From an uncultured delta proteobacterium (GTDB lineage Bacteria > Myxococcota_A > Polyangia > Haliangiales > Haliangiaceae): DNA of 64,000 nt. Positions 1 to 64,000 of the stretch are shown here, piece by piece. A model generated the notes under the pieces. That model had not been told where the DNA came from. It made no database searches and saw only the letters and a program-made list of their open reading frames with translations. The DNA lies in NCBI GenBank assembly GCA_963848295.1, contig CAWKDB010000002.1, positions 64,001-128,000 on the forward strand, given 5' to 3'. The position numbers and the translations under genes are program-made. Numbering within the stretch: position 1 is the first letter of the stretch; each line of letters begins with the position of its first letter.

Positions 1-1026
1 AGCGGGTTCACGCCGAGCAGCGCGAGGTGCGTCGCGTACGTGTGCCGAAGGCAGTGCCAGCTCCGCTCGGTCAGGCCGGCGATGCGGCACACGCGGTAGA
101 TGCCGTGCTTCGACAGCGCCTCGCTCATGGGCTCGCTTGCGTCGTCGGCGACCACGCGGCCGGTGCGGATGCGCGCGAGCTGGCGGAGGTGAGCCGACGA
201 GCCGCGGAGTCATCGGCACCGTGCGCGGCTTGCCCGACTTCGGGACGCCTTCGACGCCGCGCCGCAGGTGCCGCGCGACCGTGATGGTGCCCGGCGACGA
301 GGTCGAGGTCGCGCCACTCGAGCGCGAGCATCTCGCCGACGCGGAGCCCGCAGTCGGCCACGAGCAGCACCGCCGTCCCCCAGGGCTCGCCGTGGTGCAG
401 CGCCGCGCCGACCATGCGGCCGAGCTCGTCGAAGTCGAGCACCTCGATGGGTGGCGGCGGTGGGTTCTTGACCTTGATGCGGGGCGCCCGCTCGATGACG
501 CCCACGTCCTCCGCGTAGCGCATGGCCGTGCTGAGCGTGGCGAGAATGTTCGCGCGGGTCTTCGCCGACAGCAGGCCGGTGCGCCCGCGCCTCGTCAGGA
601 GCTCGGCGCGGAGAGCGTTCACGGCGCCGAGGTCGATCTCGTCGAGGCGCAGCGGGCCGAGCGTCGGCTCGAGCCACGACCTCGAATATGTACCGCTTCG
701 ACTCGAGGGTCGCGACCCGGTTCTCACCCTCGCCGCGACATCGCTCGGTCCAGTAGCGACCGCGGTAGTCCTCGACGGCGCTCGTGACGCCGCCGCGGAA
801 CCACGCGGAGAGCGTCGGGTGTGTCCGCGCGCGCCAGCGAGCCCGGCGCGTACCTCTCGACCACCGCCTCGGCGAGCGTTCGCTCGACGTGCTCGCGCTC
901 GGCGACCTCGGCCGCGCGCTTCGTGTTGACGTTCGGCGTGCCCGAGATGCGCAGCTTGCTGCCGTCGGGCAGCTTGACCACCACGCGGTAGCGCCACACG
1001 CCGCGCGCGTCGCGATACGCGCTCAC
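1..1026 (-). CDS. Tyrosine recombinase/phage integrase (frameshifted, C-terminus beyond window edge)
   Basis: N-terminal VSAYRDARGVWRYRVVVKLPDGSKLRISG, core KTRANILATLSTAMRYA, catalytic GLRVGEMLALEWRDLD, and WHCLRHTYATHLALLG read from about 1-70. The GTG start overlaps the upstream TGA (GTGA). Confidence 0.92.
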
Positions 1027-1763
1027 TTCGACCCCCTGGCCGCGCGCATCTTCGACGGCGACGACGCTCCGCGCGGCGACTTGCCCGCCGCGAGCGCGCG
1101 CTCGCGCGTCCACAGCGAGTACTCCCCCTCGCGCGATGGCGACACAGCGACCACGCCTGAGGCGGGGTCGGCGAGTAAAGCCATAATTGCGCGGCGAGCG
1201 CCGCGCCAGTCGAGGGACCGTCCGAGGCGCCCGCCTGCCCATGCGGCAAGCCCCTTCCACGTCAGCGGCTTGTCCGCGCTCGACAACACCTCGATGAACG
1301 CTTGCGTCATCACCTTGCGTGCCTCGAGCTCGCGCGCAATCGATTCCCGTGCAGTGCGACGAGCTTTTTGCTGGGCCCGAGACAGAGCCTGGAAGTCGGC
1401 GGCCTCGGGGCATGCCCCTACGAGAACGTGCAGGAGCGCGTGGGTCGTCCCGGGATCGGCATTCTTGAACCCCGTCACCACGTCCTCGTAGTCGCGAAGG
1501 ACCTCCCAGACTCCAAGTGCGCCATCGCGGCGCGTGTAGACGTACTCGCGCTCGTCCACGCCACGAGTGCCGATGCCGAAGTGGACGCCCGCAGGATCGA
1601 ACGTCAGGTCGAGCGCGGTGAGCGCGAGGACAACATCCTCGCTGTGGCTGAGCCACCGATGAAAAGTAATCGGCGCGTCGCTCGCCGCGAGGTACGTCGG
1701 CACGTCGTCGCCTGACATCTCGACGACGGGCTTCCGCTTCGTGGTGGTCTTTTTCTGCGGCAT
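1023..1763 (-). CDS. Hypothetical 246-aa protein whose C-terminal domain resembles the C-terminus of the element's helicase
   Basis: Clean ORF from MPQKKTTTKRK. Coupled to the upstream gene (TGATG) and to the integrase (GTGA). Confidence 0.7.
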   Translation of the reverse strand: MPQKKTTTKRKPVVEMSGDDVPTYLAASDAPITFHRWLSHSEDVVLALTALDLTFDPAGVHFGIGTRGVDEREYVYTRRDGALGVWEVLRDYEDVVTGFKNADPGTTHALLHVLVGACPEAADFQALSRAQQKARRTARESIARELEARKVMTQAFIEVLSSADKPLTWKGLAAWAGGRLGRSLDWRGARRAIMALLADPASGVVAVSPSREGEYSLWTRERALAAGKSPRGASSPSKMRAARGSK

Positions 1764-1991
1764 CACGACTTCGACCCCGCCGAGCTCGAGCGCTTCGCCG
1801 CGCGCACGAGCACCTCGCGCGCCCATTGCATCGTGGCGAGGCCGGCATCGCGCGCGGCGCGGTGAAAGAGGTCGCGCTCGGCCGCGGTGAGGCGCATCGA
1901 GAGCACGACGTCGGACGCGTGCTCGGCGCGTGGCTTGCGACCGGCCCCGGTTCGGGGGCCGCCGTGCTTCGGGGTGCGGTGACTTGGGCAT
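1763..1991 (-). CDS. Small ribbon-helix-helix-like DNA-binding protein (one frameshift near 1970)
   Basis: Not in the ORF track. Reads MPKSPHP/KHGGPRTGAGRKPRAEHASDVVLSMRLTAAERDLFHRAARDAGLATMQWAREVLVRAA: a GGxRxGAGRK motif followed by a strand-helix-helix pattern. Confidence 0.65.
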
Positions 1992-2061
1992 GTCCACGAG
2001 AGTCTACCTTTCGTAGTTCGGTTTCAAGAGATAACGATCGACGGAATCAAGGTCGACGAAC

Positions 2062-2202
2062 GACCTCGAGCTCAGGCGTGCGCCGACTCGACTGCAACCG
2101 GCTCGAGGTCAACCACATCGACTGCCACACGACACCCGCACTACTAGTGCGGGGCAGGCAGTGCTGTGTACATGCAGCCGGGTAGATGTCAGGCAGCAGT
2201 CG
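2062..2202. promoter_or_regulatory. Candidate replication origin or operator region with inverted repeats and iteron-like motifs
   Basis: Perfect inverted repeats GACCTCGAGC/GCTCGAGGTC (2062-2110) and CCCGCACTA-C-TAGTGCGGG (2135-2153). TCGACTGC at 2088 and 2118, with inverted GCAGTCG at 2196. Lies directly downstream of the helicase. Confidence 0.4.
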
Positions 2203-2244
2203 GGCCGGTGTCGGTCGACGCCGGAGCTGACAGTGCCCAAAGGT

Positions 2245-3472
2245 CACGGCTTCCGCAGCGCCTACTGCGGCGAGCGCGAGGTCTCGGCGTCCACAGCAGG
2301 GATAGCGAGCGCGCCCCGCGGTCGGGTGGCACCTCGACGACGCTCGAGCCGGGGTCTGCGAGCAGTCGCAGCGACCGCCGCGCGCGAGACGTCGCGGCCC
2401 ACACGCCGCCGCGATGCGTGCGGATGCTCACGCGCCACCGATTGAGCGAGCTCGCCGCTGGCGGCGAGCGTGGCTTCGCGCCGCTCGCCGTCGAGCTCCG
2501 CGGCGGTCGACTGGCGAGCTTCGCCTTCCGCCCCTCGCGCACCTCTCGCGCCGGCCTCGCCGCGCCGTCGACCGTCCAGCGGCCGGTGCGTCCGCAGTAG
2601 CCCGCCGGGATGACGACGTCGCCGGTCCCCATGCGGCAGCTTGCCGAGCGAGAGCTCGACTGCACACGTTCCGTCGGGAGCGCTCGGGGCCGTGACCGCC
2701 GATGGCGACGGTGAGGTGCGCGGCGCGCTCGATGGCCGCGGACTCCGCGCCGGTGTCGGTGGTGTCGGCGCCGACGGCCTCATCTGCGCGCAGCGACCGC
2801 GACGCCGCGCGCGACGTCTGAGACACGGCGACGGCGAGCGACGCGGTGCGACCTGGCACCACCGAGCGACGTGCCTCGATGACGTCGGACGACGCGCGCC
2901 CGCTGGTCGTGCGCCGAGTCGACGGCATGATCTGCACGTAGTCGACGACGACGAGCATCGGTTCGCCCGGGTGGCGCTCGACGAGCTGCGCCCGCGCCGA
3001 CTCGAGGCCATCGAGCGTTGCGTCCTCGCCATCAATCACGACGAGCCGCTCGGGCAGCGCCGAGAGCATCGTCACGTCATCGACCTGACCGCGGATCACT
3101 TCGCGGCCACGAGTGGCCTCGGCTCATGCCGACGACGCGCGCGTCGACGAAGCGCGCCGGCAACTCGCGCGATAGGTAGAGCGCCGGGCCCAGATTGTTG
3201 GCGTGCGAGCATGCGAGCTGCGCAGCGAGCGACGACTTGCCCGAGCCCGTCGAGCCGATGACGCACGACGAGCTCGCCGCTTGGGACCCGGGCGAGCTCG
3301 CCGGGGTCGAGCTCGAGCGTGACCCACGGCTCGCGCGCCCGGGCGCGAATCTCGGCGACGCGCTCTGCAGGCGTCCGCAGCCTCGACCGGCTCGCGCTCG
3401 TCTCGACTTCGGCGTGCCTAGGGCGAGGGCCTCGCGCACGAGCGCGGCGCTGCTTCGATGCGCCGCGCTCAC
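2245..3472 (-). CDS. DnaB-like (SF4) replicative helicase/ATPase, multiply frameshifted; 3' end approximate
   Basis: Walker A IGSTGSGKSS, YLSRE, Walker B VVVDYVQ, SQTSR and GAESAAIERAAHL motifs spread over three frames. Confidence 0.8.
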
Positions 3473-4486
3473 GGTTGCCACCCCGCGCAGTCGAGCGTCC
3501 GTTCAGATCTTTGTGTGGTGCCGAAGTTCGACGAGCTCGGACACTCGCGGTCGAGCACGAGGCCGTGCCGGCTACGAGCTGCGGCGCAGCGCCGCGTGCG
3601 GCACCCGCCGCGCCACTTCCGCCGGGGCCGTCGTCATGCGGCGACGATGAGGAGCTCGCCGATGCTCAAGTCACGGACGATGCGGCGCAACGCATCGACG
3701 ACGTCGGCCATGCGGCTTCGCATCGTTCGCGCCGAGCACGCGACCGCGTGCGGCCAGAGCACGCGCAAGCGGTCAGCGTGTCGAACAGGCCCTCGGCGCA
3801 GGATGACAGTGTCGGACGAGCTCGGTTACGTCTGCACACGCCCGACGAGCGAGCTTCGAGTCGTGCCGCCACCGGGCAGCACGCGCACCTTGGTCTGGTC
3901 GGCGGCCGCGCGCGAGCACGCGGTACACGACCATCTGACGAGCTCGCCGTCGAAGCCATGCAACCGCACGGCGACATCGCCGCACGCGCGGAAGCGCACG
4001 ACGCGTCCGCAGATCGGCAGCGCCGGTTCAAGACCGCGACGGCGCGAGGTACGTCCTCGCCCTTCGGGTGTCGCCACTGGAACGCGCCCCACGCTCGCTC
4101 GGCGCTCGCGCGCCGCGCGAGCACAGCATCGAGGTCGACCGCCCGCTGGCTTCGCCACGCGTCGAGCGGGTTGCTTCGGCGACTTCGCGCCGAGACGCGC
4201 GATGCTCTCCGGCGACCGCGAGCACCTTCAGAAAGTCGCGGCGGCCCGTCGAGGCCTAGGTACCCCGCGATGAGCGAGAGAACGTCGCTGCCTTCTCGCC
4301 GCACGCGTGGCAGTGCCACTCTCCGCTCGCCCGATTCACGGCGACCGAGGCGCGTCGATGCTCTACGCCGCTCGGGCACGACTTCGCGCGGAGCTCGTCG
4401 CTGCCGTCGTACGGAATGTTGAACGCGTCGAGCACGAGCGACGCGTGACCGACGAGCGCGCGCTTCACTTCGACGGCGCGCATCAT
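3469..4486 (-). CDS. DNA primase (CHC2-type Zn finger plus TOPRIM), multiply frameshifted
   Basis: SCPSGVEHRRASVAVNRASGEWHCHACGE, GSDVLSLIA, TOPRIM EGLFD, DDGPG and KDLN motifs. Start/stop overlaps with both neighbours. Confidence 0.75.
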
Positions 4487-4793
4487 GGTGCACCTCGTCG
4501 GCCCGCGAGCTTCGGCGGCGTCCACTCGCCGCGCGCCCACGCCTCAATGTTCGCAGGCGAGCCGAGCCAGCGACGGCCAACGCGGCGGAGTACGCCGTCG
4601 TTCTCGAGCTGCGCGATAACTCGAGCGGAGCACCGTGACGCGCGACATGCCCGAGCACGTTCGCGACGAACGGCCGAGGACATCGAGCGCAGCTTGGTGG
4701 GTGTGCTTCGAGCTCGCCGAGCGCGGGCTGGCGTTGGTCGCGAATCACGACCGCGCTCCGCTCCGCGCGCGCGTGGGTTCGCCGCTCGGTCAA
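4483..4793 (-). CDS. Small Xis/AlpA-like helix-turn-helix protein (frameshifted)
   Basis: FVANVLGMSRVTV...GVLRRVGRRWLGSPANIEAWARG pattern, located directly upstream of the primase. Confidence 0.5.
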
Positions 4794-5031
4794 CTAGCGA
4801 TGCGCTTCGGCGGCGATGAGCTGCTCGAGCTCTCCGCTGCGTAGCTCGAGGACGCGCTCGAGCGCGCGCACAGTGCTCTGGTGCGGCGTGAGTCGGTTCT
4901 CTTCGATGCGGGCGACGGTGGTGCTCGACGTCGCGGGCGCGACTCGCGAGGTCAACGCGCCGCCAGCCGCGGGCTACGGCGATGCTCGCGGACGGCGTCC
5001 CGAGCGACAATGATGGTTTCTTGGTGCCCAT
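4794..5031 (-). CDS. XRE/Cro-family HTH regulator (frameshifted)
   Basis: ARGWRRVDLASRA/TSSTTVARIEENRLTPHQSTVRALERVLEL across two frames. Confidence 0.7.
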
Positions 5032-5065
5032 GTTGACGCTACTCTCGGTTGGGAATTCGTCTCCA

Positions 5066-5734
5066 GTGGCCGTCAAAATCAAAATCCCAATCCCTCGACC
5101 GCGCTCGCTTGAGCGCCGTCGCGCCGTCACCGACGACGGCCGAGGTATGGGTCCGCTGCGACGCGAGGACTACGCACAGTGGTTCGCGGAGTACCCGCAG
5201 CTGCGCCAGCTCGCGTCTCTCGCGACGCGGGCGTTCGACATCGCTGATCGCGAGTCGGTGGACCTACGTAACGACCGACGCGGCCGACCGCGCGACCGAC
5301 ACCCAGAGGTCGCCGGTTTCGTACGCTGGGCGGTCGAACTAGTCGGCCCCAAAGTTCTGGCGCTAACGCTCGTCGTCGGTGGTGTGCTCGATGACGGCGC
5401 CGGACGATACCTGGCGGGTCAACTCTCGCCGCGAGACCGACGCGATTCGAGCAGGCCCGATAGCCGCACCGGCCTCCGGCAGCTTGCGATGCGGCTCGAG
5501 CAGATTGCGCGCGCTGCGCGCCGTCGCGAAAAAGTGAGGCTGGTGATCGCTGCAGGAACCGATGCCCGCGGGCTGAACGACCACCACGGCGACACGCGTT
5601 TTCCACGACCGCGAATCGCCGCTGCCTCGAAGGAGTTCCTTAGCCGATGCCGCTCAGCTGCAAGAGCGCGCGCGTCTCGCCAGCTGTCAATTCGCGTGCG
5701 TTCACGCGCTGGCCGCGTGCCATCGCGGCGATGA
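5066..5734 (+). CDS. Hypothetical protein divergent from the XRE-primase-helicase operon; ends uncertain
   Basis: Protein-like ORF segment MGPLRREDYAQWFAEYPQLRQLASLATRAFDIA. Confidence 0.45.
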   Translation: MAVKIKIPIPRPRSLERRRAVTDDGRGMGPLRREDYAQWFAEYPQLRQLASLATRAFDIADRESVDLRNDRRGRPRDRHPEVAGFVRWAVELVGPKVLALTLVVGGVLDDGAGRYLAGQLSPRDRRDSSRPDSRTGLRQLAMRLEQIARAARRREKVRLVIAAGTDARGLNDHHGDTRFPRPRIAAASKEFLSRCRSAARARASRQLSIRVRSRAGRVPSRR

Positions 5735-6626
5735 ACAGCGCGCGCAACCTGTCGGTCCGCGTGCGACTTGCGCGCTCGCGATGCGAGACGCCTCCATCGC
5801 TGCGGGGCGTATCGAGCGGCCGACCGACATCGCGGAACCGCAGGTCGAGAGCATCGTCTCCGAGACCGAGGCCGCCGAGTCGTGCGCGCACTTCGTCGGG
5901 CGTAGCGGTGACCGCGTTGATGCTGACCCGCCGCCAGTTCGGCCGCGCGCCGCTCTCGCACCTCGCGTTCGTATCGGGCTTGCTTGCGGCTCGAAGCGAT
6001 TCGCGAGGCGGCGCGACCGGGCGGCGTCGGGTTGACCGTGCGCCATCCCGATGACGCCCGGCATCTCCACGCCGGCCGCACGCGCGACGCGTTGCACGTC
6101 GTCGGCGGTGAGTTCAAATGCCGGCGGCATCCGCGGCGGTCGCGGTGCCGAAGGAGGCGCCGTCGGCTTCGTCGAAGCGGGCGCCGGAGCTGGCGCGGTC
6201 GGCTTCCGTGTCTTCGCTGCTCTCTGTTCCCGGTGGACGAGTCGCAGCAGCGGGTCCGTGGGTAAGGTGGGCATCGTCGTGGTCTTCCGTGATTGTGAGG
6301 TTGGTGTCGGACGTGAGCTGCGCATCGGCGGCGCGGCCCGCTCGTCGAGCGCGTGCTCGACCGCAGCGTTGCTCGGAAAAGTGCAGAGCATCTGTCGCTG
6401 CGCCACCGCGAGTACGCGCGGTTCCAGCCGGGCGGTCTCGTGCGCGCGATTTCTTGTCCGTCGACTCGAGCGCTCTGCGCCGAGCAGCAACGCGGCGACG
6501 CGGTCGGCGATGTCGCGGTCGCCGCGATCGAGCGCAGCATCGAGTTGTTGCACGTGGGCGGCGAAATAGCTGACCCATGCGGTCGCATCGAATCTTGTCG
6601 GGGATGCGCTGGCGTTGGCTGCTCAC
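5640..6626 (-). CDS. One or two hypothetical proteins (frameshifted, Pro-rich linker)
   Basis: Protein-like segments QQLDAALDRGDRDIADRVAALLLG, FELTADDVQRVARAAG and RLRALFIAAMARG in different frames. Confidence 0.4.
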
Positions 6627-7021
6627 GCCGCACGCTCCACGAAGTGGTCGGCCTCGACGAGCAGCGCGTTCGCAAGTGCGATGACGAGTGCACGGTCCCG
6701 CATGGTCGTCAGCGAGAAGGCTTCAGCGTGAAGCCGGCGGGCACGGCGTCCGAGACCTTCGCGACGCCGACAGTGCGTTGATACGTCCCGCCGGCCGCCG
6801 ACGTCGGGCAACCGGCTTGCGAGGCGTAAGGAATCGAGTCCGGGACCATCGGCCATCTCGGGGCCGCGCCACCGTGCGAAGCCCGCGGTCCCGCCGAGCT
6901 TGAGCGCCTGGTTTCGCGGCGTCGCGTGGTTCACCGGCGAGCGCGGTGGGCTGGTGCCGGCTCGCGGCGCTTCGACCGAGGGCGAGTTGTGCGGAGCGTT
7001 GGTGGTTGACTTCGTGGACAT
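6623..7021 (-). CDS. Hypothetical protein
   Basis: ATG at 7021 (MSTKSTTNAPH) just downstream of an AT-rich divergent spacer. Its stop overlaps the next GTG. Confidence 0.4.
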   Translation of the reverse strand: MSTKSTTNAPHNSPSVEAPRAGTSPPRSPVNHATPRNQALKLGGTAGFARWRGPEMADGPGLDSLRLASRLPDVGGRRDVSTHCRRREGLGRRARRLHAEAFSLTTMRDRALVIALANALLVEADHFVERAA

Positions 7022-7075
7022 AGTCACAATTCTATTGCACCTGCAAGCCGATGTCAGCTGGTATCGTGATTTGTT

Positions 7076-7726
7076 ATGACGCCGAAGCCAGTCACGCCCG
7101 CCGAGCTCGCTCGACTCCGCGCCGCGTTCACGTCTCGCCGACCGTCGAGCCCGTCCGACTTCGCAGCGGTTGCCGCCGACGTCGGAGTGACCTCGGGGCA
7201 GGCCCGCCGCGCGTGGCTGTACGGTTGGGCCGCCGCAGGTATCGCGCCGCTCGAGCGCGAGCTCGGGTCCGCCGCCGCGGCGCAGCGCCAACTCGGCGTC
7301 GCCGTCGCCACCGCCGAGATGGTCGCCGACGAGTGCGTGCGACGCGCGGCCGAGCTCGGCGAGCACGTCGCCGGGCTCGTGCCGGTCGCGAAGCGACTGG
7401 TCGCGGCGCTCGTCGACGCGCCCGACCTCGCGCAGCTGGCTCCGTCGCTGGCGTTGTCGGCGCTGCGCCAGGTGACGAGCGTGCTCGGTCGCGCGGGCAA
7501 CGTCGCCGCCGACGCCGTCGAGCTGCAACGGCTGGTCGGCGGTCAGGCCGGTCGTATCGTCGCCGTGCAACACGGCGCATCGCCCGACACGATCGACATC
7601 GAGGCCGCGGCTCGCACGCTCGCCGGAACCCAGCGCGCGCTCGAGCGCGCGGCGAAGGCGCGAGCGCCCGCCGCGCCGGACGTCGTCGGGTCGACGGAGC
7701 CGACCGGAGACCCGCGTGTCAACTGA
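7076..7726 (+). CDS. Putative terminase small subunit (N-terminal HTH, helical body)
   Basis: HTH-like FAAVAADVGVTSGQARRAWLYGW. Overlaps the start of the large terminase. Assignment is by position and architecture only. Confidence 0.55.
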   Translation: MTPKPVTPAELARLRAAFTSRRPSSPSDFAAVAADVGVTSGQARRAWLYGWAAAGIAPLERELGSAAAAQRQLGVAVATAEMVADECVRRAAELGEHVAGLVPVAKRLVAALVDAPDLAQLAPSLALSALRQVTSVLGRAGNVAADAVELQRLVGGQAGRIVAVQHGASPDTIDIEAAARTLAGTQRALERAAKARAPAAPDVVGSTEPTGDPRVN

Positions 7727-9148
7727 GCTCGCCGCCAACGTCGACGCGCAGCGGCGAGTGTGGGCGCAGCTCGCGAGCCGCGACTTCCCGACGTTCTGCG
7801 AATTCGTGCTCGAGGACGAGGCGGGCGGCGAGGTGACGCTCGCGCCGATGCACCTCGAGTGGTGCCGGCTCCTCGACGAGCATCCGCGACTTGTCATCTC
7901 GGCGCACATCGAATCGGCGAAGACATCGCTCGGCGTCGTCGCTCGCACGCTCTGGCTCCTCGGTCAGAACCCATCGGCGCGCATCGCCATCGTGTCGAAC
8001 ACGGCGACCATGGCGCAGAAGATTCTGCGCGATCGTCGCGAAGTACATCGTGGGCTCGACGCGGCTGCGCGAGGTGTTTCCGGCCATCGCGCCCGACTAC
8101 AACTCCTTGTGGCGAGCGAACGCGATCACCATCGCTCGCCCGACGTTCACGCGCGACCCGTCCGTGCAGGCGCTCGGCACCGACGGCGCGTTGCTTGGCA
8201 GCCGACTCGACGCCGCATTCCTCGACGACGTCGAGACGTACGCCTCGACCTGCACGGTCGAGGGCCGCGCGAAGGTCGCGGGGTGGGTGCGCTCGACGGT
8301 GCTGACTCGACTCGTCAGTGGCGGTCGCGTCGTCGTGCTCGGTCCCGCGTGGCACGGAGCCGACCTCCTGCACACGCTCGAGGCCGACGGATGGCCGACG
8401 TATCGCTACAGCGTGCAGGATGACGAGGGCCGGTCGCGCTGGCCCGAGCGGTGGCCGCTGGCGCGCATCGCCGCGAAGCGAGTCGAGCTCGGTCGTCGCG
8501 CCGCCGCGAACCAACTCGACGTGGTGCCGCTCGCCGAGGGCGGCAAGATTGACCCGGCGTGGGTCGACGCGGCGCTCGCTCGCGGAGCTCGGCGCCCGCT
8601 CTTGCCGTACGTGCACCAAGCGCCCGACGGGTGCAGCATCGTGTGCGGCGTCGACCTCGCCGTGGGTCAACAGAAGCACCACGACCGCACCGCCATCGCG
8701 ACCGTGTTCGTGCACCGCGACGGACACCGCGAGCTCGTCGCGATGGAGTCGGGGCGCTGGACTGCGCCCGACATCGTCAAGCGCATCCACGCCGTCAACG
8801 AACGGTTCCGCCCGGTGTGCATCCTCGTCGAGAGCAACGCGGCGCAGATGTACATCGTGCAGATGACGCGACAGCTGGCCTCGGTGCCGGTGCGCCCGTA
8901 CACGACCGGCGGTGGCACGCGGTCACTGCACTACGGCGTCGACGGCCTCTCCGTCGAGCTCGAGCGTGGGCAGTGGACGATTCGAGGAGGGCGACCCCGA
9001 GGTCGAGGGGCTCGCGCGCGAGGTCTGCTACTACGACCCGCGCGCTCACGTCGGCGACCGACTCGCAGCGCTCGTGCTCGCGCGCCACGCGGCCGAGCAG
9101 CGCGCGAACCGCGTCGAGTTCTTTCATCACGACTTCAGCGCACGGTAA
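7716..9148 (+). CDS. Phage terminase large subunit (frameshifts near 8030 and 8982)
   Basis: RLVISAHIESAKT (deviant Walker A), LLGSRLDAAFLDD (Walker B), RVVVLGPAWHGADL, RWPERWPL, RNase-H-fold nuclease GVDLA...DRTAI...VESNAAQ...HVGDRLAA. Confidence 0.88.
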
Positions 9149-9153
9149 TACCT

Positions 9154-9662
9154 ATGCGGTCGTGGTGGAACAGCTCACCGACTGGTCGACCGAATGGTTT
9201 GACCTTCAGGTGACGCAGCAACGCTTCTACGCGTCGGCGAAGGTCGAGTCTCGCGCCAGCTCCAAGGACCTCTGCGTCGGACCTCCAGGTTGTCGACTCT
9301 CGTGTGACCGCGATTGGGAGCGATGCACTTCGATGTTGGCGGTCAGGAATCGTGGCACCGCGTCGGAGACAGCCTCGCGCCGAAGGCAATCTGGTCCACT
9401 GCTTTCACGAACCGTGTTGGGCTCCAAGCGTTGAGATTGTCGAGAGGCCGCGGACCGGACGGCTCCCCGGCCAGGCTCTGTAACTGTGCGACCTTCCGAA
9501 ACATAGACGCACGGCGTGGCGTTCGACGTGAACCATGAAATTAGACGCCTGACAGACGCGGACACAGGGTACGTCGTGCGGACGATTAATGACCACTGGA
9601 CGCGTCTACTCGACGAGTCGAAGAACATGGCCGAGGACGTGCTAAAGAGGGCGTTACAATGA
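9154..9662 (+). CDS. Cargo cassette gene 1, hypothetical (possibly TIGR04255-like; frameshifted, perhaps 5'-truncated)
   Basis: Segments STEWFDLQVTQQRF, MHFDVGGQESWHRVGDSLAPKAIW, VTVRPS and GVAFDVNHE...LLDESKNMAEDVLKRALQ. Lower GC than the flanks. Family assignment is from memory. Confidence 0.5.
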
Positions 9663-10207
9663 GCCGTCAGTAGCGCTCAGCTTGCGTTCGACCTCACGAC
9701 GGCCGCAGACGCCGTGGTCGATGGGAGGCACTTCGTCGAGGGGGAAGGCGGACGACGCCTCCGCGAAGCGTGTGGAATCGGCTAAGCGCGTGGCCCGGAG
9801 AGCTCCCCCTTCGGAAATTCTTGCTCCAGAGACCGCCGCAGAAGACCGCCGCGATGAATCTGCCAGTCAGATTATTTTGCAGAGTTGGGAGTGCACGGTG
9901 CTGAGCGTCAGCGACGACGTGTTTGTGGCATCGCTCCGCTCGCTCCGGGATCCAACTGCCCCCGAGCTGGAAGCCGATATCCCTCGCGACGATGTGACGC
10001 CCGACGACCTCGAGCTACTCGAGCCGGGGCGGTGTTCTATGGAGCATTGGATACGAAACGCGGGGCGGACAGCGCCGTTGCGCGTCGCAACTCGCTTTTC
10101 GACGACTGCCGGCGTGGACCCAGCGCGACGTTGACCGTGTCCGAGATCGAGCGAGAAAGCTCTTCGCGGAGTTCGGGAAGCCCGACGATGGCACCACCCA
10201 GCGCTAA
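9659..10207 (+). CDS. Cargo cassette gene 2, hypothetical (frameshifted)
   Basis: LQSWECTVLSVSDDVFVASLRSL...DDLELLEPG/AVFY/WSIGYETRGGQRRCASQLAFRRLPAWT. ATGA overlap with gene 1; its 3' end overlaps gene 3. Confidence 0.65.
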
Positions 10208-11263
10208 CGAACTCGAGGTCTCGATCTTCGGGCGAGGCGTCGGGGAGTGCATAGTTGTCCAGTCGGTGGCGGTAAGTGGGTCGTGATCGACTCTTGTACG
10301 AAGCCGGAAACGAACGAGCCCGTCGCGCTCGAATATCTGCGGTCGCTCGGGGTCGCCGTCGAGACCGACGTCGTTGCGCTCGTCGTCACGCACTGGCACG
10401 ACGACCACATCGCGGCGCAAGCAAGTTGCTCGAAGCATGTACGGCCGCGGAGTTCTTTTGCTCCGCGGCGTTGAATCGCGCCGAATTTTTTCAGCTCCTC
10501 GAGTCGGCTGGCCAATTGGTTCTTGCGGCTGGTTCCGGTTCGGGTGTCGACGAGATGGGGCGGGTCTTCTCGGTGCTGAGCGAGCGCAAGGCGCGCGGAG
10601 GGAAAGTCACGTCGCCAGAATATGCGCTCGCAAACAGGGTCATCTACCGACGCGCGAAGCTCGGAGAGGTTGCTGAGTGCACCATCGAAGCGCTGAGCCC
10701 GAGCAGCACCTCCCTGACGCGGGGGCTCCTGTCGTTCACGCCGGCAATCGGCTCGCCCAAAAAGACGATTCCGAACCCGGGCCCGAACGAGCTGTCGGTC
10801 GCGTTGCACGTGCAGCTCGGATTCGAACGCGGCTCTCCTCGGCGCCGACCTCGAGGTCGGCTCGTCCGACGATGTCGGCTGGCGTGCGGTCGTGCTGAAC
10901 GGCCGCCTGCCCGCAGGCAAGACCGCAATCGTGAAGGTTCCCCACCATGGCTCAAAAGGCGCAGACCATCCGCCGATGTGGGCGACGCTCGTCGGAAGCG
11001 ACCCGCACATCGGCGTGACGCCCTTCAACTCGTCGAGCCTCCCCCGGCCCGACGACATCGCCCGGCTTCGCACCCGCTCGCCGAACGTTTTCCACGCCTC
11101 CCCCAAGCAAGGGCGAAAGCTGAGGCTCGACAACACGAGCCAGAGAATCCTCGACGGTTTAAAGATTCGCGAGCGAGGGGGCTCGCTCGGCCATATTCGT
11201 TTCCGCGCCCCGGATGGGGGCGCTGCTACGTGCGAGCTCTTGGGCGCAGCCGAAGCGGCCTGA
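10188..11263 (+). CDS. Cargo cassette gene 3, MBL-fold metallo-hydrolase of the ComEC/Rec2-like subgroup (frameshifted)
   Basis: FGRGVGECIVV, VIDSC, THWHDDH (HxHxDH), NELSV, LLGADLE and KVPHHGS motifs. Confidence 0.85.
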
Positions 11264-11465
11264 CCGCCCCGGAAGCCACCTGCCGACGACTGGCGACGAA
11301 TGCCCGAAGGTCGCTCGCGAGCACGCGCACGACGTTGTTACCGCGGCCGAAGCGCACCGCGGGGAGCTCGCCGGCCCGCACGTGGCGGAGCACCGTCTCG
11401 GTGCAGCACGCGAGCGCGGCGGCCACCTCGCGCGGTGTCATGAGCTCGTCGCCGTCCATCGTCAT
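11226..11465 (-). CDS. Excisionase-family (HTH_17-like) DNA-binding protein
   Basis: LMTPREVAAALACCTETVLRHVRAGELPAVRFGRGNNVVRVLASDLRAFV, next to the att end. Confidence 0.88.
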   Translation of the reverse strand: MTMDGDELMTPREVAAALACCTETVLRHVRAGELPAVRFGRGNNVVRVLASDLRAFVASRRQVASGAVRPLRLRPRART

Positions 11466-11543
11466 CGAGCTTGAACCCGCCACCGAGCGCTCGTCCACCA
11501 CGGACGACCATGGGCGACCAGCGCCGCTTTTCGGAGCCCGGCC

Positions 11544-11636
11544 TGTTGCCACGGTGTTGCCACGGCGCGTTGTCGCGAGCTGTCGCGAAGCGTTTCGAGC
11601 TGTCGCGAAGGTCGACGAGGATTCGACGAGATTCGA
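11544..11636. repeat. Arm-type/recombination-accessory direct repeats near att
   Basis: TGTTGCCACGG x2 in tandem (11544-11565). CGAGCTGTCGCGAAG at 11576 and 11596. GATTCGA at 11620 and 11630. Confidence 0.6.
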
Positions 11637-11705
11637 GAGCGGCGGCGCGAGCTTCGACTACATCTCGTGCGTCTTCGACGAGATGGCCGCGCCGCCGTTT
11701 GCTAT

Positions 11706-11726
11706 TTCGAGTCCCGCCCCGCGCAC
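11706..11726 (+). other. att core: duplicated 3' end of a tRNA (probably tRNA-Leu)
   Basis: TTCGAGT-CCCGC-CCCGCGC-A equals T-loop, T-stem 3' strand, acceptor 3' strand and discriminator A. No 5' half of a tRNA upstream. Confidence 0.75.
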
Positions 11727-11791
11727 TCTCGACGTGGCCGCAACGCCGCGTCACTCGCAGTGCTCGACGGTTTGCAAGGCGAGGTCGCGCG

Positions 11792-12415
11792 TCAGAAGAA
11801 GCGCGTGCCGAACGTGAACATGTAGCTGTTTTCGCGGCCGGCGGCTCCGCCGGCTGTCGCGGTGGACAAAGTCTTGCGGGCCGGCTCAATCGCGGGCACC
11901 GCGGCCGCCGAGGTCATCTCGAAGCCGATGTCCAGTCCCATTCCCAGCGGCATCCCGTGGTGGTGGCTGTCGTAGCCCAGTATCGACAACCCGGTGCCGA
12001 CCGAGAAGTCGGCGCGCTGCGAGTCGACCGCGTCCCACCGGATCAGCTGCTCGCCGGTGCCGGCGTCCAAGTACCAGGCCGTCTTCGAGCGCGCGCCGTC
12101 GGTCCCGAGCTCGTCGTCGTTGAGCAGCACGTCGTAACGCGCCCGCCAACCGAACCGGGAGAGCGACACCGATGGGTTCCCCCCGTCGTTCGAGTTGAAG
12201 CCGTCGTGCTCGAGCGTCCCGACCAGCGACAGCGCGTGCCAGCTCGCACCCGCCGCGAGCATGCCACCGGAGAGCATCCCGCCCTGGTCGTGGATGCGCG
12301 CGCCGCCGAGCTGGAACCCGGCCTCGAGGTCGGCGCGCAGCCCGAGCTCATCGGCACGTGCGCGCGCCGTGAGACCCGACATGCACGCCACCACCACGAT
12401 CACGCTGAGTCGCAT
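11792..12415 (-). CDS. Secreted outer-membrane beta-barrel-like protein
   Basis: Signal peptide, alternating beta-strand pattern, C-terminal YMFTFGTRFF. Confidence 0.7.
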   Translation of the reverse strand: MRLSVIVVVACMSGLTARARADELGLRADLEAGFQLGGARIHDQGGMLSGGMLAAGASWHALSLVGTLEHDGFNSNDGGNPSVSLSRFGWRARYDVLLNDDELGTDGARSKTAWYLDAGTGEQLIRWDAVDSQRADFSVGTGLSILGYDSHHHGMPLGMGLDIGFEMTSAAAVPAIEPARKTLSTATAGGAAGRENSYMFTFGTRFF

Positions 12416-12534
12416 CCTCCCGTGGTACGCGGGCGGCTCGCGGATAACCCGTTAAACCGCGATGAAGCGCGCGCCAGCCCCGCGGCTCGGCGCGCACAGC
12501 CGGTGTCAAGCTTTGCCACGGCCGGTCTCGTCCA

Positions 12535-12555
12535 GGTTCGAGTCCCGCCGCGCGC
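12535..12555 (+). other. Second, degenerate tRNA-3'-end/att-like copy
   Basis: GGTTCGAGTCCCGCCGCGCGC matches the 11706 copy at 18 of 19 positions. Confidence 0.5.
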
Positions 12556-12604
12556 GCGGCTCAAGCATCGCGCCGAGAGCGCGTCCGGCTGTAGAGTAAG
12601 GCCC

Positions 12605-13861
12605 GTGAGGTGGCTCGCGCTCGCACTAATGGCCGCAGGCTGCCTGAGCGAGCCTGCACGTCCGCACGGAGACGGCCTGCCGATCGCAGCCGGCAGCGTG
12701 CTGCGCCACGACGTGGTCACCGGTGATCTCGACGGCGACGGCTACGACGATCTGATCGTGCTGGGCAACGAGGGCGCGCCCGGCACGAGCCCGACCGCGT
12801 TCGTGTACTGGGGCGGCGAGTCGCTCGAAAACCCCGACCTGCGTCTGCCACTCGCGATCGACGACCCGAGCTTGACCGCGCCGCCCGTGTGGTACGAGGC
12901 ACTCGCCGCGAGCGTGTACGTGGGCGCCGCCGGTGACGAGCGCGGCCTCGTGATCCTCTCGGGCCAGGACGCCGTCGCGCCTCCCGTGATGGATCCGCAG
13001 CGCGTCACCTACGTCAGCTACTACCGCGCCGGCGACCGCTCGCTCGACGCGCGCGCGTACAGCAGCGCCCATCACGGCGACTTCGGCGGTTACGCGACCG
13101 ATCCGGCGCCGGTGTTCGTCGCGGCGCGCGATCCGGTCGAGACCCCGCCGCTGCGCGAGTACGCGGCCGCTGGCTTGCAGGCGACGTGGGTCTACGACGG
13201 CCCGCTCGGGCCGACCAGCCAGAGCAGCGTCGAGAGCACGTGGCAGGTCACTCCGTTCGACGAGCTGCAAGGGGCGTTCGCGATACCCGCGGCCCCGGGC
13301 TCGAGCTTCGAGCAGCTGTTGCTCGTCACCGACACGTACGCGTTCCGGATCGACAGCGACGGGCCGAGCTACACCTCGAGCGAGCCAGGCGCGATGTACG
13401 CCACAACCACGTTCGGGCAGCGCACCGTTCGCGGCGCCGCGTTTCACGGCGACTTCTACGCGATCGCGTCGAGCGACGTCGGCGGCGAGACGGCGGCCCT
13501 GGCGATCTTCGATGCGCCGGCTGCGGGCTCCGTCGCGGCCTACGCGTTGCTGGACGCGTCACAGCTCCCGCCCACCGACGTGGCGATCGGCGATGCCGAC
13601 GGCAACGGCACGGTCGATGTCGTCACGCTCGAGGGCCAGGCGCTCGCGGTCTACCGCGACCTCGCGCTCGATCCGACGATGTCGACCTACACGCTCGCGT
13701 CGTCGCGCGAGTCACTCGACAACTACGACCTGCTCGCGCTCGGCAACTTCTTCGGCGACGCTCGGCCCGAGATCTACGCGCTCGATTCGACCGATCCGTC
13801 ACAGCCGCCGCGCTGCTTCCACGTGTCGGGCACGACGCTGGTCGACTGCGAGGGCGAATGA
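12605..13861 (+). CDS. FG-GAP/VCBS-repeat lipoprotein
   Basis: Lipobox MAAGC; GDLDGDGYDDL, GDADGNGTVDV and GNFFGDARPEI repeats. Confidence 0.8.
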   Translation: MRWLALALMAAGCLSEPARPHGDGLPIAAGSVLRHDVVTGDLDGDGYDDLIVLGNEGAPGTSPTAFVYWGGESLENPDLRLPLAIDDPSLTAPPVWYEALAASVYVGAAGDERGLVILSGQDAVAPPVMDPQRVTYVSYYRAGDRSLDARAYSSAHHGDFGGYATDPAPVFVAARDPVETPPLREYAAAGLQATWVYDGPLGPTSQSSVESTWQVTPFDELQGAFAIPAAPGSSFEQLLLVTDTYAFRIDSDGPSYTSSEPGAMYATTTFGQRTVRGAAFHGDFYAIASSDVGGETAALAIFDAPAAGSVAAYALLDASQLPPTDVAIGDADGNGTVDVVTLEGQALAVYRDLALDPTMSTYTLASSRESLDNYDLLALGNFFGDARPEIYALDSTDPSQPPRCFHVSGTTLVDCEGE

Positions 13862-14733
13862 GATATGCCGCGTTCGCGCTCGTGCTGGCGTCGAGCGCCG
13901 CGCACGCCGACGATCCCGTCGCGCTCGTCGCGCGCGGCGACGAGCTCGCCAAGCAAGGGGAGTACACGCGTGCGATCGAGCTGTTCAAGCAGGCCGACGC
14001 GCAGCACCCCAGCGCCGCGAACGCGTGCCGCATCGGGCTTGCGTACACCCGGCGCGAGCTATGGCCTCAGGCCGAGCTGTTCCTCGCGCGCTGCCACGCG
14101 CGTGCGACCGCGGCCGATCCGACGCCGGACTGGTTCGACTCGGCGCGCGCGCAGCTCGCGCAGAAGCTCGCCGAGGTCGACGCGGCGCCGATCGACGTGC
14201 GCATCGCGCCTCCAGTCGCCGGCGCGCGCATGCGGATCTCGGGGTTCCCGCCCGACGAGGCGTTCGAGCCACAGGCGATCCACCTCGGACCCGGAACGTA
14301 CACGATCACCGCGACCGCGCCGGGACGCATGCCCGGGCAAGTCGCGGTCACCGTCGCAGCGAAGACCCCACAGATCGTGACGCTCGCGCTCGCCGAGCCG
14401 CCGCCCCCGCCACCGAGCGCGGCCCAGCGCGCGAGCACGTACGTGCTGTACGGAGCAGCCGGCGCGGCGCTCGTCGGCGTCGCGTTTCACGCGCTCGCAT
14501 CGCACGAGCGCGACGAGCTGACCGCCGCACAGGCCGCCGACAACCCGGTCGCGTGGGATCACCATGCCTCGACCTTCGAGCGCGACCGCGACGTCGCGAT
14601 CGCCGGTTACGGCGTTGCCCTTGCGGCGATCATCACCGGCCTCGTGCTTCGCCACCATCGGCACGAGTGGCCGAGCGTCGAGCCGGCGCCGATGCAAGGT
14701 GGTGCCGCCGTGTGGTTGCGCTGGGACCGATGA
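13858..14733 (+). CDS. Secreted TPR plus PEGA-like domain protein
   Basis: Signal peptide, TPR GDELAKQGEYTRAIELFKQA, LGPGTYTITATAPG, C-terminal hydrophobic segments. ATGA coupling to the upstream gene. Confidence 0.8.
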   Translation: MRYAAFALVLASSAAHADDPVALVARGDELAKQGEYTRAIELFKQADAQHPSAANACRIGLAYTRRELWPQAELFLARCHARATAADPTPDWFDSARAQLAQKLAEVDAAPIDVRIAPPVAGARMRISGFPPDEAFEPQAIHLGPGTYTITATAPGRMPGQVAVTVAAKTPQIVTLALAEPPPPPPSAAQRASTYVLYGAAGAALVGVAFHALASHERDELTAAQAADNPVAWDHHASTFERDRDVAIAGYGVALAAIITGLVLRHHRHEWPSVEPAPMQGGAAVWLRWDR

Positions 14734-14760
14734 CGATCGGGCGATCGGGTTATCGGCGCC

Positions 14761-14779
14761 GCAGCCGCAACGCGGTTGC
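14761..14779. terminator. Hairpin between convergent genes
   Basis: GCAGCCGC-AAC-GCGGTTGC stem with one G-U pair; no U tract. Confidence 0.3.
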
Positions 14780-15352
14780 TCACGTCGCGAGACCGTCCCA
14801 TTCCTCGGGTTTGACGAACACAACGCCCCGGGCCCCGCTCCTCACGACGGACGCCTTCACTCGCTCGTCGACGACGATGAGCAGGTCGAATTCGCTGAGC
14901 CTGAACAGGCTCGGCTCGCCCGGCACCGGATCTTTCAGGACCAGCTCGTCGATCGCCGAAACGAGGGTCTCGCTGCTGTCAAAAGGCACGTAGTTGCACC
15001 TCTCGCGATCCATCGCTGCAGTCCGAGCGAGCACGTTGGCCGCAAAGTAGGGTCTGAGAGTGCCGCTCGCCGAGTGCGAAACGACAGCGTCGTAGTAATC
15101 GATCTTGTCGACGCCGGCCTGCTCCAGCGCGCTCCGCAGCAAAGGCGAGACCAGCGGAATGTTCGCTGCGGGCCGCAGGTAATCGCACCACTCGAATGGA
15201 TCGGCGCCGTCGATCGTGAAGCGAAGGACGGGCATGGTGCCGGAGAAGCGCTCGCCATCCACCCAGCTGAGATTGTCCAGCGGCGTCCGCAGCACGACGG
15301 TGGAGTACAGCTCGCGAGCCGAGAACAGCAAGTAGCGTGGGCGGTTGCTCAT
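14780..15352 (-). CDS. Imm11/DUF1629-like immunity protein
   Basis: DYL...IPLVSPLLRSALEQAGV, YFAANVL...MDRERC, IDELVL, LFRL...LIVVDERVK pattern. Confidence 0.75.
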   Translation of the reverse strand: MSNRPRYLLFSARELYSTVVLRTPLDNLSWVDGERFSGTMPVLRFTIDGADPFEWCDYLRPAANIPLVSPLLRSALEQAGVDKIDYYDAVVSHSASGTLRPYFAANVLARTAAMDRERCNYVPFDSSETLVSAIDELVLKDPVPGEPSLFRLSEFDLLIVVDERVKASVVRSGARGVVFVKPEEWDGLAT

Positions 15353-15386
15353 GGTGCGATCCGACTTCGGAAACGTCTCTTGACGA

Positions 15387-16766
15387 CTATGGCTCGTCGC
15401 GCGACCGACTCATGTCGAGCCGCAGTCGGACGACGGTCTCGACCTGTGCGGTCCCCGGCATCAGGTCGAACGGCTCGATCGCATCGGCGGAGTACCCGTG
15501 ACCAGCGAGCGCGGCGAGGTCACGAGCGAGCGACTCGGGCGCACAGCTGACGTAGATCACCGTCGGGGCAGCGAGCTCCGCGACGAGCGCGGCGCCGCCA
15601 TCGCCGAGACCTTTGCGCGGCGGATCGACGACGATGACATCGACCGATCCAGCGAGCTGGGCGCACAGCTCGACCGGCGCTGCTCCGGCATCGGCCGCAA
15701 CCGCGATGATCGGCAGCTGGGCTCGCTCGGCGGCGCGGCGCAGCTGAGCCACCGCTTCGCGATCGATCTCGACCGCGGTGACCCTCGCGCCGCGCGTCGC
15801 GAGGTGTAGCCCGATGCCACCGAGGCCGGCGTAGAGCTCGACGACGTGCGGTGTCGGCGGCGCGGCCTCCAGCGCGAGCTCCGCGACCCGCGCGTACATC
15901 GCCTCGGCTTGCGCGTGATTGACCTGGACGAACTCCGACGCGCCGACCTCGACGGTGACGCCCGCGATGTCGAGCGCGAGGTGGCCCTGGCCGAGCAAGA
16001 CCTGGGCGCTCGACCCCGAAGGCACGATCGCGCCGTCGCGGCGATCGTTGACGATCGCGATCACACCGCGCACCGCCGCGTGACGAGCGAGCGCGTTCGC
16101 GACCCGCTCCAGCTTGGTCCGAGGCACGCCGGACGCGACGACGAGCGTGACCATGACGTCGCTGCCGACCTCGCGCACGATCGCGTAGCGCAGCTCGCCC
16201 GAGCGTGCGCGCTCGTCGTACGCGATCAGCTGCGCGCGTTCGGCGGCGCCGCGGATCCAAGTCGCGACCTCATCGATGATCGGCGCGACGACGCGACAGC
16301 CGAGCGTGTCGACGACGAGATGACTGCGCGGCGCATAGGCTCCGAGCACGAGCTGGCCGCCGCTGGTGCCGACGACGTACTTGCCCTTGTTGCGGTAGCC
16401 GATGATCTGCGGCGAGGGTCGGACCGCGCCGACCACCTCGAGCGGAACGCCGAGCTCGCGCGCGACTCGAGCGCGTTTGATCGCGAGTTGTGCGGGATAG
16501 GCGAGGTGCTGCCACGCGCAACCGCCACAACGTCCGAACGCCGGACACGCGGGTGCGACGCGATCGGGGCTCGCCGGTCCGGTGCGGCGTACGACGCGCG
16601 CCCAGGCCTCGGCGCGATGCGGGCTCGCGTGATCGATCGCGACGTCGGCGGCTTCACCGGGCAACAGATCGACCACGTGGACCTCGACGCCGCCGTCCGC
16701 GGTGCCGACCCCGCAGCCGGCATCGTCGAGCGCGACCGCGACCACGGAAACGCGAGCGGCGGTCAC
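15387..16766 (-). CDS. rlmD: 23S rRNA (uracil-C5)-methyltransferase RlmD
   Basis: CPAFGRCGGCAWQH Fe-S motif, GYRNK, FVQVN, ELYAGLG, VDPPRKG, YVSC, FDLMPGTAQVE. Confidence 0.92.
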   Translation of the reverse strand: MTAARVSVVAVALDDAGCGVGTADGGVEVHVVDLLPGEAADVAIDHASPHRAEAWARVVRRTGPASPDRVAPACPAFGRCGGCAWQHLAYPAQLAIKRARVARELGVPLEVVGAVRPSPQIIGYRNKGKYVVGTSGGQLVLGAYAPRSHLVVDTLGCRVVAPIIDEVATWIRGAAERAQLIAYDERARSGELRYAIVREVGSDVMVTLVVASGVPRTKLERVANALARHAAVRGVIAIVNDRRDGAIVPSGSSAQVLLGQGHLALDIAGVTVEVGASEFVQVNHAQAEAMYARVAELALEAAPPTPHVVELYAGLGGIGLHLATRGARVTAVEIDREAVAQLRRAAERAQLPIIAVAADAGAAPVELCAQLAGSVDVIVVDPPRKGLGDGGAALVAELAAPTVIYVSCAPESLARDLAALAGHGYSADAIEPFDLMPGTAQVETVVRLRLDMSRSRDEP

Positions 16767-16818
16767 CGCGTCGAGTCTAGCAGCCGGGCAGCCCACCGAT
16801 CTGCTAGCCTGCCCGGCG

Positions 16819-17904
<1,086 letters not shown>

Positions 17905-17905
17905 A

Positions 17906-18867
17906 TCAGTGACCCATCATCCCCATGCCGCCCATCTGCGACATGAGGCTCTTGATCTGCGCCTCGCTCATCTTGACCTTGCCGTGGAGGTGATCGCCGT
18001 CGCGGGTCACGTCGATGCCTTCGAGCACGCCCTTGATGTCCGGCGGCAAGCTGTCCGCCATCTTCTTGGCCTGGGCGAGGCCATCGACGACCTTCGACGC
18101 CATCTCCGGGTCCTTGACCTGGACGGTGACATCCATCGCGAGGCCGCCGTCGATGTCGATCGAGCCCCACATGTCGCCGACCTTATCGGCGATCGGGGTG
18201 TTGTTCGCCGAGCCGGCGAACCATAGCGTCTTCGAGCGATCGACCTTCGCGATCATGTCCTGAAGCTTCTTGTCGTCGGCGGCGTTCGACTTCGCGAACC
18301 CGCGGCGTCGGCCTCGAGCTCGGCGCGGCCGACCTTCGAGAACTCCGGCGCGGCCGAGATCGTGAAGCCCTGGCGCGTGTAGAGCGCTCCGTTCGCGAGC
18401 TTGAGGTAGCCCTGGGTGACGGTCCCCATCGCGTTCGGGATGTCGATCCCGATGAACTTGTTGTCGGGATCGACGGTCGCCTTGAAGCTCGCCTTCGCGG
18501 CGCAATCGGCGACCTGCTTGATCTCCAGGCCCTTCATGACGATCGCGAGCTCGACCTCGGCGTGAATCTTGAACGTGCCGGCGATCTCCACGCCCTTGAG
18601 GCCGACGAAGCACTCCGACCACGCCTTGATGCCGGGCGAAATGCTGTCGGCCATCTGCATCGCGGCGGCGCCGAAGCTCGACGACATGAAGTTCTGCAGC
18701 TTCATGTAGTTTCCGCCGAACGCGCCGTCGCCGGGCGGCAGCGACTTGAACAGCTCGACATCGGCTGCGGCCATCGGTCCCGAGCTCGAGCTCGAGGACT
18801 TTTCACAGCCGGCAAGAGGGGCTGCAACTGCGAGGAGGGCGACGCAGAACACGGAGCGAAGGTTCAT
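17906..18867 (-). CDS. Hypothetical lipoprotein (single frameshift near 18300)
   Basis: Lipobox LAGC; ORFs 18253-18867 and 17906-18622 join at EADAAG/FAKSNAADD. Confidence 0.75.
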
Positions 18868-18936
18868 GGGGGCCTGGTGCTAACTCGGGGAACGCCGAGG
18901 CGCAAGAACCATGACGCGCCATCGGGCGCGACCGTC

Positions 18937-21900
18937 TCATGACACCAGCGCGACCACCTCGGGCAGGGCGGCGTAGGTCGCGCGCCAGGTCGGATCCGGA
19001 TGCGCGGCGAGAATCGCGAGCTTGCGGTCGACCTCGCCCCGGCCACGGGCTTTGACCACGCGGCTGCGATCGAGGGCGCCGGCTCGCACGAGGACCTCGA
19101 CACATGCGGCGTAGACCTCTTCCTCGGAGCTCTCGAGGTGGCGTTGCACTTCGAGCAGCGCGAGCGCGCGGTGGACGAGCTGACCCGCTGCGGCGATCGG
19201 GCCGCCTTTCTTGACGAGCGCGAGCGGCCTGGCGGGCGAGCCCTTGGATCTCGTAGCCGACGAGCGTCGCCTGTTGCGCGACCGCGACGCCTTCGCCGGC
19301 ATCGCGCACGGCGCCGGTGAGGTCGCCGCGGCGGAGGTTTGCGCCGGCGCGCGTGATCAGCGCGTTCGCTTCGAGATAGCGCGCGCCGAGCCGCCGCGCC
19401 TCGGCCAGCGCTTCGTCGATCATCGCGATCCCGCCGGGGAGGCCGCGCCTCGCGTCGCAGGCGCCCGCGTAGATCAGGCAGTCGGCGCGACTCCAGCGCG
19501 AGGCGGTGCGACCGAACAGCTCGAGCGCGTCGCCGAACATCGCGGCGGCAGGCTCGTACAACCCGACGTGATGCAGCACGATGCCGGCGACCGACAGCGC
19601 CTCGCCTTCGCGGACGCGATCGCCGTAGCGCCGGCACAGCTCGAGCGAGCGCTGCGCCGACGTCATCGCGGCCGGGTAGTTGCCGAGGCACATCTCGATG
19701 ATCGCGACGTGGTTCTGGACGATGCGCTCGAGCCACGGGTCACCGGTCTTCTCGATCCGCGCGATCACCGGGCGGTAGGCGTCGCGCGCTTGCTCGTAGT
19801 GCGCGCGCATCAAGTGGATCCGGCCGCGCCCGACCATCGCCTGCATCTCGTCGGCGACCGCTCCCTCTTGGGCGAACAGCTCGCGCGCCGCGCTGACCAT
19901 GACGAGCGCTTCGTCGAACCGGCCGAGGCGCTCGAGGACTTCGCCGCGCAACCGCAGCGCCTCGCCGCGCTGCCGCGGATTCTCGGCGACGAGCGCGAAG
20001 TCCTCGGCGACCACGGTCGCGACGCTCGCGCCGGTGTAGTCGCCAAAGCCGATCAGCCGCTGCGCGCGACGCAAGGCGACGTCGGCGAGGCGGTGAGCGT
20101 CGCCTTCGCACAGCCGCTGGAGCTCGTCGAGATCGCCGGCATCGGCCGCGATGTCGCCGCGCAGGCGATGGGCATCGTCGCGACCGGCGAGCGCTTCGCG
20201 GCGGCGCGCGCGCGACGTCGGGGTCGGCGGCACGACGCCGAGCTCGCGTTCGAGCGCGAGCGTGCGGGTGAAGCACGCGATCGCGGCTTCGGCGTCCGAG
20301 GCGGTCAGCGCGAGCTTGCCGGCGCGCAGCCAGAACGCGGCGGCCCCCGCCGGATCGCCGCCGCGCTCGAGGTGCTCCGCGATCACCGCCGGCGGTTCGT
20401 CGCGCCCGGCGAAGAACCGTGACGACAGCAACCGGCCGAGGCGCGCGTGAGCCTCGCGCTGCGCTCGCAGCGGCAGCGCGTCGTAGACCACGTCGCGCAC
20501 GAGCCCGCGCGCGAACGCGAGCTCGTCGTCGGCGCCGGCGCGGACGAGAAAGCCCGCCGCGACGAGCTCGTCGAGCCAGCTCGCGTCGCTGTCGGTGACC
20601 GCACCGACGAGCTCCTCGAGCAAGCGCGCGCGCACGCGACCGCCCATCACCGCCGCGAGCCTCAGCGCGTGCTTGCCGGCCTGGGGCAGGCGATCGACGC
20701 GCGCGGCGATCACGTCGCGTGCGGTCGCCGGCACCTTGTCGGCCGCGCTCCCCGCGTCGCGCACCGCTTGGGCGAGCTCCTCGGCGAACAGCGGGTTGCC
20801 GCCGCCGCGGGCGATCACGGCGGCGACGTTGAGCGGCGTCGCGGCGTCGCCGAGCCGGTCCGAGATCAACGCGCGCAGATCGGGACCGGCGAGGTCACCG
20901 AGCGCGATCACCGCATCGACCGCAGGTGGCGGCGGCCCGTCGGGGCGCGCGGTCAACACGAGCAGCTCGGCACCCTGCGCCGGCGCCGCGAGCGAATGGC
21001 GTAGCACCTCGAGACTCGCGCCGTCGGCGTAGTGAATGTCCTCGATGACCGTCAGCAACGGGCGAGCCTGCCCGGGTCCGGGCCCCGAGGCCGCGCTGCG
21101 GAAGGTCGCGAACCCCGCGGCGATCCGCGGCCGCATGTCCGCGATCTCCGGTGCACCGACGCCGAACCCGTCGCGTAGCTCCATCCCGCGATCGACGTCG
21201 GTCGCGGCCGCGCGCGCGCGTTCGTCGGGGACGCCGGCCTCTTGCATCAGGTGTTGCAACCGCCGGACGAGCAACGCACGTGCACCACGGCCCCGCGCCG
21301 GCGGTAACCCGAGCCCGGCTTGATAGAGGTCGATCACGAGCGCGAACGGCGCGTGATGGCTCGCCGGATTTGCGGCGGTGCGGATCACGCGCGGCGGCAC
21401 GGGCGCGGCGCCGCGGCGCGCGATCAGCTCGGTGACGAGCCGCGACTTGCCGATCCCGGCCGCGCCGGTGACGAGCACGGTCAACCGGCGCCCGGCCGCG
21501 ACCGCGCGCTGATACCAGACGTCGAGCTCGGCGAGCTGCGCCGTGCGCCCGACGAACGCGCCGGCGCGCTCGAGCGAGGCGCGCTCGGCGTCCTCGGGAG
21601 AACGCGTGCCGACGACCTCGGTGACCTTGCTGCGTCGAGCGATCCGGCGCGGCGCGGCGACCTCGCGGAGCTCGAACATGCCGCTCGTCACTCGCCCGGC
21701 CGGTCCGACAAACATCGGGCGATCCGGCGCCGCCTCTCTCGCGAGCGCGCGCGCTTCGTCGGACGCGTCGGCTGGAATGCGGGGCGCGCCGGCTTCGCTC
21801 GCGACCGCGACACCGGTGCGGGCGCCGACTCGCAGCGTCGGCCCGCCGGCACCGACCTCGGTGCCCTGATCGCGGGTCATCGCCGCGGCATCGAGCGCCC

Positions 21901-23704
21901 AGCCCATCGCGATCGCGACGTCGTCTTCGCCGGCGACCTCGAGACCGAACGCGACGATCAAGCTCTCGGCATCGAGCGCGACGACGACGCCACCGCGTTG
22001 ATATGCGAGCTCCCCCAGGGCCTTCGCGATCGGCCGCAACACGTCGGCAGGTGCGCCGTCGAGCACGCCGGCGACGACGACCGTCCGGCGACGCTCGGCC
22101 ACGACACCGACCGCGAGCTCGCGGGACTCGTCATCGATCGGATCCTCGACCAGCGGGTCGGGACCCGCGGCCGGTTCCGGCGCAGCGGCCGGACCGTCGA
22201 CCTCGAGCTCGAGCTCGTCGAAGCTCGTCTCCCCGCCGGCGTGGCCCGCGCCGACCGCGAGCGCGGCCGACAGCGCCTGCGCCTGCCTCGTGGCGTCGTC
22301 GTCGAAGCGCATCGCGGACGGCGCCGTGCCGGGGACGAGCTGCAGCAGCTCGTAGACCGGACGCGACGGCCGATCGGCTGGTTGACCGGGCAGGGCGTCG
22401 ACCAACCGCGCCACGCCCGCGAGCGTGCTCTCGTGTCCCCATTGCTGTTCGTTCGAGGTCGCGGTCGCCGTGCTCGTCCGATCGCGATCGCCAAACCGCT
22501 GGACCACGGTGCTGGTCGGATCGCGATCGCCGAACTTCTCGACGGACCCGCGCCCGGTGGCGCCGCGCTCGAAGGCGATCGCGGCAGGCGCGGTCGTGCG
22601 CTCCGACGGCATCTCGACCGGAAACCCGGGCGTGCCGGATCCGAGCTCGGACGGCGGGTGCGCGATGTCCGCGAGCGACGCGGTCAGCGACAACGCCGAC
22701 GGTCGGCTCGGAGGGGATGCTTGCGGCGGCACGCTGATCGACGCACCGGACGGCGGCTGCGCGACCGGCTGGGCGGCGCGAGCGGGTTGCGATGTCGTCG
22801 CGGCATCGAGCCTCGCGAACCATTCGGCGAGGCCGCGCGCGCCCGCGGGCAAGGCGGTACGCATGCACGCGGCGATCATGTCCGCCGACGTGCCGCGGCC
22901 GGCCGGGTCTCGGGTCAACGCGGTCGCGATCGCCTTCGCGATCTCCGGCGGCACCTCGGGGTTGAGGCGATCTGCGCGCGGCGGATCCGTCGTGCGAACC
23001 GCCTCGAGGATCGCCTTGATGTTCGGCCCGCGATACAACGGCAGGCCGGTGAACAGCTCCCACGCGATGATGCCGAGCGCGAACACGTCGGACGCGGCGG
23101 TCGGCGGCTCGCCGAGCGTCTGCTCCGGCGCCATGTACCGGGGCTTGCCGCGCAGGCGGCGCCGCTCGAGCGCGGACGCGAACGTCGCGCGCGCGATCCC
23201 GAAGTCCAAGATCTTGACGTAGCCGTCGGTCGACATCATCACGTTCGACGGCGAGACATCGCAATGGACGATGCCGAGCCCGCCACCATAGCCATCGGTC
23301 TTGCGGTGGGCGTAGTCGAGGCCCGACGCGACCTCGCCGATGATGTACGCGGCGACCGGGATCGGGCACAGCGCATCGCGGGTCACCGCCTGCGCCATCG
23401 CGACGCGCAGATCGCGGCCCTCGATCAGCTCCATCGCGAGGAACAGCTCGCCGTCGGCTTTGCCGAAGTCGAACACCTGAACGATGTTGCGATGAGTCAG
23501 CTCGACCGCGATCCGCGCCTCGTCGATGAAGCTGCGGATGAACCGGCCCTCGCGCGCCGAGCTCGGCAGGATGCGCTTGAGCGCCTGGATCTTCTCGAAC
23601 CCGGCGATGCCGACGGTCTTGACCTTGTAGACCTCGGCCATCCCGCCCTGCGCGATCTTGTCGAGGACGTGATACTTCCCGAAACGCTCGCGCAGCGCTT
23701 CCAC
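18937..23704 (-). CDS. Ser/Thr kinase, linker, degenerate cyclase-like domain, STAND-type ATPase and TPR fusion (frameshift near 19240)
   Basis: IAQGGMAEVY, HCDVSPSN, DFG, YMAPE; FVGRTAQL, GAAGIGKS, IEDIHYAD, GGNPLF; TPR array. Confidence 0.88.
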
Positions 23705-23733
23705 TTGGCTGATCAGGGTAGCATGCGATGTAG

Positions 23734-24447
23734 GTGGCGGCCGACTATCGCGAGCTCGAAGACGTCCTCGGCTATCACTTCGTCGATCGCGCTCTGCTCG
23801 AGCGCGCGCTGCGCCACGCGAGCTGGTGCAACGAGCAGACCGGCGCACCCGTCGAGGACAACGAACGGCTCGAGTTCCTCGGCGACGCCGTGCTCGGCTT
23901 GTGCGTCTGCGATCGCCTGATGACGCGCTACCCGCAGCTCAAGGAAGGCGAGCTCAGCATGACCCGCGCCCAGGTCGTCAGCGAAGCCGGGCTGTCCGAT
24001 GTCGCCGGGGCGCTCGACCTCGGCCGCTGGCTGATGCTCGGCAAGGGCGAAGAGAAGTCCGGCGGCCGGCAGAAGCCGTCGATCGTCGCGGATGCGTTCG
24101 AAGCGGTGATCGCCGCGGTCTACCTCGACGGCGGGTTCGCCGCGGCGCAGCAGATGGTCGACCGCTTACTCGCATCGCGGATCGAGACCGTCGAGTTCAA
24201 AGGCTTCTACGACTTCAAGACGCGACTGCAAGAGCTCGCGCAAGCGCGGCTGAAGACGACGCCGACGTACTCGGTCGTGTCCGAGCTCGGACCCGATCAC
24301 GACAAGCGGTTCGTCGTCGCGGTCGCGATCGCGAGTGACGAGTGGGCGCGCGCGGTCGGCAAGTCGAAGAAGGAAGCGGAGCAGATGGCGGCCGCCGAGG
24401 CGCACTTCAAGCTCCAGGGCTCGAACGTCGGCAAGCCCAAGAAGTAG
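23734..24447 (+). CDS. rnc: Ribonuclease III
   Basis: NERLEFLGDAVL, ADAFEAVIAAVYLD, dsRBD KTRLQE...SKKEAEQ. Confidence 0.97.
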   Translation: MAADYRELEDVLGYHFVDRALLERALRHASWCNEQTGAPVEDNERLEFLGDAVLGLCVCDRLMTRYPQLKEGELSMTRAQVVSEAGLSDVAGALDLGRWLMLGKGEEKSGGRQKPSIVADAFEAVIAAVYLDGGFAAAQQMVDRLLASRIETVEFKGFYDFKTRLQELAQARLKTTPTYSVVSELGPDHDKRFVVAVAIASDEWARAVGKSKKEAEQMAAAEAHFKLQGSNVGKPKK

Positions 24448-24489
24448 GTCCCGGTCACCTGCGGTCGGGTCCCGGCCGGCCCGGCAACG

Positions 24490-25383
24490 CTAGCGCCGCG
24501 TGCGAACGAGCGCGAGCACGTCGTCGCGATTCGGCATCGCCGACCACGGCCCGAGCTCGCGCAGCGAGAGCGACGCGGCGGCCGCGGCGAGCTCGACGCA
24601 ACGCGCGAACGGCAGCGAGCTGAGCAGCGCGGCGGCGAACGCGCCGTGGAACACCGAGCCGGCGCCCGAGGCATCGAGCACGTCGCTTGGAAAGGCCGGG
24701 CAGGTCACGAGCAGATCGCCGTGCCGGCCGATCGCGCCCTTGTCGCCGAGCGTGATCACGACCGCGCGCGGGCCGAGCTGGATGAGCTCGGCGAGCGCGT
24801 CGGTCAATTCGCCGCGTGGTGCGAGCTCGGACGCGGCGCGCTCGGACGCGATCAGGATGTCGCTCGCGGCGATCAGCTCGGCCGTGCCTTCGCGCAGCTC
24901 GCCGACGTCGAGGATCACCGGCAGCTTCTTCGCGCGCGCGGCGTCGGCGGCGCGCAGTTGCTCCATCGGGGTCGTGCCGTCGATCAGCAGCGCCGCGCCG
25001 TCCTCGAGCGCGGTCGTCGCGTCGAGCGTCGGCAGCTCGCCAGGATCGCCGCGGTAGCGCACGCGCAGCGAACCGTCGGCGGACACGGTCACGATCTCGC
25101 ACGCGGAGGTTCCGACGGCGCGCAGCAGCTCGGTGTCGATGCCGGCGTCGCGCAAGGCGCTGCGCGCGAGCTGACCGAGGAGATCCGCGCCGTGGCTGCC
25201 GACGGCACGCGCCCGACAGCCGAGCCGGAGCGCGGCGCGCAACGCGACCGCGACGCCGGGAGCTGGCGTGGTCGCGAGCGCGGCCAGATCCGCCGCGGCG
25301 GCACCAGGCCCCGGCAAGTTCGGTGCGAGCCCCGAGATCGTGACCCCGATACGCCCGAGGCCAATCACGAGGGGTGGTTTCAC
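24490..25383 (-). CDS. PfkB/ribokinase-family protein with atypical catalytic motif
   Basis: VVITLGDKGA and DASGAGSVFHGAF (GAGS instead of GAGD). Confidence 0.85.
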   Translation of the reverse strand: MKPPLVIGLGRIGVTISGLAPNLPGPGAAAADLAALATTPAPGVAVALRAALRLGCRARAVGSHGADLLGQLARSALRDAGIDTELLRAVGTSACEIVTVSADGSLRVRYRGDPGELPTLDATTALEDGAALLIDGTTPMEQLRAADAARAKKLPVILDVGELREGTAELIAASDILIASERAASELAPRGELTDALAELIQLGPRAVVITLGDKGAIGRHGDLLVTCPAFPSDVLDASGAGSVFHGAFAAALLSSLPFARCVELAAAAASLSLRELGPWSAMPNRDDVLALVRTRR

Positions 25384-25496
25384 GATCTACATCATATCAG
25401 GCAGATAGCCAGGAATCATCCGCTGCGGACCACGCATTGACCGGGGGCGTAAATGTCCTTGCCGCGACGCGGCTTGTCGGTGCACGGTCTCGGTCG

Positions 25497-26177
25497 ATGA
25501 CGGCCCCGCCCGGGCAACGGGTTCCGACCGACCGCGGTCCTAACGGCGAACCGACCGGGGAACCCGTGACCGAAACCGTCGCCGAATCGCACGTCCTGCC
25601 GTCTCCTGCGCTCGCCGATCCTCGGCCGCGCATCTCCGGCTCACTCGGCGACGACGTCGAGCTGATCGCCGCGTGTCGCCGCGGTGAAGCGCGCGCGATG
25701 GAGGTGCTGTACCACCAGTACAAGCGCCGCGTGTTCGGGATGGCACATCGCATCGTCGGCGCGAGCGACGCCGAAGAGGTCGCGCAGGAAGTGTTCGTCC
25801 GCGTGTTTCGCGGGCTGTCGGCGTTCCGCGGCGAGTCGCAGTTATCGACGTGGATCTATCGGCTGACCGTCAACGCCGCGCTATCGCATCTCGCGCGCCG
25901 CGGTCGTCGCCAGGAGGTCAGCGACGAGACGCTGATCGAGATGGCTGCCCCGCCGTCGATCGAGCGCGACTCCGCGCTCGCGACGCGGATCGAGCAGGCG
26001 CTGGTGCAACTGCCGGCCGGTTATCGCGCGATCCTCGTCCTCCACGATATCGAAGGGCTGTCGCACGAAGAATGCGCGGCGATCCTCGAGTGCCGCGTCG
26101 GCACGTGCAAGTCCCAGCTTCACAAGGCGCGCGCGAAGATGCGCGAGCTCCTCGGTCCGATCGGAGGCGTCTGTTGA
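25497..26177 (+). CDS. ECF RNA polymerase sigma-70 factor
   Basis: DAEEVAQEVFVRVF, FRGESQLSTWIYR, EGLSHEECAAILECRVGTCKSQLHKAR. Confidence 0.93.
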   Translation: MTAPPGQRVPTDRGPNGEPTGEPVTETVAESHVLPSPALADPRPRISGSLGDDVELIAACRRGEARAMEVLYHQYKRRVFGMAHRIVGASDAEEVAQEVFVRVFRGLSAFRGESQLSTWIYRLTVNAALSHLARRGRRQEVSDETLIEMAAPPSIERDSALATRIEQALVQLPAGYRAILVLHDIEGLSHEECAAILECRVGTCKSQLHKARAKMRELLGPIGGVC

Positions 26178-26920
26178 GGTGCGAGGACGTCCAGGACTGG
26201 CTCACCGCATATCTCGACGGCGAGCTCGACGCCGATCGCGGCAGCGTCGTGCGCGGCCACCTGCGCACGTGCGAGACCTGCCGCGGCGTCGCCGGTGACG
26301 AGGCCGCGCTCCGCGATGGCCTGCGCGATCTGCCGTTGGTCGATCCGCCGGCGAGCTTGTGGGCCGGCGTGCAGGCGCGGCTCGCCGAGGCCGAGGTCGC
26401 CGACGCTCAGCGTCCGGCGTGGCGCGCGGCCCTCGGTCGCTGGCTGCGCGGGACCCTGTGGTCGCCGCGCTCGGGGATGATCGGGCTCGCGGTGTGCGCG
26501 GCGGCGGTGCTCGTCATCGTGCATCACACGCGAGCGACGGGAGACGAGGCGACGCAGGTCGCGGTCGACAAGGCCGGATCGCCGGCTGTTGTCCCTCCGC
26601 CGACGGCTGCGCCGGTGAGCGTGGATGTGACCGCTGACCTCGGCGGCGATACAGCCCGGGCGACCGCGAGCTACGCCGCCGCGGCGAACGAGCTCGTCGC
26701 GTTCGCGACCGATGCGCGCGCGAGCTGGCCCGAGGATCGCAAGCAAGCGTTCGACGCCAAGCTCGCCGAGCTGCGTCGCCAAATCGATGGCGCGGGCGAA
26801 GGCCGAGCGCAGCAGCGCGCCTATCGCGCGATGATTCGCTATCTCCAGGGCGTGACGATCCGCGACGAGATCGCGCAGTCCGAACCGGCGATGCTCGCGA
26901 CGCCGAAAGGGACGCCGTGA
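26174..26920 (+). CDS. Zinc-binding (zf-HC2) transmembrane anti-sigma factor
   Basis: CEDVQDWLTAYLDGEL...HLRTCETC plus one TM helix. TTG start overlaps the sigma-factor stop. Confidence 0.88.
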   Translation: MRCEDVQDWLTAYLDGELDADRGSVVRGHLRTCETCRGVAGDEAALRDGLRDLPLVDPPASLWAGVQARLAEAEVADAQRPAWRAALGRWLRGTLWSPRSGMIGLAVCAAAVLVIVHHTRATGDEATQVAVDKAGSPAVVPPPTAAPVSVDVTADLGGDTARATASYAAAANELVAFATDARASWPEDRKQAFDAKLAELRRQIDGAGEGRAQQRAYRAMIRYLQGVTIRDEIAQSEPAMLATPKGTP

Positions 26921-27877
26921 AGCGCGCGCTGATCTTCGCCGCGGTGGTCGTCGCCGCGCTCGCGGGCCCGGCGCTCGCCGATCCGGCGAAACCGGCCGCC
27001 CCCGATCAAGGCGTGGTCGAGCGCTCGCGGGTCGAGCTCGCGCCGTCGGGGCGTCCGTTCAAGCAGGTCGAGATCGAGAATCCGCTCGGCGACGTGCGCG
27101 TCGAAGGTTACGACGGTCGCGCGATCATGATCGAGACCCACAAGCATGCGCCCGACGAGGACACGCTCGATCGCCTGCGCGTCTCGCTCGTCCCGAACCC
27201 GGACGGCACGGTGCGCATCACGACGACCGCCGACGGTGGCCACGAGGTCAAGCCGGTCGGTCGCGGCGCGGTCCGGATCGATCTCGATCATCCACGCGCC
27301 CCGCGATGCGCGGGTCGATGCGGCGGCGTCCGCCGGCAAGCTCGAGCTCGTCAACATGGACGCGGGCGGCGAGCTCGACACGTCGTCTGGGGCGATCTCG
27401 GTGCTCAACGTCCAGGGCGCGCTCGTCACGCACTCCGTGACCGGTCCGATGACGATCGCGCAGGCGTTCGGCTCGGTCGATGCGCAGACGATCGCGGCGA
27501 ACCTCGACCTCGACGGCATCGGCGGTGAACAGCTGATCGCGTCGGTGGATCACGGCACGATCGCCGGCCGGCGCGTGCGCTCGCGCGATATCGAGCTGAC
27601 CACGACCGACGGCAAGATCGTGCTCGAGGCCGAGGCCGTGCTGCGCGGTCACCTCGTCGTGTCGAGCCTGCGCGGCGATGTCGCGGTGCACTTGCACCGC
27701 CACGGCGCGTTGATCGTGCAAGCGCGAGGCGTCAAGGTCGATCTCGGAGGTCAGGCGCAGACCCAGCCCAACGGGCTGGTGGTGTGGAACGACGGGCAGC
27801 CACCGGCCGGCGAGCTACCCACGTTCGTCGAGCTCCGCTCGCGCTACGGCTCGGTTCAGTTCGCGGTCGTGCAATAG
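26917..27877 (+). CDS. Secreted DUF4097-like beta-strand-repeat protein (frameshift near 27285)
   Basis: Signal peptide; repeats IENPLGDVRV, TSSGAISV, SVTGPMTI, TTDGKIVL, SLRGDVAV. Confidence 0.75.
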
Positions 27878-27910
27878 CCAGCCCTGCCGACTCGCGCTAC
27901 GCTGGTCGGA

Positions 27911-28495
27911 ATGGATGAGCCGGTCCCGGCACGGGTACGCGAGTACGCCGAACAGGCGGTCGAGTACGTGCGCCGTGCGCTCGGCGTCGCGCTCGAGTAC
28001 GACAGCAACACGCTGCCGCTGCTCGACCACTACCTGCGGACCGTCCCGGGCGAGCAGACCGCGACGCTCGAGCTCGTGATCTCGACCGCCGGCGCGTATT
28101 TCGGCGAGGTCGTCCGCCGCAGCATCGGCGGCCGATGGGAAGCCGGCGGCAAGGAATCGGACTGGCGGATGGTCCTGCCGACCGGACTGTCCTTCTCGCC
28201 GATGGGGATTGTCGCCTCGGCGATCGCGCAGGCCGACCTCGATGACCTCGACTCGGAGTTCGACGCCCCGCCGCGGATGAAACCCTACGTGCAGAGCGCG
28301 CTCGAGCGGATGGGCGAGGTCTCGGTCGAGGACTACTACTCGCTCTGCGGCCGGCTCGACACGCTCGAGCACCTGCACGAGGTGCTGGTCGCGGTCGCGG
28401 CGCAGATGATCGGCGGCGCCGAGGACCCCGACGCGGAGGGGGCGCCGCACGACCCGGTCGCCGACGAGCCGTCCGGCGGCGTTCCGGTTAATTGA
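27911..28495 (+). CDS. Hypothetical protein
   Basis: Clean ORF; LDHYL...AGAYFGEVVRR...GGRW. Confidence 0.75.
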   Translation: MDEPVPARVREYAEQAVEYVRRALGVALEYDSNTLPLLDHYLRTVPGEQTATLELVISTAGAYFGEVVRRSIGGRWEAGGKESDWRMVLPTGLSFSPMGIVASAIAQADLDDLDSEFDAPPRMKPYVQSALERMGEVSVEDYYSLCGRLDTLEHLHEVLVAVAAQMIGGAEDPDAEGAPHDPVADEPSGGVPVN

Positions 28496-28533
28496 TCGTG
28501 CACGTGGCACGTGCACGTCCACGTACACGATCA
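28493..28533. repeat. Intergenic palindrome built from CACGT-like units
   Basis: TGATCGTGCACGTGG ... CCACGTACACGATCA: 15-bp arms with one mismatch. Confidence 0.55.
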
Positions 28534-28558
28534 CCGTCTCCTCTGGTATGACCCTCGG

Positions 28559-31255
28559 ATGGCAAGGGGTACCCGCGCTCCGTCTCAGCACGCCTACCGC
28601 GGCGCGGTCGGCCACACGCAGACCGCGAACATCCACGTCTCGACCGGCAAGGGCGACGTCGTCGCGACGGTCTACACCGCGATCGACGCGGTCGATAACC
28701 CCGAGCTGGTCGCGCGGCTCCACGCCGACGAGCTGAACGTGATCGCGACACCGGGCGGCGAACCGGTGCGCGCCGCGGTCCCGGTCGTCTATCACGACTC
28801 GGCAGCCGAGCTGATGGTGCTCGTGCTGAGCGATGCGCATCGACATCGCGAGCTCGACGAGCGGATCGCGTTGCTCCAGCGTTTGCGCGACGATACGTCG
28901 CCGATTCCCGGCTACGTCAAAGACTTCGCGGTCGCGTACGGCCCTGCCGGGTTGCGCGCGTATCTCGAGCACCGCGCCGAAGAGGCGCTGGTCAAGGCGA
29001 GGTCGCCCGAGGGGACGCGCGAGCGCGAGCTCGATCGCCGCAAGGCCGAGCTCGACCACCAGCGCGCCGACCTCGAGCGCGTCCGCAACGAGCTCGATCG
29101 CACGCGCAGCGAGCTGACCGCGAAGCAGGCCGAGCTTTCGCGCCGGAGCTCGGGTCCGATCGCTCGCGTCGCGCCAGTGGCCGAGCCGACGTCCGACGAG
29201 ACGACGATCGGCGCGCCACCTTCGCCCGAGGACATGGCCACCGCGCCGGTCGGCCGGTTCTCCTCGCTCAACACGCCACTGCCCGCGCCGCTGCCGACGG
29301 ACCCGGCGAGCGCACCGGTCGCAGCGGCGGCCGCCCCGAACGGCGTGTTCCATCACGAGGTCGATCACGATTTCGACGACGGTCCGACCGGGTCGGCGAT
29401 CGTGCCGCAAGGCTCCGATCCGCTGACGACCGAAACCGTCGAGCTGCCTGTGCAAGCCGATCCGTGGCTCGACTTCGCCGCCACCGGCGCGGCGTCGAGC
29501 TTTCACGTCGAGCACGGTCGCGTTCGGCTCGCGCTGATCGCCGACGAGCAGGTCACGCGCGGGCTCGGCGGCGAGCTCGATATTCGCGTGCTGCTCCATC
29601 GCGCACAGACCTACCCGGTGATCGCGCTCGTCATCGGCCCACCCGCCGCGCTGCGCGTACCGAGCCCGCGTCAGCTCGCGTTCGTCGTGCTCGACGTCGG
29701 CCTCGAGCACGATCGCCAGGTGCTCGATGCGCTCGCGCACGACTTCAAGCTCGAGATCGAGCTGATCGCGCGCGGCCAGTCGATCCGTCACGTCCAGCTG
29801 ATCGCGCCACTCGCCGACAACGTCGGGTACGTCGTGCGCGCCGCCGACGATCACCTAAACGCGCTGACCGCCGACGGCGAGACCGAAGCGTCGTTCGCCC
29901 GCGCTCGCGAGCTCGTGCTCGGAGATGGCTACGACTTGCTCGGTCTCGAGCATACCGAGGCGTCGGAGTTCCGCGACGACAAGCTCGCCCAGCTCCAGAC
30001 CGCCCAGCAACTGCGCCGCGCGATCGCGATGGCGCGGCGGTTCGCTCGACCGTCGCGCGAGGACTACCTCGTGTGTGCGCGGGGCTTCCCGATCTCGCGC
30101 TGGCACGAGCTCCGCCGCCACGTGCTGCAGAGCGCGGTCGCGTGGGGCCTGTGGATGGGCCCGGAGCTCGCGCAGGTCGCGGTATCCGAGGGTCTGGCTC
30201 GATCGCGCCGCGATCTGATCGTCCGGCTCGGTGCCGGGTTCGAAGCGCTGCGCGCAAACCCCGCGGCGAACGACATCGACTCCGATGCCGCGGCGGACAA
30301 CGCGAAGGCGCTCGCCGAAGAGGCGAGGGCGCTCGGCGTCGAGCTCGACGCCGACGTCTACGGCAAGCTCAACGGCCACTCGAACGGTCACGCCGCGATC
30401 GCGAGCGAGGATCGCCCGGTCGTGTCGGGCTCGATCGAGCGAACGCCGACCCACGCGCTACACGGCACATCGACGCCGGAGCTGATCGGCCTGCTCGACG
30501 ACAAGAAGCATCGGCTCGCCGCCGCGATCGAGCTGTGCGATCGCGGAGAATCGGCCGCCGCGCCGCTGATCGTCGGGACCGCGAAGAAGCTACCGCGATC
30601 CGAAGCGGTCCGCGTGCTCGGCAAGTCGGTCAAGCTCGGCCCGCCGGCGGCGCAGTCGCTGATCGATGGCCTTGGCAGCAGCAAGGCGTTCCTGCGCCAC
30701 GGCTGCGCGCTCGCGCTCGCGCTGCTGCATACCGACGAAGGCACGAGCGCGGTGATCGAGCAGTTGTTCGCCGAGCCGACCGAGATCTGGCGCGAGATCG
30801 CGCGCGCGATCGGCCAGATCGGGACGACCGCGCTGATGCCGCTCGCCGCGCAGACCGGCCGGCTCGGCGACCGACTCAATGCCCAGGTCGCGGAGCGCGT
30901 CGCCTGGGCCATGGCCCACATCGGCGTACGCGGCGGCAAGAGCTCGCTCGAACAAATGGCCGCGGGCCAGAGCGTGATCGCCCCGATCGCCGCCCACGCG
31001 CTCGAGCTGTTGTCGACCGCGGCGAACGACGACGTCCGGCTGCGCCCGGAGGGCGCTCCGCCGCGCGACGTCACCGTCAATCGCGCGTTCTCGCGTCGCT
31101 TCTTCGAGGCGCTCGAGCCGGACGAAGCGGCCACCGCGCTGGGCGACCTCGAGGCTTCGACCCCGATGGAGCTGCTCGACGAGGCCGATCTCGTCGCCGA
31201 AGAAGAGGCCGACGACGAAGCCGAGCTCGACGAGTCGGATCTCATCCAAACCTAA
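28559..31255 (+). CDS. Large hypothetical protein with coiled coil, Pro-rich linker, HEAT-like repeats and acidic tail
   Basis: Long ORF with host-like codon use; LDRRKAELDHQRADLE; LRHGCALALALL and IWREIARAIGQIG. Confidence 0.8.
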   Translation: MARGTRAPSQHAYRGAVGHTQTANIHVSTGKGDVVATVYTAIDAVDNPELVARLHADELNVIATPGGEPVRAAVPVVYHDSAAELMVLVLSDAHRHRELDERIALLQRLRDDTSPIPGYVKDFAVAYGPAGLRAYLEHRAEEALVKARSPEGTRERELDRRKAELDHQRADLERVRNELDRTRSELTAKQAELSRRSSGPIARVAPVAEPTSDETTIGAPPSPEDMATAPVGRFSSLNTPLPAPLPTDPASAPVAAAAAPNGVFHHEVDHDFDDGPTGSAIVPQGSDPLTTETVELPVQADPWLDFAATGAASSFHVEHGRVRLALIADEQVTRGLGGELDIRVLLHRAQTYPVIALVIGPPAALRVPSPRQLAFVVLDVGLEHDRQVLDALAHDFKLEIELIARGQSIRHVQLIAPLADNVGYVVRAADDHLNALTADGETEASFARARELVLGDGYDLLGLEHTEASEFRDDKLAQLQTAQQLRRAIAMARRFARPSREDYLVCARGFPISRWHELRRHVLQSAVAWGLWMGPELAQVAVSEGLARSRRDLIVRLGAGFEALRANPAANDIDSDAAADNAKALAEEARALGVELDADVYGKLNGHSNGHAAIASEDRPVVSGSIERTPTHALHGTSTPELIGLLDDKKHRLAAAIELCDRGESAAAPLIVGTAKKLPRSEAVRVLGKSVKLGPPAAQSLIDGLGSSKAFLRHGCALALALLHTDEGTSAVIEQLFAEPTEIWREIARAIGQIGTTALMPLAAQTGRLGDRLNAQVAERVAWAMAHIGVRGGKSSLEQMAAGQSVIAPIAAHALELLSTAANDDVRLRPEGAPPRDVTVNRAFSRRFFEALEPDEAATALGDLEASTPMELLDEADLVAEEEADDEAELDESDLIQT

Positions 31256-31290
31256 GTCACCCGTTTCAGGTATCATCTTCCTTTCGATCC

Positions 31291-32023
<733 letters not shown>

Positions 32024-32027
32024 TCCG

Positions 32028-34025
32028 TCACTCGCCGCGCAGCGCGCCGGATGCGAAGTGCATCGCGGCGGCCTTCGCCTTGTCGAGCTGATCCGCGTCG
32101 ATCGCGCCGCTCTTCTTCATGCCGCGCAGCACGATGTCGACGCGCGCGACGGTGTCGGGGTCGAGCTTGCCGGCGTGGCGGACGCGGTGGGCCATCGACG
32201 TCGGCTCCGACGTCAGCGCTGCAAGGAATGCCGCCTGGCGAACGGTGAGGTCGTGGGGATCCTCGTCGAACCAGTAGCGCGCCGCGGCGGCGATGCCGAA
32301 GACGTGCGGCCCCAGCTCGATCGTGTTGAGGTAGCGCTCGAGGATCGCGTGCTTGTCGAGGCGCGCCTCGAGCCGCCAGGTCAGGATCGCCTCCTGGATC
32401 TTGCGGTCGAGGCTGCGCCGCTGAGTCAGGAAGGCGTTCTTGATCAGCTGCTGGCTGATCGTCGACCCCCCGCGCGCTAGCTTGCGATCGCGCAGATCGA
32501 TCTCGAGGCTGCGCGCGATCTGGTGGAGGTCGAAGCCGCGGTGGTCGTAGAACCGGGCGTCCTCGGCGGCGACGAACGCGGCGGAGACATGCGAGGGCAG
32601 GTGGTGGAGCGCGACCCAGCCCGGCTCGTCCTTGCCGATCCGCTGATGGCTGCCGTCCGGCATGAGCTCGTCGATCGTACCGGCGAGCGCGGTGACATCC
32701 GACGCCGGCGGCTCGGCAAGGACGTCGCAGTGGTTGTGCAGATCGACCGCGAGCTCGGCGCCATCGCCGACCGGCGCGGCGAGATCGAGCGACAACCTCG
32801 CGTGACCGGAGAGGTCGCCGGTCACGACCATGCCGTCGAGCGGCCCGCGCAGCTCGGCGGGCAACGACGTCAGCAGATCCGCGCACGGCGCTTGCGCGAG
32901 ATGGAGATCGAGCTCCGCGGAGGCCGGCGTGCCGCGGCGTGCCCAGCCGGTCAATGACCAATGCGCGGCGCCGAGCACGAGCTCGCCGTGGTCGACCGCG
33001 ATCGCATCGGGCGTGATCGCCACGGTGGCGCGCAGCTCGCCCGCGAGGGTGATCGGCGCTGGCGCGATCGAGCGGTGATCGATCGTGACCCCGTCGAACG
33101 AGCCGTCAGCCGCGAGCTCGAGCCCGGTCGCCCGGCGGCGTACGACGAGCGAGCCAGACGCGTGGGCATCGTCGATCACGAGCGAGTGCGGCGCGAGCTC
33201 GGCGAGCACGCCCAGCGGCACGTGGTCGCCGCGGATCGTCAGCGTCGAGTCACCCGGTACGAACGACGCCTCGAGCGAGCGCGGGAAGCCAGCATCATCG
33301 ACGGCCGCGCGCAGCTCGAGAGGTCCGCCGGGTTGCAAGCGACCGACCGCGACGTCGCGCAGCTGCGCGGTTCGAGCGCCGACGGTGACCGAGCCGTGGC
33401 CGGCGACCGCGAGCATCCGCCCGAACGTCATCTTCGGCAGCGACAGCTCGGCCGCCGCGCGCCCGAGCTCGAGCTCGAGCGAACCACGCCCGCGCGTCGC
33501 GCGGATCCGGACCCGGCCGGTGATCGCGCGGACTCCGCCGGCATCGGGCACGAGCTCGACGTCGTCGGCCTCGAGCTCGCCGCCGTCGGCGAGCCGCGCG
33601 ACCAAGGTGCCCGAGCTGACCACGACGCGGCGCACGCGCGCGCGGCCGCTCCCCGCCGCGCCCGAACGGACGAGCCGGCGCAGCAAGCGAGAGAGATCGG
33701 AGTCGCCGTTGCCATCGATCTCCGCGTCGATCCGCGGCGCCGCCACGCGGATCTCGTCGGCGCCGAGCTGGCCGGACAGCAGCGAGCTCATCCCGACCGA
33801 GGCTTCGATCGATTCGGCCGACACGATCCGGCCGAGCGCGAGGTCGGTGATGCGCAACGTCCCGGTCAGATCCGCGTCGACTTGCCCGATGTGCGCGGGC
33901 ACACCGGCGGCAGCCGACAGTTGGTCGACCAGGTCGTTCGTGCGATGCGAGACCCACGCGGACGCGAGCACCGGCACGCCGATCGACAGCACGGCAGTCG
34001 CGGCGAGGATCCGGCGTTCGGTCAT
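32028..34025 (-). CDS. Monofunctional peptidoglycan transglycosylase (GT51) with large N-terminal extension
   Basis: EDARFYDHRG, GGSTISQQLIKN, RKIQE, ILERYLN; no transpeptidase domain. Confidence 0.88.
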   Translation of the reverse strand: MTERRILAATAVLSIGVPVLASAWVSHRTNDLVDQLSAAAGVPAHIGQVDADLTGTLRITDLALGRIVSAESIEASVGMSSLLSGQLGADEIRVAAPRIDAEIDGNGDSDLSRLLRRLVRSGAAGSGRARVRRVVVSSGTLVARLADGGELEADDVELVPDAGGVRAITGRVRIRATRGRGSLELELGRAAAELSLPKMTFGRMLAVAGHGSVTVGARTAQLRDVAVGRLQPGGPLELRAAVDDAGFPRSLEASFVPGDSTLTIRGDHVPLGVLAELAPHSLVIDDAHASGSLVVRRRATGLELAADGSFDGVTIDHRSIAPAPITLAGELRATVAITPDAIAVDHGELVLGAAHWSLTGWARRGTPASAELDLHLAQAPCADLLTSLPAELRGPLDGMVVTGDLSGHARLSLDLAAPVGDGAELAVDLHNHCDVLAEPPASDVTALAGTIDELMPDGSHQRIGKDEPGWVALHHLPSHVSAAFVAAEDARFYDHRGFDLHQIARSLEIDLRDRKLARGGSTISQQLIKNAFLTQRRSLDRKIQEAILTWRLEARLDKHAILERYLNTIELGPHVFGIAAAARYWFDEDPHDLTVRQAAFLAALTSEPTSMAHRVRHAGKLDPDTVARVDIVLRGMKKSGAIDADQLDKAKAAAMHFASGALRGE

Positions 34026-34028
34026 GCG

Positions 34029-35030
34029 TCAGTGCGATTCGGCCGCGGCCGCTTCGCGGCGATCGTCGCCGACATAGGTGCGCTGCACGATCCGGCGCTC
34101 GCCGCGGCCACGGCGGGTCGCGAGCGAGGCCCCGGCGAGCATCATCTCGCACAGCTCGCCGAACGAGATGCCGGCGGCATCCGCGATCTTCGGCAACAGG
34201 CTCGTCGGCGTGAGGCCCGGCACGGTGTTGACCTCGAGCACGAATTCGTTGCCCGAGTCACTCACGATCATGTCGACGCGCGTCGCCCCGCGACAACCGA
34301 GCGCGACGTGCGCGCGCAGCGCCTGAGCGAGCACACCGCGGTAGCGCTCGGGTGACAGTCGCGGCGGCACGAAGTAATCGGTCGCTCCACGCGTGTACTT
34401 GTTCGCGTAGTCGTAGAACCCGTCGCGCGGCGCGATCTCGACCGCACCGAGCGCGCGATCCTCGAGCACCGCGACCGACACTTCGCGACCGGCGATGAAT
34501 CGCTCGACGAGGATCTCGTCGTCGAAACACAGCGCGCGATCGACCGCGGCCTGCAGCTCGTCCTCGCGATGACAGATCGTGACGCCGACCGAGCTACCTT
34601 CGCGCGCCGGCTTGACGACGCACGGCATGCCGAAGTCGCCGTGGACGCCGACGAGGTCACCGACGTCGTCGGCCGTGATCGTGTAGTAGGCGGGGGTCGG
34701 CAGGTTGTTGAGCCGGAACAGCTCCTTGGCCTTGCCCTTGTGCATCGCGAGTGCCGACGCCATCACGTCCGAGCCGGTGTACGGGATGCCGAGCAGCTCG
34801 AGCAGGCCCTGGATGCAGCCGTCCTCGCCCCACTTGCCGTGCAGCGCGATGAACGCGACCTCGATCTGCTCCTGGCGCAACGCCACATCGACGTCGTGAT
34901 CGACGTAGATCGGCGTCACATCGTGGCCGCGGTCGCGGAGGGCCGCGATCACCGCCTCGCCCGTTCGGAGCGAAACCTCACGCTCGCTGGATAGTCCACC
35001 CAGCAACACACCGATCTTGCGGGACTGCAT
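34029..35030 (-). CDS. ddl: D-alanine--D-alanine ligase
   Basis: GGLSSEREVSL, LHGKWGEDG, GSSVG, YDYANKY, LEVNTVPG. Confidence 0.95.
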   Translation of the reverse strand: MQSRKIGVLLGGLSSEREVSLRTGEAVIAALRDRGHDVTPIYVDHDVDVALRQEQIEVAFIALHGKWGEDGCIQGLLELLGIPYTGSDVMASALAMHKGKAKELFRLNNLPTPAYYTITADDVGDLVGVHGDFGMPCVVKPAREGSSVGVTICHREDELQAAVDRALCFDDEILVERFIAGREVSVAVLEDRALGAVEIAPRDGFYDYANKYTRGATDYFVPPRLSPERYRGVLAQALRAHVALGCRGATRVDMIVSDSGNEFVLEVNTVPGLTPTSLLPKIADAAGISFGELCEMMLAGASLATRRGRGERRIVQRTYVGDDRREAAAAESH

Positions 35031-35170
35031 GCGCAAACTCCTTGTATTGCGAGAACGCTGCACGATCCCGCCGTATTGCGACGCTACGGGCCCGCGATCG
35101 CGAGGGCCAATTTTTGGCGCCAACGCCGCTCCTTGACGGTGGTTCTGGCGGCGGGGTAGTACGTCCGACG

Positions 35171-36592
35171 ATGAGCAAGAAAGCCAAGGCCGACGCACCC
35201 GCGGTTGCAGCGGAGGCCCCACAAGGCGCCAAGAGGCCGGCGAAGGCCAAGAAGCCCGCGGCCAAGAAGCCGACGAAGGAAGCCGCTGCCCCGGCCAAGG
35301 CCAAGAAGCCGGCGCGCGCGAAGGCCCCGACCCCGGTCGAGGCCAGCACGCACGCGGACGAGCCGACCGAGGAGAACCCCGCGGTCACCGTGACGTTGCC
35401 CGACGCCGTCGAGGCGATCGCGCCGGCGCCGGTGCCGGTGATGACCGAAGAGGAGCGCGAGCTCGCGGCCTTGTACGGCGATCTGTCGACCCCCGCGTCC
35501 GCACACGGCGAGTTCAGCGACCGCCAGACCGCCGACGAGGATCGGCCGATGCTTCCGGAGATCAACGCACGGGACGAGCGCAAGCACCACTGGCAGGACC
35601 GGCGCGATCAGCGCCGGCGGCGGCGCGACGAGCGCAATCAACGACGCGATGGTGGCGGCGGTACCGGCGGGAGTGGTCGAGATCCGGAGCAACCGCAGCA
35701 CGCGCAACCGCAACGGTCGCAGCAGCAACCGCAACACGCGTCGCGCCCGTCGCTGCCGGCGCCGGCTCCACACGCCAACGGTCATGCAAACGGTCCGACA
35801 CCGACGGTGGAGCACGACGCCCATGGCCGCGTCGGCACGCCGCTCGGCGATGCCGCGAACAGCGTGTTCTCGCAGCTCCGTAACGGCCAGCCGCTGCCGG
35901 TGCGCCAGCTCGCCGCGATGATGCGCAAGCGCAACCTCGTCGAGGCCGAGCCGGAACAGCTGTGGCCGCAGCTCAAGGCCGAGTTGCTCGGTGACGAGCG
36001 CAGCTATCGCACGCTCGGCCTGCGCCCGCGCATCGTCTACCGCGGTCGCGACCTGTTCGCGCCCGGGCCCGTCGCGATGAGCACGACCGCCGATGCCGAG
36101 GCTGGCGTCGCGACCGCGCTGTCCAAGCTCGCCGGGGCGACGCATCGCGCGTTGACCCAACGGCTCGCTCGCGCCACGCCTGCCGGGTTCGAGCGGTTGA
36201 TCCATGCCTACCTCGTCGCGGCTGGTTATCGCGAGATCGACTGGGTCAAGCGGGTCGGCGGGATCAGCTACGCATCGGCGGTCGCGCCCGGTATCGATCG
36301 CACCGTGCTGATCAGCGCGCGGTCCGGTGACCAGCCGATCGATCGCCGAGGCATCGGCGAGCTGCGAGTCGGCGTCGAGGCCAAGAACCTCGTTGCCGGC
36401 TTCTTGTTCTCGGTGCGCGAGCTCGCCGACGACGCCGAGGTCGAGCTCGAGCGCGCCGGTCGCTCGATCGCGGTGGTGTGTGGTGACCAGCTGATCGCCG
36501 CGCTGATCACGGCCGGCATCGGCGTCGTCAGCTCCGCGGCGCCGCTGCACTACGTCGACGATCAGCTGCTGGACGAGCTGCTGGCCGGATAG
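35171..36592 (+). CDS. Disordered N-terminus plus HARE-HTH-like and Mrr-like (apparently inactive) domains
   Basis: Lys/Ala-rich tail; AANSVFSQLRNGQPLPVRQLAAMM; PAGFERLIHAYLVAAGY...IGELR...GDQLIAALITAGIGV. Confidence 0.65.
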   Translation: MSKKAKADAPAVAAEAPQGAKRPAKAKKPAAKKPTKEAAAPAKAKKPARAKAPTPVEASTHADEPTEENPAVTVTLPDAVEAIAPAPVPVMTEEERELAALYGDLSTPASAHGEFSDRQTADEDRPMLPEINARDERKHHWQDRRDQRRRRRDERNQRRDGGGGTGGSGRDPEQPQHAQPQRSQQQPQHASRPSLPAPAPHANGHANGPTPTVEHDAHGRVGTPLGDAANSVFSQLRNGQPLPVRQLAAMMRKRNLVEAEPEQLWPQLKAELLGDERSYRTLGLRPRIVYRGRDLFAPGPVAMSTTADAEAGVATALSKLAGATHRALTQRLARATPAGFERLIHAYLVAAGYREIDWVKRVGGISYASAVAPGIDRTVLISARSGDQPIDRRGIGELRVGVEAKNLVAGFLFSVRELADDAEVELERAGRSIAVVCGDQLIAALITAGIGVVSSAAPLHYVDDQLLDELLAG

Positions 36593-36594
36593 TC

Positions 36595-37194
36595 GTGGCG
36601 CGCGCGCACTGGCACTGGCTCGGTCGAGCGCCGTATCGGCGCGTGCTCGCCGATCAGCTCGCCGCGCGCGAACGGGTGTGGGCGGGCGAGCCCGGCGTGA
36701 TCTATCTGTGCGAGCACCCGCCGGTGATCACGCTCGGGCGCTCGGCCGATCCGCGCAACGTGCTCGCGGCGGGCGACGTCGCGATCGAGAACATCGAGCG
36801 CGGCGGCGACGTCACGTATCACGGCCCCGGCCAGCTCATGGTCTACTCGATCGTGCGGCTGCGCAGCGTCGTCGATTTCTTGGAGCGGATCGCGCGCGCG
36901 CTCGCCGACGCGTGCGCCGCCGTCGGCGTACCGGGCGCCGAGTTTCGTCGCGATCCGGCTGGCCTGTGGTTCGGCGACCGCAAGCTCGCGGCGTGCGGCA
37001 TCCACGTCGCACGCGGCGTCGCGATCCATGGTTATGCGCTCGACGTGGCAACGCCGCGCGAAGCGTGGCAACGGATCCGACCGTGCGGCATCGGGATGCC
37101 GCTGGTCTCGCTCGCGGAGCTCGCGTCTCCTGCGCCGACGGTCGAGCAGCTCGCGTCCGAGGTCGGCCCCCGGGTCGCTCGAGCGCTGCTATAA
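36595..37194 (+). CDS. lipB: Lipoyl(octanoyl) transferase LipB
   Basis: EHPPVITLG, RGGDVTYHGPGQL, RKLAACG, HGYAL, IRPCG. Confidence 0.95.
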   Translation: MARAHWHWLGRAPYRRVLADQLAARERVWAGEPGVIYLCEHPPVITLGRSADPRNVLAAGDVAIENIERGGDVTYHGPGQLMVYSIVRLRSVVDFLERIARALADACAAVGVPGAEFRRDPAGLWFGDRKLAACGIHVARGVAIHGYALDVATPREAWQRIRPCGIGMPLVSLAELASPAPTVEQLASEVGPRVARALL

Positions 37195-37200
37195 GGGCGC

Positions 37201-38226
37201 ATGGCCCGGATCGTCGTCCTCTACAACACCGACTACGACGCCGAGCAGACACGCGATCCGGGGCCCGATGCGACGTCGGTGCGCGGTTCGGCGCTCGCGA
37301 TCGCGGATGCGCTGAAAGCCGTCGGCCATGCGGCGGAGATCGATGGCGTGCACGGGGTCGAGGTCTACGCGGTGTTGTCGCGCCTGTCCGCGAATCGGCC
37401 CGACCTGCTGTTCAACCTGTGCGAATCGATGGACGGCGAGGCCGCCAACGAGCCGACGTTCGCCGGGTTGCTCGATCTGTTTCGCATCCCGTACACGGGG
37501 GCCGACCAACTCGCGCTCGCGCTGTGCTTGCACAAGCAGATCACGAAGGACGTGCTGATCGCGCGCGGCGTGGCGACGCCGCCGTATCGGTTCCTCGCGT
37601 CGCCGGCGGCGCTCGAGGATCCCGCCCTCGCTTCGCTCGACTACCCGTGGTTCGTCAAGCTCGTCCACGAAGACGCATCGCTCGGGATCACGGAGGCCAA
37701 CCTCGTGCACTCGGTGGCCGAGCTACGCGCGCGCTCGCGCGAGCTCATGCTCGAGCATCACCAAGGCGTGCTCGCCGAGCGCTACGTCGACGGCCGGGAA
37801 ATCAACGTGACGCTGCTCGGCAACGGCAACGCGGTGAACATGCTACCGCTGCACGAGATCGACTTCGGGGCGATGCCCGCCGGCCGACCGTGGATCGTCA
37901 GCTACGCCGCGAAATGGTTCGAGCATCACGTCGACTACGCGGGCACCCGCGTCGTGCCCCTGCGCGATCGCGAGCCGCGGCTCATCGCCGAGATCGAACG
38001 CACCGCGATCGGCGCGTGGCGCGCGCTCGGGCTGCGCGACTACGGGCGGGTCGACCTGCGGATCGACGTGGCGGGCAAGCCCTGGGTGATCGACGTGAAC
38101 CCGAACCCGGACATCTCACCGGATTCAGGTGTCACCCGCGCCGCCGCTGCGGCCGGCTGGAGCCATCCGCAGCTCGTCGCGGAGATCGCGAAGCTGGCGA
38201 TCGAGCGGACGCGAGCTTCGCGGTGA
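37201..38226 (+). CDS. Ddl-like ATP-grasp ligase
   Basis: FNLCE, IPYTG, EDASLGI, DYGRVDLR, IDVNPNP. Confidence 0.88.
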   Translation: MARIVVLYNTDYDAEQTRDPGPDATSVRGSALAIADALKAVGHAAEIDGVHGVEVYAVLSRLSANRPDLLFNLCESMDGEAANEPTFAGLLDLFRIPYTGADQLALALCLHKQITKDVLIARGVATPPYRFLASPAALEDPALASLDYPWFVKLVHEDASLGITEANLVHSVAELRARSRELMLEHHQGVLAERYVDGREINVTLLGNGNAVNMLPLHEIDFGAMPAGRPWIVSYAAKWFEHHVDYAGTRVVPLRDREPRLIAEIERTAIGAWRALGLRDYGRVDLRIDVAGKPWVIDVNPNPDISPDSGVTRAAAAAGWSHPQLVAEIAKLAIERTRASR

Positions 38227-38270
38227 GCGCGCGATCCGACCCGCACTTGGTTGGCGTGGCATCGAGTGCC

Positions 38271-41200
38271 TCAGTCGTCCCCGCTGTCATCGCCGGCGAG
38301 CCTGCGTAACTTCTTCTGCAAGCCGAAGCGCGATAGCCCGAGCAGCCGCGATGCGACGGTCTGGTTCCCGTTCGCGCGCGTCATCGCCGCCGAGATGTAC
38401 GCGTGCTCGGTCGCATTGATCGCGGGCTTGAGCCGGAGATCTTCGCCGAGCTGGGGCTTCGCTGGCTCGGGCCGCGCTGCCGCTGCCGCGATCGCCTCCG
38501 GCAAATCGGCGACGTCGATCACGTCGCCGCCGAGCGCGACGCCGCGGGCCAGCGCGTTCTCGAGCTCGCGGACGTTGCCGGGCCAGCGATGTTGAGCGAG
38601 CGCGCGTTGCGCTCCGCGGGTCAGCCGCGGTGGCTTCTTGTTCGCGCAGAGCTGTGCGAGCAGCGCGTCGATGAGGAACGGCACATCGCCATCACGGTCG
38701 CGCAGCGCCGGGACCGGGACCGTGATCACCTCGAGTCGGAACCGCAAGTCCTCGCGAAATCGCCCGGCCGCGGACAGCTCGGCAAGCGAGCGCTGACTCG
38801 CCGCGATCACGCGAACGTCGACCTTGCGCGTCGTCGAGTCGCCGACGCGACGGATCACGCCGTCTTGCAACACGCGCAACAACTTGGCTTGCATCGCCGC
38901 GGCGGTGTCGGCGATCTCGTCGAGGAACAACGTGCCGCCATCGGCGACCTCGAACAAGCCGCGGCGATCGCGATCGGCGCCGGTGAACGCACCACGAACA
39001 TGGCCGAACAGCTCGCTCTCGAGCAGGGCCTCGGGCACCGCGCTGCAGTTGATCGCGACGAACGGCCCCGCGCTGCGCGGTCCGTTGTCATGCAACGCGC
39101 GCGCGACCAGCTCCTTGCCGACGCCGCTCTCACCGACCACGACGACCGGCAGCGCGGTCGCGGCGGCGCGATCGATGACGCCGAGCATGCGCAAGATCGC
39201 CGGCGACTGCCCGACGATCCGCTCGTAGCGATGGCGCAACCGGTCGCGATCCGGCAGGTCCGCTTTGACCCGCGCGAGCTCGGCATCGCGATCGGCGAGA
39301 TCGGCCGACAGTCGCGCGTTGAGCTCGTCGACCTCGCGGGTCGACCGTCGCAGATCGTCGTTGAGCCGAGCGTTCTCGATCGCGATCGCGGCGATCTCGG
39401 CGAGCTCGCCGAGCACGCTCGCCGCGGCGTCGTCGAACGCGCCCCCGCGGAACCGATGGTCGACATAGATGCAGCCGGTGACCGCGCCGCGCTGGCGCAG
39501 CGGAACGGCGAGCACCGAGCGCAGGCGCAGCGCCGCGACCGAGGCCGCCGCGCCGAACCGCTCGTCGACCCCAGCATCGACCGTCATCACCGGCTCGCCG
39601 GTCTGCGCGGCGCGCTCCGCGATCGAGCGGCTGACCGAGAGGGCGTCGGCGGTCGGTCCGGTCTCGAGGTCGGCGGCGGCGAAGTTGCGCGACACGACCG
39701 GCGCCAGCTCGCCGTGCTGGCGCAGCAGCAAGAACCCGCGCTCCGCCGCGGTGAGCTCGATCGCGGTGTCGATGACCTCGTCGAGAATCCGCTCGACGTT
39801 TGGCTCGGAGTTGAGCCGGCGGGACAACGCGAGCAGGCGGCGGAGCAGCGGCGGATCGCCGCCCTGCGCCGCGCGCGGTGCCGTGGTCGGCGGCTCGCCC
39901 GGCAGGCGCACGAGGTCCGGATCGCCGGCAAGTGCGGCGCGGAACGCCGGCGCGGCCGCGGCGACCATCGCGGCGTGCGCGCTCCGCGCGCGCTCGGCCT
40001 CGGTGCGAGCGAGCTCGCCGTCGTGCGCGCGATGGCCGAGCTGCGCTGCGATCGCATGACCGCGAAACGCGCGTTCGAGCCGGTCGGCGCTGTCCGCTCT
40101 CGCCGCCGCTTCGGCGCACGCGCGCGCGAGGATACCGAGCTCGTCGCTATCGCGCAGCGCCGGGAGCTCGCCGGTGCGCCGCGTGTCGAATGCACGCAGG
40201 GCGTAGCGGCCGCGCGCGAGCGTCCAGCGATCGCGATCGTCGTCGCTCGCGCACAGGGTCGCGACGTCGGCCTTGACGCGATGGCCGGCCTCGGCGAGCG
40301 CGATATACGCACTCGCTTGCGCGTGGGCATCGCCGCGCTCGACCCCGATCGCGAGCGCATCGCGGTAGCAGCCTTCGGCGCCGGGGTCGTCGCCGAGGCG
40401 ATGCCGCGCGTTGCCGAGCACGAGCTGGGCGAACGCGCGGAGATGCGGCGCGCCATCGGCGCGAGCAAGGGCGGCCTCGCCGGCGGCGCGCGCGTCCTCG
40501 GCTTGGCCGACCGCGAGCAATGCATCGCCGCGGTTGAGATCGGCGGCGACTTGCTCGGTCGTCGCGCCGAGCTCGCCGAAGACGCGACCGGCGGCGGCGA
40601 GGCGCGGCAATGCTTCGCTCGCGCGTCCGCGCTCGGTCAGGGTCGTACCGAGGTTGAGCTCGGCGACCGCCGCGGCGTGGATCTCCCCGACGTCGGCGAG
40701 GCGGCGCACCGCATCGCGATAGCGATCGCTGGCGAGTGCGAGCTGACCTCGCTGCTGTGCGACCATCCCGCGCAACGACAGCGCGCGACCGACGGTCGCG
40801 TCGTCGCCGACCGCGGCGCCCCCGACCTCGAGTGCCGCGAACGCGCGATCGGCATCCTCGAGATCGCCGAGATAGAACGCGGCGAGCCCCGCAGCTTCGG
40901 CGCGCAGCCCCTCGAGCGGCCCGGCCACTCGCGTCGCGACCGCGCGCGCGTCGGCGAACCGCGAGCGCGTGACGAGCAGCCGTGCATACGCGCCGGCCGC
41001 ATCGGCGTGATCGGGATGAGCCGCGACGAGCGGCGCGAGCTCGGCTTCGGCGCCATCGAGATCGCCCGCGCGCTGTGCGGCGCGCGCGACGACGAGCCGC
41101 GCCTCGATCGGATCGGCCCCGGCATCGACCGCGGCGGTCGCGAACGTTCCGACCTCGCGATACGAGCCGATCGCGGAGCAGGCCCGCGCCGCGATCAGGT

Positions 41201-43133
41201 TCGCGCGTGCCGGCATCGTCACGAGCGCACGACCGACGAGACCGCGCGCGCGATCGCCGCGGCCGCGCGCGAGCAGCTCGGTCGCGACGTCGCAGATCCG
41301 CGCCGCATTCGCCGCGTCGACCGGCGCGCGCTCGAGCAGATCGGCGATCGCCTCGCACGAAGCCGCCTCGGCGATCGCGATCGAGAGCCCGGCGGTCGCG
41401 GCGATCGCGAGCTCGGGCGCGAACGCTTCGGCGATCGCGACAGCGGTCGCGCCATCGATGACCAGGTCGTCGCCGCGGCGAGCGCCGAGCCCAGCGCGGG
41501 TCAGCTCGACGATGTCGGCGAGCCCGATCGCCTCGCCCGCGCCATGCGTTCGCGCCGTCGCGAGCGCGCGATCGCTGCGTGCTCGACCACCCCACGCCGC
41601 GACTGCGATCGCGAGCGCTCGACCGCCGGCCGGGGCCGCGCCGAGTTGCTCGATCCGGCGTGCGGTCAGAGCGCCGGTCGTCCGCGTGCTCCACTCGATC
41701 GCGAATGGCTCGGGCGCGGCGCGCAACGATTGCACGAGATCGATCGCCGCGAGTGCATGACCGTCGCTGATCCGGCACAGCTCGGCGGCCCAGGTCGCCG
41801 GCGGATCTCGTCCGAGCATCGTGCGAACGAGCTCGGTCGCACCTCCGGCGTCGAGCGGCGCGACCGGATGAAGCAACGCGTGGACCGCCTCGCTCGGCGC
41901 GGGCGCGCGATCCACGATCGCGATCACCGGCCGGCGCGCATCGCCGCGCGACAACGCCGAGAGCAGCTGCGGCGCGCGTGGATCCGCGGCGAGCTCGATC
42001 ACGACCAGACCGGGATGGACGCGGATCGCGCGTGCGACTCGTTCGACCCAACCTCGCGCCGTGTCCGCGCCGGTCGCGACCGCGAGCGCGGCAGCGACCT
42101 CGTCGAGCGATCCGGTCAGCGTCGCGGCCGGCTGTCTGCGCCGCGCGACCTCCGCGAGCTGCCAGCGCCGCACCGCCGCCTCGACGATCTGCCGAGTCCC
42201 GGCCGCGGCGACGCCGACCGCGAGGTGAATCCCGCCGGCCTCGATCGCGCGAGCGAGCGCCGCGATCGTCGGCTCGGCGCCAGGCCATGACGTCGGCGCG
42301 GGTGGCGAGCCGATTCTCGGGCGCGCGCGGCGGAGCGCGCCCGGCGCGATCGCAGGCGCGAGCTGATCGAGCTCGTCGAGCACCGCGACCGCCGAGGCCG
42401 GCCGGGCTTCGAGCTCGCGCGCGACGAGTCGCTTGATCAGATCGGCGAGCGGTGCGACGACGCCGGCGAGGGCAGGCGGCGCGCTCGCGGTGACGATCGA
42501 GTGCACGAGCTCGCCGAGGCTGGCCGCGGTGAACGGCGGCGTTCCGGTCGCGACCCGGATCGCGGTCGCGCCGAGGCCGTAGAGGTCGCTGCGTGGCTCG
42601 AGATGCCCCGCGAACGCTTCTGGCGCCATATAGGTCGGTGTGCCACGCGCGCCGACGCCATGAGCGAGCCCGAGGTCTACCAGGACCGCCCGACCATTCG
42701 CGTCGATCAGGATGTTGCTCGGCGACACGTCGCCGTGCACGAGACCGGCGGCATGAATCACGGCGAGCGCGCCGGCGACGTCGGCGAGCAGCGCCCACAA
42801 TGGCTTTGCCCCCGAGCCCGCGCGCGCATCGCAGGGTGCGCCGTCGATCCATTGCGCGATGAAGAACGGCGCGCCGGCCGCGACGTCGTCGATCGGCTCG
42901 TCGGTTCGCCCGATCTCCAGGACGCGAGGCAACGATGGATGGCGCAGGCGCAGGAGCTGGGCGTATTCGTCGATCACGTTGGCGTCGTCACGCGCGGCCA
43001 GCTTGAGCGCGCGCGGCTCGCCCGACGCGATGTCGATCACCCTGAGGACGCGACCGAACGTGCCGCGAGCGATCGGGCCTGCGAGTCGGTAGCGGCCGAG
43101 CACCAGCTGCTCGCGTGTCTCCGTGCTCGCCAC
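38271..43133 (-). CDS. Ser/Thr kinase, TPR, GAF, sigma-54 AAA+ and HTH fusion (enhancer-binding protein)
   Basis: HGDVSPSN, DLG, YMAPE; GAF LRSVLAVPL; GESGVGKE, ESELFGHVRGAFTGA, LFLDEI, WPGNVRELEN; C-terminal HTH. Confidence 0.92.
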   Translation of the reverse strand: MASTETREQLVLGRYRLAGPIARGTFGRVLRVIDIASGEPRALKLAARDDANVIDEYAQLLRLRHPSLPRVLEIGRTDEPIDDVAAGAPFFIAQWIDGAPCDARAGSGAKPLWALLADVAGALAVIHAAGLVHGDVSPSNILIDANGRAVLVDLGLAHGVGARGTPTYMAPEAFAGHLEPRSDLYGLGATAIRVATGTPPFTAASLGELVHSIVTASAPPALAGVVAPLADLIKRLVARELEARPASAVAVLDELDQLAPAIAPGALRRARPRIGSPPAPTSWPGAEPTIAALARAIEAGGIHLAVGVAAAGTRQIVEAAVRRWQLAEVARRRQPAATLTGSLDEVAAALAVATGADTARGWVERVARAIRVHPGLVVIELAADPRAPQLLSALSRGDARRPVIAIVDRAPAPSEAVHALLHPVAPLDAGGATELVRTMLGRDPPATWAAELCRISDGHALAAIDLVQSLRAAPEPFAIEWSTRTTGALTARRIEQLGAAPAGGRALAIAVAAWGGRARSDRALATARTHGAGEAIGLADIVELTRAGLGARRGDDLVIDGATAVAIAEAFAPELAIAATAGLSIAIAEAASCEAIADLLERAPVDAANAARICDVATELLARGRGDRARGLVGRALVTMPARANLIAARACSAIGSYREVGTFATAAVDAGADPIEARLVVARAAQRAGDLDGAEAELAPLVAAHPDHADAAGAYARLLVTRSRFADARAVATRVAGPLEGLRAEAAGLAAFYLGDLEDADRAFAALEVGGAAVGDDATVGRALSLRGMVAQQRGQLALASDRYRDAVRRLADVGEIHAAAVAELNLGTTLTERGRASEALPRLAAAGRVFGELGATTEQVAADLNRGDALLAVGQAEDARAAGEAALARADGAPHLRAFAQLVLGNARHRLGDDPGAEGCYRDALAIGVERGDAHAQASAYIALAEAGHRVKADVATLCASDDDRDRWTLARGRYALRAFDTRRTGELPALRDSDELGILARACAEAAARADSADRLERAFRGHAIAAQLGHRAHDGELARTEAERARSAHAAMVAAAAPAFRAALAGDPDLVRLPGEPPTTAPRAAQGGDPPLLRRLLALSRRLNSEPNVERILDEVIDTAIELTAAERGFLLLRQHGELAPVVSRNFAAADLETGPTADALSVSRSIAERAAQTGEPVMTVDAGVDERFGAAASVAALRLRSVLAVPLRQRGAVTGCIYVDHRFRGGAFDDAAASVLGELAEIAAIAIENARLNDDLRRSTREVDELNARLSADLADRDAELARVKADLPDRDRLRHRYERIVGQSPAILRMLGVIDRAAATALPVVVVGESGVGKELVARALHDNGPRSAGPFVAINCSAVPEALLESELFGHVRGAFTGADRDRRGLFEVADGGTLFLDEIADTAAAMQAKLLRVLQDGVIRRVGDSTTRKVDVRVIAASQRSLAELSAAGRFREDLRFRLEVITVPVPALRDRDGDVPFLIDALLAQLCANKKPPRLTRGAQRALAQHRWPGNVRELENALARGVALGGDVIDVADLPEAIAAAAARPEPAKPQLGEDLRLKPAINATEHAYISAAMTRANGNQTVASRLLGLSRFGLQKKLRRLAGDDSGDD

Positions 43134-43237
43134 ACTGCCATGTCAACGTTATTGGCAGTCGATGTCAACGCAATTGACAGCGCCGGATCTCCAGCGCCCG
43201 AGCGGATCTAGAGGATCTGCCATGTTATCGTCGACGG

Positions 43238-45211
43238 GTGCCGGACGACGAGCGGACGCGGCGCCGGGTCTCGGACGAGACCAAGGAGCGAATCGCGGAC
43301 CTGTCGTCCGGCTGGTCCTTAGACGCACCCGCCGGCCCCGCTCCCGCCAAACCGGCCGAGCCGACCCCGGAGCCTGCGCCGGCCGACCCGGTCGCGGAGA
43401 CTGCACCGGCCCAGCCGGCGGAGGACGCGCCGCGCAAACGACCTCGTACCGTGCCGCCGCCACCGCCCGGCTCGCAAGCGCGCAAGGCGCTGGAGCAGGC
43501 GATCATCGATGCGGTCGACACTCCGGTTCCAACGCTCACGGCGCCGGCGGTCGACAGCTCTGGACCGCGCACGAAGCCGACCCAGCCTCCGCCGATTCCG
43601 AGTCGCGCGAAGTCGCCGAGCGCCCCGCCGCCGGGTGAGCGCGCGAAGTCGCCGAGCGCCCCACCGCCGGGCGTACGCGCGAAGTCGCCGAGCGCCCCGC
43701 CGCCGGGTGAGCGCGCGAAGTCGGTACCACCGGAGCGTTCGCGCCAGCCGAGCGTGCCGCCGGTGATCCCACCGATTCCGGCGATCCCGCCGATGCCACC
43801 GATCGCGGAGCGCGCGACGTCGCCGACCACGCCGCCGGTGGACGCCAAAGAGCTGACCGTCCCGGTCGGCGAGTTCGAGTCGGCCGGGCTCACCCTGACC
43901 GACGATCAGCTCAAGGCGAAGTACGCGCACGAGACGGTCGTGCGCGACGCCGCCGACGCGGTGTTGAAGCTGCCCGACCAGCCGCTCACCGTCGTCAAGG
44001 AGACGCCGGTCGAAGTCCTACTGCACGAGACCGCCGAGAAGATGCGCGGCGATCCCACCGTGTCGGATCCGTCGACGGCGCGGTTCGAGCGCGGCGATCC
44101 GACGAGCGTCGGCAGCGAGCGCGGCGATGCCACGACGATCGATCCACCGTCGGGTGGCGTGCGGCGCGCGGGCGTGTTGCGGGCCGGCGCGGCGCTGCGC
44201 CGCAAGCGCGGGCTCGCCGGCGACATGCGCTACGTGTTCACGGCGCTGCTCGGAGTGCGCCAGGCGCGGCGCGAGCTCGGCGAGCTCGAAGGCCGACAGA
44301 AGACGCGGCAAGAGGCGCGCCGCCGTCACCTCGTCACGCTGGGTCGCACCGCGATCTCCGGCGACGGCGTGCACCATCCCTCGCTCGGCAAGTCGCGCGA
44401 CGAGATGCAGGCGGTCGAGGACGATCGCTCGCGCCACGCCGGCGCGGTCGCCTCGGCGGATGCCGAGCTCGAGCGGCTCACCCGCGAACGCGACGCGCGC
44501 GCGAAGCAGCACGTCGCGGACATCGCGGCGCTCGACGCCGAGCTCGTCGAGCTCGACAAGACGCTCGAGCCGCTGACGAAGGACGCCGCGAGCGTCAAGC
44601 GGCGCGCCTCGGGCCTGCGCGACTCGGTGCAGCGCATCGAGGTCCAGATCGCGCAGACCGAGGCGAGCCTGGTCTCGGTCAAGAACCAGAAACAGGAGCG
44701 CGCGGCGATCGAAGCGGAGATCGCGACGCTCAAAGCCGATCGCCAGGCGATCCAGAAGGACGAACCGAAGATCGCGGCCGAGCTCGACTCGCTCGATCCG
44801 CGGATCGCATCGCTCGAAGCGGCGCGCACGGAAGCCCAGCGCAAGCGCGCTGAAGCGATCGAGCGCGAGGCCGCCGACGTCCGCCGCACCAGCGATATGC
44901 GAGATGCGATCGGCGCCAAGCGCAAGGTCGTCGACAGCGCCGCGACCGAAGCGGCGACCGCGCGCGACCGGGTGCTGTTCGAGCTCGGCGACCGCCTGTA
45001 CGTCGATCGCCCGGCGACGCTCACCGCGTTACTCGCGCCGATCGACACGATCGATCTAGAGCTCGGCGATACCGACCGTCGGATCATGGAGTTGCGCGAG
45101 ATCATCTCGAACGTCGACCGGGCGAAGGTCGCGCGCGGCGCCGCGGTGATCGTGCTCGCGCTCGCCGCGATCGGCTTGCTCGCCCTGTGGTTCGCGCTGT
45201 CGCTGTTCTGA
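43238..45211 (+). CDS. Pro-rich, coiled-coil protein with C-terminal membrane anchor
   Basis: Long ORF; RAKSPSAPPPG repeats; heptad region; terminal hydrophobic helix. Confidence 0.8.
   Translation: MPDDERTRRRVSDETKERIADLSSGWSLDAPAGPAPAKPAEPTPEPAPADPVAETAPAQPAEDAPRKRPRTVPPPPPGSQARKALEQAIIDAVDTPVPTLTAPAVDSSGPRTKPTQPPPIPSRAKSPSAPPPGERAKSPSAPPPGVRAKSPSAPPPGERAKSVPPERSRQPSVPPVIPPIPAIPPMPPIAERATSPTTPPVDAKELTVPVGEFESAGLTLTDDQLKAKYAHETVVRDAADAVLKLPDQPLTVVKETPVEVLLHETAEKMRGDPTVSDPSTARFERGDPTSVGSERGDATTIDPPSGGVRRAGVLRAGAALRRKRGLAGDMRYVFTALLGVRQARRELGELEGRQKTRQEARRRHLVTLGRTAISGDGVHHPSLGKSRDEMQAVEDDRSRHAGAVASADAELERLTRERDARAKQHVADIAALDAELVELDKTLEPLTKDAASVKRRASGLRDSVQRIEVQIAQTEASLVSVKNQKQERAAIEAEIATLKADRQAIQKDEPKIAAELDSLDPRIASLEAARTEAQRKRAEAIEREAADVRRTSDMRDAIGAKRKVVDSAATEAATARDRVLFELGDRLYVDRPATLTALLAPIDTIDLELGDTDRRIMELREIISNVDRAKVARGAAVIVLALAAIGLLALWFALSLF
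43604..43723 (+). repeat. 36-bp coding tandem repeat, three full units plus a partial fourth
   Basis: CGCGCGAAGTCGCCGAGCGCCCCRCCGCCGGGYGWR encoding RAKSPSAPPPG(E/V). Confidence 0.9.
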
Positions 45212-45216
45212 TCGCC

Positions 45217-45480
45217 TCAGCCCAGCAACCGCGCCATGTGGTCGAGCGCCGCGAGCGCCATCGCGACCCGCGCGGCTCCCAGCAGGCACCCGATCACGCC
45301 GACCGTCATCGCCGCCGCCCCGGCGAGCCGTTCGCGGCCGGGCGAGTCCTTGCGGCGAAAGCCGACCCAGCCGAGGCCGACCGCCGCGAGCCCCAGGCCG
45401 AGCGCGGCGAACAGCCCGGGCGACGGCAGCCCGGCGGCGACCATCGCGCCGAATGCGACCACGAGCGCGAGCCGAGCCAC
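45217..45480 (-). CDS. Small membrane protein
   Basis: 87 aa, mostly hydrophobic segments; fills the gap between two + strand genes. Confidence 0.55.
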   Translation of the reverse strand: MARLALVVAFGAMVAAGLPSPGLFAALGLGLAAVGLGWVGFRRKDSPGRERLAGAAAMTVGVIGCLLGAARVAMALAALDHMARLLG

Positions 45481-45535
45481 GCCTCACGCTATCGTCCGGC
45501 AGCGCCGAGCGCGAGTTTTGTGCTACACGCCGCGA

Positions 45536-46540
45536 GTGGACACGGTCAGAGCCGGGTTTTGCGCGATCGTCGGCCTGCCCAATGTCGGCAAGTCGACGCT
45601 GCTCAACCGCATGCTCGGCAAGAAGCTGGTCGCGGTCTCGGCCAAGCCGCAGACCACGCGCGACCGGATCGTCGGCGTCCACATGGTCGAGCTGCCCGAC
45701 GCCGCCGAGGGCGAGCCCAACCGCGCGCAGATCGCCTACGTCGATACGCCCGGCTTGCAAGACGGCCGCGGCCCGCTGCGGCGCTACATGCGCGACGCGG
45801 CACTCGCCGCTGCGAGCGACGCCGATGCAGTGCTGCTGATCATCGATGCCACCGATCGCCGCGGGCGGGTGCCGGAGCGCCTCGATCAGCCCGACGCGAT
45901 CGCACTCGGCGCCGCGCGCAGGGGGCACCCGATCATCGTCGCACTCAACAAGGTCGATCGCATCGCGAAACCCGAGCTACTGCCGCTGATCGAGGCGTGG
46001 GCCAAGCTCGACGACGGCGTCGGTGTCGACGGCCGGGGCATGTACCCGGCCGGCAGCGCCGCCGAAGGGCGGCGCGGTTTGATCGACGTCGTGCCGATCT
46101 CGGCCGCGACCGGCGACAACGTCGAGGCACTCGAGCGCGCGATCGCCGCAAAGCTGCCGCCCGGACCGCCGATGTTTCCGCCCGAGATGATGACCGATCG
46201 ATCGCCGCAGTTCATCGCCGCGGAGATCATCCGCGAGCAGCTCTATCACCAGCTCGGCAAGGAGCTGCCGTACGCGTGCGCGGTCCAGATCGAGAGCTGG
46301 ACCGAACGCAAAGGCGAGCTCGTGATCGGCGCGATCATCGTCGTCGAGCGCGAGTCGCAGAAGGCGATCGTCGTCGGCCGCGCCGGCTCGCGGATTCGCG
46401 AGCTCGGGATCGCGGCGCGCGCGGCGGTCGGCGACGCGCTCGGCAAGACGACGCACCTCACGCTGCTCGTCAAGGTCGTCGACGAGTGGAGCCGCGGCGA
46501 GGCCTCGCTCGAGAAGCTCGGCTACGGCGGTAAGCCATGA
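45536..46540 (+). CDS. era: GTPase Era with a 19-aa insertion
   Basis: [32 protein letters not shown] domain. Confidence 0.96.
46026..46087 (+). repeat. Intragenic two-hairpin palindromic element, copy in era
   Basis: TCGAC-GGCCGGG..CCCGGCC-GG-CAGCGCCGCCGAAGGGCGGCGCGGTTTGA-TCGAC; the two TCGAC are 57 bp apart. Confidence 0.8.
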
Positions 46541-47968
46541 CCGAGCAGCATCTGCCGTTGGTCGCGATCGTCGGGCGGCCGAACGTCGGCAAGTCGACGC
46601 TGTACAACCGGCTCGTCGGCGGTCGGCCCGCGCTCGTCCACGACACGCCCGGCCTGACCCGCGATCGCCGCTACGGCGAGATCGATTACTACGGGCGTGG
46701 CTGGCGGATCGTCGACACCGGCGGCCTCGATCCCGATGCCGCGAACGAGGTGATCGGCGCAGGCATCCATCGCCAAGCGCTGCGCGCGATCGGCGAGGCC
46801 GACGCGATGGTGCTGGTCGTCGACGGGCGCGCCGGCGTGTCGGCGATCGATCACCAGCTCGCACGGCAGTTGCGCGCGACCGGCAAGCCGGTGTTCCTCG
46901 CGATCAACAAGATCGATCACTCGGTGCGCGACGACTTGGTGCACGAGTTCCACGAGCTCGGGCTCACCGCTTCGTATCCGGTCTCGGCGGCCCACGGCCG
47001 CGGCATCGACACGCTGCTCGAGGCGATCACCGAGGCGATCGACGCCCCGAAGATCGCGGCCGAAGCCGAGGAGCCCGAGCGCGATCTGCTGATGGAGCCG
47101 CCGACCGAAGCCGAAGAGATCGAAGCAGGCAAGCGCGAGCGCGAGCGCGATGCCGCGAGTGGGCCGCTGCGGGTCGCGTTCGTCGGCCGGCCGAACGCCG
47201 GCAAGTCGGCGCTGACCAATCGCCTGCTCGGCGAAGAGCGCTCGCTCGTCCATCACGAAGCCGGCACGACGACCGATCCGGTCGACTCGCCGTTCACGAT
47301 CGGCGACCGCAGCTACGTCTTGATCGATACCGCCGGGATTCGCCGCAAAGCGAAGATCGACGTCGACATCGAGAAGCTCGCGGTCACGATGGCGCTCGGT
47401 GCCGTCGCGCGCGCCGATGTCGCGGTGCTCGTGATCGACGCCGCCCTCGGTCCGGCCGAACAAGACGCGCGGATCGCCGGTAAGGTCGAGGAATCGGGAC
47501 GCGCGCTCGTGATCGCGCTCAACAAGTCCGACCTCGTCGTCGGCAGCGAGAAGCAGGCCGCGCTGCGCGATGCTGACCGAGGACACGTTCCACTTCATGC
47601 CGTGGGCGCCGGTCACGTCGCTGTCGGCGCAGCGCGGCGATGGTGTCGATCGCCTGCTCGATGTCGTCGATCGCGCGGCGGTCGAGCATCGCCGGCGGAT
47701 TCCGACCTCGCAGCTCAACCGGTTCTTCGCGGAGGTGATCGAAGAGATGCCGCCGCCGCTGCATCACGGCCGCGCGGTCAAGATCCATTACCTCACGCAA
47801 GCCGGGACCCGGCCGCCGACGTTCATCCTGTGGGCGAACACGCCCGATGGCCTCGCGCCGAGCTACAAGCGCTTCCTCGCGAACCGCCTGCGCGAAGCGT
47901 ACGGGTTTCGCGGCACGCCGCTGCGCATCTTCGTCAAGGCGCGCAAAGACCGGCACAAGGACGGCTAG
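46537..47968 (+). CDS. der: Ribosome biogenesis GTPase Der (frameshift near 47570)
   Basis: Two G domains (GRPNVGKS and GRPNAGKS), DTAGIRR, C-terminal KIHYLTQ...YGFRGTPL. Confidence 0.95.
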
Positions 47969-47977
47969 CGCCAGCGG

Positions 47978-48523
47978 CTAGAAGTAACCCCAGCGAATCG
48001 AGCCGCGCACGCCGAGCGTGAACACGGTGACATCGCCGCCGAACGACGCGAGCTTGCCTTCGATCCCGAACGAGCGCGATCGACTCGCGAGGAAGTCCAG
48101 GCCGCCGCCGACCACGAGCACCGCCTCGGTCGCGCGATCGATCGGGCCGCCGCCGGTGACCATCGCGCCCACGCCGCCGAACGCGTAGGGCACGTCGCGC
48201 AAGATGTCGAAACGGAACGTGACGCCGACATCGGCGACCGCGGCGTACGACTCGGCGGTCTGCTTCGCGCTCTGGCCGCCGGTAAACGCCGCACCGGCGA
48301 GGTCGGCACGCAGCGAGAAGTCGCTGCCGATCGCGTGCTCGTAGGTCGCACCGACGGCGACCCCCGCGTCCGGGGCAACCTGAGCGGGCGTCTTGTTGCC
48401 CATTTTCGGGCCCGGGGCGCTGAACGTGGCCCAACCGAGGTCGATCGAGAGCGCTCGGTCCCCCTCGGCGAGCGCGACGCCGGGCAGGGCCGCGAGGCAT
48501 GCGATCACGAGCCACGGGCGCAT
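47978..48523 (-). CDS. Small outer-membrane beta-barrel-like protein
   Basis: Signal peptide, [10 protein letters not shown]-terminal RWGYF. Confidence 0.7.
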
Positions 48524-48653
48524 CCGCAGCAACGGTCGCAATTCCCTGGGCAACAGTCCAGCCACCGCGCCAGTCCAAAGCCGCAACCCCCTGAATTGAC
48601 GTGCTGCCGACCCGGGTGCTACATCGTCCCGGTCCTTCGCCAGCAGGTGCCCC

Positions 48654-49430
48654 GTGGCCGAGAAATCCAAGAAGACCGATAAGGCTGCAAAGCCCGCAGC
48701 CACGCCCGACGCTGCGACCCCGAGGTTCGATCCCAAGCCGGTCGTCGTCGGCGGTGAATCGTTCGTCGAACGGTTGGTGCCGCACGTCAAGAAGATCGCG
48801 GTCGGCGCGGTCGTGCTCACCATCGTGCTCGCCGCGTTCTTTGGCTACCTCGCGTGGAAGCAAGGCAAGCGCGAAGACGCGACCGCCGAGCTGACCAAGG
48901 TGATCGAGATCTCCGACGCGCCGATCCGCGCCGCAGGCTCGGGCTCTGCGGACGACAAGAAGGCGCCGAGCTACGCGTCGGATGAAGACCGCACGAAGGC
49001 GATGCTCGCGGCGCTCGCGCCGGACGCGCCGTCGGGCCCGGTCTTTCGCGGCGCGCTGCTCGCCCGAGAGGGTCGTTACGACGACGCGCTCGCCGCGTAC
49101 CGCGAGGTCCAGACCGACCTCGGCTTCGAAGGCGTGCTCGCCCGCGAAGGCATCGGCCTCGCGCTCGAGGCGAAAGCCACGGCTCCGAAAACCGAGCCGA
49201 CCGTGCGCCAGAAGGGCCTCGAGGATGCGCTCGCCGAGTTCAAGGTGATGCAGCCCGACGAAAAGGGCCCGCGCCGAGCGTACGCGCTGTATCACCAGGG
49301 CCGGATCCTCGCGATGCTCGGCAAGCGCGACGAAGCGAAGGCTGCCTTCGAGCAGGCCAAGGCCGTCGGTAAGGCACCCGAGCTCGACGCCACGATCGAA
49401 GAGCGCTTGATCAACCTCGGAGCTTCGTGA
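48654..49430 (+). CDS. YfgM-like membrane-anchored TPR protein
   Basis: One TM helix plus TPRs; upstream of the BamB-like gene and near der. Confidence 0.75.
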   Translation: MAEKSKKTDKAAKPAATPDAATPRFDPKPVVVGGESFVERLVPHVKKIAVGAVVLTIVLAAFFGYLAWKQGKREDATAELTKVIEISDAPIRAAGSGSADDKKAPSYASDEDRTKAMLAALAPDAPSGPVFRGALLAREGRYDDALAAYREVQTDLGFEGVLAREGIGLALEAKATAPKTEPTVRQKGLEDALAEFKVMQPDEKGPRRAYALYHQGRILAMLGKRDEAKAAFEQAKAVGKAPELDATIEERLINLGAS

Positions 49431-50584
49431 AGTCCACCGGGTTCATCGCGATCGCCCTCGCTGCGGCGGGCTGCGTGCGCGTGCCCTATCAGAAGGCCGA
49501 CGCGATGAGCGCCGAGCCGGTCGAGCACCTCGGCGAGGATCGGCTGTCGCTGCACTGGAAGTTCTCGACCGCGGATCGCTCGACCGAGATCGCGCCGCAG
49601 GAGTTCGCCGCGGCCGCGCTCGCGGCGGATACGCTGTACGTCGGCTCGGCGAGCGGCTGGTTCTACGCGCTGCGCGCTGCGACCGGCACCAAGCGGTGGC
49701 GCAAGCGGATCGGCGCGGTCGCGTGTGCACCGCTCATCAGTCGCGGCGTGGTCTACATCGGCTCGACCGATGGCGTGCTCGTCGCGCTCGACGCGCAGAC
49801 CGGCGTCGAGAAATGGCGTTACCTGAGCCGCGGGCCGATCGAACAAACCCCGGTGCCGACCGGCGACATCATCGTGTTCGCGAACGAGGCCGACGAGGTC
49901 GTCGCGGTCGACGCCGTCACCGGCAAGTTCAAGTGGCACTTCAAGAGCGAGACCCCGGAGGACTACAAGCTGCGGGGTCACGCCGGCGTCGCGATCGACA
50001 ACGATCTGATCTACACCGGGTTCTCGAACGGCACGATGGTCGCGCTGCGCCGCGACACCGGCTCGGTCGCGTGGTCGACCTCGCTCAAAGGCGATGCCGA
50101 TCGATTCATGGATCTCGACGGCACGCCGTTGATCCTGGGCGACCGCATCTACGTCTCGGCGTCGTCGGGCGGCGTGTACGCGATGGACAAGGCGAGCGGC
50201 CTCGTCCGCTGGCACACGGCGTTCTGGGACGTCTCGCTGCCGAGCGCGACCGGCAACGTCGGCGGGTTGTCGAGCGATGGCAAGACGATCTACGTCAGCG
50301 TCGCCGACCTCGGAACGTATGCGATCGATCTCGCCGGCAACATCATCTGGCGCGTCGGCGCGCGCGGCGGCGGCGAGCCCGGCACGCCGGTGGTCGCGGG
50401 CGACTTGCTCGTCTATTCGCTCTCGAACGACGGCTTGTTCCTCGCCGATCGCAGATCGGGTGAAACGGTCGAGTACTTCGATCCGGGCGACGGCATCTCG
50501 GCGCAACCGACGATCACGGCCGATGGCCGGCTGTTCGTGATGTCGAACCGCGGCACGTTGTTCGCGTTCGACCTGGATGATTGA
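49427..50584 (+). CDS. bamB: BamB-like PQQ beta-propeller lipoprotein
   Basis: Lipobox AAGC; repeated ALDAxTGxxxW blades; synteny with yfgM-like gene and der. Confidence 0.7.
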   Translation: MKSTGFIAIALAAAGCVRVPYQKADAMSAEPVEHLGEDRLSLHWKFSTADRSTEIAPQEFAAAALAADTLYVGSASGWFYALRAATGTKRWRKRIGAVACAPLISRGVVYIGSTDGVLVALDAQTGVEKWRYLSRGPIEQTPVPTGDIIVFANEADEVVAVDAVTGKFKWHFKSETPEDYKLRGHAGVAIDNDLIYTGFSNGTMVALRRDTGSVAWSTSLKGDADRFMDLDGTPLILGDRIYVSASSGGVYAMDKASGLVRWHTAFWDVSLPSATGNVGGLSSDGKTIYVSVADLGTYAIDLAGNIIWRVGARGGGEPGTPVVAGDLLVYSLSNDGLFLADRRSGETVEYFDPGDGISAQPTITADGRLFVMSNRGTLFAFDLDD

Positions 50585-50620
50585 GCCGCCTCGATCGAGC
50601 CGCCGTCGGCGTCGGGCGGT

Positions 50621-51532
50621 CTAGAGCGGATCGCAGAACGGCGGCGCCGGCTTCGCGATCAAGTAGCCCTGGAGCAAGTCGCAACCGAGATCGACGAGCA
50701 CCTTCGCCTCGGCCTCGGTCTCGACGCCTTCACCGATCACCTGCATGCCGTGGCTGCGGCACAGCTCGGTGACCGAGCCGATCAGCCGTTGCTTCATCGC
50801 GTGCTTGTCGACGTCGCGAACGAGCGACATGTCGAGCTTGACGAAATCGGTGTCGAGCGGCGTGAACGTCTGCATCCGGGCGTGACCGCCACCCAGATCG
50901 TCGATCGCGATCTTGAACCCGAGCTCGCGTAGCTCGGCGACGCGGTAGCGGATGTCAGCCTGACCGTCGAGCGAGGTCCGCTCGGTGATCTCGAGCACGA
51001 CGCGGTGTGCGACCTTCGACAGCGGCGAGAACGGCGACGTCAGCTGCTTGTCGAGCAGATCGAGCAGGTGAAGATTCACGAACACGAGGCCGCGCTCGGC
51101 GGGCGACGCCGCGATCACCTGGGCGACCTGCGCACGTACCGCGCGCCCGAGCATCGGGATGCGCTCGAGGCGTTCGGCGGCATCGAGGATCGCCCCGGGG
51201 TGCGGTAGCGAGCGATCGCCGGAACGCAGCAGCGCCTCGTACGCGAACCGCGAGCGATCGCGCGCGTGGACGATCGGCTGGAAGTGCATCGCGAGGGACG
51301 CGAGGCACGCGTCGAGCTTGACCTCGAGCTCGCGGAGCTCGTGCGTACCGCGCTCGCCTTCGAACAGCGCCTGCGGTGACGTGCCCTTTGGAAAATCCTG
51401 TGCGGCCGGCTCGTCGAGCTCGATCGCGTGCATCGGCGCCGTCAAGGCGCGACCAGAGGTCGCACGGCCAGACGGTTGATCGGTACGCCGATCGGAGCCC
51501 ACGACACCATGGTAGCGCGAGGGTCGGCTCAC
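50621..51532 (-). CDS. Stand-alone EAL-domain protein (start uncertain)
   Basis: FQPIV, EALLR, FVN, LEITE, IAIDDLG, VKLD, EGVET, QGY. Confidence 0.9.
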   Translation of the reverse strand: MSRPSRYHGVVGSDRRTDQPSGRATSGRALTAPMHAIELDEPAAQDFPKGTSPQALFEGERGTHELRELEVKLDACLASLAMHFQPIVHARDRSRFAYEALLRSGDRSLPHPGAILDAAERLERIPMLGRAVRAQVAQVIAASPAERGLVFVNLHLLDLLDKQLTSPFSPLSKVAHRVVLEITERTSLDGQADIRYRVAELRELGFKIAIDDLGGGHARMQTFTPLDTDFVKLDMSLVRDVDKHAMKQRLIGSVTELCRSHGMQVIGEGVETEAEAKVLVDLGCDLLQGYLIAKPAPPFCDPL

Positions 51533-51592
51533 TCGCCAATCTAAGAATTCGACGACGATGTAGGCCCAGGACGCCGGACCATTCTAGGACAC

Positions 51593-52060
51593 CTAACAGA
51601 GCCGACGGAGGTGCTCGCGAAACTCGGCGACCACCGAAGACGCCAGATGGCCGTCGAGCTCCTGCGCCATCCGCTCGTCGATCACGGGGAGCTCGAGGAC
51701 GAGGCGGTACAGCATCAGGCATGCGCGCGCCGACAGCGGAACGAACCGGGCCTCACCGCTCAGCACGACGTTGGACGTATCCGGCGTAGTCCAGCTAACC
51801 GTCAGGGTCGTCGGATCGTAACGATATTCGAGGGTGTAGCCGAGCGAGCCGCGCTCGAGCCTGCGGGTGAACGTCACGCGTTCCGCCCGGCCGTCGTCGC
51901 GGCGGCTGACCACGTGCGCTTTCTGCAGGATCGGCAGCCACCGCGGAATCTCCGCGGCGTCTGCGAAGACCTCATAGGCGACGGAGGCGTTGACCGTCAG
52001 CGTGGTCGAGACCTCGCTGACGAGGGGGATGTCGGTGGGAAATGAGATCGCGGTGGCCAT
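51593..52060 (-). CDS. SRPBCC/START-like cyclase-dehydrase family protein
   Basis: YEVFADAAEIPRWLP...YTLEYRYD...VSW pattern. Confidence 0.8.
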   Translation of the reverse strand: MATAISFPTDIPLVSEVSTTLTVNASVAYEVFADAAEIPRWLPILQKAHVVSRRDDGRAERVTFTRRLERGSLGYTLEYRYDPTTLTVSWTTPDTSNVVLSGEARFVPLSARACLMLYRLVLELPVIDERMAQELDGHLASSVVAEFREHLRRLC

Positions 52061-52225
52061 GACTGCTCCTGCGCTCTTGTCCTACAGCAACCGCGATACC
52101 AGCCCGAGAGGGGCGATCGGCCACGTGGTTCTGCGGAGTTGAACGCGGCTCGGGCGGAAGACGATCGCGCCGCGGCAAGTCGAGTGGTCGCCTCCAACAG
52201 TCCCCGGTGCGCGTCTAGTGCAAAC

Positions 52226-55200
52226 CTAGCGCGGCGTCACGACGAGCCCGCGGTAGTCGAGCCGGGCACCCGCCGCCACCAGGGCCGCCGCCCACGGCGA
52301 GCTCGATGCGGCGGTCCCGTCGATCGTCTCGACCAAGAGCTCGCGACGACGTTGGCGAACGGCGAGCGCCGGCAGCGCGACGGCGAGCGCGTGCGCGACT
52401 TGCTCGTCGCCGACCGCGGCGGTCGCGATGCGATGGCCGCGCGGCTCGATCCACAGCGCGAGCTCGCCGTCGACCTGCGCGATCGCGGCGCCGACTCGGC
52501 GCGCCGGCCGCGCCGCAGGATCGCGCAGCGCCGGCCAGGGCAGGGCGCTGCCCCAGGCGCACGCCGGATCGAGCGCGGCGAGCAGGTCGACGTTGTGGCG
52601 AGGCCGCTCCCGTAGCCGGTCGATCGCCCCGGGCCACGCGAACTGCGCGCCCTCGAGCTCGGCGACGAAATAACCGCGGCGAACGACGCCGGCATCTTCC
52701 ATCGCGCGCAAGACGTCGCCGACGACCGCGAAGCCTCCCGGCAGCTCGTCGCTGCGCGCGGCCGCGCGACTCGCGATGCCCCAGCGCTCGAGCAAGCCTT
52801 CGGCGAGCATGTGCGCGCGATTCGTCGCGGTCGGCGGAGCGCCGAAGCTCGCGACCAACGACCAGCGACCGCCCGGCGATCTAACCGCACTGCCATTCGG
52901 CAGTGCTGCTGGCCGAGCGCGGGTCCCGGCGCGCGGCGCGTGGCCCGAGCCGCGGCGCGTCGCCGGTGCGGCGAGCGAGCGCAACGGCGCGAACGTATCG
53001 TTCGTGACCACGCCGGCCCACACCAGCTGCCACAGCGCCGCGGTGACGTCGGCACGCGAGGCGCGGGTCGCGGCCTCGAGGGCGACCAAGAACGACGCGC
53101 CCGCGGTCGCGAGATGCGCGGTGATCGCGGCGTGGAGCACGCCGTCGCCGGCGATCGGCTGCGCTGGCGGAGCGAGCCCGGCGGCTCGAGCGCGACGCAG
53201 CAGGATGACGCGACCATCTCGCGCGCCGAGCGCGCCCGCTCCGACCCACACGAGCTCGCCGGCGGCGCCGAGCTCGTCGAGCATGCGCGGGTGATAGTCC
53301 GCGATCCGCGCCGGCAAGATCCGGGACTCGAGCTCCGACATCGGCAGCGCGACACCCTCGAGCCGCGCGATCGCATCGCGCAACGCCCCGATCCCGCGCC
53401 GTGGTTGATCGAGCCCATGCCACCGCGGCAAGAACGCGGCGAACGTCGCCGGCGACACCGGCGCGACCTCGGCGCGCAGCTTGACGAGCGTGCGGCGGCG
53501 CAGCGTGCGCAGGACGTCCTGATCACAATTGTCGATCCCGACGCTTCCCGGGCGCAGCTCGCCCCGGACGAGCTCGCCACGAGTCTCGAGCAGGATCAGC
53601 ACCGGTTCGATCGTCGCGAGCGGCAGGGCCCAGCGCTCGGCGATCGCCTCGGCGCTGAAGATGCTGTGGGTCTTCGCGTAGCGCCGAATCAACGAGATCA
53701 ACGCGTCCGGTTCCGGCGTAGGCGTCGGTGACCCCAGGATCCCGCGATATCGAGCCTGATCGGCGGAGTCGATGATCCTGTGCTGTCCCGCGATCGTGAT
53801 CTCGACCGCGAGCTGCGCGGAGATCAGCTCGCTCACGCCTACGCTCGCGTTGACGCCTACGCATCGGACGCGTAGCTCGTCGATGGACAGATCGCCGAGC
53901 CTTCGCAAGAGATCGTGGAGCTCGTCGCGATCGCGCGCGCGACGGTCCTCGGCCGTGCGCTGGAGCTCGCTGTCGAGATCGGCGATCACGCTACTGTCGA
54001 GCAGCTCGCGCAGCTCACCGCCGCCGATCAGCTCGCGCAACAAGCCGCGATCGAGCGTCAGGGCCTGAGCCTTGCGCTCGGCGACCGGGGCATCTCCTTC
54101 GTACAGAAAAGCCGCGACGTAGTCGAACACGAGCGAGCGAGCGAACGGCGAGGCCATCGCGGTCTCCGCGGCCTCGACCCGGATCTCGCCGGACCGTAGC
54201 TGGCGCAAGATCGCGACGAGCGCGGGCACGTCGAAGATGTCGCGCAGACACTCGCGATAGGTCTCGAGCGTGATCGGAAACTGCGGGAACGCGAGCGCGA
54301 CGGCCATCAGCTGCTGCGCGCGCAGGCGCTGCGCCCACAATGGTGTGCGCTGGCCCGGGCGGCGGCGCGGCAGCAACAACGCACGCGCGGCGTTCTGGCG
54401 AAACTGGCTCGCGAACACGCTCGACCGGGCGAGCTCGTCGACCAGACGATGTTCGAACGTGTCGGGATCGAGGATCAGGGCGGCGTCGTCGGGGATGACA
54501 TCACCGTGGACGAACCGCAGCGCGATCCCGTCGTCGGTCCACATCGGGTGCACCGGATAGCCGAGTCGATCTTCGAGCTGGCGCGCGAGCACGAGGGCCC
54601 ACGGCGCGTGGACGCGGCCGCCGAACGGCGACAGGATGCACACCCGGACATCGCCGAGCTCGTCGCGGAACCGCTCGATCGTGATCGCGCGGTCGCTCGG
54701 CACCCCACCGGCGTGCGCGCGCTGCTCGGCGAGGTACGCGATCACGTTCGTCGCCGCGTGATCGTCGAGCGCATAGTCGGCGCGCAACCAGGCGTGGGTC
54801 ACCGCCGGATCTTCGTGCGCCAGCCGGCCATCGAGCTCGCGACAAAACGCGCCGAGCGCGACGCCGAGCTCGACCGGCCGGCCCGGACCCTCGCCGCGCC
54901 AGAACGGCATCTTGCCGGGCTCGCCCGGCGCCGGTCGCACGACGACGCGATCGCGCGTGATCGCCTCGATCCGCCACGTCGTCGCGCCGAGCACGAACGT
55001 CTCGCCGGGCCGGCTCTCGGCGACCATCTCCTCGTCGAGCTCACCGACCCGCGGCCCGTTCTCGCCGACGTGAACGCCGTAGCTGCCGCGATCCGGAATC
55101 GTGCCGCCCGAGGTCACCGCGATCAGCGCCGCGCCTCGGCGCGCGGTGAGCACGTCGGCCTGGCGATCCCAGACCAGTCGCGGTCGGAGCTCGGCGAACG

Positions 55201-56704
55201 CATCCGACGGATAGCGCCCGGCGAGCATATCGAGCACGGCGACGAACGCGGCCCGAGACAGGTCGCGGTAGCTCGCCGCGCGCCGGATCACGCGCTCGAG
55301 CTCGGGGACCGACCACGGTTCGACCGCGACCATGGCGACGATCTGCTGTGCGAGCACGTCGAGCGCATTGTCCGGAATCCGGACAGCTTCGACCGCGCCG
55401 TCGAGCATCCCGCGCGCCACGACCGCGGCCTCGAGCAGGTCGCCGCGGAACTTCGGGATGATCCGCCCGCGGCTCGTACCACCGACGTGATGGCCGGCGC
55501 GGCCGATCCGTTGCAAGCCACGCGCGACCGCGCCGGGTGACTCGACCTGGATCACGAGATCGACCGCGCCCATGTCGATGCCGAGCTCGAGCGACGAAGT
55601 CGCGACGATCGCGCGCAGCCGGCCGGCCTTCATCGCATCCTCGATCTCGACGCGGGCGTGACGCGCGACCGAGCCGTGATGGGCGCGCGCGAGCTCGGCG
55701 TTCTCGGGCGCGCGACCGGACTTCGCCGCGAGCTGATTCAGCTCCTGTGCGATTCGCTCGGCGAGCCGGCGCGAGTTGACGAAGATGATCGTGGTGCGAT
55801 GCGCGAGCACGAGGTCGAGCAGGCGCGGATAGATCAGCGGCCACATCCCGCCGGCGTCCTCGCGGCCACGCGCGGTCGATCCAACCGCACTGCCATTCGG
55901 CAGTGCTGACGTCGCGGGGCGAGCCCGCGACGTCGGGGTCGCGACCATGTCTTGGGCGGGGACCACGATCTGGAGATCCAGGGCAGGTCGGCTGCTCGCG
56001 TCGACGATCGCGACCGGTCGGTCCCCGCCGAGATATCGAGCCACTTCGCTAAGTGGACGTTGCGTCGCCGACAGGCCGATCCGCTGCGGTTCTGGCGAGC
56101 CGTGCGCGGTGACGAGGCGCTCGAGCCGCTCGAGGCTGAGCGCGAGGTGAACGCCTCGCTTGCCGCCGGCGAGGGCGTGGATCTCGTCGATGATCACGGT
56201 GTCGACCTCGGCGAGTCGCGCGCGCGAGCGGCCGGCGAGCAGCAGGTACAGCGACTCCGGCGTCGTGATCAGGATCTGGGCGGGCGCGACGAGCTGGCGG
56301 GCGCGCTCCTTGGCCGACGTGTCGCCGGTCCGCACGTCGATCGTGACGCTGCCGCCGATGCCGGCGAGCGGCGTGCGCAGATTCTTCTCGAGGTCGTACG
56401 CGAGCGCCTTGATCGGCGAGACGTAGACGACACGGGTGGTCGACCGAACCGCACCGCCATCCGGTGCTGCCGCCCCCGGGCGAGCCGGGACCGTCGATGC
56501 GGCGGGTTCGGGCCCGCGCAACAGGCGATCGAGGCACCACAAGAACGCCGCGAGCGTCTTGCCGCTGCCGGTGGGCGCCGCCATCAGGGTGTGACGGCCG
56601 GCGGCTACTTCGGCCCAGCCGCGGATCTGTACATCGGTCGGCTCGCCGAGCGCGCGACGGAACCACTCGCGAGTCGCGGGTGCGAAGCGGTCGAGCGCGA
56701 TCAC
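52226..56704 (-). CDS. lhr: Lhr-family ATP-dependent DEAD/DEAH-box helicase (long form)
   Basis: APTGSGKT, SPIKAL, TTPESL, DEIH, LSAT, HHGS, TSSLELGID, QRIGRAGH, GTIPD, GELDEE. Confidence 0.95.
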   Translation of the reverse strand: MIALDRFAPATREWFRRALGEPTDVQIRGWAEVAAGRHTLMAAPTGSGKTLAAFLWCLDRLLRGPEPAASTVPARPGAAAPDGGAVRSTTRVVYVSPIKALAYDLEKNLRTPLAGIGGSVTIDVRTGDTSAKERARQLVAPAQILITTPESLYLLLAGRSRARLAEVDTVIIDEIHALAGGKRGVHLALSLERLERLVTAHGSPEPQRIGLSATQRPLSEVARYLGGDRPVAIVDASSRPALDLQIVVPAQDMVATPTSRARPATSALPNGSAVGSTARGREDAGGMWPLIYPRLLDLVLAHRTTIIFVNSRRLAERIAQELNQLAAKSGRAPENAELARAHHGSVARHARVEIEDAMKAGRLRAIVATSSLELGIDMGAVDLVIQVESPGAVARGLQRIGRAGHHVGGTSRGRIIPKFRGDLLEAAVVARGMLDGAVEAVRIPDNALDVLAQQIVAMVAVEPWSVPELERVIRRAASYRDLSRAAFVAVLDMLAGRYPSDAFAELRPRLVWDRQADVLTARRGAALIAVTSGGTIPDRGSYGVHVGENGPRVGELDEEMVAESRPGETFVLGATTWRIEAITRDRVVVRPAPGEPGKMPFWRGEGPGRPVELGVALGAFCRELDGRLAHEDPAVTHAWLRADYALDDHAATNVIAYLAEQRAHAGGVPSDRAITIERFRDELGDVRVCILSPFGGRVHAPWALVLARQLEDRLGYPVHPMWTDDGIALRFVHGDVIPDDAALILDPDTFEHRLVDELARSSVFASQFRQNAARALLLPRRRPGQRTPLWAQRLRAQQLMAVALAFPQFPITLETYRECLRDIFDVPALVAILRQLRSGEIRVEAAETAMASPFARSLVFDYVAAFLYEGDAPVAERKAQALTLDRGLLRELIGGGELRELLDSSVIADLDSELQRTAEDRRARDRDELHDLLRRLGDLSIDELRVRCVGVNASVGVSELISAQLAVEITIAGQHRIIDSADQARYRGILGSPTPTPEPDALISLIRRYAKTHSIFSAEAIAERWALPLATIEPVLILLETRGELVRGELRPGSVGIDNCDQDVLRTLRRRTLVKLRAEVAPVSPATFAAFLPRWHGLDQPRRGIGALRDAIARLEGVALPMSELESRILPARIADYHPRMLDELGAAGELVWVGAGALGARDGRVILLRRARAAGLAPPAQPIAGDGVLHAAITAHLATAGASFLVALEAATRASRADVTAALWQLVWAGVVTNDTFAPLRSLAAPATRRGSGHAPRAGTRARPAALPNGSAVRSPGGRWSLVASFGAPPTATNRAHMLAEGLLERWGIASRAAARSDELPGGFAVVGDVLRAMEDAGVVRRGYFVAELEGAQFAWPGAIDRLRERPRHNVDLLAALDPACAWGSALPWPALRDPAARPARRVGAAIAQVDGELALWIEPRGHRIATAAVGDEQVAHALAVALPALAVRQRRRELLVETIDGTAASSSPWAAALVAAGARLDYRGLVVTPR
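52875..52936 (-). repeat. Intragenic two-hairpin palindromic element, lhr copy 1
   Basis: Coding strand GCCGGG-ACCCGCG-CTCGGC..CAGCACTGCCGAATGGCAGTGCGGTTAGATCG. Confidence 0.8.
55875..55936 (-). repeat. Intragenic two-hairpin palindromic element, lhr copy 2
   Basis: Coding strand GACGTCGCGGG-CTCGC-CCCGCGACGTC-AGCACTGCCGAATGGCAGTGCGGTTGGATCGAC; core matches copy 1 at 31 of 32 positions. Confidence 0.85.
56439..56497 (-). repeat. Intragenic two-hairpin palindromic element, lhr copy 3 (3-nt deletion)
   Basis: Coding strand TCGACGGTCCCGG-CTCGC-CCGGGGGCGG-CAGCACCGGATGGCGGTGCGGTTCGG-TCGAC; the two TCGAC are 54 bp apart. Confidence 0.75.
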
Positions 56705-56716
56705 GCGCCGACGATG

Positions 56717-57090
56717 TCACGGACCGCAGGTGACGTTCATGGAGGCGAGCGTCGCGTTTCCGCCCATGACCGAGACGGTATAGGCGTGCGACGCTCCCGG
56801 ATCTTGCTGCTCGAACTGCGATAGGGCCCACGACGCGGTGGTCGTCGCGGTGGCCGAGCTCGGAATGCAGCCGCCCGCGCCGCGCCGGTATTGCCCCAGG
56901 TGCCGCAATCGAGGTTCGCGGTCGATGCGATGCCGTCGCTGAAGAAGATCGCGTCGGCCCCGCAGCCCGAGATCGTGCCGGAGGCCTGGAGCGTGTAGTC
57001 GGTGAACGGCGGATCGCTGACGCCGCCGCCCCTCGTCGAGGAGGCCCTGTCCGAGTTGACATAAGATGGATTCTGCGACGCGACTAGCAT
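56717..57090 (-). CDS. Small Cys/Ser/Thr-rich hypothetical protein or fragment (frameshift near 56880)
   Basis: Two ORFs join: ...CGTWGNTGA/AGGCIPSSATATTTASW...VTCGP. Confidence 0.45.
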
Positions 57091-57117
57091 GACCGCCCGG
57101 CCTGCTAGGATGCCCGC

Positions 57118-57306
57118 ATGCATCGCCCCTGGTTCGTGTGCGCCGCGCTCACCGTCGGCGCGTGCGGCGGCTCGACCACCTCGGTTGGCTGCACCGCGTT
57201 TACCAGCAGCGACGGCACGATCGGCTGCTGCTACGCCACCTACACCGATGGCGGCACGGTCTACGACACGATCGACTACATTACCAAGGACTGCGCGCCG
57301 ACCTGA
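57118..57306 (+). CDS. Small Cys-rich lipoprotein
   Basis: Lipobox VGAC; four further Cys in 46 mature residues. Confidence 0.55.
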   Translation: MHRPWFVCAALTVGACGGSTTSVGCTAFTSSDGTIGCCYATYTDGGTVYDTIDYITKDCAPT

Positions 57307-57351
57307 GCCCGAGCGCGTCGAGCCTGGTCGGTGGCCGAGCGATCGAAAATC

Positions 57352-58902
57352 TTATCGCGCGGGCGCCATGCGGTGGCCGAGTGACGAGATCTCGTCTTGG
57401 GTCAGGCCGCCCGATGCCTCGATCGTCACACTCGCCGCGCGCCCGGTGCCGACCTCGGTCGCGCTGACCTCGAGGATGCCGTCCGCGTTCATCGTGAAGC
57501 TGACCTCGACCTTCGTGTGGCCGCGCGGTGCCGACTTGAGATCGCCGAGGAAGAACTTGCCGAGCCGGCGGTTCTTCGACGCCGCCTCGTGCTCGCCTTG
57601 ATAGATCTCGATCTCGACGTACGTCTGGTCGTCGCCGTTCGTCGCCAAGATCTTCTTCGCGCGCGTCGGGATGCTGGTGTTCGCGCCGATCACGACCGAC
57701 ATGCGATCGCCGGTGAGCCTGACCCCGATGTTGTGAGGCGTCACGTCCAGCAGCACGACCTCTTGCAGCTCGCCGCCGATGATCCCGGAGTGGACGGCCG
57801 CGCCCATCGCGACGATCTCGTCGGGGTTGACGCCCTTGCTAGGCGGCTTGCCGAAGATCCGGACCGCACGTTCTTGCACGGCCGGCATGCGGCTCATCCC
57901 ACCGACGAGCACGATCTGGTCGATGTCGGCCGCCGTACAGTGCGCATCGGCGAGCGCCTTGGTGCACGGCTGTTCGAGGCGTTCGAGCAGCGCCTTGCAT
58001 GCGCGCTCGAGCTGACCGCGTTCGAGCTCGCGCATGAGGTGCATCGGTCCGCTCGGGCCCGCGGCGATGAACGGCAAGTTGATGTCGGTGGTCATCGCCG
58101 ACGACAGCTCGACCTTCGCCCGCTCGGCCGCCTCCTTGAGCCGCTGCAGCGCAACCGAATCGGCGCGCAGGTCGATGCCGTGCTGCGCCGCGAACTCGTC
58201 GGCGAGCAGATCGATGATCACGCGGTCGAAGTCGTCGCCGCCGAGCGCGGTATCGCCGTAGGTCGACAGGACCTCGAACACCCCGTTCTCGATCGCGAGG
58301 ATCGAGATGTCGAACGTCCCGCCGCCGAGGTCGAACACCGCGAGCCGCTGGTTGTGCTGGTGATGCACGCCGTACGCGAGTGCCGCCGCGGTCGGCTCGT
58401 TCAGGATCGCGCGCACGGTCAGGCCGGCGATCGCGCCGGCATCCTTGGTGGCTTGGCGCTGACCGTCGTCGAAGTACGCCGGCACGGTCACGACCGCCTC
58501 GGTCACTGGCTCGCCGAGATAGTCCTCGGCGACCCGCTTCATCTTCGCGAGCACGTGAGCCGAGATCTCTTGCGGCGATCGCGGGGTCTCGGCGATCTCG
58601 ACCCAGGCATCGCCGTTCTTGGCCGCGACGATCTTGTACGGCAACCGGCTCGCGAGGTGCTGGACCTCGCTCGCCTTGCGTCCGATCAGCCGCTTCGCGC
58701 CGTAGACCGTGCGATGCGGGTTCGTCACCATCTGGCGCTTGCTCGCCGCTCCGACGACGACTTCTCCGTCGGCGTTCCACGACACCATCGACGGCGTGGT
58801 CCGCCCGCCTTCTTGGTTGTGGATCACCACGGCCTCGCCGCCTTCGAGCACCGCAATGCACGAGTTCGTCGTCCCGAGATCGATCCCGATGACGCGGCTC
58901 AT
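57352..58902 (-). CDS. dnaK: DnaK-like Hsp70 paralog lacking the C-terminal lid
   Basis: GIDLGTTNS, TVPAYF, DLGGGTFD, LGGDDFD, VGGMSRMP, NPDE; only 516 aa, ending after SGGLTQDEI. Confidence 0.9.
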   Translation of the reverse strand: MSRVIGIDLGTTNSCIAVLEGGEAVVIHNQEGGRTTPSMVSWNADGEVVVGAASKRQMVTNPHRTVYGAKRLIGRKASEVQHLASRLPYKIVAAKNGDAWVEIAETPRSPQEISAHVLAKMKRVAEDYLGEPVTEAVVTVPAYFDDGQRQATKDAGAIAGLTVRAILNEPTAAALAYGVHHQHNQRLAVFDLGGGTFDISILAIENGVFEVLSTYGDTALGGDDFDRVIIDLLADEFAAQHGIDLRADSVALQRLKEAAERAKVELSSAMTTDINLPFIAAGPSGPMHLMRELERGQLERACKALLERLEQPCTKALADAHCTAADIDQIVLVGGMSRMPAVQERAVRIFGKPPSKGVNPDEIVAMGAAVHSGIIGGELQEVVLLDVTPHNIGVRLTGDRMSVVIGANTSIPTRAKKILATNGDDQTYVEIEIYQGEHEAASKNRRLGKFFLGDLKSAPRGHTKVEVSFTMNADGILEVSATEVGTGRAASVTIEASGGLTQDEISSLGHRMAPAR

Positions 58903-58968
58903 CGCGAAGCCAGTATATGTCGAAACTCGAGGTGCGGCGCTAGGACGGCGGCGCGTAGCGCACCTCTA

Positions 58969-59904
58969 TCAGCGCCGGCGCTTCAGCGCGTCCGCCCGCG
59001 CAGATTTCGCGACCGCGAGCTCGCCGTCGAGCTGTAACGCGCGGTCGTACTCGAGGATCGCCTCCTCGAATCGCGACCCCGACTGCGCCTCGCGACCGCG
59101 CGCGTAACACAGCAGCGCTCGATACGCCTTGTTCTGCGGGACCTTCGCGGCGAGCGCATGTAACGCTTGGCGCGCCCCGCTCCAGTCGCTCGCGGCGAGC
59201 AACGCGGTCGCCTGCGAAGCCGCCGTGCGCTCGTCGAAAGCGGCGGCCGGCTGCACACCGCGTTGCGTATCGGGGTCGCGCTGGCCCGGTGCCGGGGGAG
59301 ACCCGAAGCGGACGATGGGGATGGTCGGGATGTTCTGCGTGATCGGCGCGTTCGGCGTGAGCGTGCGCGGCAGCGCGGGCCTGATCGGAACGCCGACCGC
59401 GGGCGTTGGCGTCTTGCTCGGGCTGACCGGCCGGGTCCCGCTCGGCGGAGTCGGCGACCGGGCCGAGCTCGCCGACGCGGGGCGAGTGCCGCTCGGCATC
59501 TGGCGCGGCGCCGGGCGCGCGGTGGTCGGCGCGGGCGAGCCGGGTCGCGGGGTCGCGAGCGTAGGGATCGGTCGGGTCGTCGGCTGCGACGCCTCCGCGA
59601 GCACCACCGGCATGCCGGCCGACGGCGGTCGCGGGCTCTGACCCGATGCGCGCAGCAACGTCTCGTGCGCCGACTTGATGCCGAGGAAGACCTCGTTCGA
59701 CAGCCGCTGCAGCTCGGGTGACATCCGGCCGAATCGCGCGGGGTGATAACGCTTGGTGAGCGCCAGGAATGCCGATCGCACTTGCTCGGGAGCCGACACG
59801 CCGGGCTCGAGCCCGAGCGCGCTATGAGGCCCCTGCTGGATCCGGGTCGCCATCTCCCCCAGCACGTTCCGGGCGCTTACTTCGTCGTCGGAACCAGACA
59901 CCAT
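58969..59904 (-). CDS. J-domain-like (HPA instead of HPD), Pro-rich linker and TPR protein
   Basis: HSALGL...VRSAFLALTKRYHPARF...FLGIKSAHETL; C-terminal TPR AILEYDRALQLD. Confidence 0.8.
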   Translation of the reverse strand: MVSGSDDEVSARNVLGEMATRIQQGPHSALGLEPGVSAPEQVRSAFLALTKRYHPARFGRMSPELQRLSNEVFLGIKSAHETLLRASGQSPRPPSAGMPVVLAEASQPTTRPIPTLATPRPGSPAPTTARPAPRQMPSGTRPASASSARSPTPPSGTRPVSPSKTPTPAVGVPIRPALPRTLTPNAPITQNIPTIPIVRFGSPPAPGQRDPDTQRGVQPAAAFDERTAASQATALLAASDWSGARQALHALAAKVPQNKAYRALLCYARGREAQSGSRFEEAILEYDRALQLDGELAVAKSARADALKRRR

Positions 59905-60007
59905 CTTGATCGTAGCCCGAACATCGTGGCGTTTCTACGCCGCTGAGGCCGCGTGGTGGGGCACAACGCCCCGATGCCGAGTCAGGCGACCGTGAGATCC
60001 GTAACGA

Positions 60008-60364
60008 TCACGAGAGGATTCGCCGCACGTCATCGACCAGCGACCCCAACCCGGCGGACTTCGAGATGTAGCCATCGATGCCGGCGTCTCTCACGCGGTC
60101 GGCGAGATCAGCGGCATCGAGCGTCGAGTACAAGTAGATCGGCGTCGCGAGCTCGCGGTAGTGACGCAGCGCCATCGCGACGTCGTCGCCGAACAGCTGC
60201 GGCATCTGGACGTCCATCAAGATCAGATCGAAGCCGGCGACTCCTCGCTGTTCGAGATCGTCGAACGACTTGCGCGTTTCGACCTCGTAGCCTGCGTCGA
60301 CCAGCGCATGCCGCGTCGCGGCGCGCACGATCGGGCTGTCGTCGACGACCAGCACTCGCTTCAT
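60008..60364 (-). CDS. Single-domain response regulator receiver
   Basis: VLVVDD, LILMDVQMP, GYISK. Confidence 0.92.
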   Translation of the reverse strand: MKRVLVVDDSPIVRAATRHALVDAGYEVETRKSFDDLEQRGVAGFDLILMDVQMPQLFGDDVAMALRHYRELATPIYLYSTLDAADLADRVRDAGIDGYISKSAGLGSLVDDVRRILS

Positions 60365-60401
60365 GATGACGAGCGCGGAGCATACGCGATAGGCTGATCG
60401 G

Positions 60402-60599
60402 GTGCGCCTCGTCGGAGACCCGGATGGCATCGCAGCACTCAAAGCGATGGCCGCTGATCAACGCGACTACATGAAGTTCTTGATCGCGGAGGCGGGCTCG
60501 AACAGCGATCGCACCGCGCCGTTCAAAGACAAGGTCGGCGAGCGCTGGCAGCTCGTCGTCCAGCCGTCCGGCGACTTAGAGGTGCGCAAGGCCCCGTAG
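60402..60599 (+). CDS. Small hypothetical protein
   Basis: 65-aa ORF with host-like codon use. Confidence 0.6.
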   Translation: MRLVGDPDGIAALKAMAADQRDYMKFLIAEAGSNSDRTAPFKDKVGERWQLVVQPSGDLEVRKAP

Positions 60600-60639
60600 C
60601 CGAGGTAGACCGTTCGCCGGGCGAACGCGTTTCATCGGG

Positions 60640-64000
<3,361 letters not shown>

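Follow-up and report, generated by a model that had tools for sequence, protein, structure and literature searches.

What kind of element keeps the motor that packs DNA into a phage head and encodes no head to fill? The question is raised by the first 12 kb of the stretch of DNA analysed here (64,000 nucleotides, hereafter the window), which comes from a probable myxobacterium. Both terminase subunits are accompanied there by a protein bearing the tail motif of a phage scaffold, and no recognisable capsid, portal or tail gene is present, a combination which suggests a phage parasite that packages into the head of a helper. We consider it probable that this tRNA-integrated island, with its own TerS-like protein and TerL and no recognisable shell genes, is a satellite of phages: according to our prediction, its scaffold-motif protein would bind the helper capsid protein while its own terminase would fill helper heads.

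The island spans 12,011 bp from attL to attR, between 21-bp repeats, and starts 306 bp to the left of the window (Table 1). An earlier note on this DNA had suggested that the other att site may be close beyond that edge, and an intact tRNA-Leu(TAA) was indeed found there (C2:63632-63715); its end lies 286 bp to the left of the first window base. In the whole 7.78-Mb assembly, a 20-mer of the repeat is present only at C2:63695 and at window position 11706. Host genes flank the element on both sides, so that no structural genes are concealed past the left edge, where the earlier note had proposed to look for them. The left flank beside the tRNA is kept in the genus (87% in L225). Just inside both ends lies a shared 10-mer (window positions -227, 11545 and 11556; 31 copies genome-wide), which probably provides integrase arm sites. 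A repeat search inside the element returned nothing above chance.

Table 1. Features of the island (window coordinates, except for attL).
Feature	Position	Strand	Basis or detail
attL	C2:63695-63715		3' end of tRNA-Leu(TAA)
Integrated element	1..11726		part within window; total 12,011 bp including part left of window
Tyrosine integrase	1..1022	-	at least 3 frames; PF00589, phrog_1; frame path
246-aa protein	1026..1763	-	no match in Pfam, PHROGs, PADLOC, NCBIfam
Probable ribbon-helix-helix regulator	1766..1948	-	PF21983 E 0.009, under cut-off
DnaB-like helicase, in pieces	2683..3400	-	Walker A piece 3080-3274; PF03796 E 0.006, AAA_25 E 0.002, phrog_19 E 0.004; weak
Probable DnaG-type primase with zinc finger, in pieces	3640..4540	-	phrog_47/2304/360
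Probable XRE-type regulator	4797..4955	-	head of leftward replication genes; PF01381 E 0.02, under cut-off
Divergent ORF at repressor position	5147..5731	+	no HTH detected, no convincing match
Scaffold-motif protein ORF-D, two frames	5646..6274	-	motif copies 6071-6118, 5865-5921, 5649-5705
ORF-C, small broken protein	6300..6703	-	look-alike at same place in L116, L118, L120
Sigma-70-like promoter match, 10/12	7029..7057	-	AT-richer gap between leftward genes and terS
TerS-like protein, 216 aa, intact frame	7076..7726	+	N-terminal helix-turn-helix, long helices
Terminase large subunit, about 475 aa, three frames	7716..9148	+	phrog_38; T7 gp19-like; alignment
TerL Walker A	7905-7928	+	
TerL Walker B	8215-8229	+	
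TerL coupling motif	8341-8352	+	
TerL nuclease acidic residues	8647-8661, 8827-8838, 9053-9064	+	
Small cargo ORFs	9516..10134	+	
MBL-fold hydrolase cargo, in pieces	10190..11263	+	PF00753, phrog_28593
Excisionase (HTH_17)	11310..11463	-	PF12728 E 6e-10, phrog_66
Tandem 10-mer, also just inside attL	11544..11565	+	probable integrase arm sites
attR	11706..11726	+	21-bp copy of tRNA-Leu 3' end

Much of the gene list in the earlier note could be retained. The integrase, TerL, the excisionase and the cargo were recognised by family matches, and the continuation of the integrase to the left of the window holds the catalytic H-x-x-R, H and Y residues. The ribbon-helix-helix, XRE, helicase and primase matches are weak and below curated cut-offs (E 1e-4 to 4e-4 for the zinc-finger primase with phrog_47/2304), and an inner gene once called Xis-like (about 4540-4740) found no match. 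The primase also resembles that of a second island in the same genome, on C11 (tblastn E 2e-4). The MBL-fold cargo is possibly a defence gene; its candidacy as a resistance gene was rejected, with 19 bits against the NCBIfam beta-lactamase cut-off of 100. The single sigma-70-like match (0.2 expected) is a consensus match only.

The impression that capsid, portal and tail genes are missing holds for the full element. When its 138 six-frame ORFs (at least 55 aa) were compared with Pfam and PHROGs, no capsid, portal or tail family was hit, and profiles made from the corresponding clusters of related phages (portal, capsid, scaffold) matched none of the ORFs either; structural genes, also looked for among the hypotheticals, were not found, and no portal-sized gene is left without an assignment. 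Similarly, the set typical of capsid-forming PICIs (major capsid, protease, portal, head-tail connectors, HNH) gave no match across the whole att-bounded element. The 85%-complete host genome gave no portal or capsid match and no helper, and no clear CRISPR array able to name one.

The motor itself is recognisable. TerL matches phrog_38 in two frames (E 3e-32 and 1e-17), and in the alignment its catalytic motifs are all intact. The TerS identity is supported by position and by homology to the gene that precedes TerL in related phages, with no curated family involved; as weak additional support, the protein falls in an Atlas cluster with Terminase_5 (72%; score 0.93, rank 27), and its best Foldseek match is a TerS (E 0.065). 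No conserved DNA motif that could be a pac candidate was found upstream of terS across four islands.

The TerL belongs to a clade that is distinct from phages and under purifying selection. Two methods each gave this clade of 25 rows a support of 99; seven of the rows have an island context, 18 have a short context or none, and none of the 84 phage-context rows falls within it. Its members share just 45-62% identity and are portal-less wherever context exists; only four of these loci have at least 5 kb of DNA downstream of TerL, and in true phages of the same TerL family the portal may lie more than 10 kb from TerL (L072). Two close clade pairs gave dN/dS values of 0.149 and 0.097, two other island pairs 0.149 and 0.153, and six phage pairs 0.11-0.19; distant clade pairs gave 0.42-0.52, and pairs with the window copy 0.17-0.87, where the estimate is saturated. 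The window TerL has a long branch (0.66 vs 0.30 for its sister) and is altered in 19 of 88 conserved columns, 23 clade members showing 7-24 such changes, mostly 10-14. The earlier note had considered that the same TerL might occur only in complete prophages; most TerL relatives are phages, with the portal cluster in 95 loci, and the closest ones are other portal-less islands.

The description of the island as a packaging motor only was right as to a terminase pair without shell genes and has to be amended, since a scaffold-motif protein, ORF-D, is also encoded. Family profile A6, from an alignment that does not include the window gene, matches it at E 5e-24, and ORF-D is common to three other islands of the TerL clade. 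In related phages of the same TerL family, the capsid gene is preceded by a scaffold gene (four of six match phrog_194/2303; PF06810 at E 6e-6), and the motif sits at the end of 60 of 62 distinct scaffold C-termini. A profile built from these phage C-termini alone, with a cut-off of 8 bits, matched 64 of 71 ORF-D sequences (45 of them at least twice) and none of 1420 shuffles, and its best non-scaffold matches among 3679 called genes are four island genes. A second island lineage (L210, L211) likewise bears the motif. The window's own copies are eroded on this profile (4.7, 3.9 and <0 bits; 6.7 in L119/120).

Outside this motif, ORF-D resembles little. Fold searches gave nothing over background (best E 0.66 in BFVD, best Z 4.7 in the PDB), the Atlas held no usable match, and Pfam and PHROGs returned single-member matches only among 47 members, one of them to SAP at E 0.0025. 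The protein was not found in IMG/VR (pattern scan), in GenBank phages or in 400 other genomes of the host class. Complex prediction with a related phage capsid protein and the ORF-D of L116 reached 0.52 vs 0.00 for the best control, which is weak support (runs sharing 30% or more of their contacts; partner pLDDT 57 or higher): of 157 solved pairs, 116 attain the mark, as do 2 of 215 mismatched pairs, and at 0.60 or below stand only 18 solved pairs together with both mismatches. ORF-D is a predicted scaffold mimic that likely acts on helper head assembly.

Related genomes contain nine more TerL islands, of 9-15 kb, that are bounded by att sites and lack a portal. A search for syntenic terS-terL islands, as the earlier note had suggested, showed that the module order, in which ORF-D and ORF-C are followed by terS-terL, is shared by L116, L118 and L119/L120, which differ in integrases, replication genes and cargo. 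The ORF-C look-alikes have only 26-32% identity and no family match. No att repeat was detected within the available DNA of L116, L118 and L120, and L107 has TerL with no ORF-D or integrase in view. PADLOC reported defence-type cargo in L118 and L120. The phage family sharing the island's TerL/TerS type includes IMG/VR contigs of up to 98 kb, and among 401 genomes from the host's class, three contain phages with the capsid type of these relatives, one of the three being in the host's family.

The coding path of the window copy contains ten frameshifts in 7.55 kb, that is 1.3 per kb vs 0.15 per kb genome-wide and none in the C11 island. They are probably assembly errors; no in-frame stop was seen along the path, and we lean towards regarding this copy as still functional.

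If the island is a satellite, infection by a tailed phage of the TerL/TerS-sharing family would lead Xis and Int to excise a 12-kb circle, which the island primase and helicase would replicate. The two to three scaffold-tail copies of ORF-D might then rival the helper scaffold, giving small heads or the capture of normal ones; this competition is modelled on SaPI CpmB, which has one copy. Island TerS would pick island DNA, and island TerL would dock on the helper portal, which would make compatibility with the helper TerL unnecessary. Island DNA would be loaded into helper proheads, and release would proceed via the helper's tail and lysis genes.

Three other explanations can be weighed against this scheme. 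The terminase and the scaffold-motif protein might poison phage assembly, as a competing motor at the portal and a decoy scaffold, in an element that does not travel in particles: three capsid-binding copies per chain could cross-link capsid proteins and derail assembly, satellites are known to inhibit TerL (PMC11417361), and relatives carry the defence-type cargo noted above. A decoy, however, would have no need of a coupled TerS, or of ATPase and nuclease motifs that are intact and subject to purifying selection, and the sizes of 9-15 kb, Int/Xis and the replication genes suit a packaged element; we regard such an interference role as unlikely. Slightly less likely still is a real satellite family in which the scaffold-motif gene serves otherwise, for example in DNA binding through a SAP/HeH-like helix, and in which unmodified heads are filled from concatemers. 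The shortness of the motif, the empty fold searches, the single SAP match and the weak complex score are compatible with this, but the terminal position of the motif in phage scaffolds, its near confinement elsewhere to island genes and its presence in a second lineage argue against it.

The remaining alternative, a prophage or capsid-forming PICI from which deletions removed the genes for head, portal and tail, would account for the many frameshifts and the long TerL branch of this copy, and for a TerS and TerL that are clearly phage-derived, with most TerL relatives in phages. However, no portal, capsid or tail remnant is present, both att sites and Xis are intact, and the frame path has no in-frame stops. 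Moreover, ORF-D is no scaffold remnant: it lies on the opposite strand and is a rearranged protein with multiple motif copies, and its whole-family profile stays <40 bits in 83 capsid-gene loci. Such decay is very improbable, as the divergent, portal-less clade and the conservation of the module largely refute it.

Beyond a phage satellite in the general sense, there is perhaps an even chance that the island represents a distinct, old class, with a full motor of its own and a multivalent scaffold mimic, and that it relies on large tailed phages for portal, capsid, tail and lysis. The design would have emerged repeatedly among myxobacteria, starting from different TerL lineages, and scaffold-motif or protease-scaffold genes would serve in it as exchangeable parts for hijacking heads. 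A satellite with its own terminase pair would need only portal compatibility with its helper, which may widen the helper range, and the island may evade helper or host measures against TerS-TerL pairing. A candidate helper family is named, with a testable interface between the scaffold tail motif and the capsid protein. At least ten att-bounded examples, with defence-type cargo, occur in one bacterial class, and current tools would file such islands as prophage debris. To our knowledge, satellites have barely been described in the host's bacterial class.

In the main text of open full-text papers, we found no description of satellites with TerS and TerL but no capsid or portal; the SatelliteFinder or VEIME supplementary tables could contain such elements. 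Small, integrative, tail-less elements, some with TerS, include the VEIMEs (PMC9618062) and EPIPs (PMC12822802). Unlike the island, the former are described there with TerS only, TerL being treated as a helper gene (PMC9618062), and the latter with TerS, scaffold, major capsid protein, adaptors and tape measure but no TerL (PMC12822802). The PLEs of Vibrio cholerae resemble the island as proposed here, as satellites of a probably non-resident helper that manipulate packaging and head assembly; in contrast, they inhibit and redirect the helper TerL and, as described, encode none (PMC11417361). No PLE marker genes were recognised in the island.

PICIs and SaPIs share with the island its size, integrase, regulator, primase-replicase, TerS, cargo and lack of tail and lysis genes (PMC10085698; PMC5644958). 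The SatelliteFinder PICI model comprises an integrase, AlpA/MerR/Stl, a primase-replicase, a capsid-morphogenesis gene and TerS, with TerL supplied by the helper (PMC10085698), whereas the island encodes TerL. Its primase-replicase module is represented by weak but consistent primase and DnaB-like matches in pieces. No AlpA, MerR or Stl match was obtained, family searches giving only the weak XRE (E 0.02) and HTH_17, and the host, a probable myxobacterium, also sets it apart. For the capsid-morphogenesis gene, no known family was matched, and ORF-D is the functional candidate: SaPI1 CpmB similarly has a C-terminal motif in common with a helper scaffold, namely RIIK, shared with the 80alpha scaffold C-terminus (PMC5644958). 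The island motif has another sequence, and each chain carries two to three copies of it. Like the island, cf-PICIs such as EcCIEDL933 have their own TerS and a TerL in a clade apart from phage homologs, but they add the shell genes listed above (10.1101/2022.09.08.507074). The island TerL is of the T7 gp19-like/phrog_38 type. The island would thus fill a gap between PICIs, with TerS only, and cf-PICIs, with a whole head.

The 7.78-Mb assembly that contains the window (C2:64001-128000; 11 contigs, 85% complete) has an intact tRNA-Leu(TAA) gene just left of it, and the 21-bp 3' end of this gene is repeated inside the window, with no further copy in the assembly. Because the repeat recurs only there, the element is 12,011 bp long and wholly visible, and both flanks consist of host genes. 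The earlier note suggested that the other att may be very close to the left edge and proposed looking there for an intact tRNA; both were borne out. The host is probably a myxobacterium; related islands in named records belong to Myxococcales and Polyangiaceae. ARAGORN also called a permuted tmRNA in the window (724 nt), probably falsely, because a normal tmRNA is present elsewhere on the contig.

Compared with Pfam and PHROGs, the 138 stop-to-stop ORFs of at least 55 aa gave clear matches to an integrase, the large terminase subunit (TerL), an excisionase and an MBL-fold cargo protein, weak matches to a primase, a helicase, an RHH and an XRE protein, and none to capsid, portal, tail or lysis families. 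Profiles built from clusters of at least three proteins of related phage loci matched only TerL and the TerS-like gene, besides one antisense match (E 6e-4). TerL, whose nearest solved structure is T7 gp19, keeps its Walker A, Walker B and coupling motifs and its nuclease acidic residues. The 216-aa gene preceding terL is a homologue of the gene preceding TerL in related phages, with weak indications of TerS from Atlas and Foldseek. The element has TerL and a TerS-like gene, and no recognisable capsid, portal or tail gene, in line with the earlier note.

Among 8000 scored candidates, 205 proteins matched the middle piece of TerL (top identity 53%); 167 loci were fetched, and 95, many of them duplicates, contain a portal cluster. 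In a 172-row tree, which excludes duplicates and alignments below 250 aa and hence misses several distant island TerLs, the window TerL falls within a 25-row clade (support 99, and again 99 with IQ-TREE on 63 rows). This clade holds seven rows labelled islands by inspection, 18 rows with short or no context, and none of the 84 phage-context rows; the nearest TerL relatives occupy portal-less islands rather than complete prophages, so that the earlier note's refuting outcome did not arise. At least 5 kb downstream of TerL is available in four of the seven islands (window, L107, L116, L119), and the 1-2.5 kb in L118, L114 and L121 carries non-structural genes. The dN/dS of close island TerL pairs is 0.10-0.15, similar to that of phage pairs (0.11-0.19), and is saturated for distant pairs and all window comparisons (0.17-0.87). 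The TerL nuclease domain also has clade-specific changes where phages are conserved (P411, G414, M458 and E465, numbered as in P0002), and these may lie at the portal-facing end. Of the 90 other genomes surveyed in the genus, 9 have a distant TerL (G010 and G050 enter genome tallies solely as non-matching rows). Since other portal-less TerL islands lie on separate branches, the capsid-less design has several origins.

An att repeat enclosing 8.9-15.2 kb was found at 10 of 14 tRNA-adjacent TerL loci tested, the window element included, and was absent from four. No portal or capsid match, and one weak "virion structural protein" match, appeared among 107 of the 147 called proteins of at least 75 aa in 11 of these islands (the other 40, left out, were integrase, terminase, resolvase, replication and protease genes recognised earlier or by eye). 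Prohead-protease domains are encoded by L194, L218 and a second portal-less island of the same genome, on contig C11; in L218 the domain additionally aligns with two "major head protein" profiles, at their protease end. The fusion genes of L194, L218 and L196 are candidates for an alternative head-hijacking part. The C11 island, in which no att repeat was found, carries an integrase, a toxin-antitoxin-like pair, a primase, a VirE-type helicase, a TerS-like gene and a different TerL; it also encodes a 548-aa protein joining an XkdF-type prohead protease to a long helical tail. Its site, tRNA-Thr(CGT) next to thiE/thiG, is a hotspot where four genomes of the genus (L193, L195, L198 and this one) have distinct TerL islands. 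One Polyangiaceae genome holds two islands, L109 and L110, with TerLs 79% identical; L109 encodes a rolling-circle-type Rep and a resolvase. L199 and L221 combine TerL with genes recognised by eye as ParB-methyltransferase, DUF2924-like and serine-recombinase genes, without a portal, and look like another known integrative type carrying a terminase.

Coordinates of the features discussed
Feature	Position	Remark
tRNA-Leu(TAA), intact	ends 286 bp left of window base 1	
21-bp tRNA-Leu repeat	window 11706-11726	
ORF-D	window 5646-6274 (-)	broken leftward gene
Permuted tmRNA call	window 30345-31068	
Normal tmRNA	C2:1500933	
C11 island	G000:C11:45521-58100 (L021:10500-20000, L022:1-3000)	at tRNA-Thr(CGT)
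Further element	G000:C10:4257000-4260000	tyrosine integrase, similar to the window's (by eye)
Prohead-protease or protease-like fusion genes	L194:6960-7853; L218:8134-9186; L196:11219-12379	after TerL, portal-less islands
L109 island	L109:4049-12924	8.9 kb, att-bounded at tRNA-Met
Scaffold-motif proteins, G272	L210:8286-8552; L211:8493-8795	~90-100 aa

ORF-D has a counterpart in L118 (E 4e-6), where it lies upstream of terS; it also occurs in L116 and L119/L120, and is absent from L107. A profile search of 1.84 billion representatives gave a family of 69 members, whose profile detects the copy in the window (E 5e-24). All members consist of two to three short helices that bear one common motif and sit on flexible linkers. 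In phage loci, the weak matches of the profile fall at the C-terminus encoded by the gene that immediately precedes the major capsid gene. By its sequence matches this gene is a scaffold: four of six match PHROG scaffold families, and the neighbour matches capsid protein in five of five. In 80 further capsid loci, an upstream ORF was present in 71, and 60 of the 62 distinct C-termini carry the motif. A profile built from scaffold C-termini of capsid loci alone matches, at its threshold of 8 bits or above, 64 of 71 ORF-D family sequences (45 of them twice or more) and none of 1420 shuffled sequences, and its best non-scaffold matches among 3679 called genes are all island genes (L116, L118, L210, L211). 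By chance, six-frame translation of the host genome yields matches of up to 11 bits; the window copies of the motif score 4.7 and 3.9 bits, the third giving no score. L210 and L211, nearly identical TerL islands from a different lineage, each encode a protein ending in the same motif (19 bits), which suggests independent capture. Complex prediction of the L031 capsid with the L116 copy gave weak support (0.52 versus 0.00 for the best control), at a mark that 116 of 157 solved pairs and 2 of 215 mismatched pairs attain, though just 18 solved pairs and both mismatches do so at or below 0.60; at least 30% of contacts agree between runs, and partner pLDDT is at least 57. In SaPI1, CpmB is described as having a C-terminal motif in common with the scaffold of 80alpha, for whose site it competes (PMC5644958), and the ORF-D family likewise repeats the C-terminal motif of a phage scaffold. 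From the motif's position and this precedent, we infer that the motif may bind capsid protein here.

Is this copy intact? Along 7.55 kb of coding sequence in the island, a frame-path model counts 10 frameshifts; the figures are 50 over 349 kb of host sequence, 12 over 184 kb of control loci and 0 for the C11 island. No in-frame stop showed up along the island path. Frameshifts are patchy across the assembly: of 426 segments of 12 kb, 164 contain none, while 12 contain at least 10, some of them in operons that look by eye like those for cytochrome oxidase and Kdp; thiG has three. Given this strong clustering, any claim of a pseudogene in this genome should be checked against reads, and we regard assembly error as the likelier cause in the island. 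The long TerL branch, changes in 19 of 88 conserved columns and eroded motifs count against a pristine copy; we lean modestly towards an active one. The 85%-complete assembly itself yielded neither a portal nor a capsid gene. The matching capsid type was seen in phages of 3 among the 401 genomes searched from the class; one of the three belongs to the host's family, and two have the motif upstream. IMG/VR contigs of the related phage family reach 98 kb; such phages would be the likely helpers.

We found no published description of capsid-less TerS+TerL satellite islands in the literature, supplements aside, in line with the earlier suggestion of a possibly undescribed class. A myxobacterial virus preprint, in the part consulted, names satellites in its references only (10.64898/2026.09.14.751636). 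The element is real and complete, and it belongs to a satellite design that is conserved and apparently unpublished; the mechanism, which we infer, is likely. As the cited sections describe them, PICIs carry an integrase, a regulator, a primase-replicase, a capsid-morphogenesis gene and TerS (PMC10085698), cf-PICIs are marked by TerL, portal and head-tail genes (PMC10085698; 10.1101/2022.09.08.507074), VEIMEs have TerS and no capsid (PMC9618062), EPIPs show no TerL among the genes listed (PMC12822802), and PLE inhibits the helper TerL (PMC11417361). The window element would work like a PICI, yet falls outside both PICIs and cf-PICIs. A loose analogy comes from spindle-shaped viruses, for which archaeal satellites carrying only a packaging ATPase have been described (10.1101/2025.02.15.638363).

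Follow-up and report, generated by a model that had tools for sequence, protein, structure and literature searches.

To our knowledge, the question of how palindromes of the kind found inside Rickettsia coding sequences move has been open since 2000. The Rickettsia palindromic elements (RPEs) lie in frame in unrelated housekeeping genes, and the available parts of their descriptions name no mobiliser (PMC10969869, PMC3733652). GTAG- or CGTC-tagged REPs, REPINs and the intragenic REPs of Opitutus terrae appear, as far as the accessible text of the source describes them, as short GC-rich hairpins with lineage-specific bursts and tandem clusters, and some intragenic copies lie in uvrD, helicase and tRNA synthetase genes (PMC3733652). 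For IS200/IS605, the accessible description gives subterminal hairpins of about 20 nt, a target tetranucleotide on the left, a terminal tetranucleotide on the right, no duplication, and a tetranucleotide guide 5' of the hairpin foot (PMC6006769); for IS91, it likewise gives no duplication, a tetranucleotide target, subterminal palindromes, single-stranded circles and a terIS cut at CTCG (PMC13181058). Among smaller repeats, MIRUs are described in the consulted portion as 40-100 bp long, present in 40-50 copies, with GC-rich internal inverted repeats and tetranucleotide direct repeats at filled sites (PMC3184786), and the cyanobacterial SDRs as very small mobile repeats, of which SDR5 enters a palindromic motif of the genome at one exact, fixed position (PMC4390886).

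In the window, that is, the whole stretch of 64,000 nucleotides that was analysed, the initial annotation had reported four related palindromic copies, one in era and three in lhr, and we found all four at these coordinates and on these strands. The era gene (GTPase Era, 334 aa; 45536..46540, + strand; NCBIfam NF000908 above cut-off) carries a 57-nt sense copy at 46030..46086 (+), which adds 19 aa to the protein. It follows a TCGA target tetranucleotide at 46026..46029 (+) that is probably host-derived, as suggested by the breakpoint tallies and by the empty era site of the sister genome G104, where a single ATCGAC is present and the insert is missing. Within the copy, hairpin 1 (46030..46052, +) has an 8-bp stem and a 7-nt loop with a near-invariant C..G, and flanking GA could pair to lengthen this stem. 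At the 5' foot of hairpin 2 an RKCA (46052..46055, +; positions -35 to -32 counted from the right end of the element) represents a candidate guide, based on its covariation with flank bases. Hairpin 2 itself (46056..46075, +) has an 8-bp stem and a c-GNAB-g loop (GAAG in era), and the tail GGTTNGA is followed by a terminal TCGA (46076..46086, +), which the tally of T at the right end assigns to the element. None of the 29 further era loci retrieved carries the insert.

The lhr gene (ATP-dependent helicase, 1492 aa; 52226..56704, - strand) has NF007284 as its best family match, below the cut-off of that family, and matches the solved Lhr chain 7lhl at E=0. All three of its copies are in sense orientation: copy 1 (56440..56493, -; 54 nt) has a 3-nt deletion in hairpin 2 and is found with identical sequence in one short-read contig, copy 2 (55876..55932, -; 57 nt) has the target CCGA, with CCGAC at the empty site, and copy 3 (52876..52932, -; 57 nt) has more decayed ends. 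The shared core, the compensatory change between GCC/GGC and ACT/AGT, the second upstream hairpin in all four copies, the CTCGC loop in two of them, the 57/57/54 spacing and the different reading frames in Era and Lhr were all confirmed. It had further been proposed that removal of 57 nt from era would leave GVDVVPISA; the empty site does exist in the era of G104, but it reads GIDVVPISA there. DNA folding z-scores against shuffles were -4.3 for the era copy and -5.9 for the lhr copy at 55875; the remaining two copies scored just -1.9 and -1.4.

The proposal of a lineage-specific, non-autonomous element in permissive loops is supported by further copies, by empty orthologous sites and by covariation. 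In a scan of the genome of the window (G000, 85% complete), 188 matches reached E<=0.01 and the reversed genome gave 0, which is far beyond chance, and the family numbers about 200 copies in G000; orthologues lack the insert and do not retain the peptides as ancestral sequence, and both stems covary in the larger alignment. All four window sites are empty in G104, with exact gaps of 57 nt (era and lhr copies 2 and 3) and 54 nt (lhr copy 1), which indicates recent insertions. Among the copies of G104, 53 have flanks that can be aligned; G000 lacks the insert at 35 of these sites (at 24 the difference is exactly 57 nt) and shares it at 17, and one site is unclear. The family is essentially limited to one genus of Kofleriaceae, myxobacteria of soil, where it is patchy, being present in 57 of the 90 other genomes with copy numbers that range between congeners from 0 to more than 100; G101, G103, G014 and G097 gave no match. 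The exact tail pattern occurs at 82 loci among 185,579 genomes; the 80 loci listed are all titled Kofleriaceae or unclassified MAGs, and none is from Rickettsia. Copies already in place have not changed faster than the sequence around them (49/456 differences, against 120/960 in the flanks, in eight pairs, one of which is a mismatched tandem neighbour), and rapid evolution after insertion was rejected on these counts. A literature search that included myxobacteria, with most subscription papers and supplements outside its reach, found no report on this element.

Among 133 strong copies, 85 are gene-internal, 22 lie at gene edges and 26 are intergenic. Since 90% of genomic TCGA sites are in genes, coding copies are under-represented. 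Length is a multiple of three in every one of the 85 gene-internal copies and in 40 of the 48 elsewhere (p=2e-4). The coding orientation claimed for the element holds for the four window copies, but not family-wide, where 56 of the 83 gene-internal 57-nt copies are antisense and 27 sense. Host genes include several DNA and RNA helicases, and the only argS found contains five tandem units that amount to 95 aa. Structure is conserved over sequence: double-sided stem changes were seen at 11 of 18 pairs in G000 and at 14 of 18 in other genomes, the two hairpins of one element differ in sequence, and the element ends have nothing in common but the palindromic TCGA. Both ends carry strand-specific subterminal DNA hairpins. 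The loop of hairpin 2 fits d(cGNABg), a DNA-stable loop motif, in 110 of 120 copies (GNRA in 1/120) and in 68 of 73 outside G000, and G-T versus A-C counts on that strand are 80 versus 50. That one strand is the folded one is supported by these data, if not proven. A structured RNA signal, which the initial annotation had offered as an alternative, is not supported, because the majority of copies within genes run antisense and the loop motif is that of a DNA loop; Rfam gave no match in the window above the gathering score. That position 4 of loop 2 might be linked to the flank was tried and rejected.

Rebuilt targets are TCGA in 45 of 90 cases, compared with 7.5% of genomic CG sites, and a T is present at the right end in 189 of 191 copies and at the left end in 128. 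The flanking pentamers had implied a target-site duplication. Left and right flanks agree at position 0 in 56/90 copies (55.9 expected) and at position +3 in 60/90 (57.0 expected); both positions are variable, copy-specific identity is absent there, and a 5-bp duplication was rejected. In 30 filled/empty pairs the bases at offsets 0 to +3 of the empty site agree with the left flank (11 versus 3), and from +4 onwards agreement shifts to the right flank (6:2, 10:4, 17:1); this placement of the breakpoint rests on few informative sites. Insertion directly 3' of the target NTCGA without duplication, with the element ending in its own TCGA, is thus supported, though short of proof; a 2-bp duplication of CG is also compatible with these data, since CG is almost invariant. 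Copying of hairpin 1 from the target was rejected, as empty sites do not match the arm. The foot of hairpin 2 reads GGCA, AGCA, GTCA or ATCA in 194 of 212 copies. An A at -35 co-occurs with a T after the right end in 24/51 copies, against 23/155 (p=1e-5); this association is weak in G000 alone (p=0.047) and not significant in empty sites (4/7 versus 5/25), and it could reflect crossover wandering within TCGAY or shared ancestry of copies. The candidate guide fits in its position at the 5' hairpin foot and in its covariation, and its pairing is linear. Guide pairing in IS608 follows a cross pattern, and the cross rule would predict a guide different from RKCA.

The family is multicopy, with lineage-specific filled and empty sites, frame-preserving length in genes and insertions in both orientations, and we lean towards regarding it as a selfish, non-autonomous single-stranded-DNA mini-transposon of IS200/IS605- or IS91-like design that has entered TCGA-like sites across the genome and is moved in trans by an HUH enzyme. 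A folded single DNA strand would be cut and joined by such an enzyme (Y1- or Y2-type), and the strand might be excised or copied as a circle with the junction ...GATCGA/YGG... The internal RKC would pair with the target as well as with the GAY of each junction, and this pairing may steer the cut between A and Y. Because about 90% of targets lie in genes, only lengths of 3n (57, 54, 51) would spread, and copies would persist in tolerant loops, while tandem arrays would arise later by slippage or by re-insertion at the element's own end. The hairpins of 20-25 nt, the flanking target tetranucleotide and the guide at the foot count for the IS200/IS605 design. Counting against the model are the linear guide pairing, the fact that no mobiliser is linked, and the even replichore orientation (72 versus 73 of 145 loci, replichores being roughly judged by GC skew). 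IS200/IS605 elements use the lagging-strand template.

A RAYT or IS transposase with the element's hairpins on both sides, as anticipated in the initial annotation, was searched for at Y1, Y2 and RT loci and not found; with G000 85% complete, absence from that genome is not demonstrated. The nine Y1 genes of G000 (Pfam Y1_Tnp) have no element copy nearer than 2.0 kb, and seven of them form one multi-copy family with its own, unrelated ends. Y1_Tnp is present in 88 of the 91 genus genomes, so its presence is uninformative. No true covariance-model match was obtained at 39 Y1 loci or at 91 loci around Y2, Y1, RT and a second Y1-like family, and no element match at 30 Y2 loci. Several candidates were rejected: a divergent Y1 gene, with a 79% match in G104 but none at E<=1e-45 in the element-rich G049; the second Y1-like family, which we take to be such from a motif (no Pfam match at 1e-12) and which was not found in the element-rich G053, G063, G069, G073 and G083; and an IS91 Y2 enzyme, which is patchy and uncorrelated with the element (17 Y2 matches and 0 elements in G101; 0 Y2 matches and at least 51 elements each in G104, G049, G053 and G063). 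Four multi-copy repeat families were also examined: the terminal inverted repeats of three do not resemble the element, and the fourth is the second Y1-like family. Genes recurrent beside copies in other genomes encode kinases, an outer-membrane assembly protein and other hosts, and no transposase was recognised by eye in the 22 largest neighbour-gene clusters. Viral contigs gave 0 element matches, no long (autonomous) form was seen among 80 metagenome loci, and no autonomous tnpA element with the same ends was found among these loci, the half-element matches of G000 or the Y1 loci. In three DNA runs, no joint skipping an element was among those listed, which in assembled contigs carries no weight either way.

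Integration of a small circle by a site-specific recombinase (tyrosine, serine, IS110-type or integron-like), with crossover in the short shared core TCGAY, seems to us unlikely. It would fit the tandem junction sequence, which resembles the target, the flank base +4, which tracks the element subfamily, the 4 of 12 informative empty sites that follow the left side at +4, and the lack of replichore bias; however, the IS110 DEDD domain was not found in G000 (85% complete), the 13 integrase loci tested are all at least 6 kb from any copy, and a pair of short hairpins whose loops are stable in DNA points to recognition of a single strand. Spread without an enzyme, through template switching in replication or through gene conversion, primed by TCGAY microhomology, like MIRU-VNTR tandem units, appears improbable, since dozens of unlinked sites have received precise full-length insertions after the lineages of G000 and G104 parted, loop and tail bases are strictly conserved across the genus and copy number varies widely between congeners. 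Tandem arrays of exact period 57 are nevertheless common (one locus has 4 copies in G000 and 1 in G104), 112 of 120 copies have a sequence of their own, as would be expected if many served as sources, and the failure to find a mobiliser would also agree with such spread. We give little credence to a retro-element, in which a retron or group II RT would turn an RNA copy into DNA for integration: three RT genes of G000 pass the Pfam cut-off, copies are highly diverse and msDNA hairpins are single-stranded DNA, but no copy lies within 7 kb of an RT gene, a truncation series and duplication are absent, and resident copies have not outpaced their flanks. It is highly improbable that the element is an RNA or DNA signal (for pausing, processing or binding) which host selection has placed within genes for its function, in spite of the conserved structure and the helicases among hosts, which the available text also reports for intragenic REPs (PMC3733652), as both orientations occur with an antisense majority, sites are not kept between sister genomes, coding copies are under-represented and an Rfam match is absent.

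Returning to the mini-transposon, we tentatively raise the possibility of a self-guiding 57-nt element in which one RKC would read both its own junction and the target, a point change would retarget it, length would have evolved in threes (57, 54, 51) to suit residence within proteins, and the enzyme would be an undescribed, possibly host-domesticated one. It would then be among the smallest two-ended mobile elements and a continuing source of new protein loops, the longest of 95 aa in the one arginyl-tRNA synthetase. The family offers what the RPEs lacked, namely hundreds of young copies, filled/empty sites between sister genomes, a target that is defined, a fold specific to one DNA strand and a candidate for the guide, and this makes the mechanism directly testable. 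It also works as an insertion screen run by nature, in which the copies mark loops of essential proteins (Era, ArgRS, penicillin-binding proteins) that tolerate added sequence, and it shows that selfish DNA adds peptide sequence to the proteome over short evolutionary times.

The family is of the same kind as RPEs, intragenic REPs and SDRs. Like the RPEs, it places palindromes in frame in unrelated housekeeping genes and has no known mobiliser; whereas RPEs (RPE-1 and others) are about 150 bp long, with 44 insertions described in R. conorii in the accessible literature, the element has 57 nt, about 200 copies, two separate hairpins and a defined TCGA target, in a large free-living genome. It resembles REPs and REPINs in its hairpins, bursts and tandem clusters, but the hairpin foot lacks the unpaired GTAG/GTGG or CGTC tag (CGTC is confined to stem 1, on the other strand), its hairpins are not one REP in two inverted copies, and most copies are intragenic without a repeat-flanked RAYT gene, while REPs are mostly extragenic. 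Unlike DDE-mobilised MITEs, it is without terminal inverted repeats of 15-30 bp and without target-site duplication. Sites of the attC type, which form one long hairpin with R boxes, were rejected for their different shape. The SDRs, which Elhai reportedly described in 2008, belong to another phylum and use another target (HIP1), and MIRUs are given as intergenic, overlapping gene ends, whereas the element is mostly deep within genes; both are likened here by the descriptions at hand. With IS91 (oriIS/terIS) the element shares the absence of duplication, the tetranucleotide target and subterminal palindromes, but the ends of a functional mini-IS91, 82 and 89 bp in the accessible account, each exceed the whole element, and presence of the Y2 transposase does not track it. 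Compared with IS200/IS605, its left hairpin begins at the junction, an identical tetramer is present at both ends, pairing is linear, lagging-strand bias is lacking and no cognate tnpA element was found; it resembles them in its strand-specific subterminal hairpins, its fixed terminal tetranucleotide and, with moderate support, its insertion 3' of a tetranucleotide.

The four copies of the 57-nt element lie within era and lhr, where the initial annotation had placed them, and all four are missing from the sister genome G104 (Era 97-98% identical to that of G000, flanks about 90%), with gaps of exactly 57, 57, 57 and 54 nt. The element is also absent from 29 other era loci and from the lhr loci of five genomes, so that orthologues do hold the empty sites that the annotation had proposed to look for. 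Judged from these sequence comparisons, the window copies are insertions rather than ancestral sequence. Conversely, 65 copies were examined in G104, which contains at least 128 pattern matches; 12 had partial or no orthologous flanks, and the 53 with usable flanks were empty in G000 in 35 cases (24 by exactly 57 nt), shared in 17 (one array accounting for three) and unclear in one. Two shared sites hold four copies in G000 versus one in G104. Since 112 of the 120 G000 copies are unique in sequence, while the divergence of shared copies only matches that of their flanks, many copies probably serve as sources of new ones.

An nhmmer profile identified 188 copies in the 7.78-Mb G000 genome at E<=0.01, rising to 207 at E<=0.1, with no match at either threshold in the reversed genome; the further copies on which the annotation had made its reading depend are thus present genome-wide. 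Relative to gene calls from a home-made hexamer model (6539 genes, start positions approximate), the 133 copies of at least 35 bits divide into 85 that lie inside genes, 26 between genes and 22 at their edges. The length is a multiple of three in all gene-internal copies (83 of 57 nt, two of 54 nt) versus 40 of 48 others (p=2e-4). The coding orientation seen in the window does not hold for the family, as antisense outnumbers sense by 56 to 27 among the 83 gene-internal 57-nt copies (54 versus 34 with tandems collapsed and a lower cut-off, p=0.04). The codon phase is that of TCGA in genes and nothing more, and a tail variant yielding TAG in the main sense frame was found in none of 17 copies in that frame and in 10 of the 49 antisense ones (p=0.053). 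These patterns imply that the inserts would be translated.

Among 65 host genes, era and lhr were identified separately and 63 were scanned against Pfam, 25 of them giving no match at 1e-12. The Pfam-identified hosts include argS, an EF-G paralogue, UvrD, RecG, PlsX, CinA, two penicillin-binding proteins, a second Lhr-like protein and several kinases. The argS gene (G000:C11:700334-702295) carries five tandem antisense units (95 aa) and is the only argS found by tblastn in the G000 assembly; G104 argS has zero units at the corresponding site. The Era insert sits in a loop whose length already differs among orthologues, and in an AlphaFold2 model (10-sequence alignment, mean pLDDT 66) it forms a low-confidence stretch (residues 160-180) with a helix on one side and a strand on the other. 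In other genomes, a BamA-like gene (outer-membrane assembly factor, by eye) occurs in six element-bearing loci (L074, L343, L344, L359, L395, L439) and kinase genes recur in 14; both are possible hot spots. Elsewhere in the window, der (engA, 46537-48021) is an essential gene frameshifted by one extra base near 47570 relative to G104, probably through an assembly error, and a 516-aa gene at 57352-58902, which we take to be DnaK-like from its N-terminal motif, adjoins a J-domain-like gene at 58969.

Within the genus, a covariance model built from 28 copies matched 57 of 90 other genomes, with 1 to at least about 57 copies per genome; the genus tallies include two unpublished genomes, G010 (one match, one era locus) and G057 (no match). 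Outside the genus, 30 genomes of the order yielded only single weak matches (E>=2e-6), in six of them. The exact tail pattern occurs at 82 loci in 185,579 species genomes and at 110 metagenome loci, with no match in viral contigs; among the 80 species-genome matches listed, the titles are Kofleriaceae or unclassified MAGs (two labelled Deltaproteobacteria or Acidobacteriota, and one Frankiales locus). In other lineages the element also occurs at 54 and 51 nt, hairpin 1 being shorter there; in 54-nt variants of other genomes the hairpin-1 loop, too, is often c-GNAB-g (GAAC, GGAC, GCAC; by eye; L109, L116, L117, L135, L142, L143). Loci L133 and L352 hold mosaic tandem arrays in which full units are mixed with internally deleted ones, and which are translated as repeats within a gene.

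After the target NTCGA come hairpin 1, RKCA, hairpin 2, GGTTNGA and a terminal TCGA, each hairpin having an 8-bp stem. In the larger alignments by which the annotation had wished its hairpins to be judged, both stems covary, with double-sided changes in 11 of 18 stem pairs (28 copies) and 14 of 18 (73 copies of other genomes), a covariation score above that of every shuffle and values above slid controls, figures that are inflated by the relatedness of copies and by fitting to the model. The motif c-G-N-A-B-g describes loop 2 in 110 of 120 copies (GNRA in one) and in 68 of 73 elsewhere; the hairpin-1 loop has C..G in 113 of 120 copies and fits d(gCNNGc) in 56 of 120. According to an excerpt of PMC2275088, the four extra-stable DNA tetraloop motifs include d(cGNABg) and d(gCNNGc). 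On the same strand, G-T pairs outnumber A-C pairs (80 versus 50, p=0.01). As this strand in most cases differs from that of the mRNA, the relevant fold is most likely that of single-stranded DNA. When the window copies are folded as DNA, two far exceed their shuffles (z -4.3, -5.9) and the other two do not (z -1.9, -1.4).

The flanking pentamers do not behave as a duplication: among 90 non-tandem copies, left-right agreement is no greater than chance at offsets 0 and +3, and the one excess, at +7 (33 versus 21.7 expected), is unexplained. The targets as rebuilt read TCGA in 45 of 90 copies, against 7.5% of CG sites. Across 30 filled/empty pairs, empty sites match the left flank over offsets 0 to +3 (5:3, 2:0, 1:0, 3:0) and, at +4 and beyond, the right flank (6:2, 10:4, 17:1); because of this switch, we regard with moderate confidence the left tetramer as target and the right as part of the element. 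Against this, left +3 in one subfamily is C throughout (7 of 7) and is linked to internal positions, a pattern compatible with a base encoded by the element as well as with a target chosen through pairing. In IS200/IS605-type families the guide lies at the 5' foot of a hairpin (PMC6006769, in part), as RKCA does before hairpin 2. In 212 single copies left after de-duplication (G000 contributing 79 and other genomes 133; genomes pooled, copies related), T directly follows the element in 24 of 51 copies with A at the first position of RKCA and 23 of 155 with G (p=1e-5; within G000, 9 of 21 and 11 of 56, p=0.047), and T at the second position is associated with A instead of C at left +3 (38 of 39 versus 126 of 163, p=0.002). 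This covariation is as predicted if RKC pairs with target GAY, making RKCA a candidate guide; 32 empty sites show the same trend (4 of 7 versus 5 of 25, not significant).

The element is very probably a target-specific mobile element, whatever its mechanism. We lean towards a non-autonomous mini-transposon whose single-stranded DNA form would be moved by an HUH enzyme supplied in trans. No such mobiliser was found, with G000 85% complete and repeats often failing to assemble: the RAYT/TnpA(Y1) or IS transposase flanked by the element that the annotation had thought worth seeking did not appear, and neither Y1, a second Y1-like family, IS91 Y2, IS110, reverse transcriptases nor integrases were flanked by the element or tracked it across genomes. 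Among 80 metagenome loci with enough flank, no right end lacked an upstream hairpin 1 (by eye). Replichore bias is absent (72 versus 73). A recombinase acting on a short core common to element and target is an unlikely competitor; crossover wandering within TCGAY would give a similar guide-like signal. Enzyme-free spread by template switching seems less probable still, a retro-element is improbable, and a host signal is very improbable, Rfam giving zero matches across the window.

Y1 genes occur in 88 of 91 genus genomes. G000 has a seven-copy Y1/RAYT-like family (L003-L008, L010) with an N-terminal basic RRGG..GRKP motif and an upstream hairpin-rich region of ~370 nt, also present without the gene. 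The second Y1-like family (L494, G000:C10:3663593-3664411; five copies, no Pfam match at 1e-12) is flanked by irregular tandem direct repeats and has homologues in 70 of 91 genus genomes. Recently active G000 repeats with terminal inverted repeats measure about 2.3 kb (nine copies), 1.65 kb (seven), 1.2 kb (six) and 1.3 kb (four), for example at C10:385817-388177, C10:3247346-3249032 and C10:2040694-2041914.

Palindromic repeats in frame are already known (PMC3733652; PMC10969869; PMC3184786; PMC8266576; PMC4390886, each in part), and no published description of this family was found in the literature searched. Tests for membership among REP/REPIN, MITE, RPE or IS91 were negative, and those for IS200/IS605 were positive only in part. 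The element resembles RPEs and intragenic REPs in its effect; in its design it resembles the ends of IS200/IS605 (PMC6006769) and of IS91 (PMC13181058), where the left tetramer is likewise target and the right element-owned.
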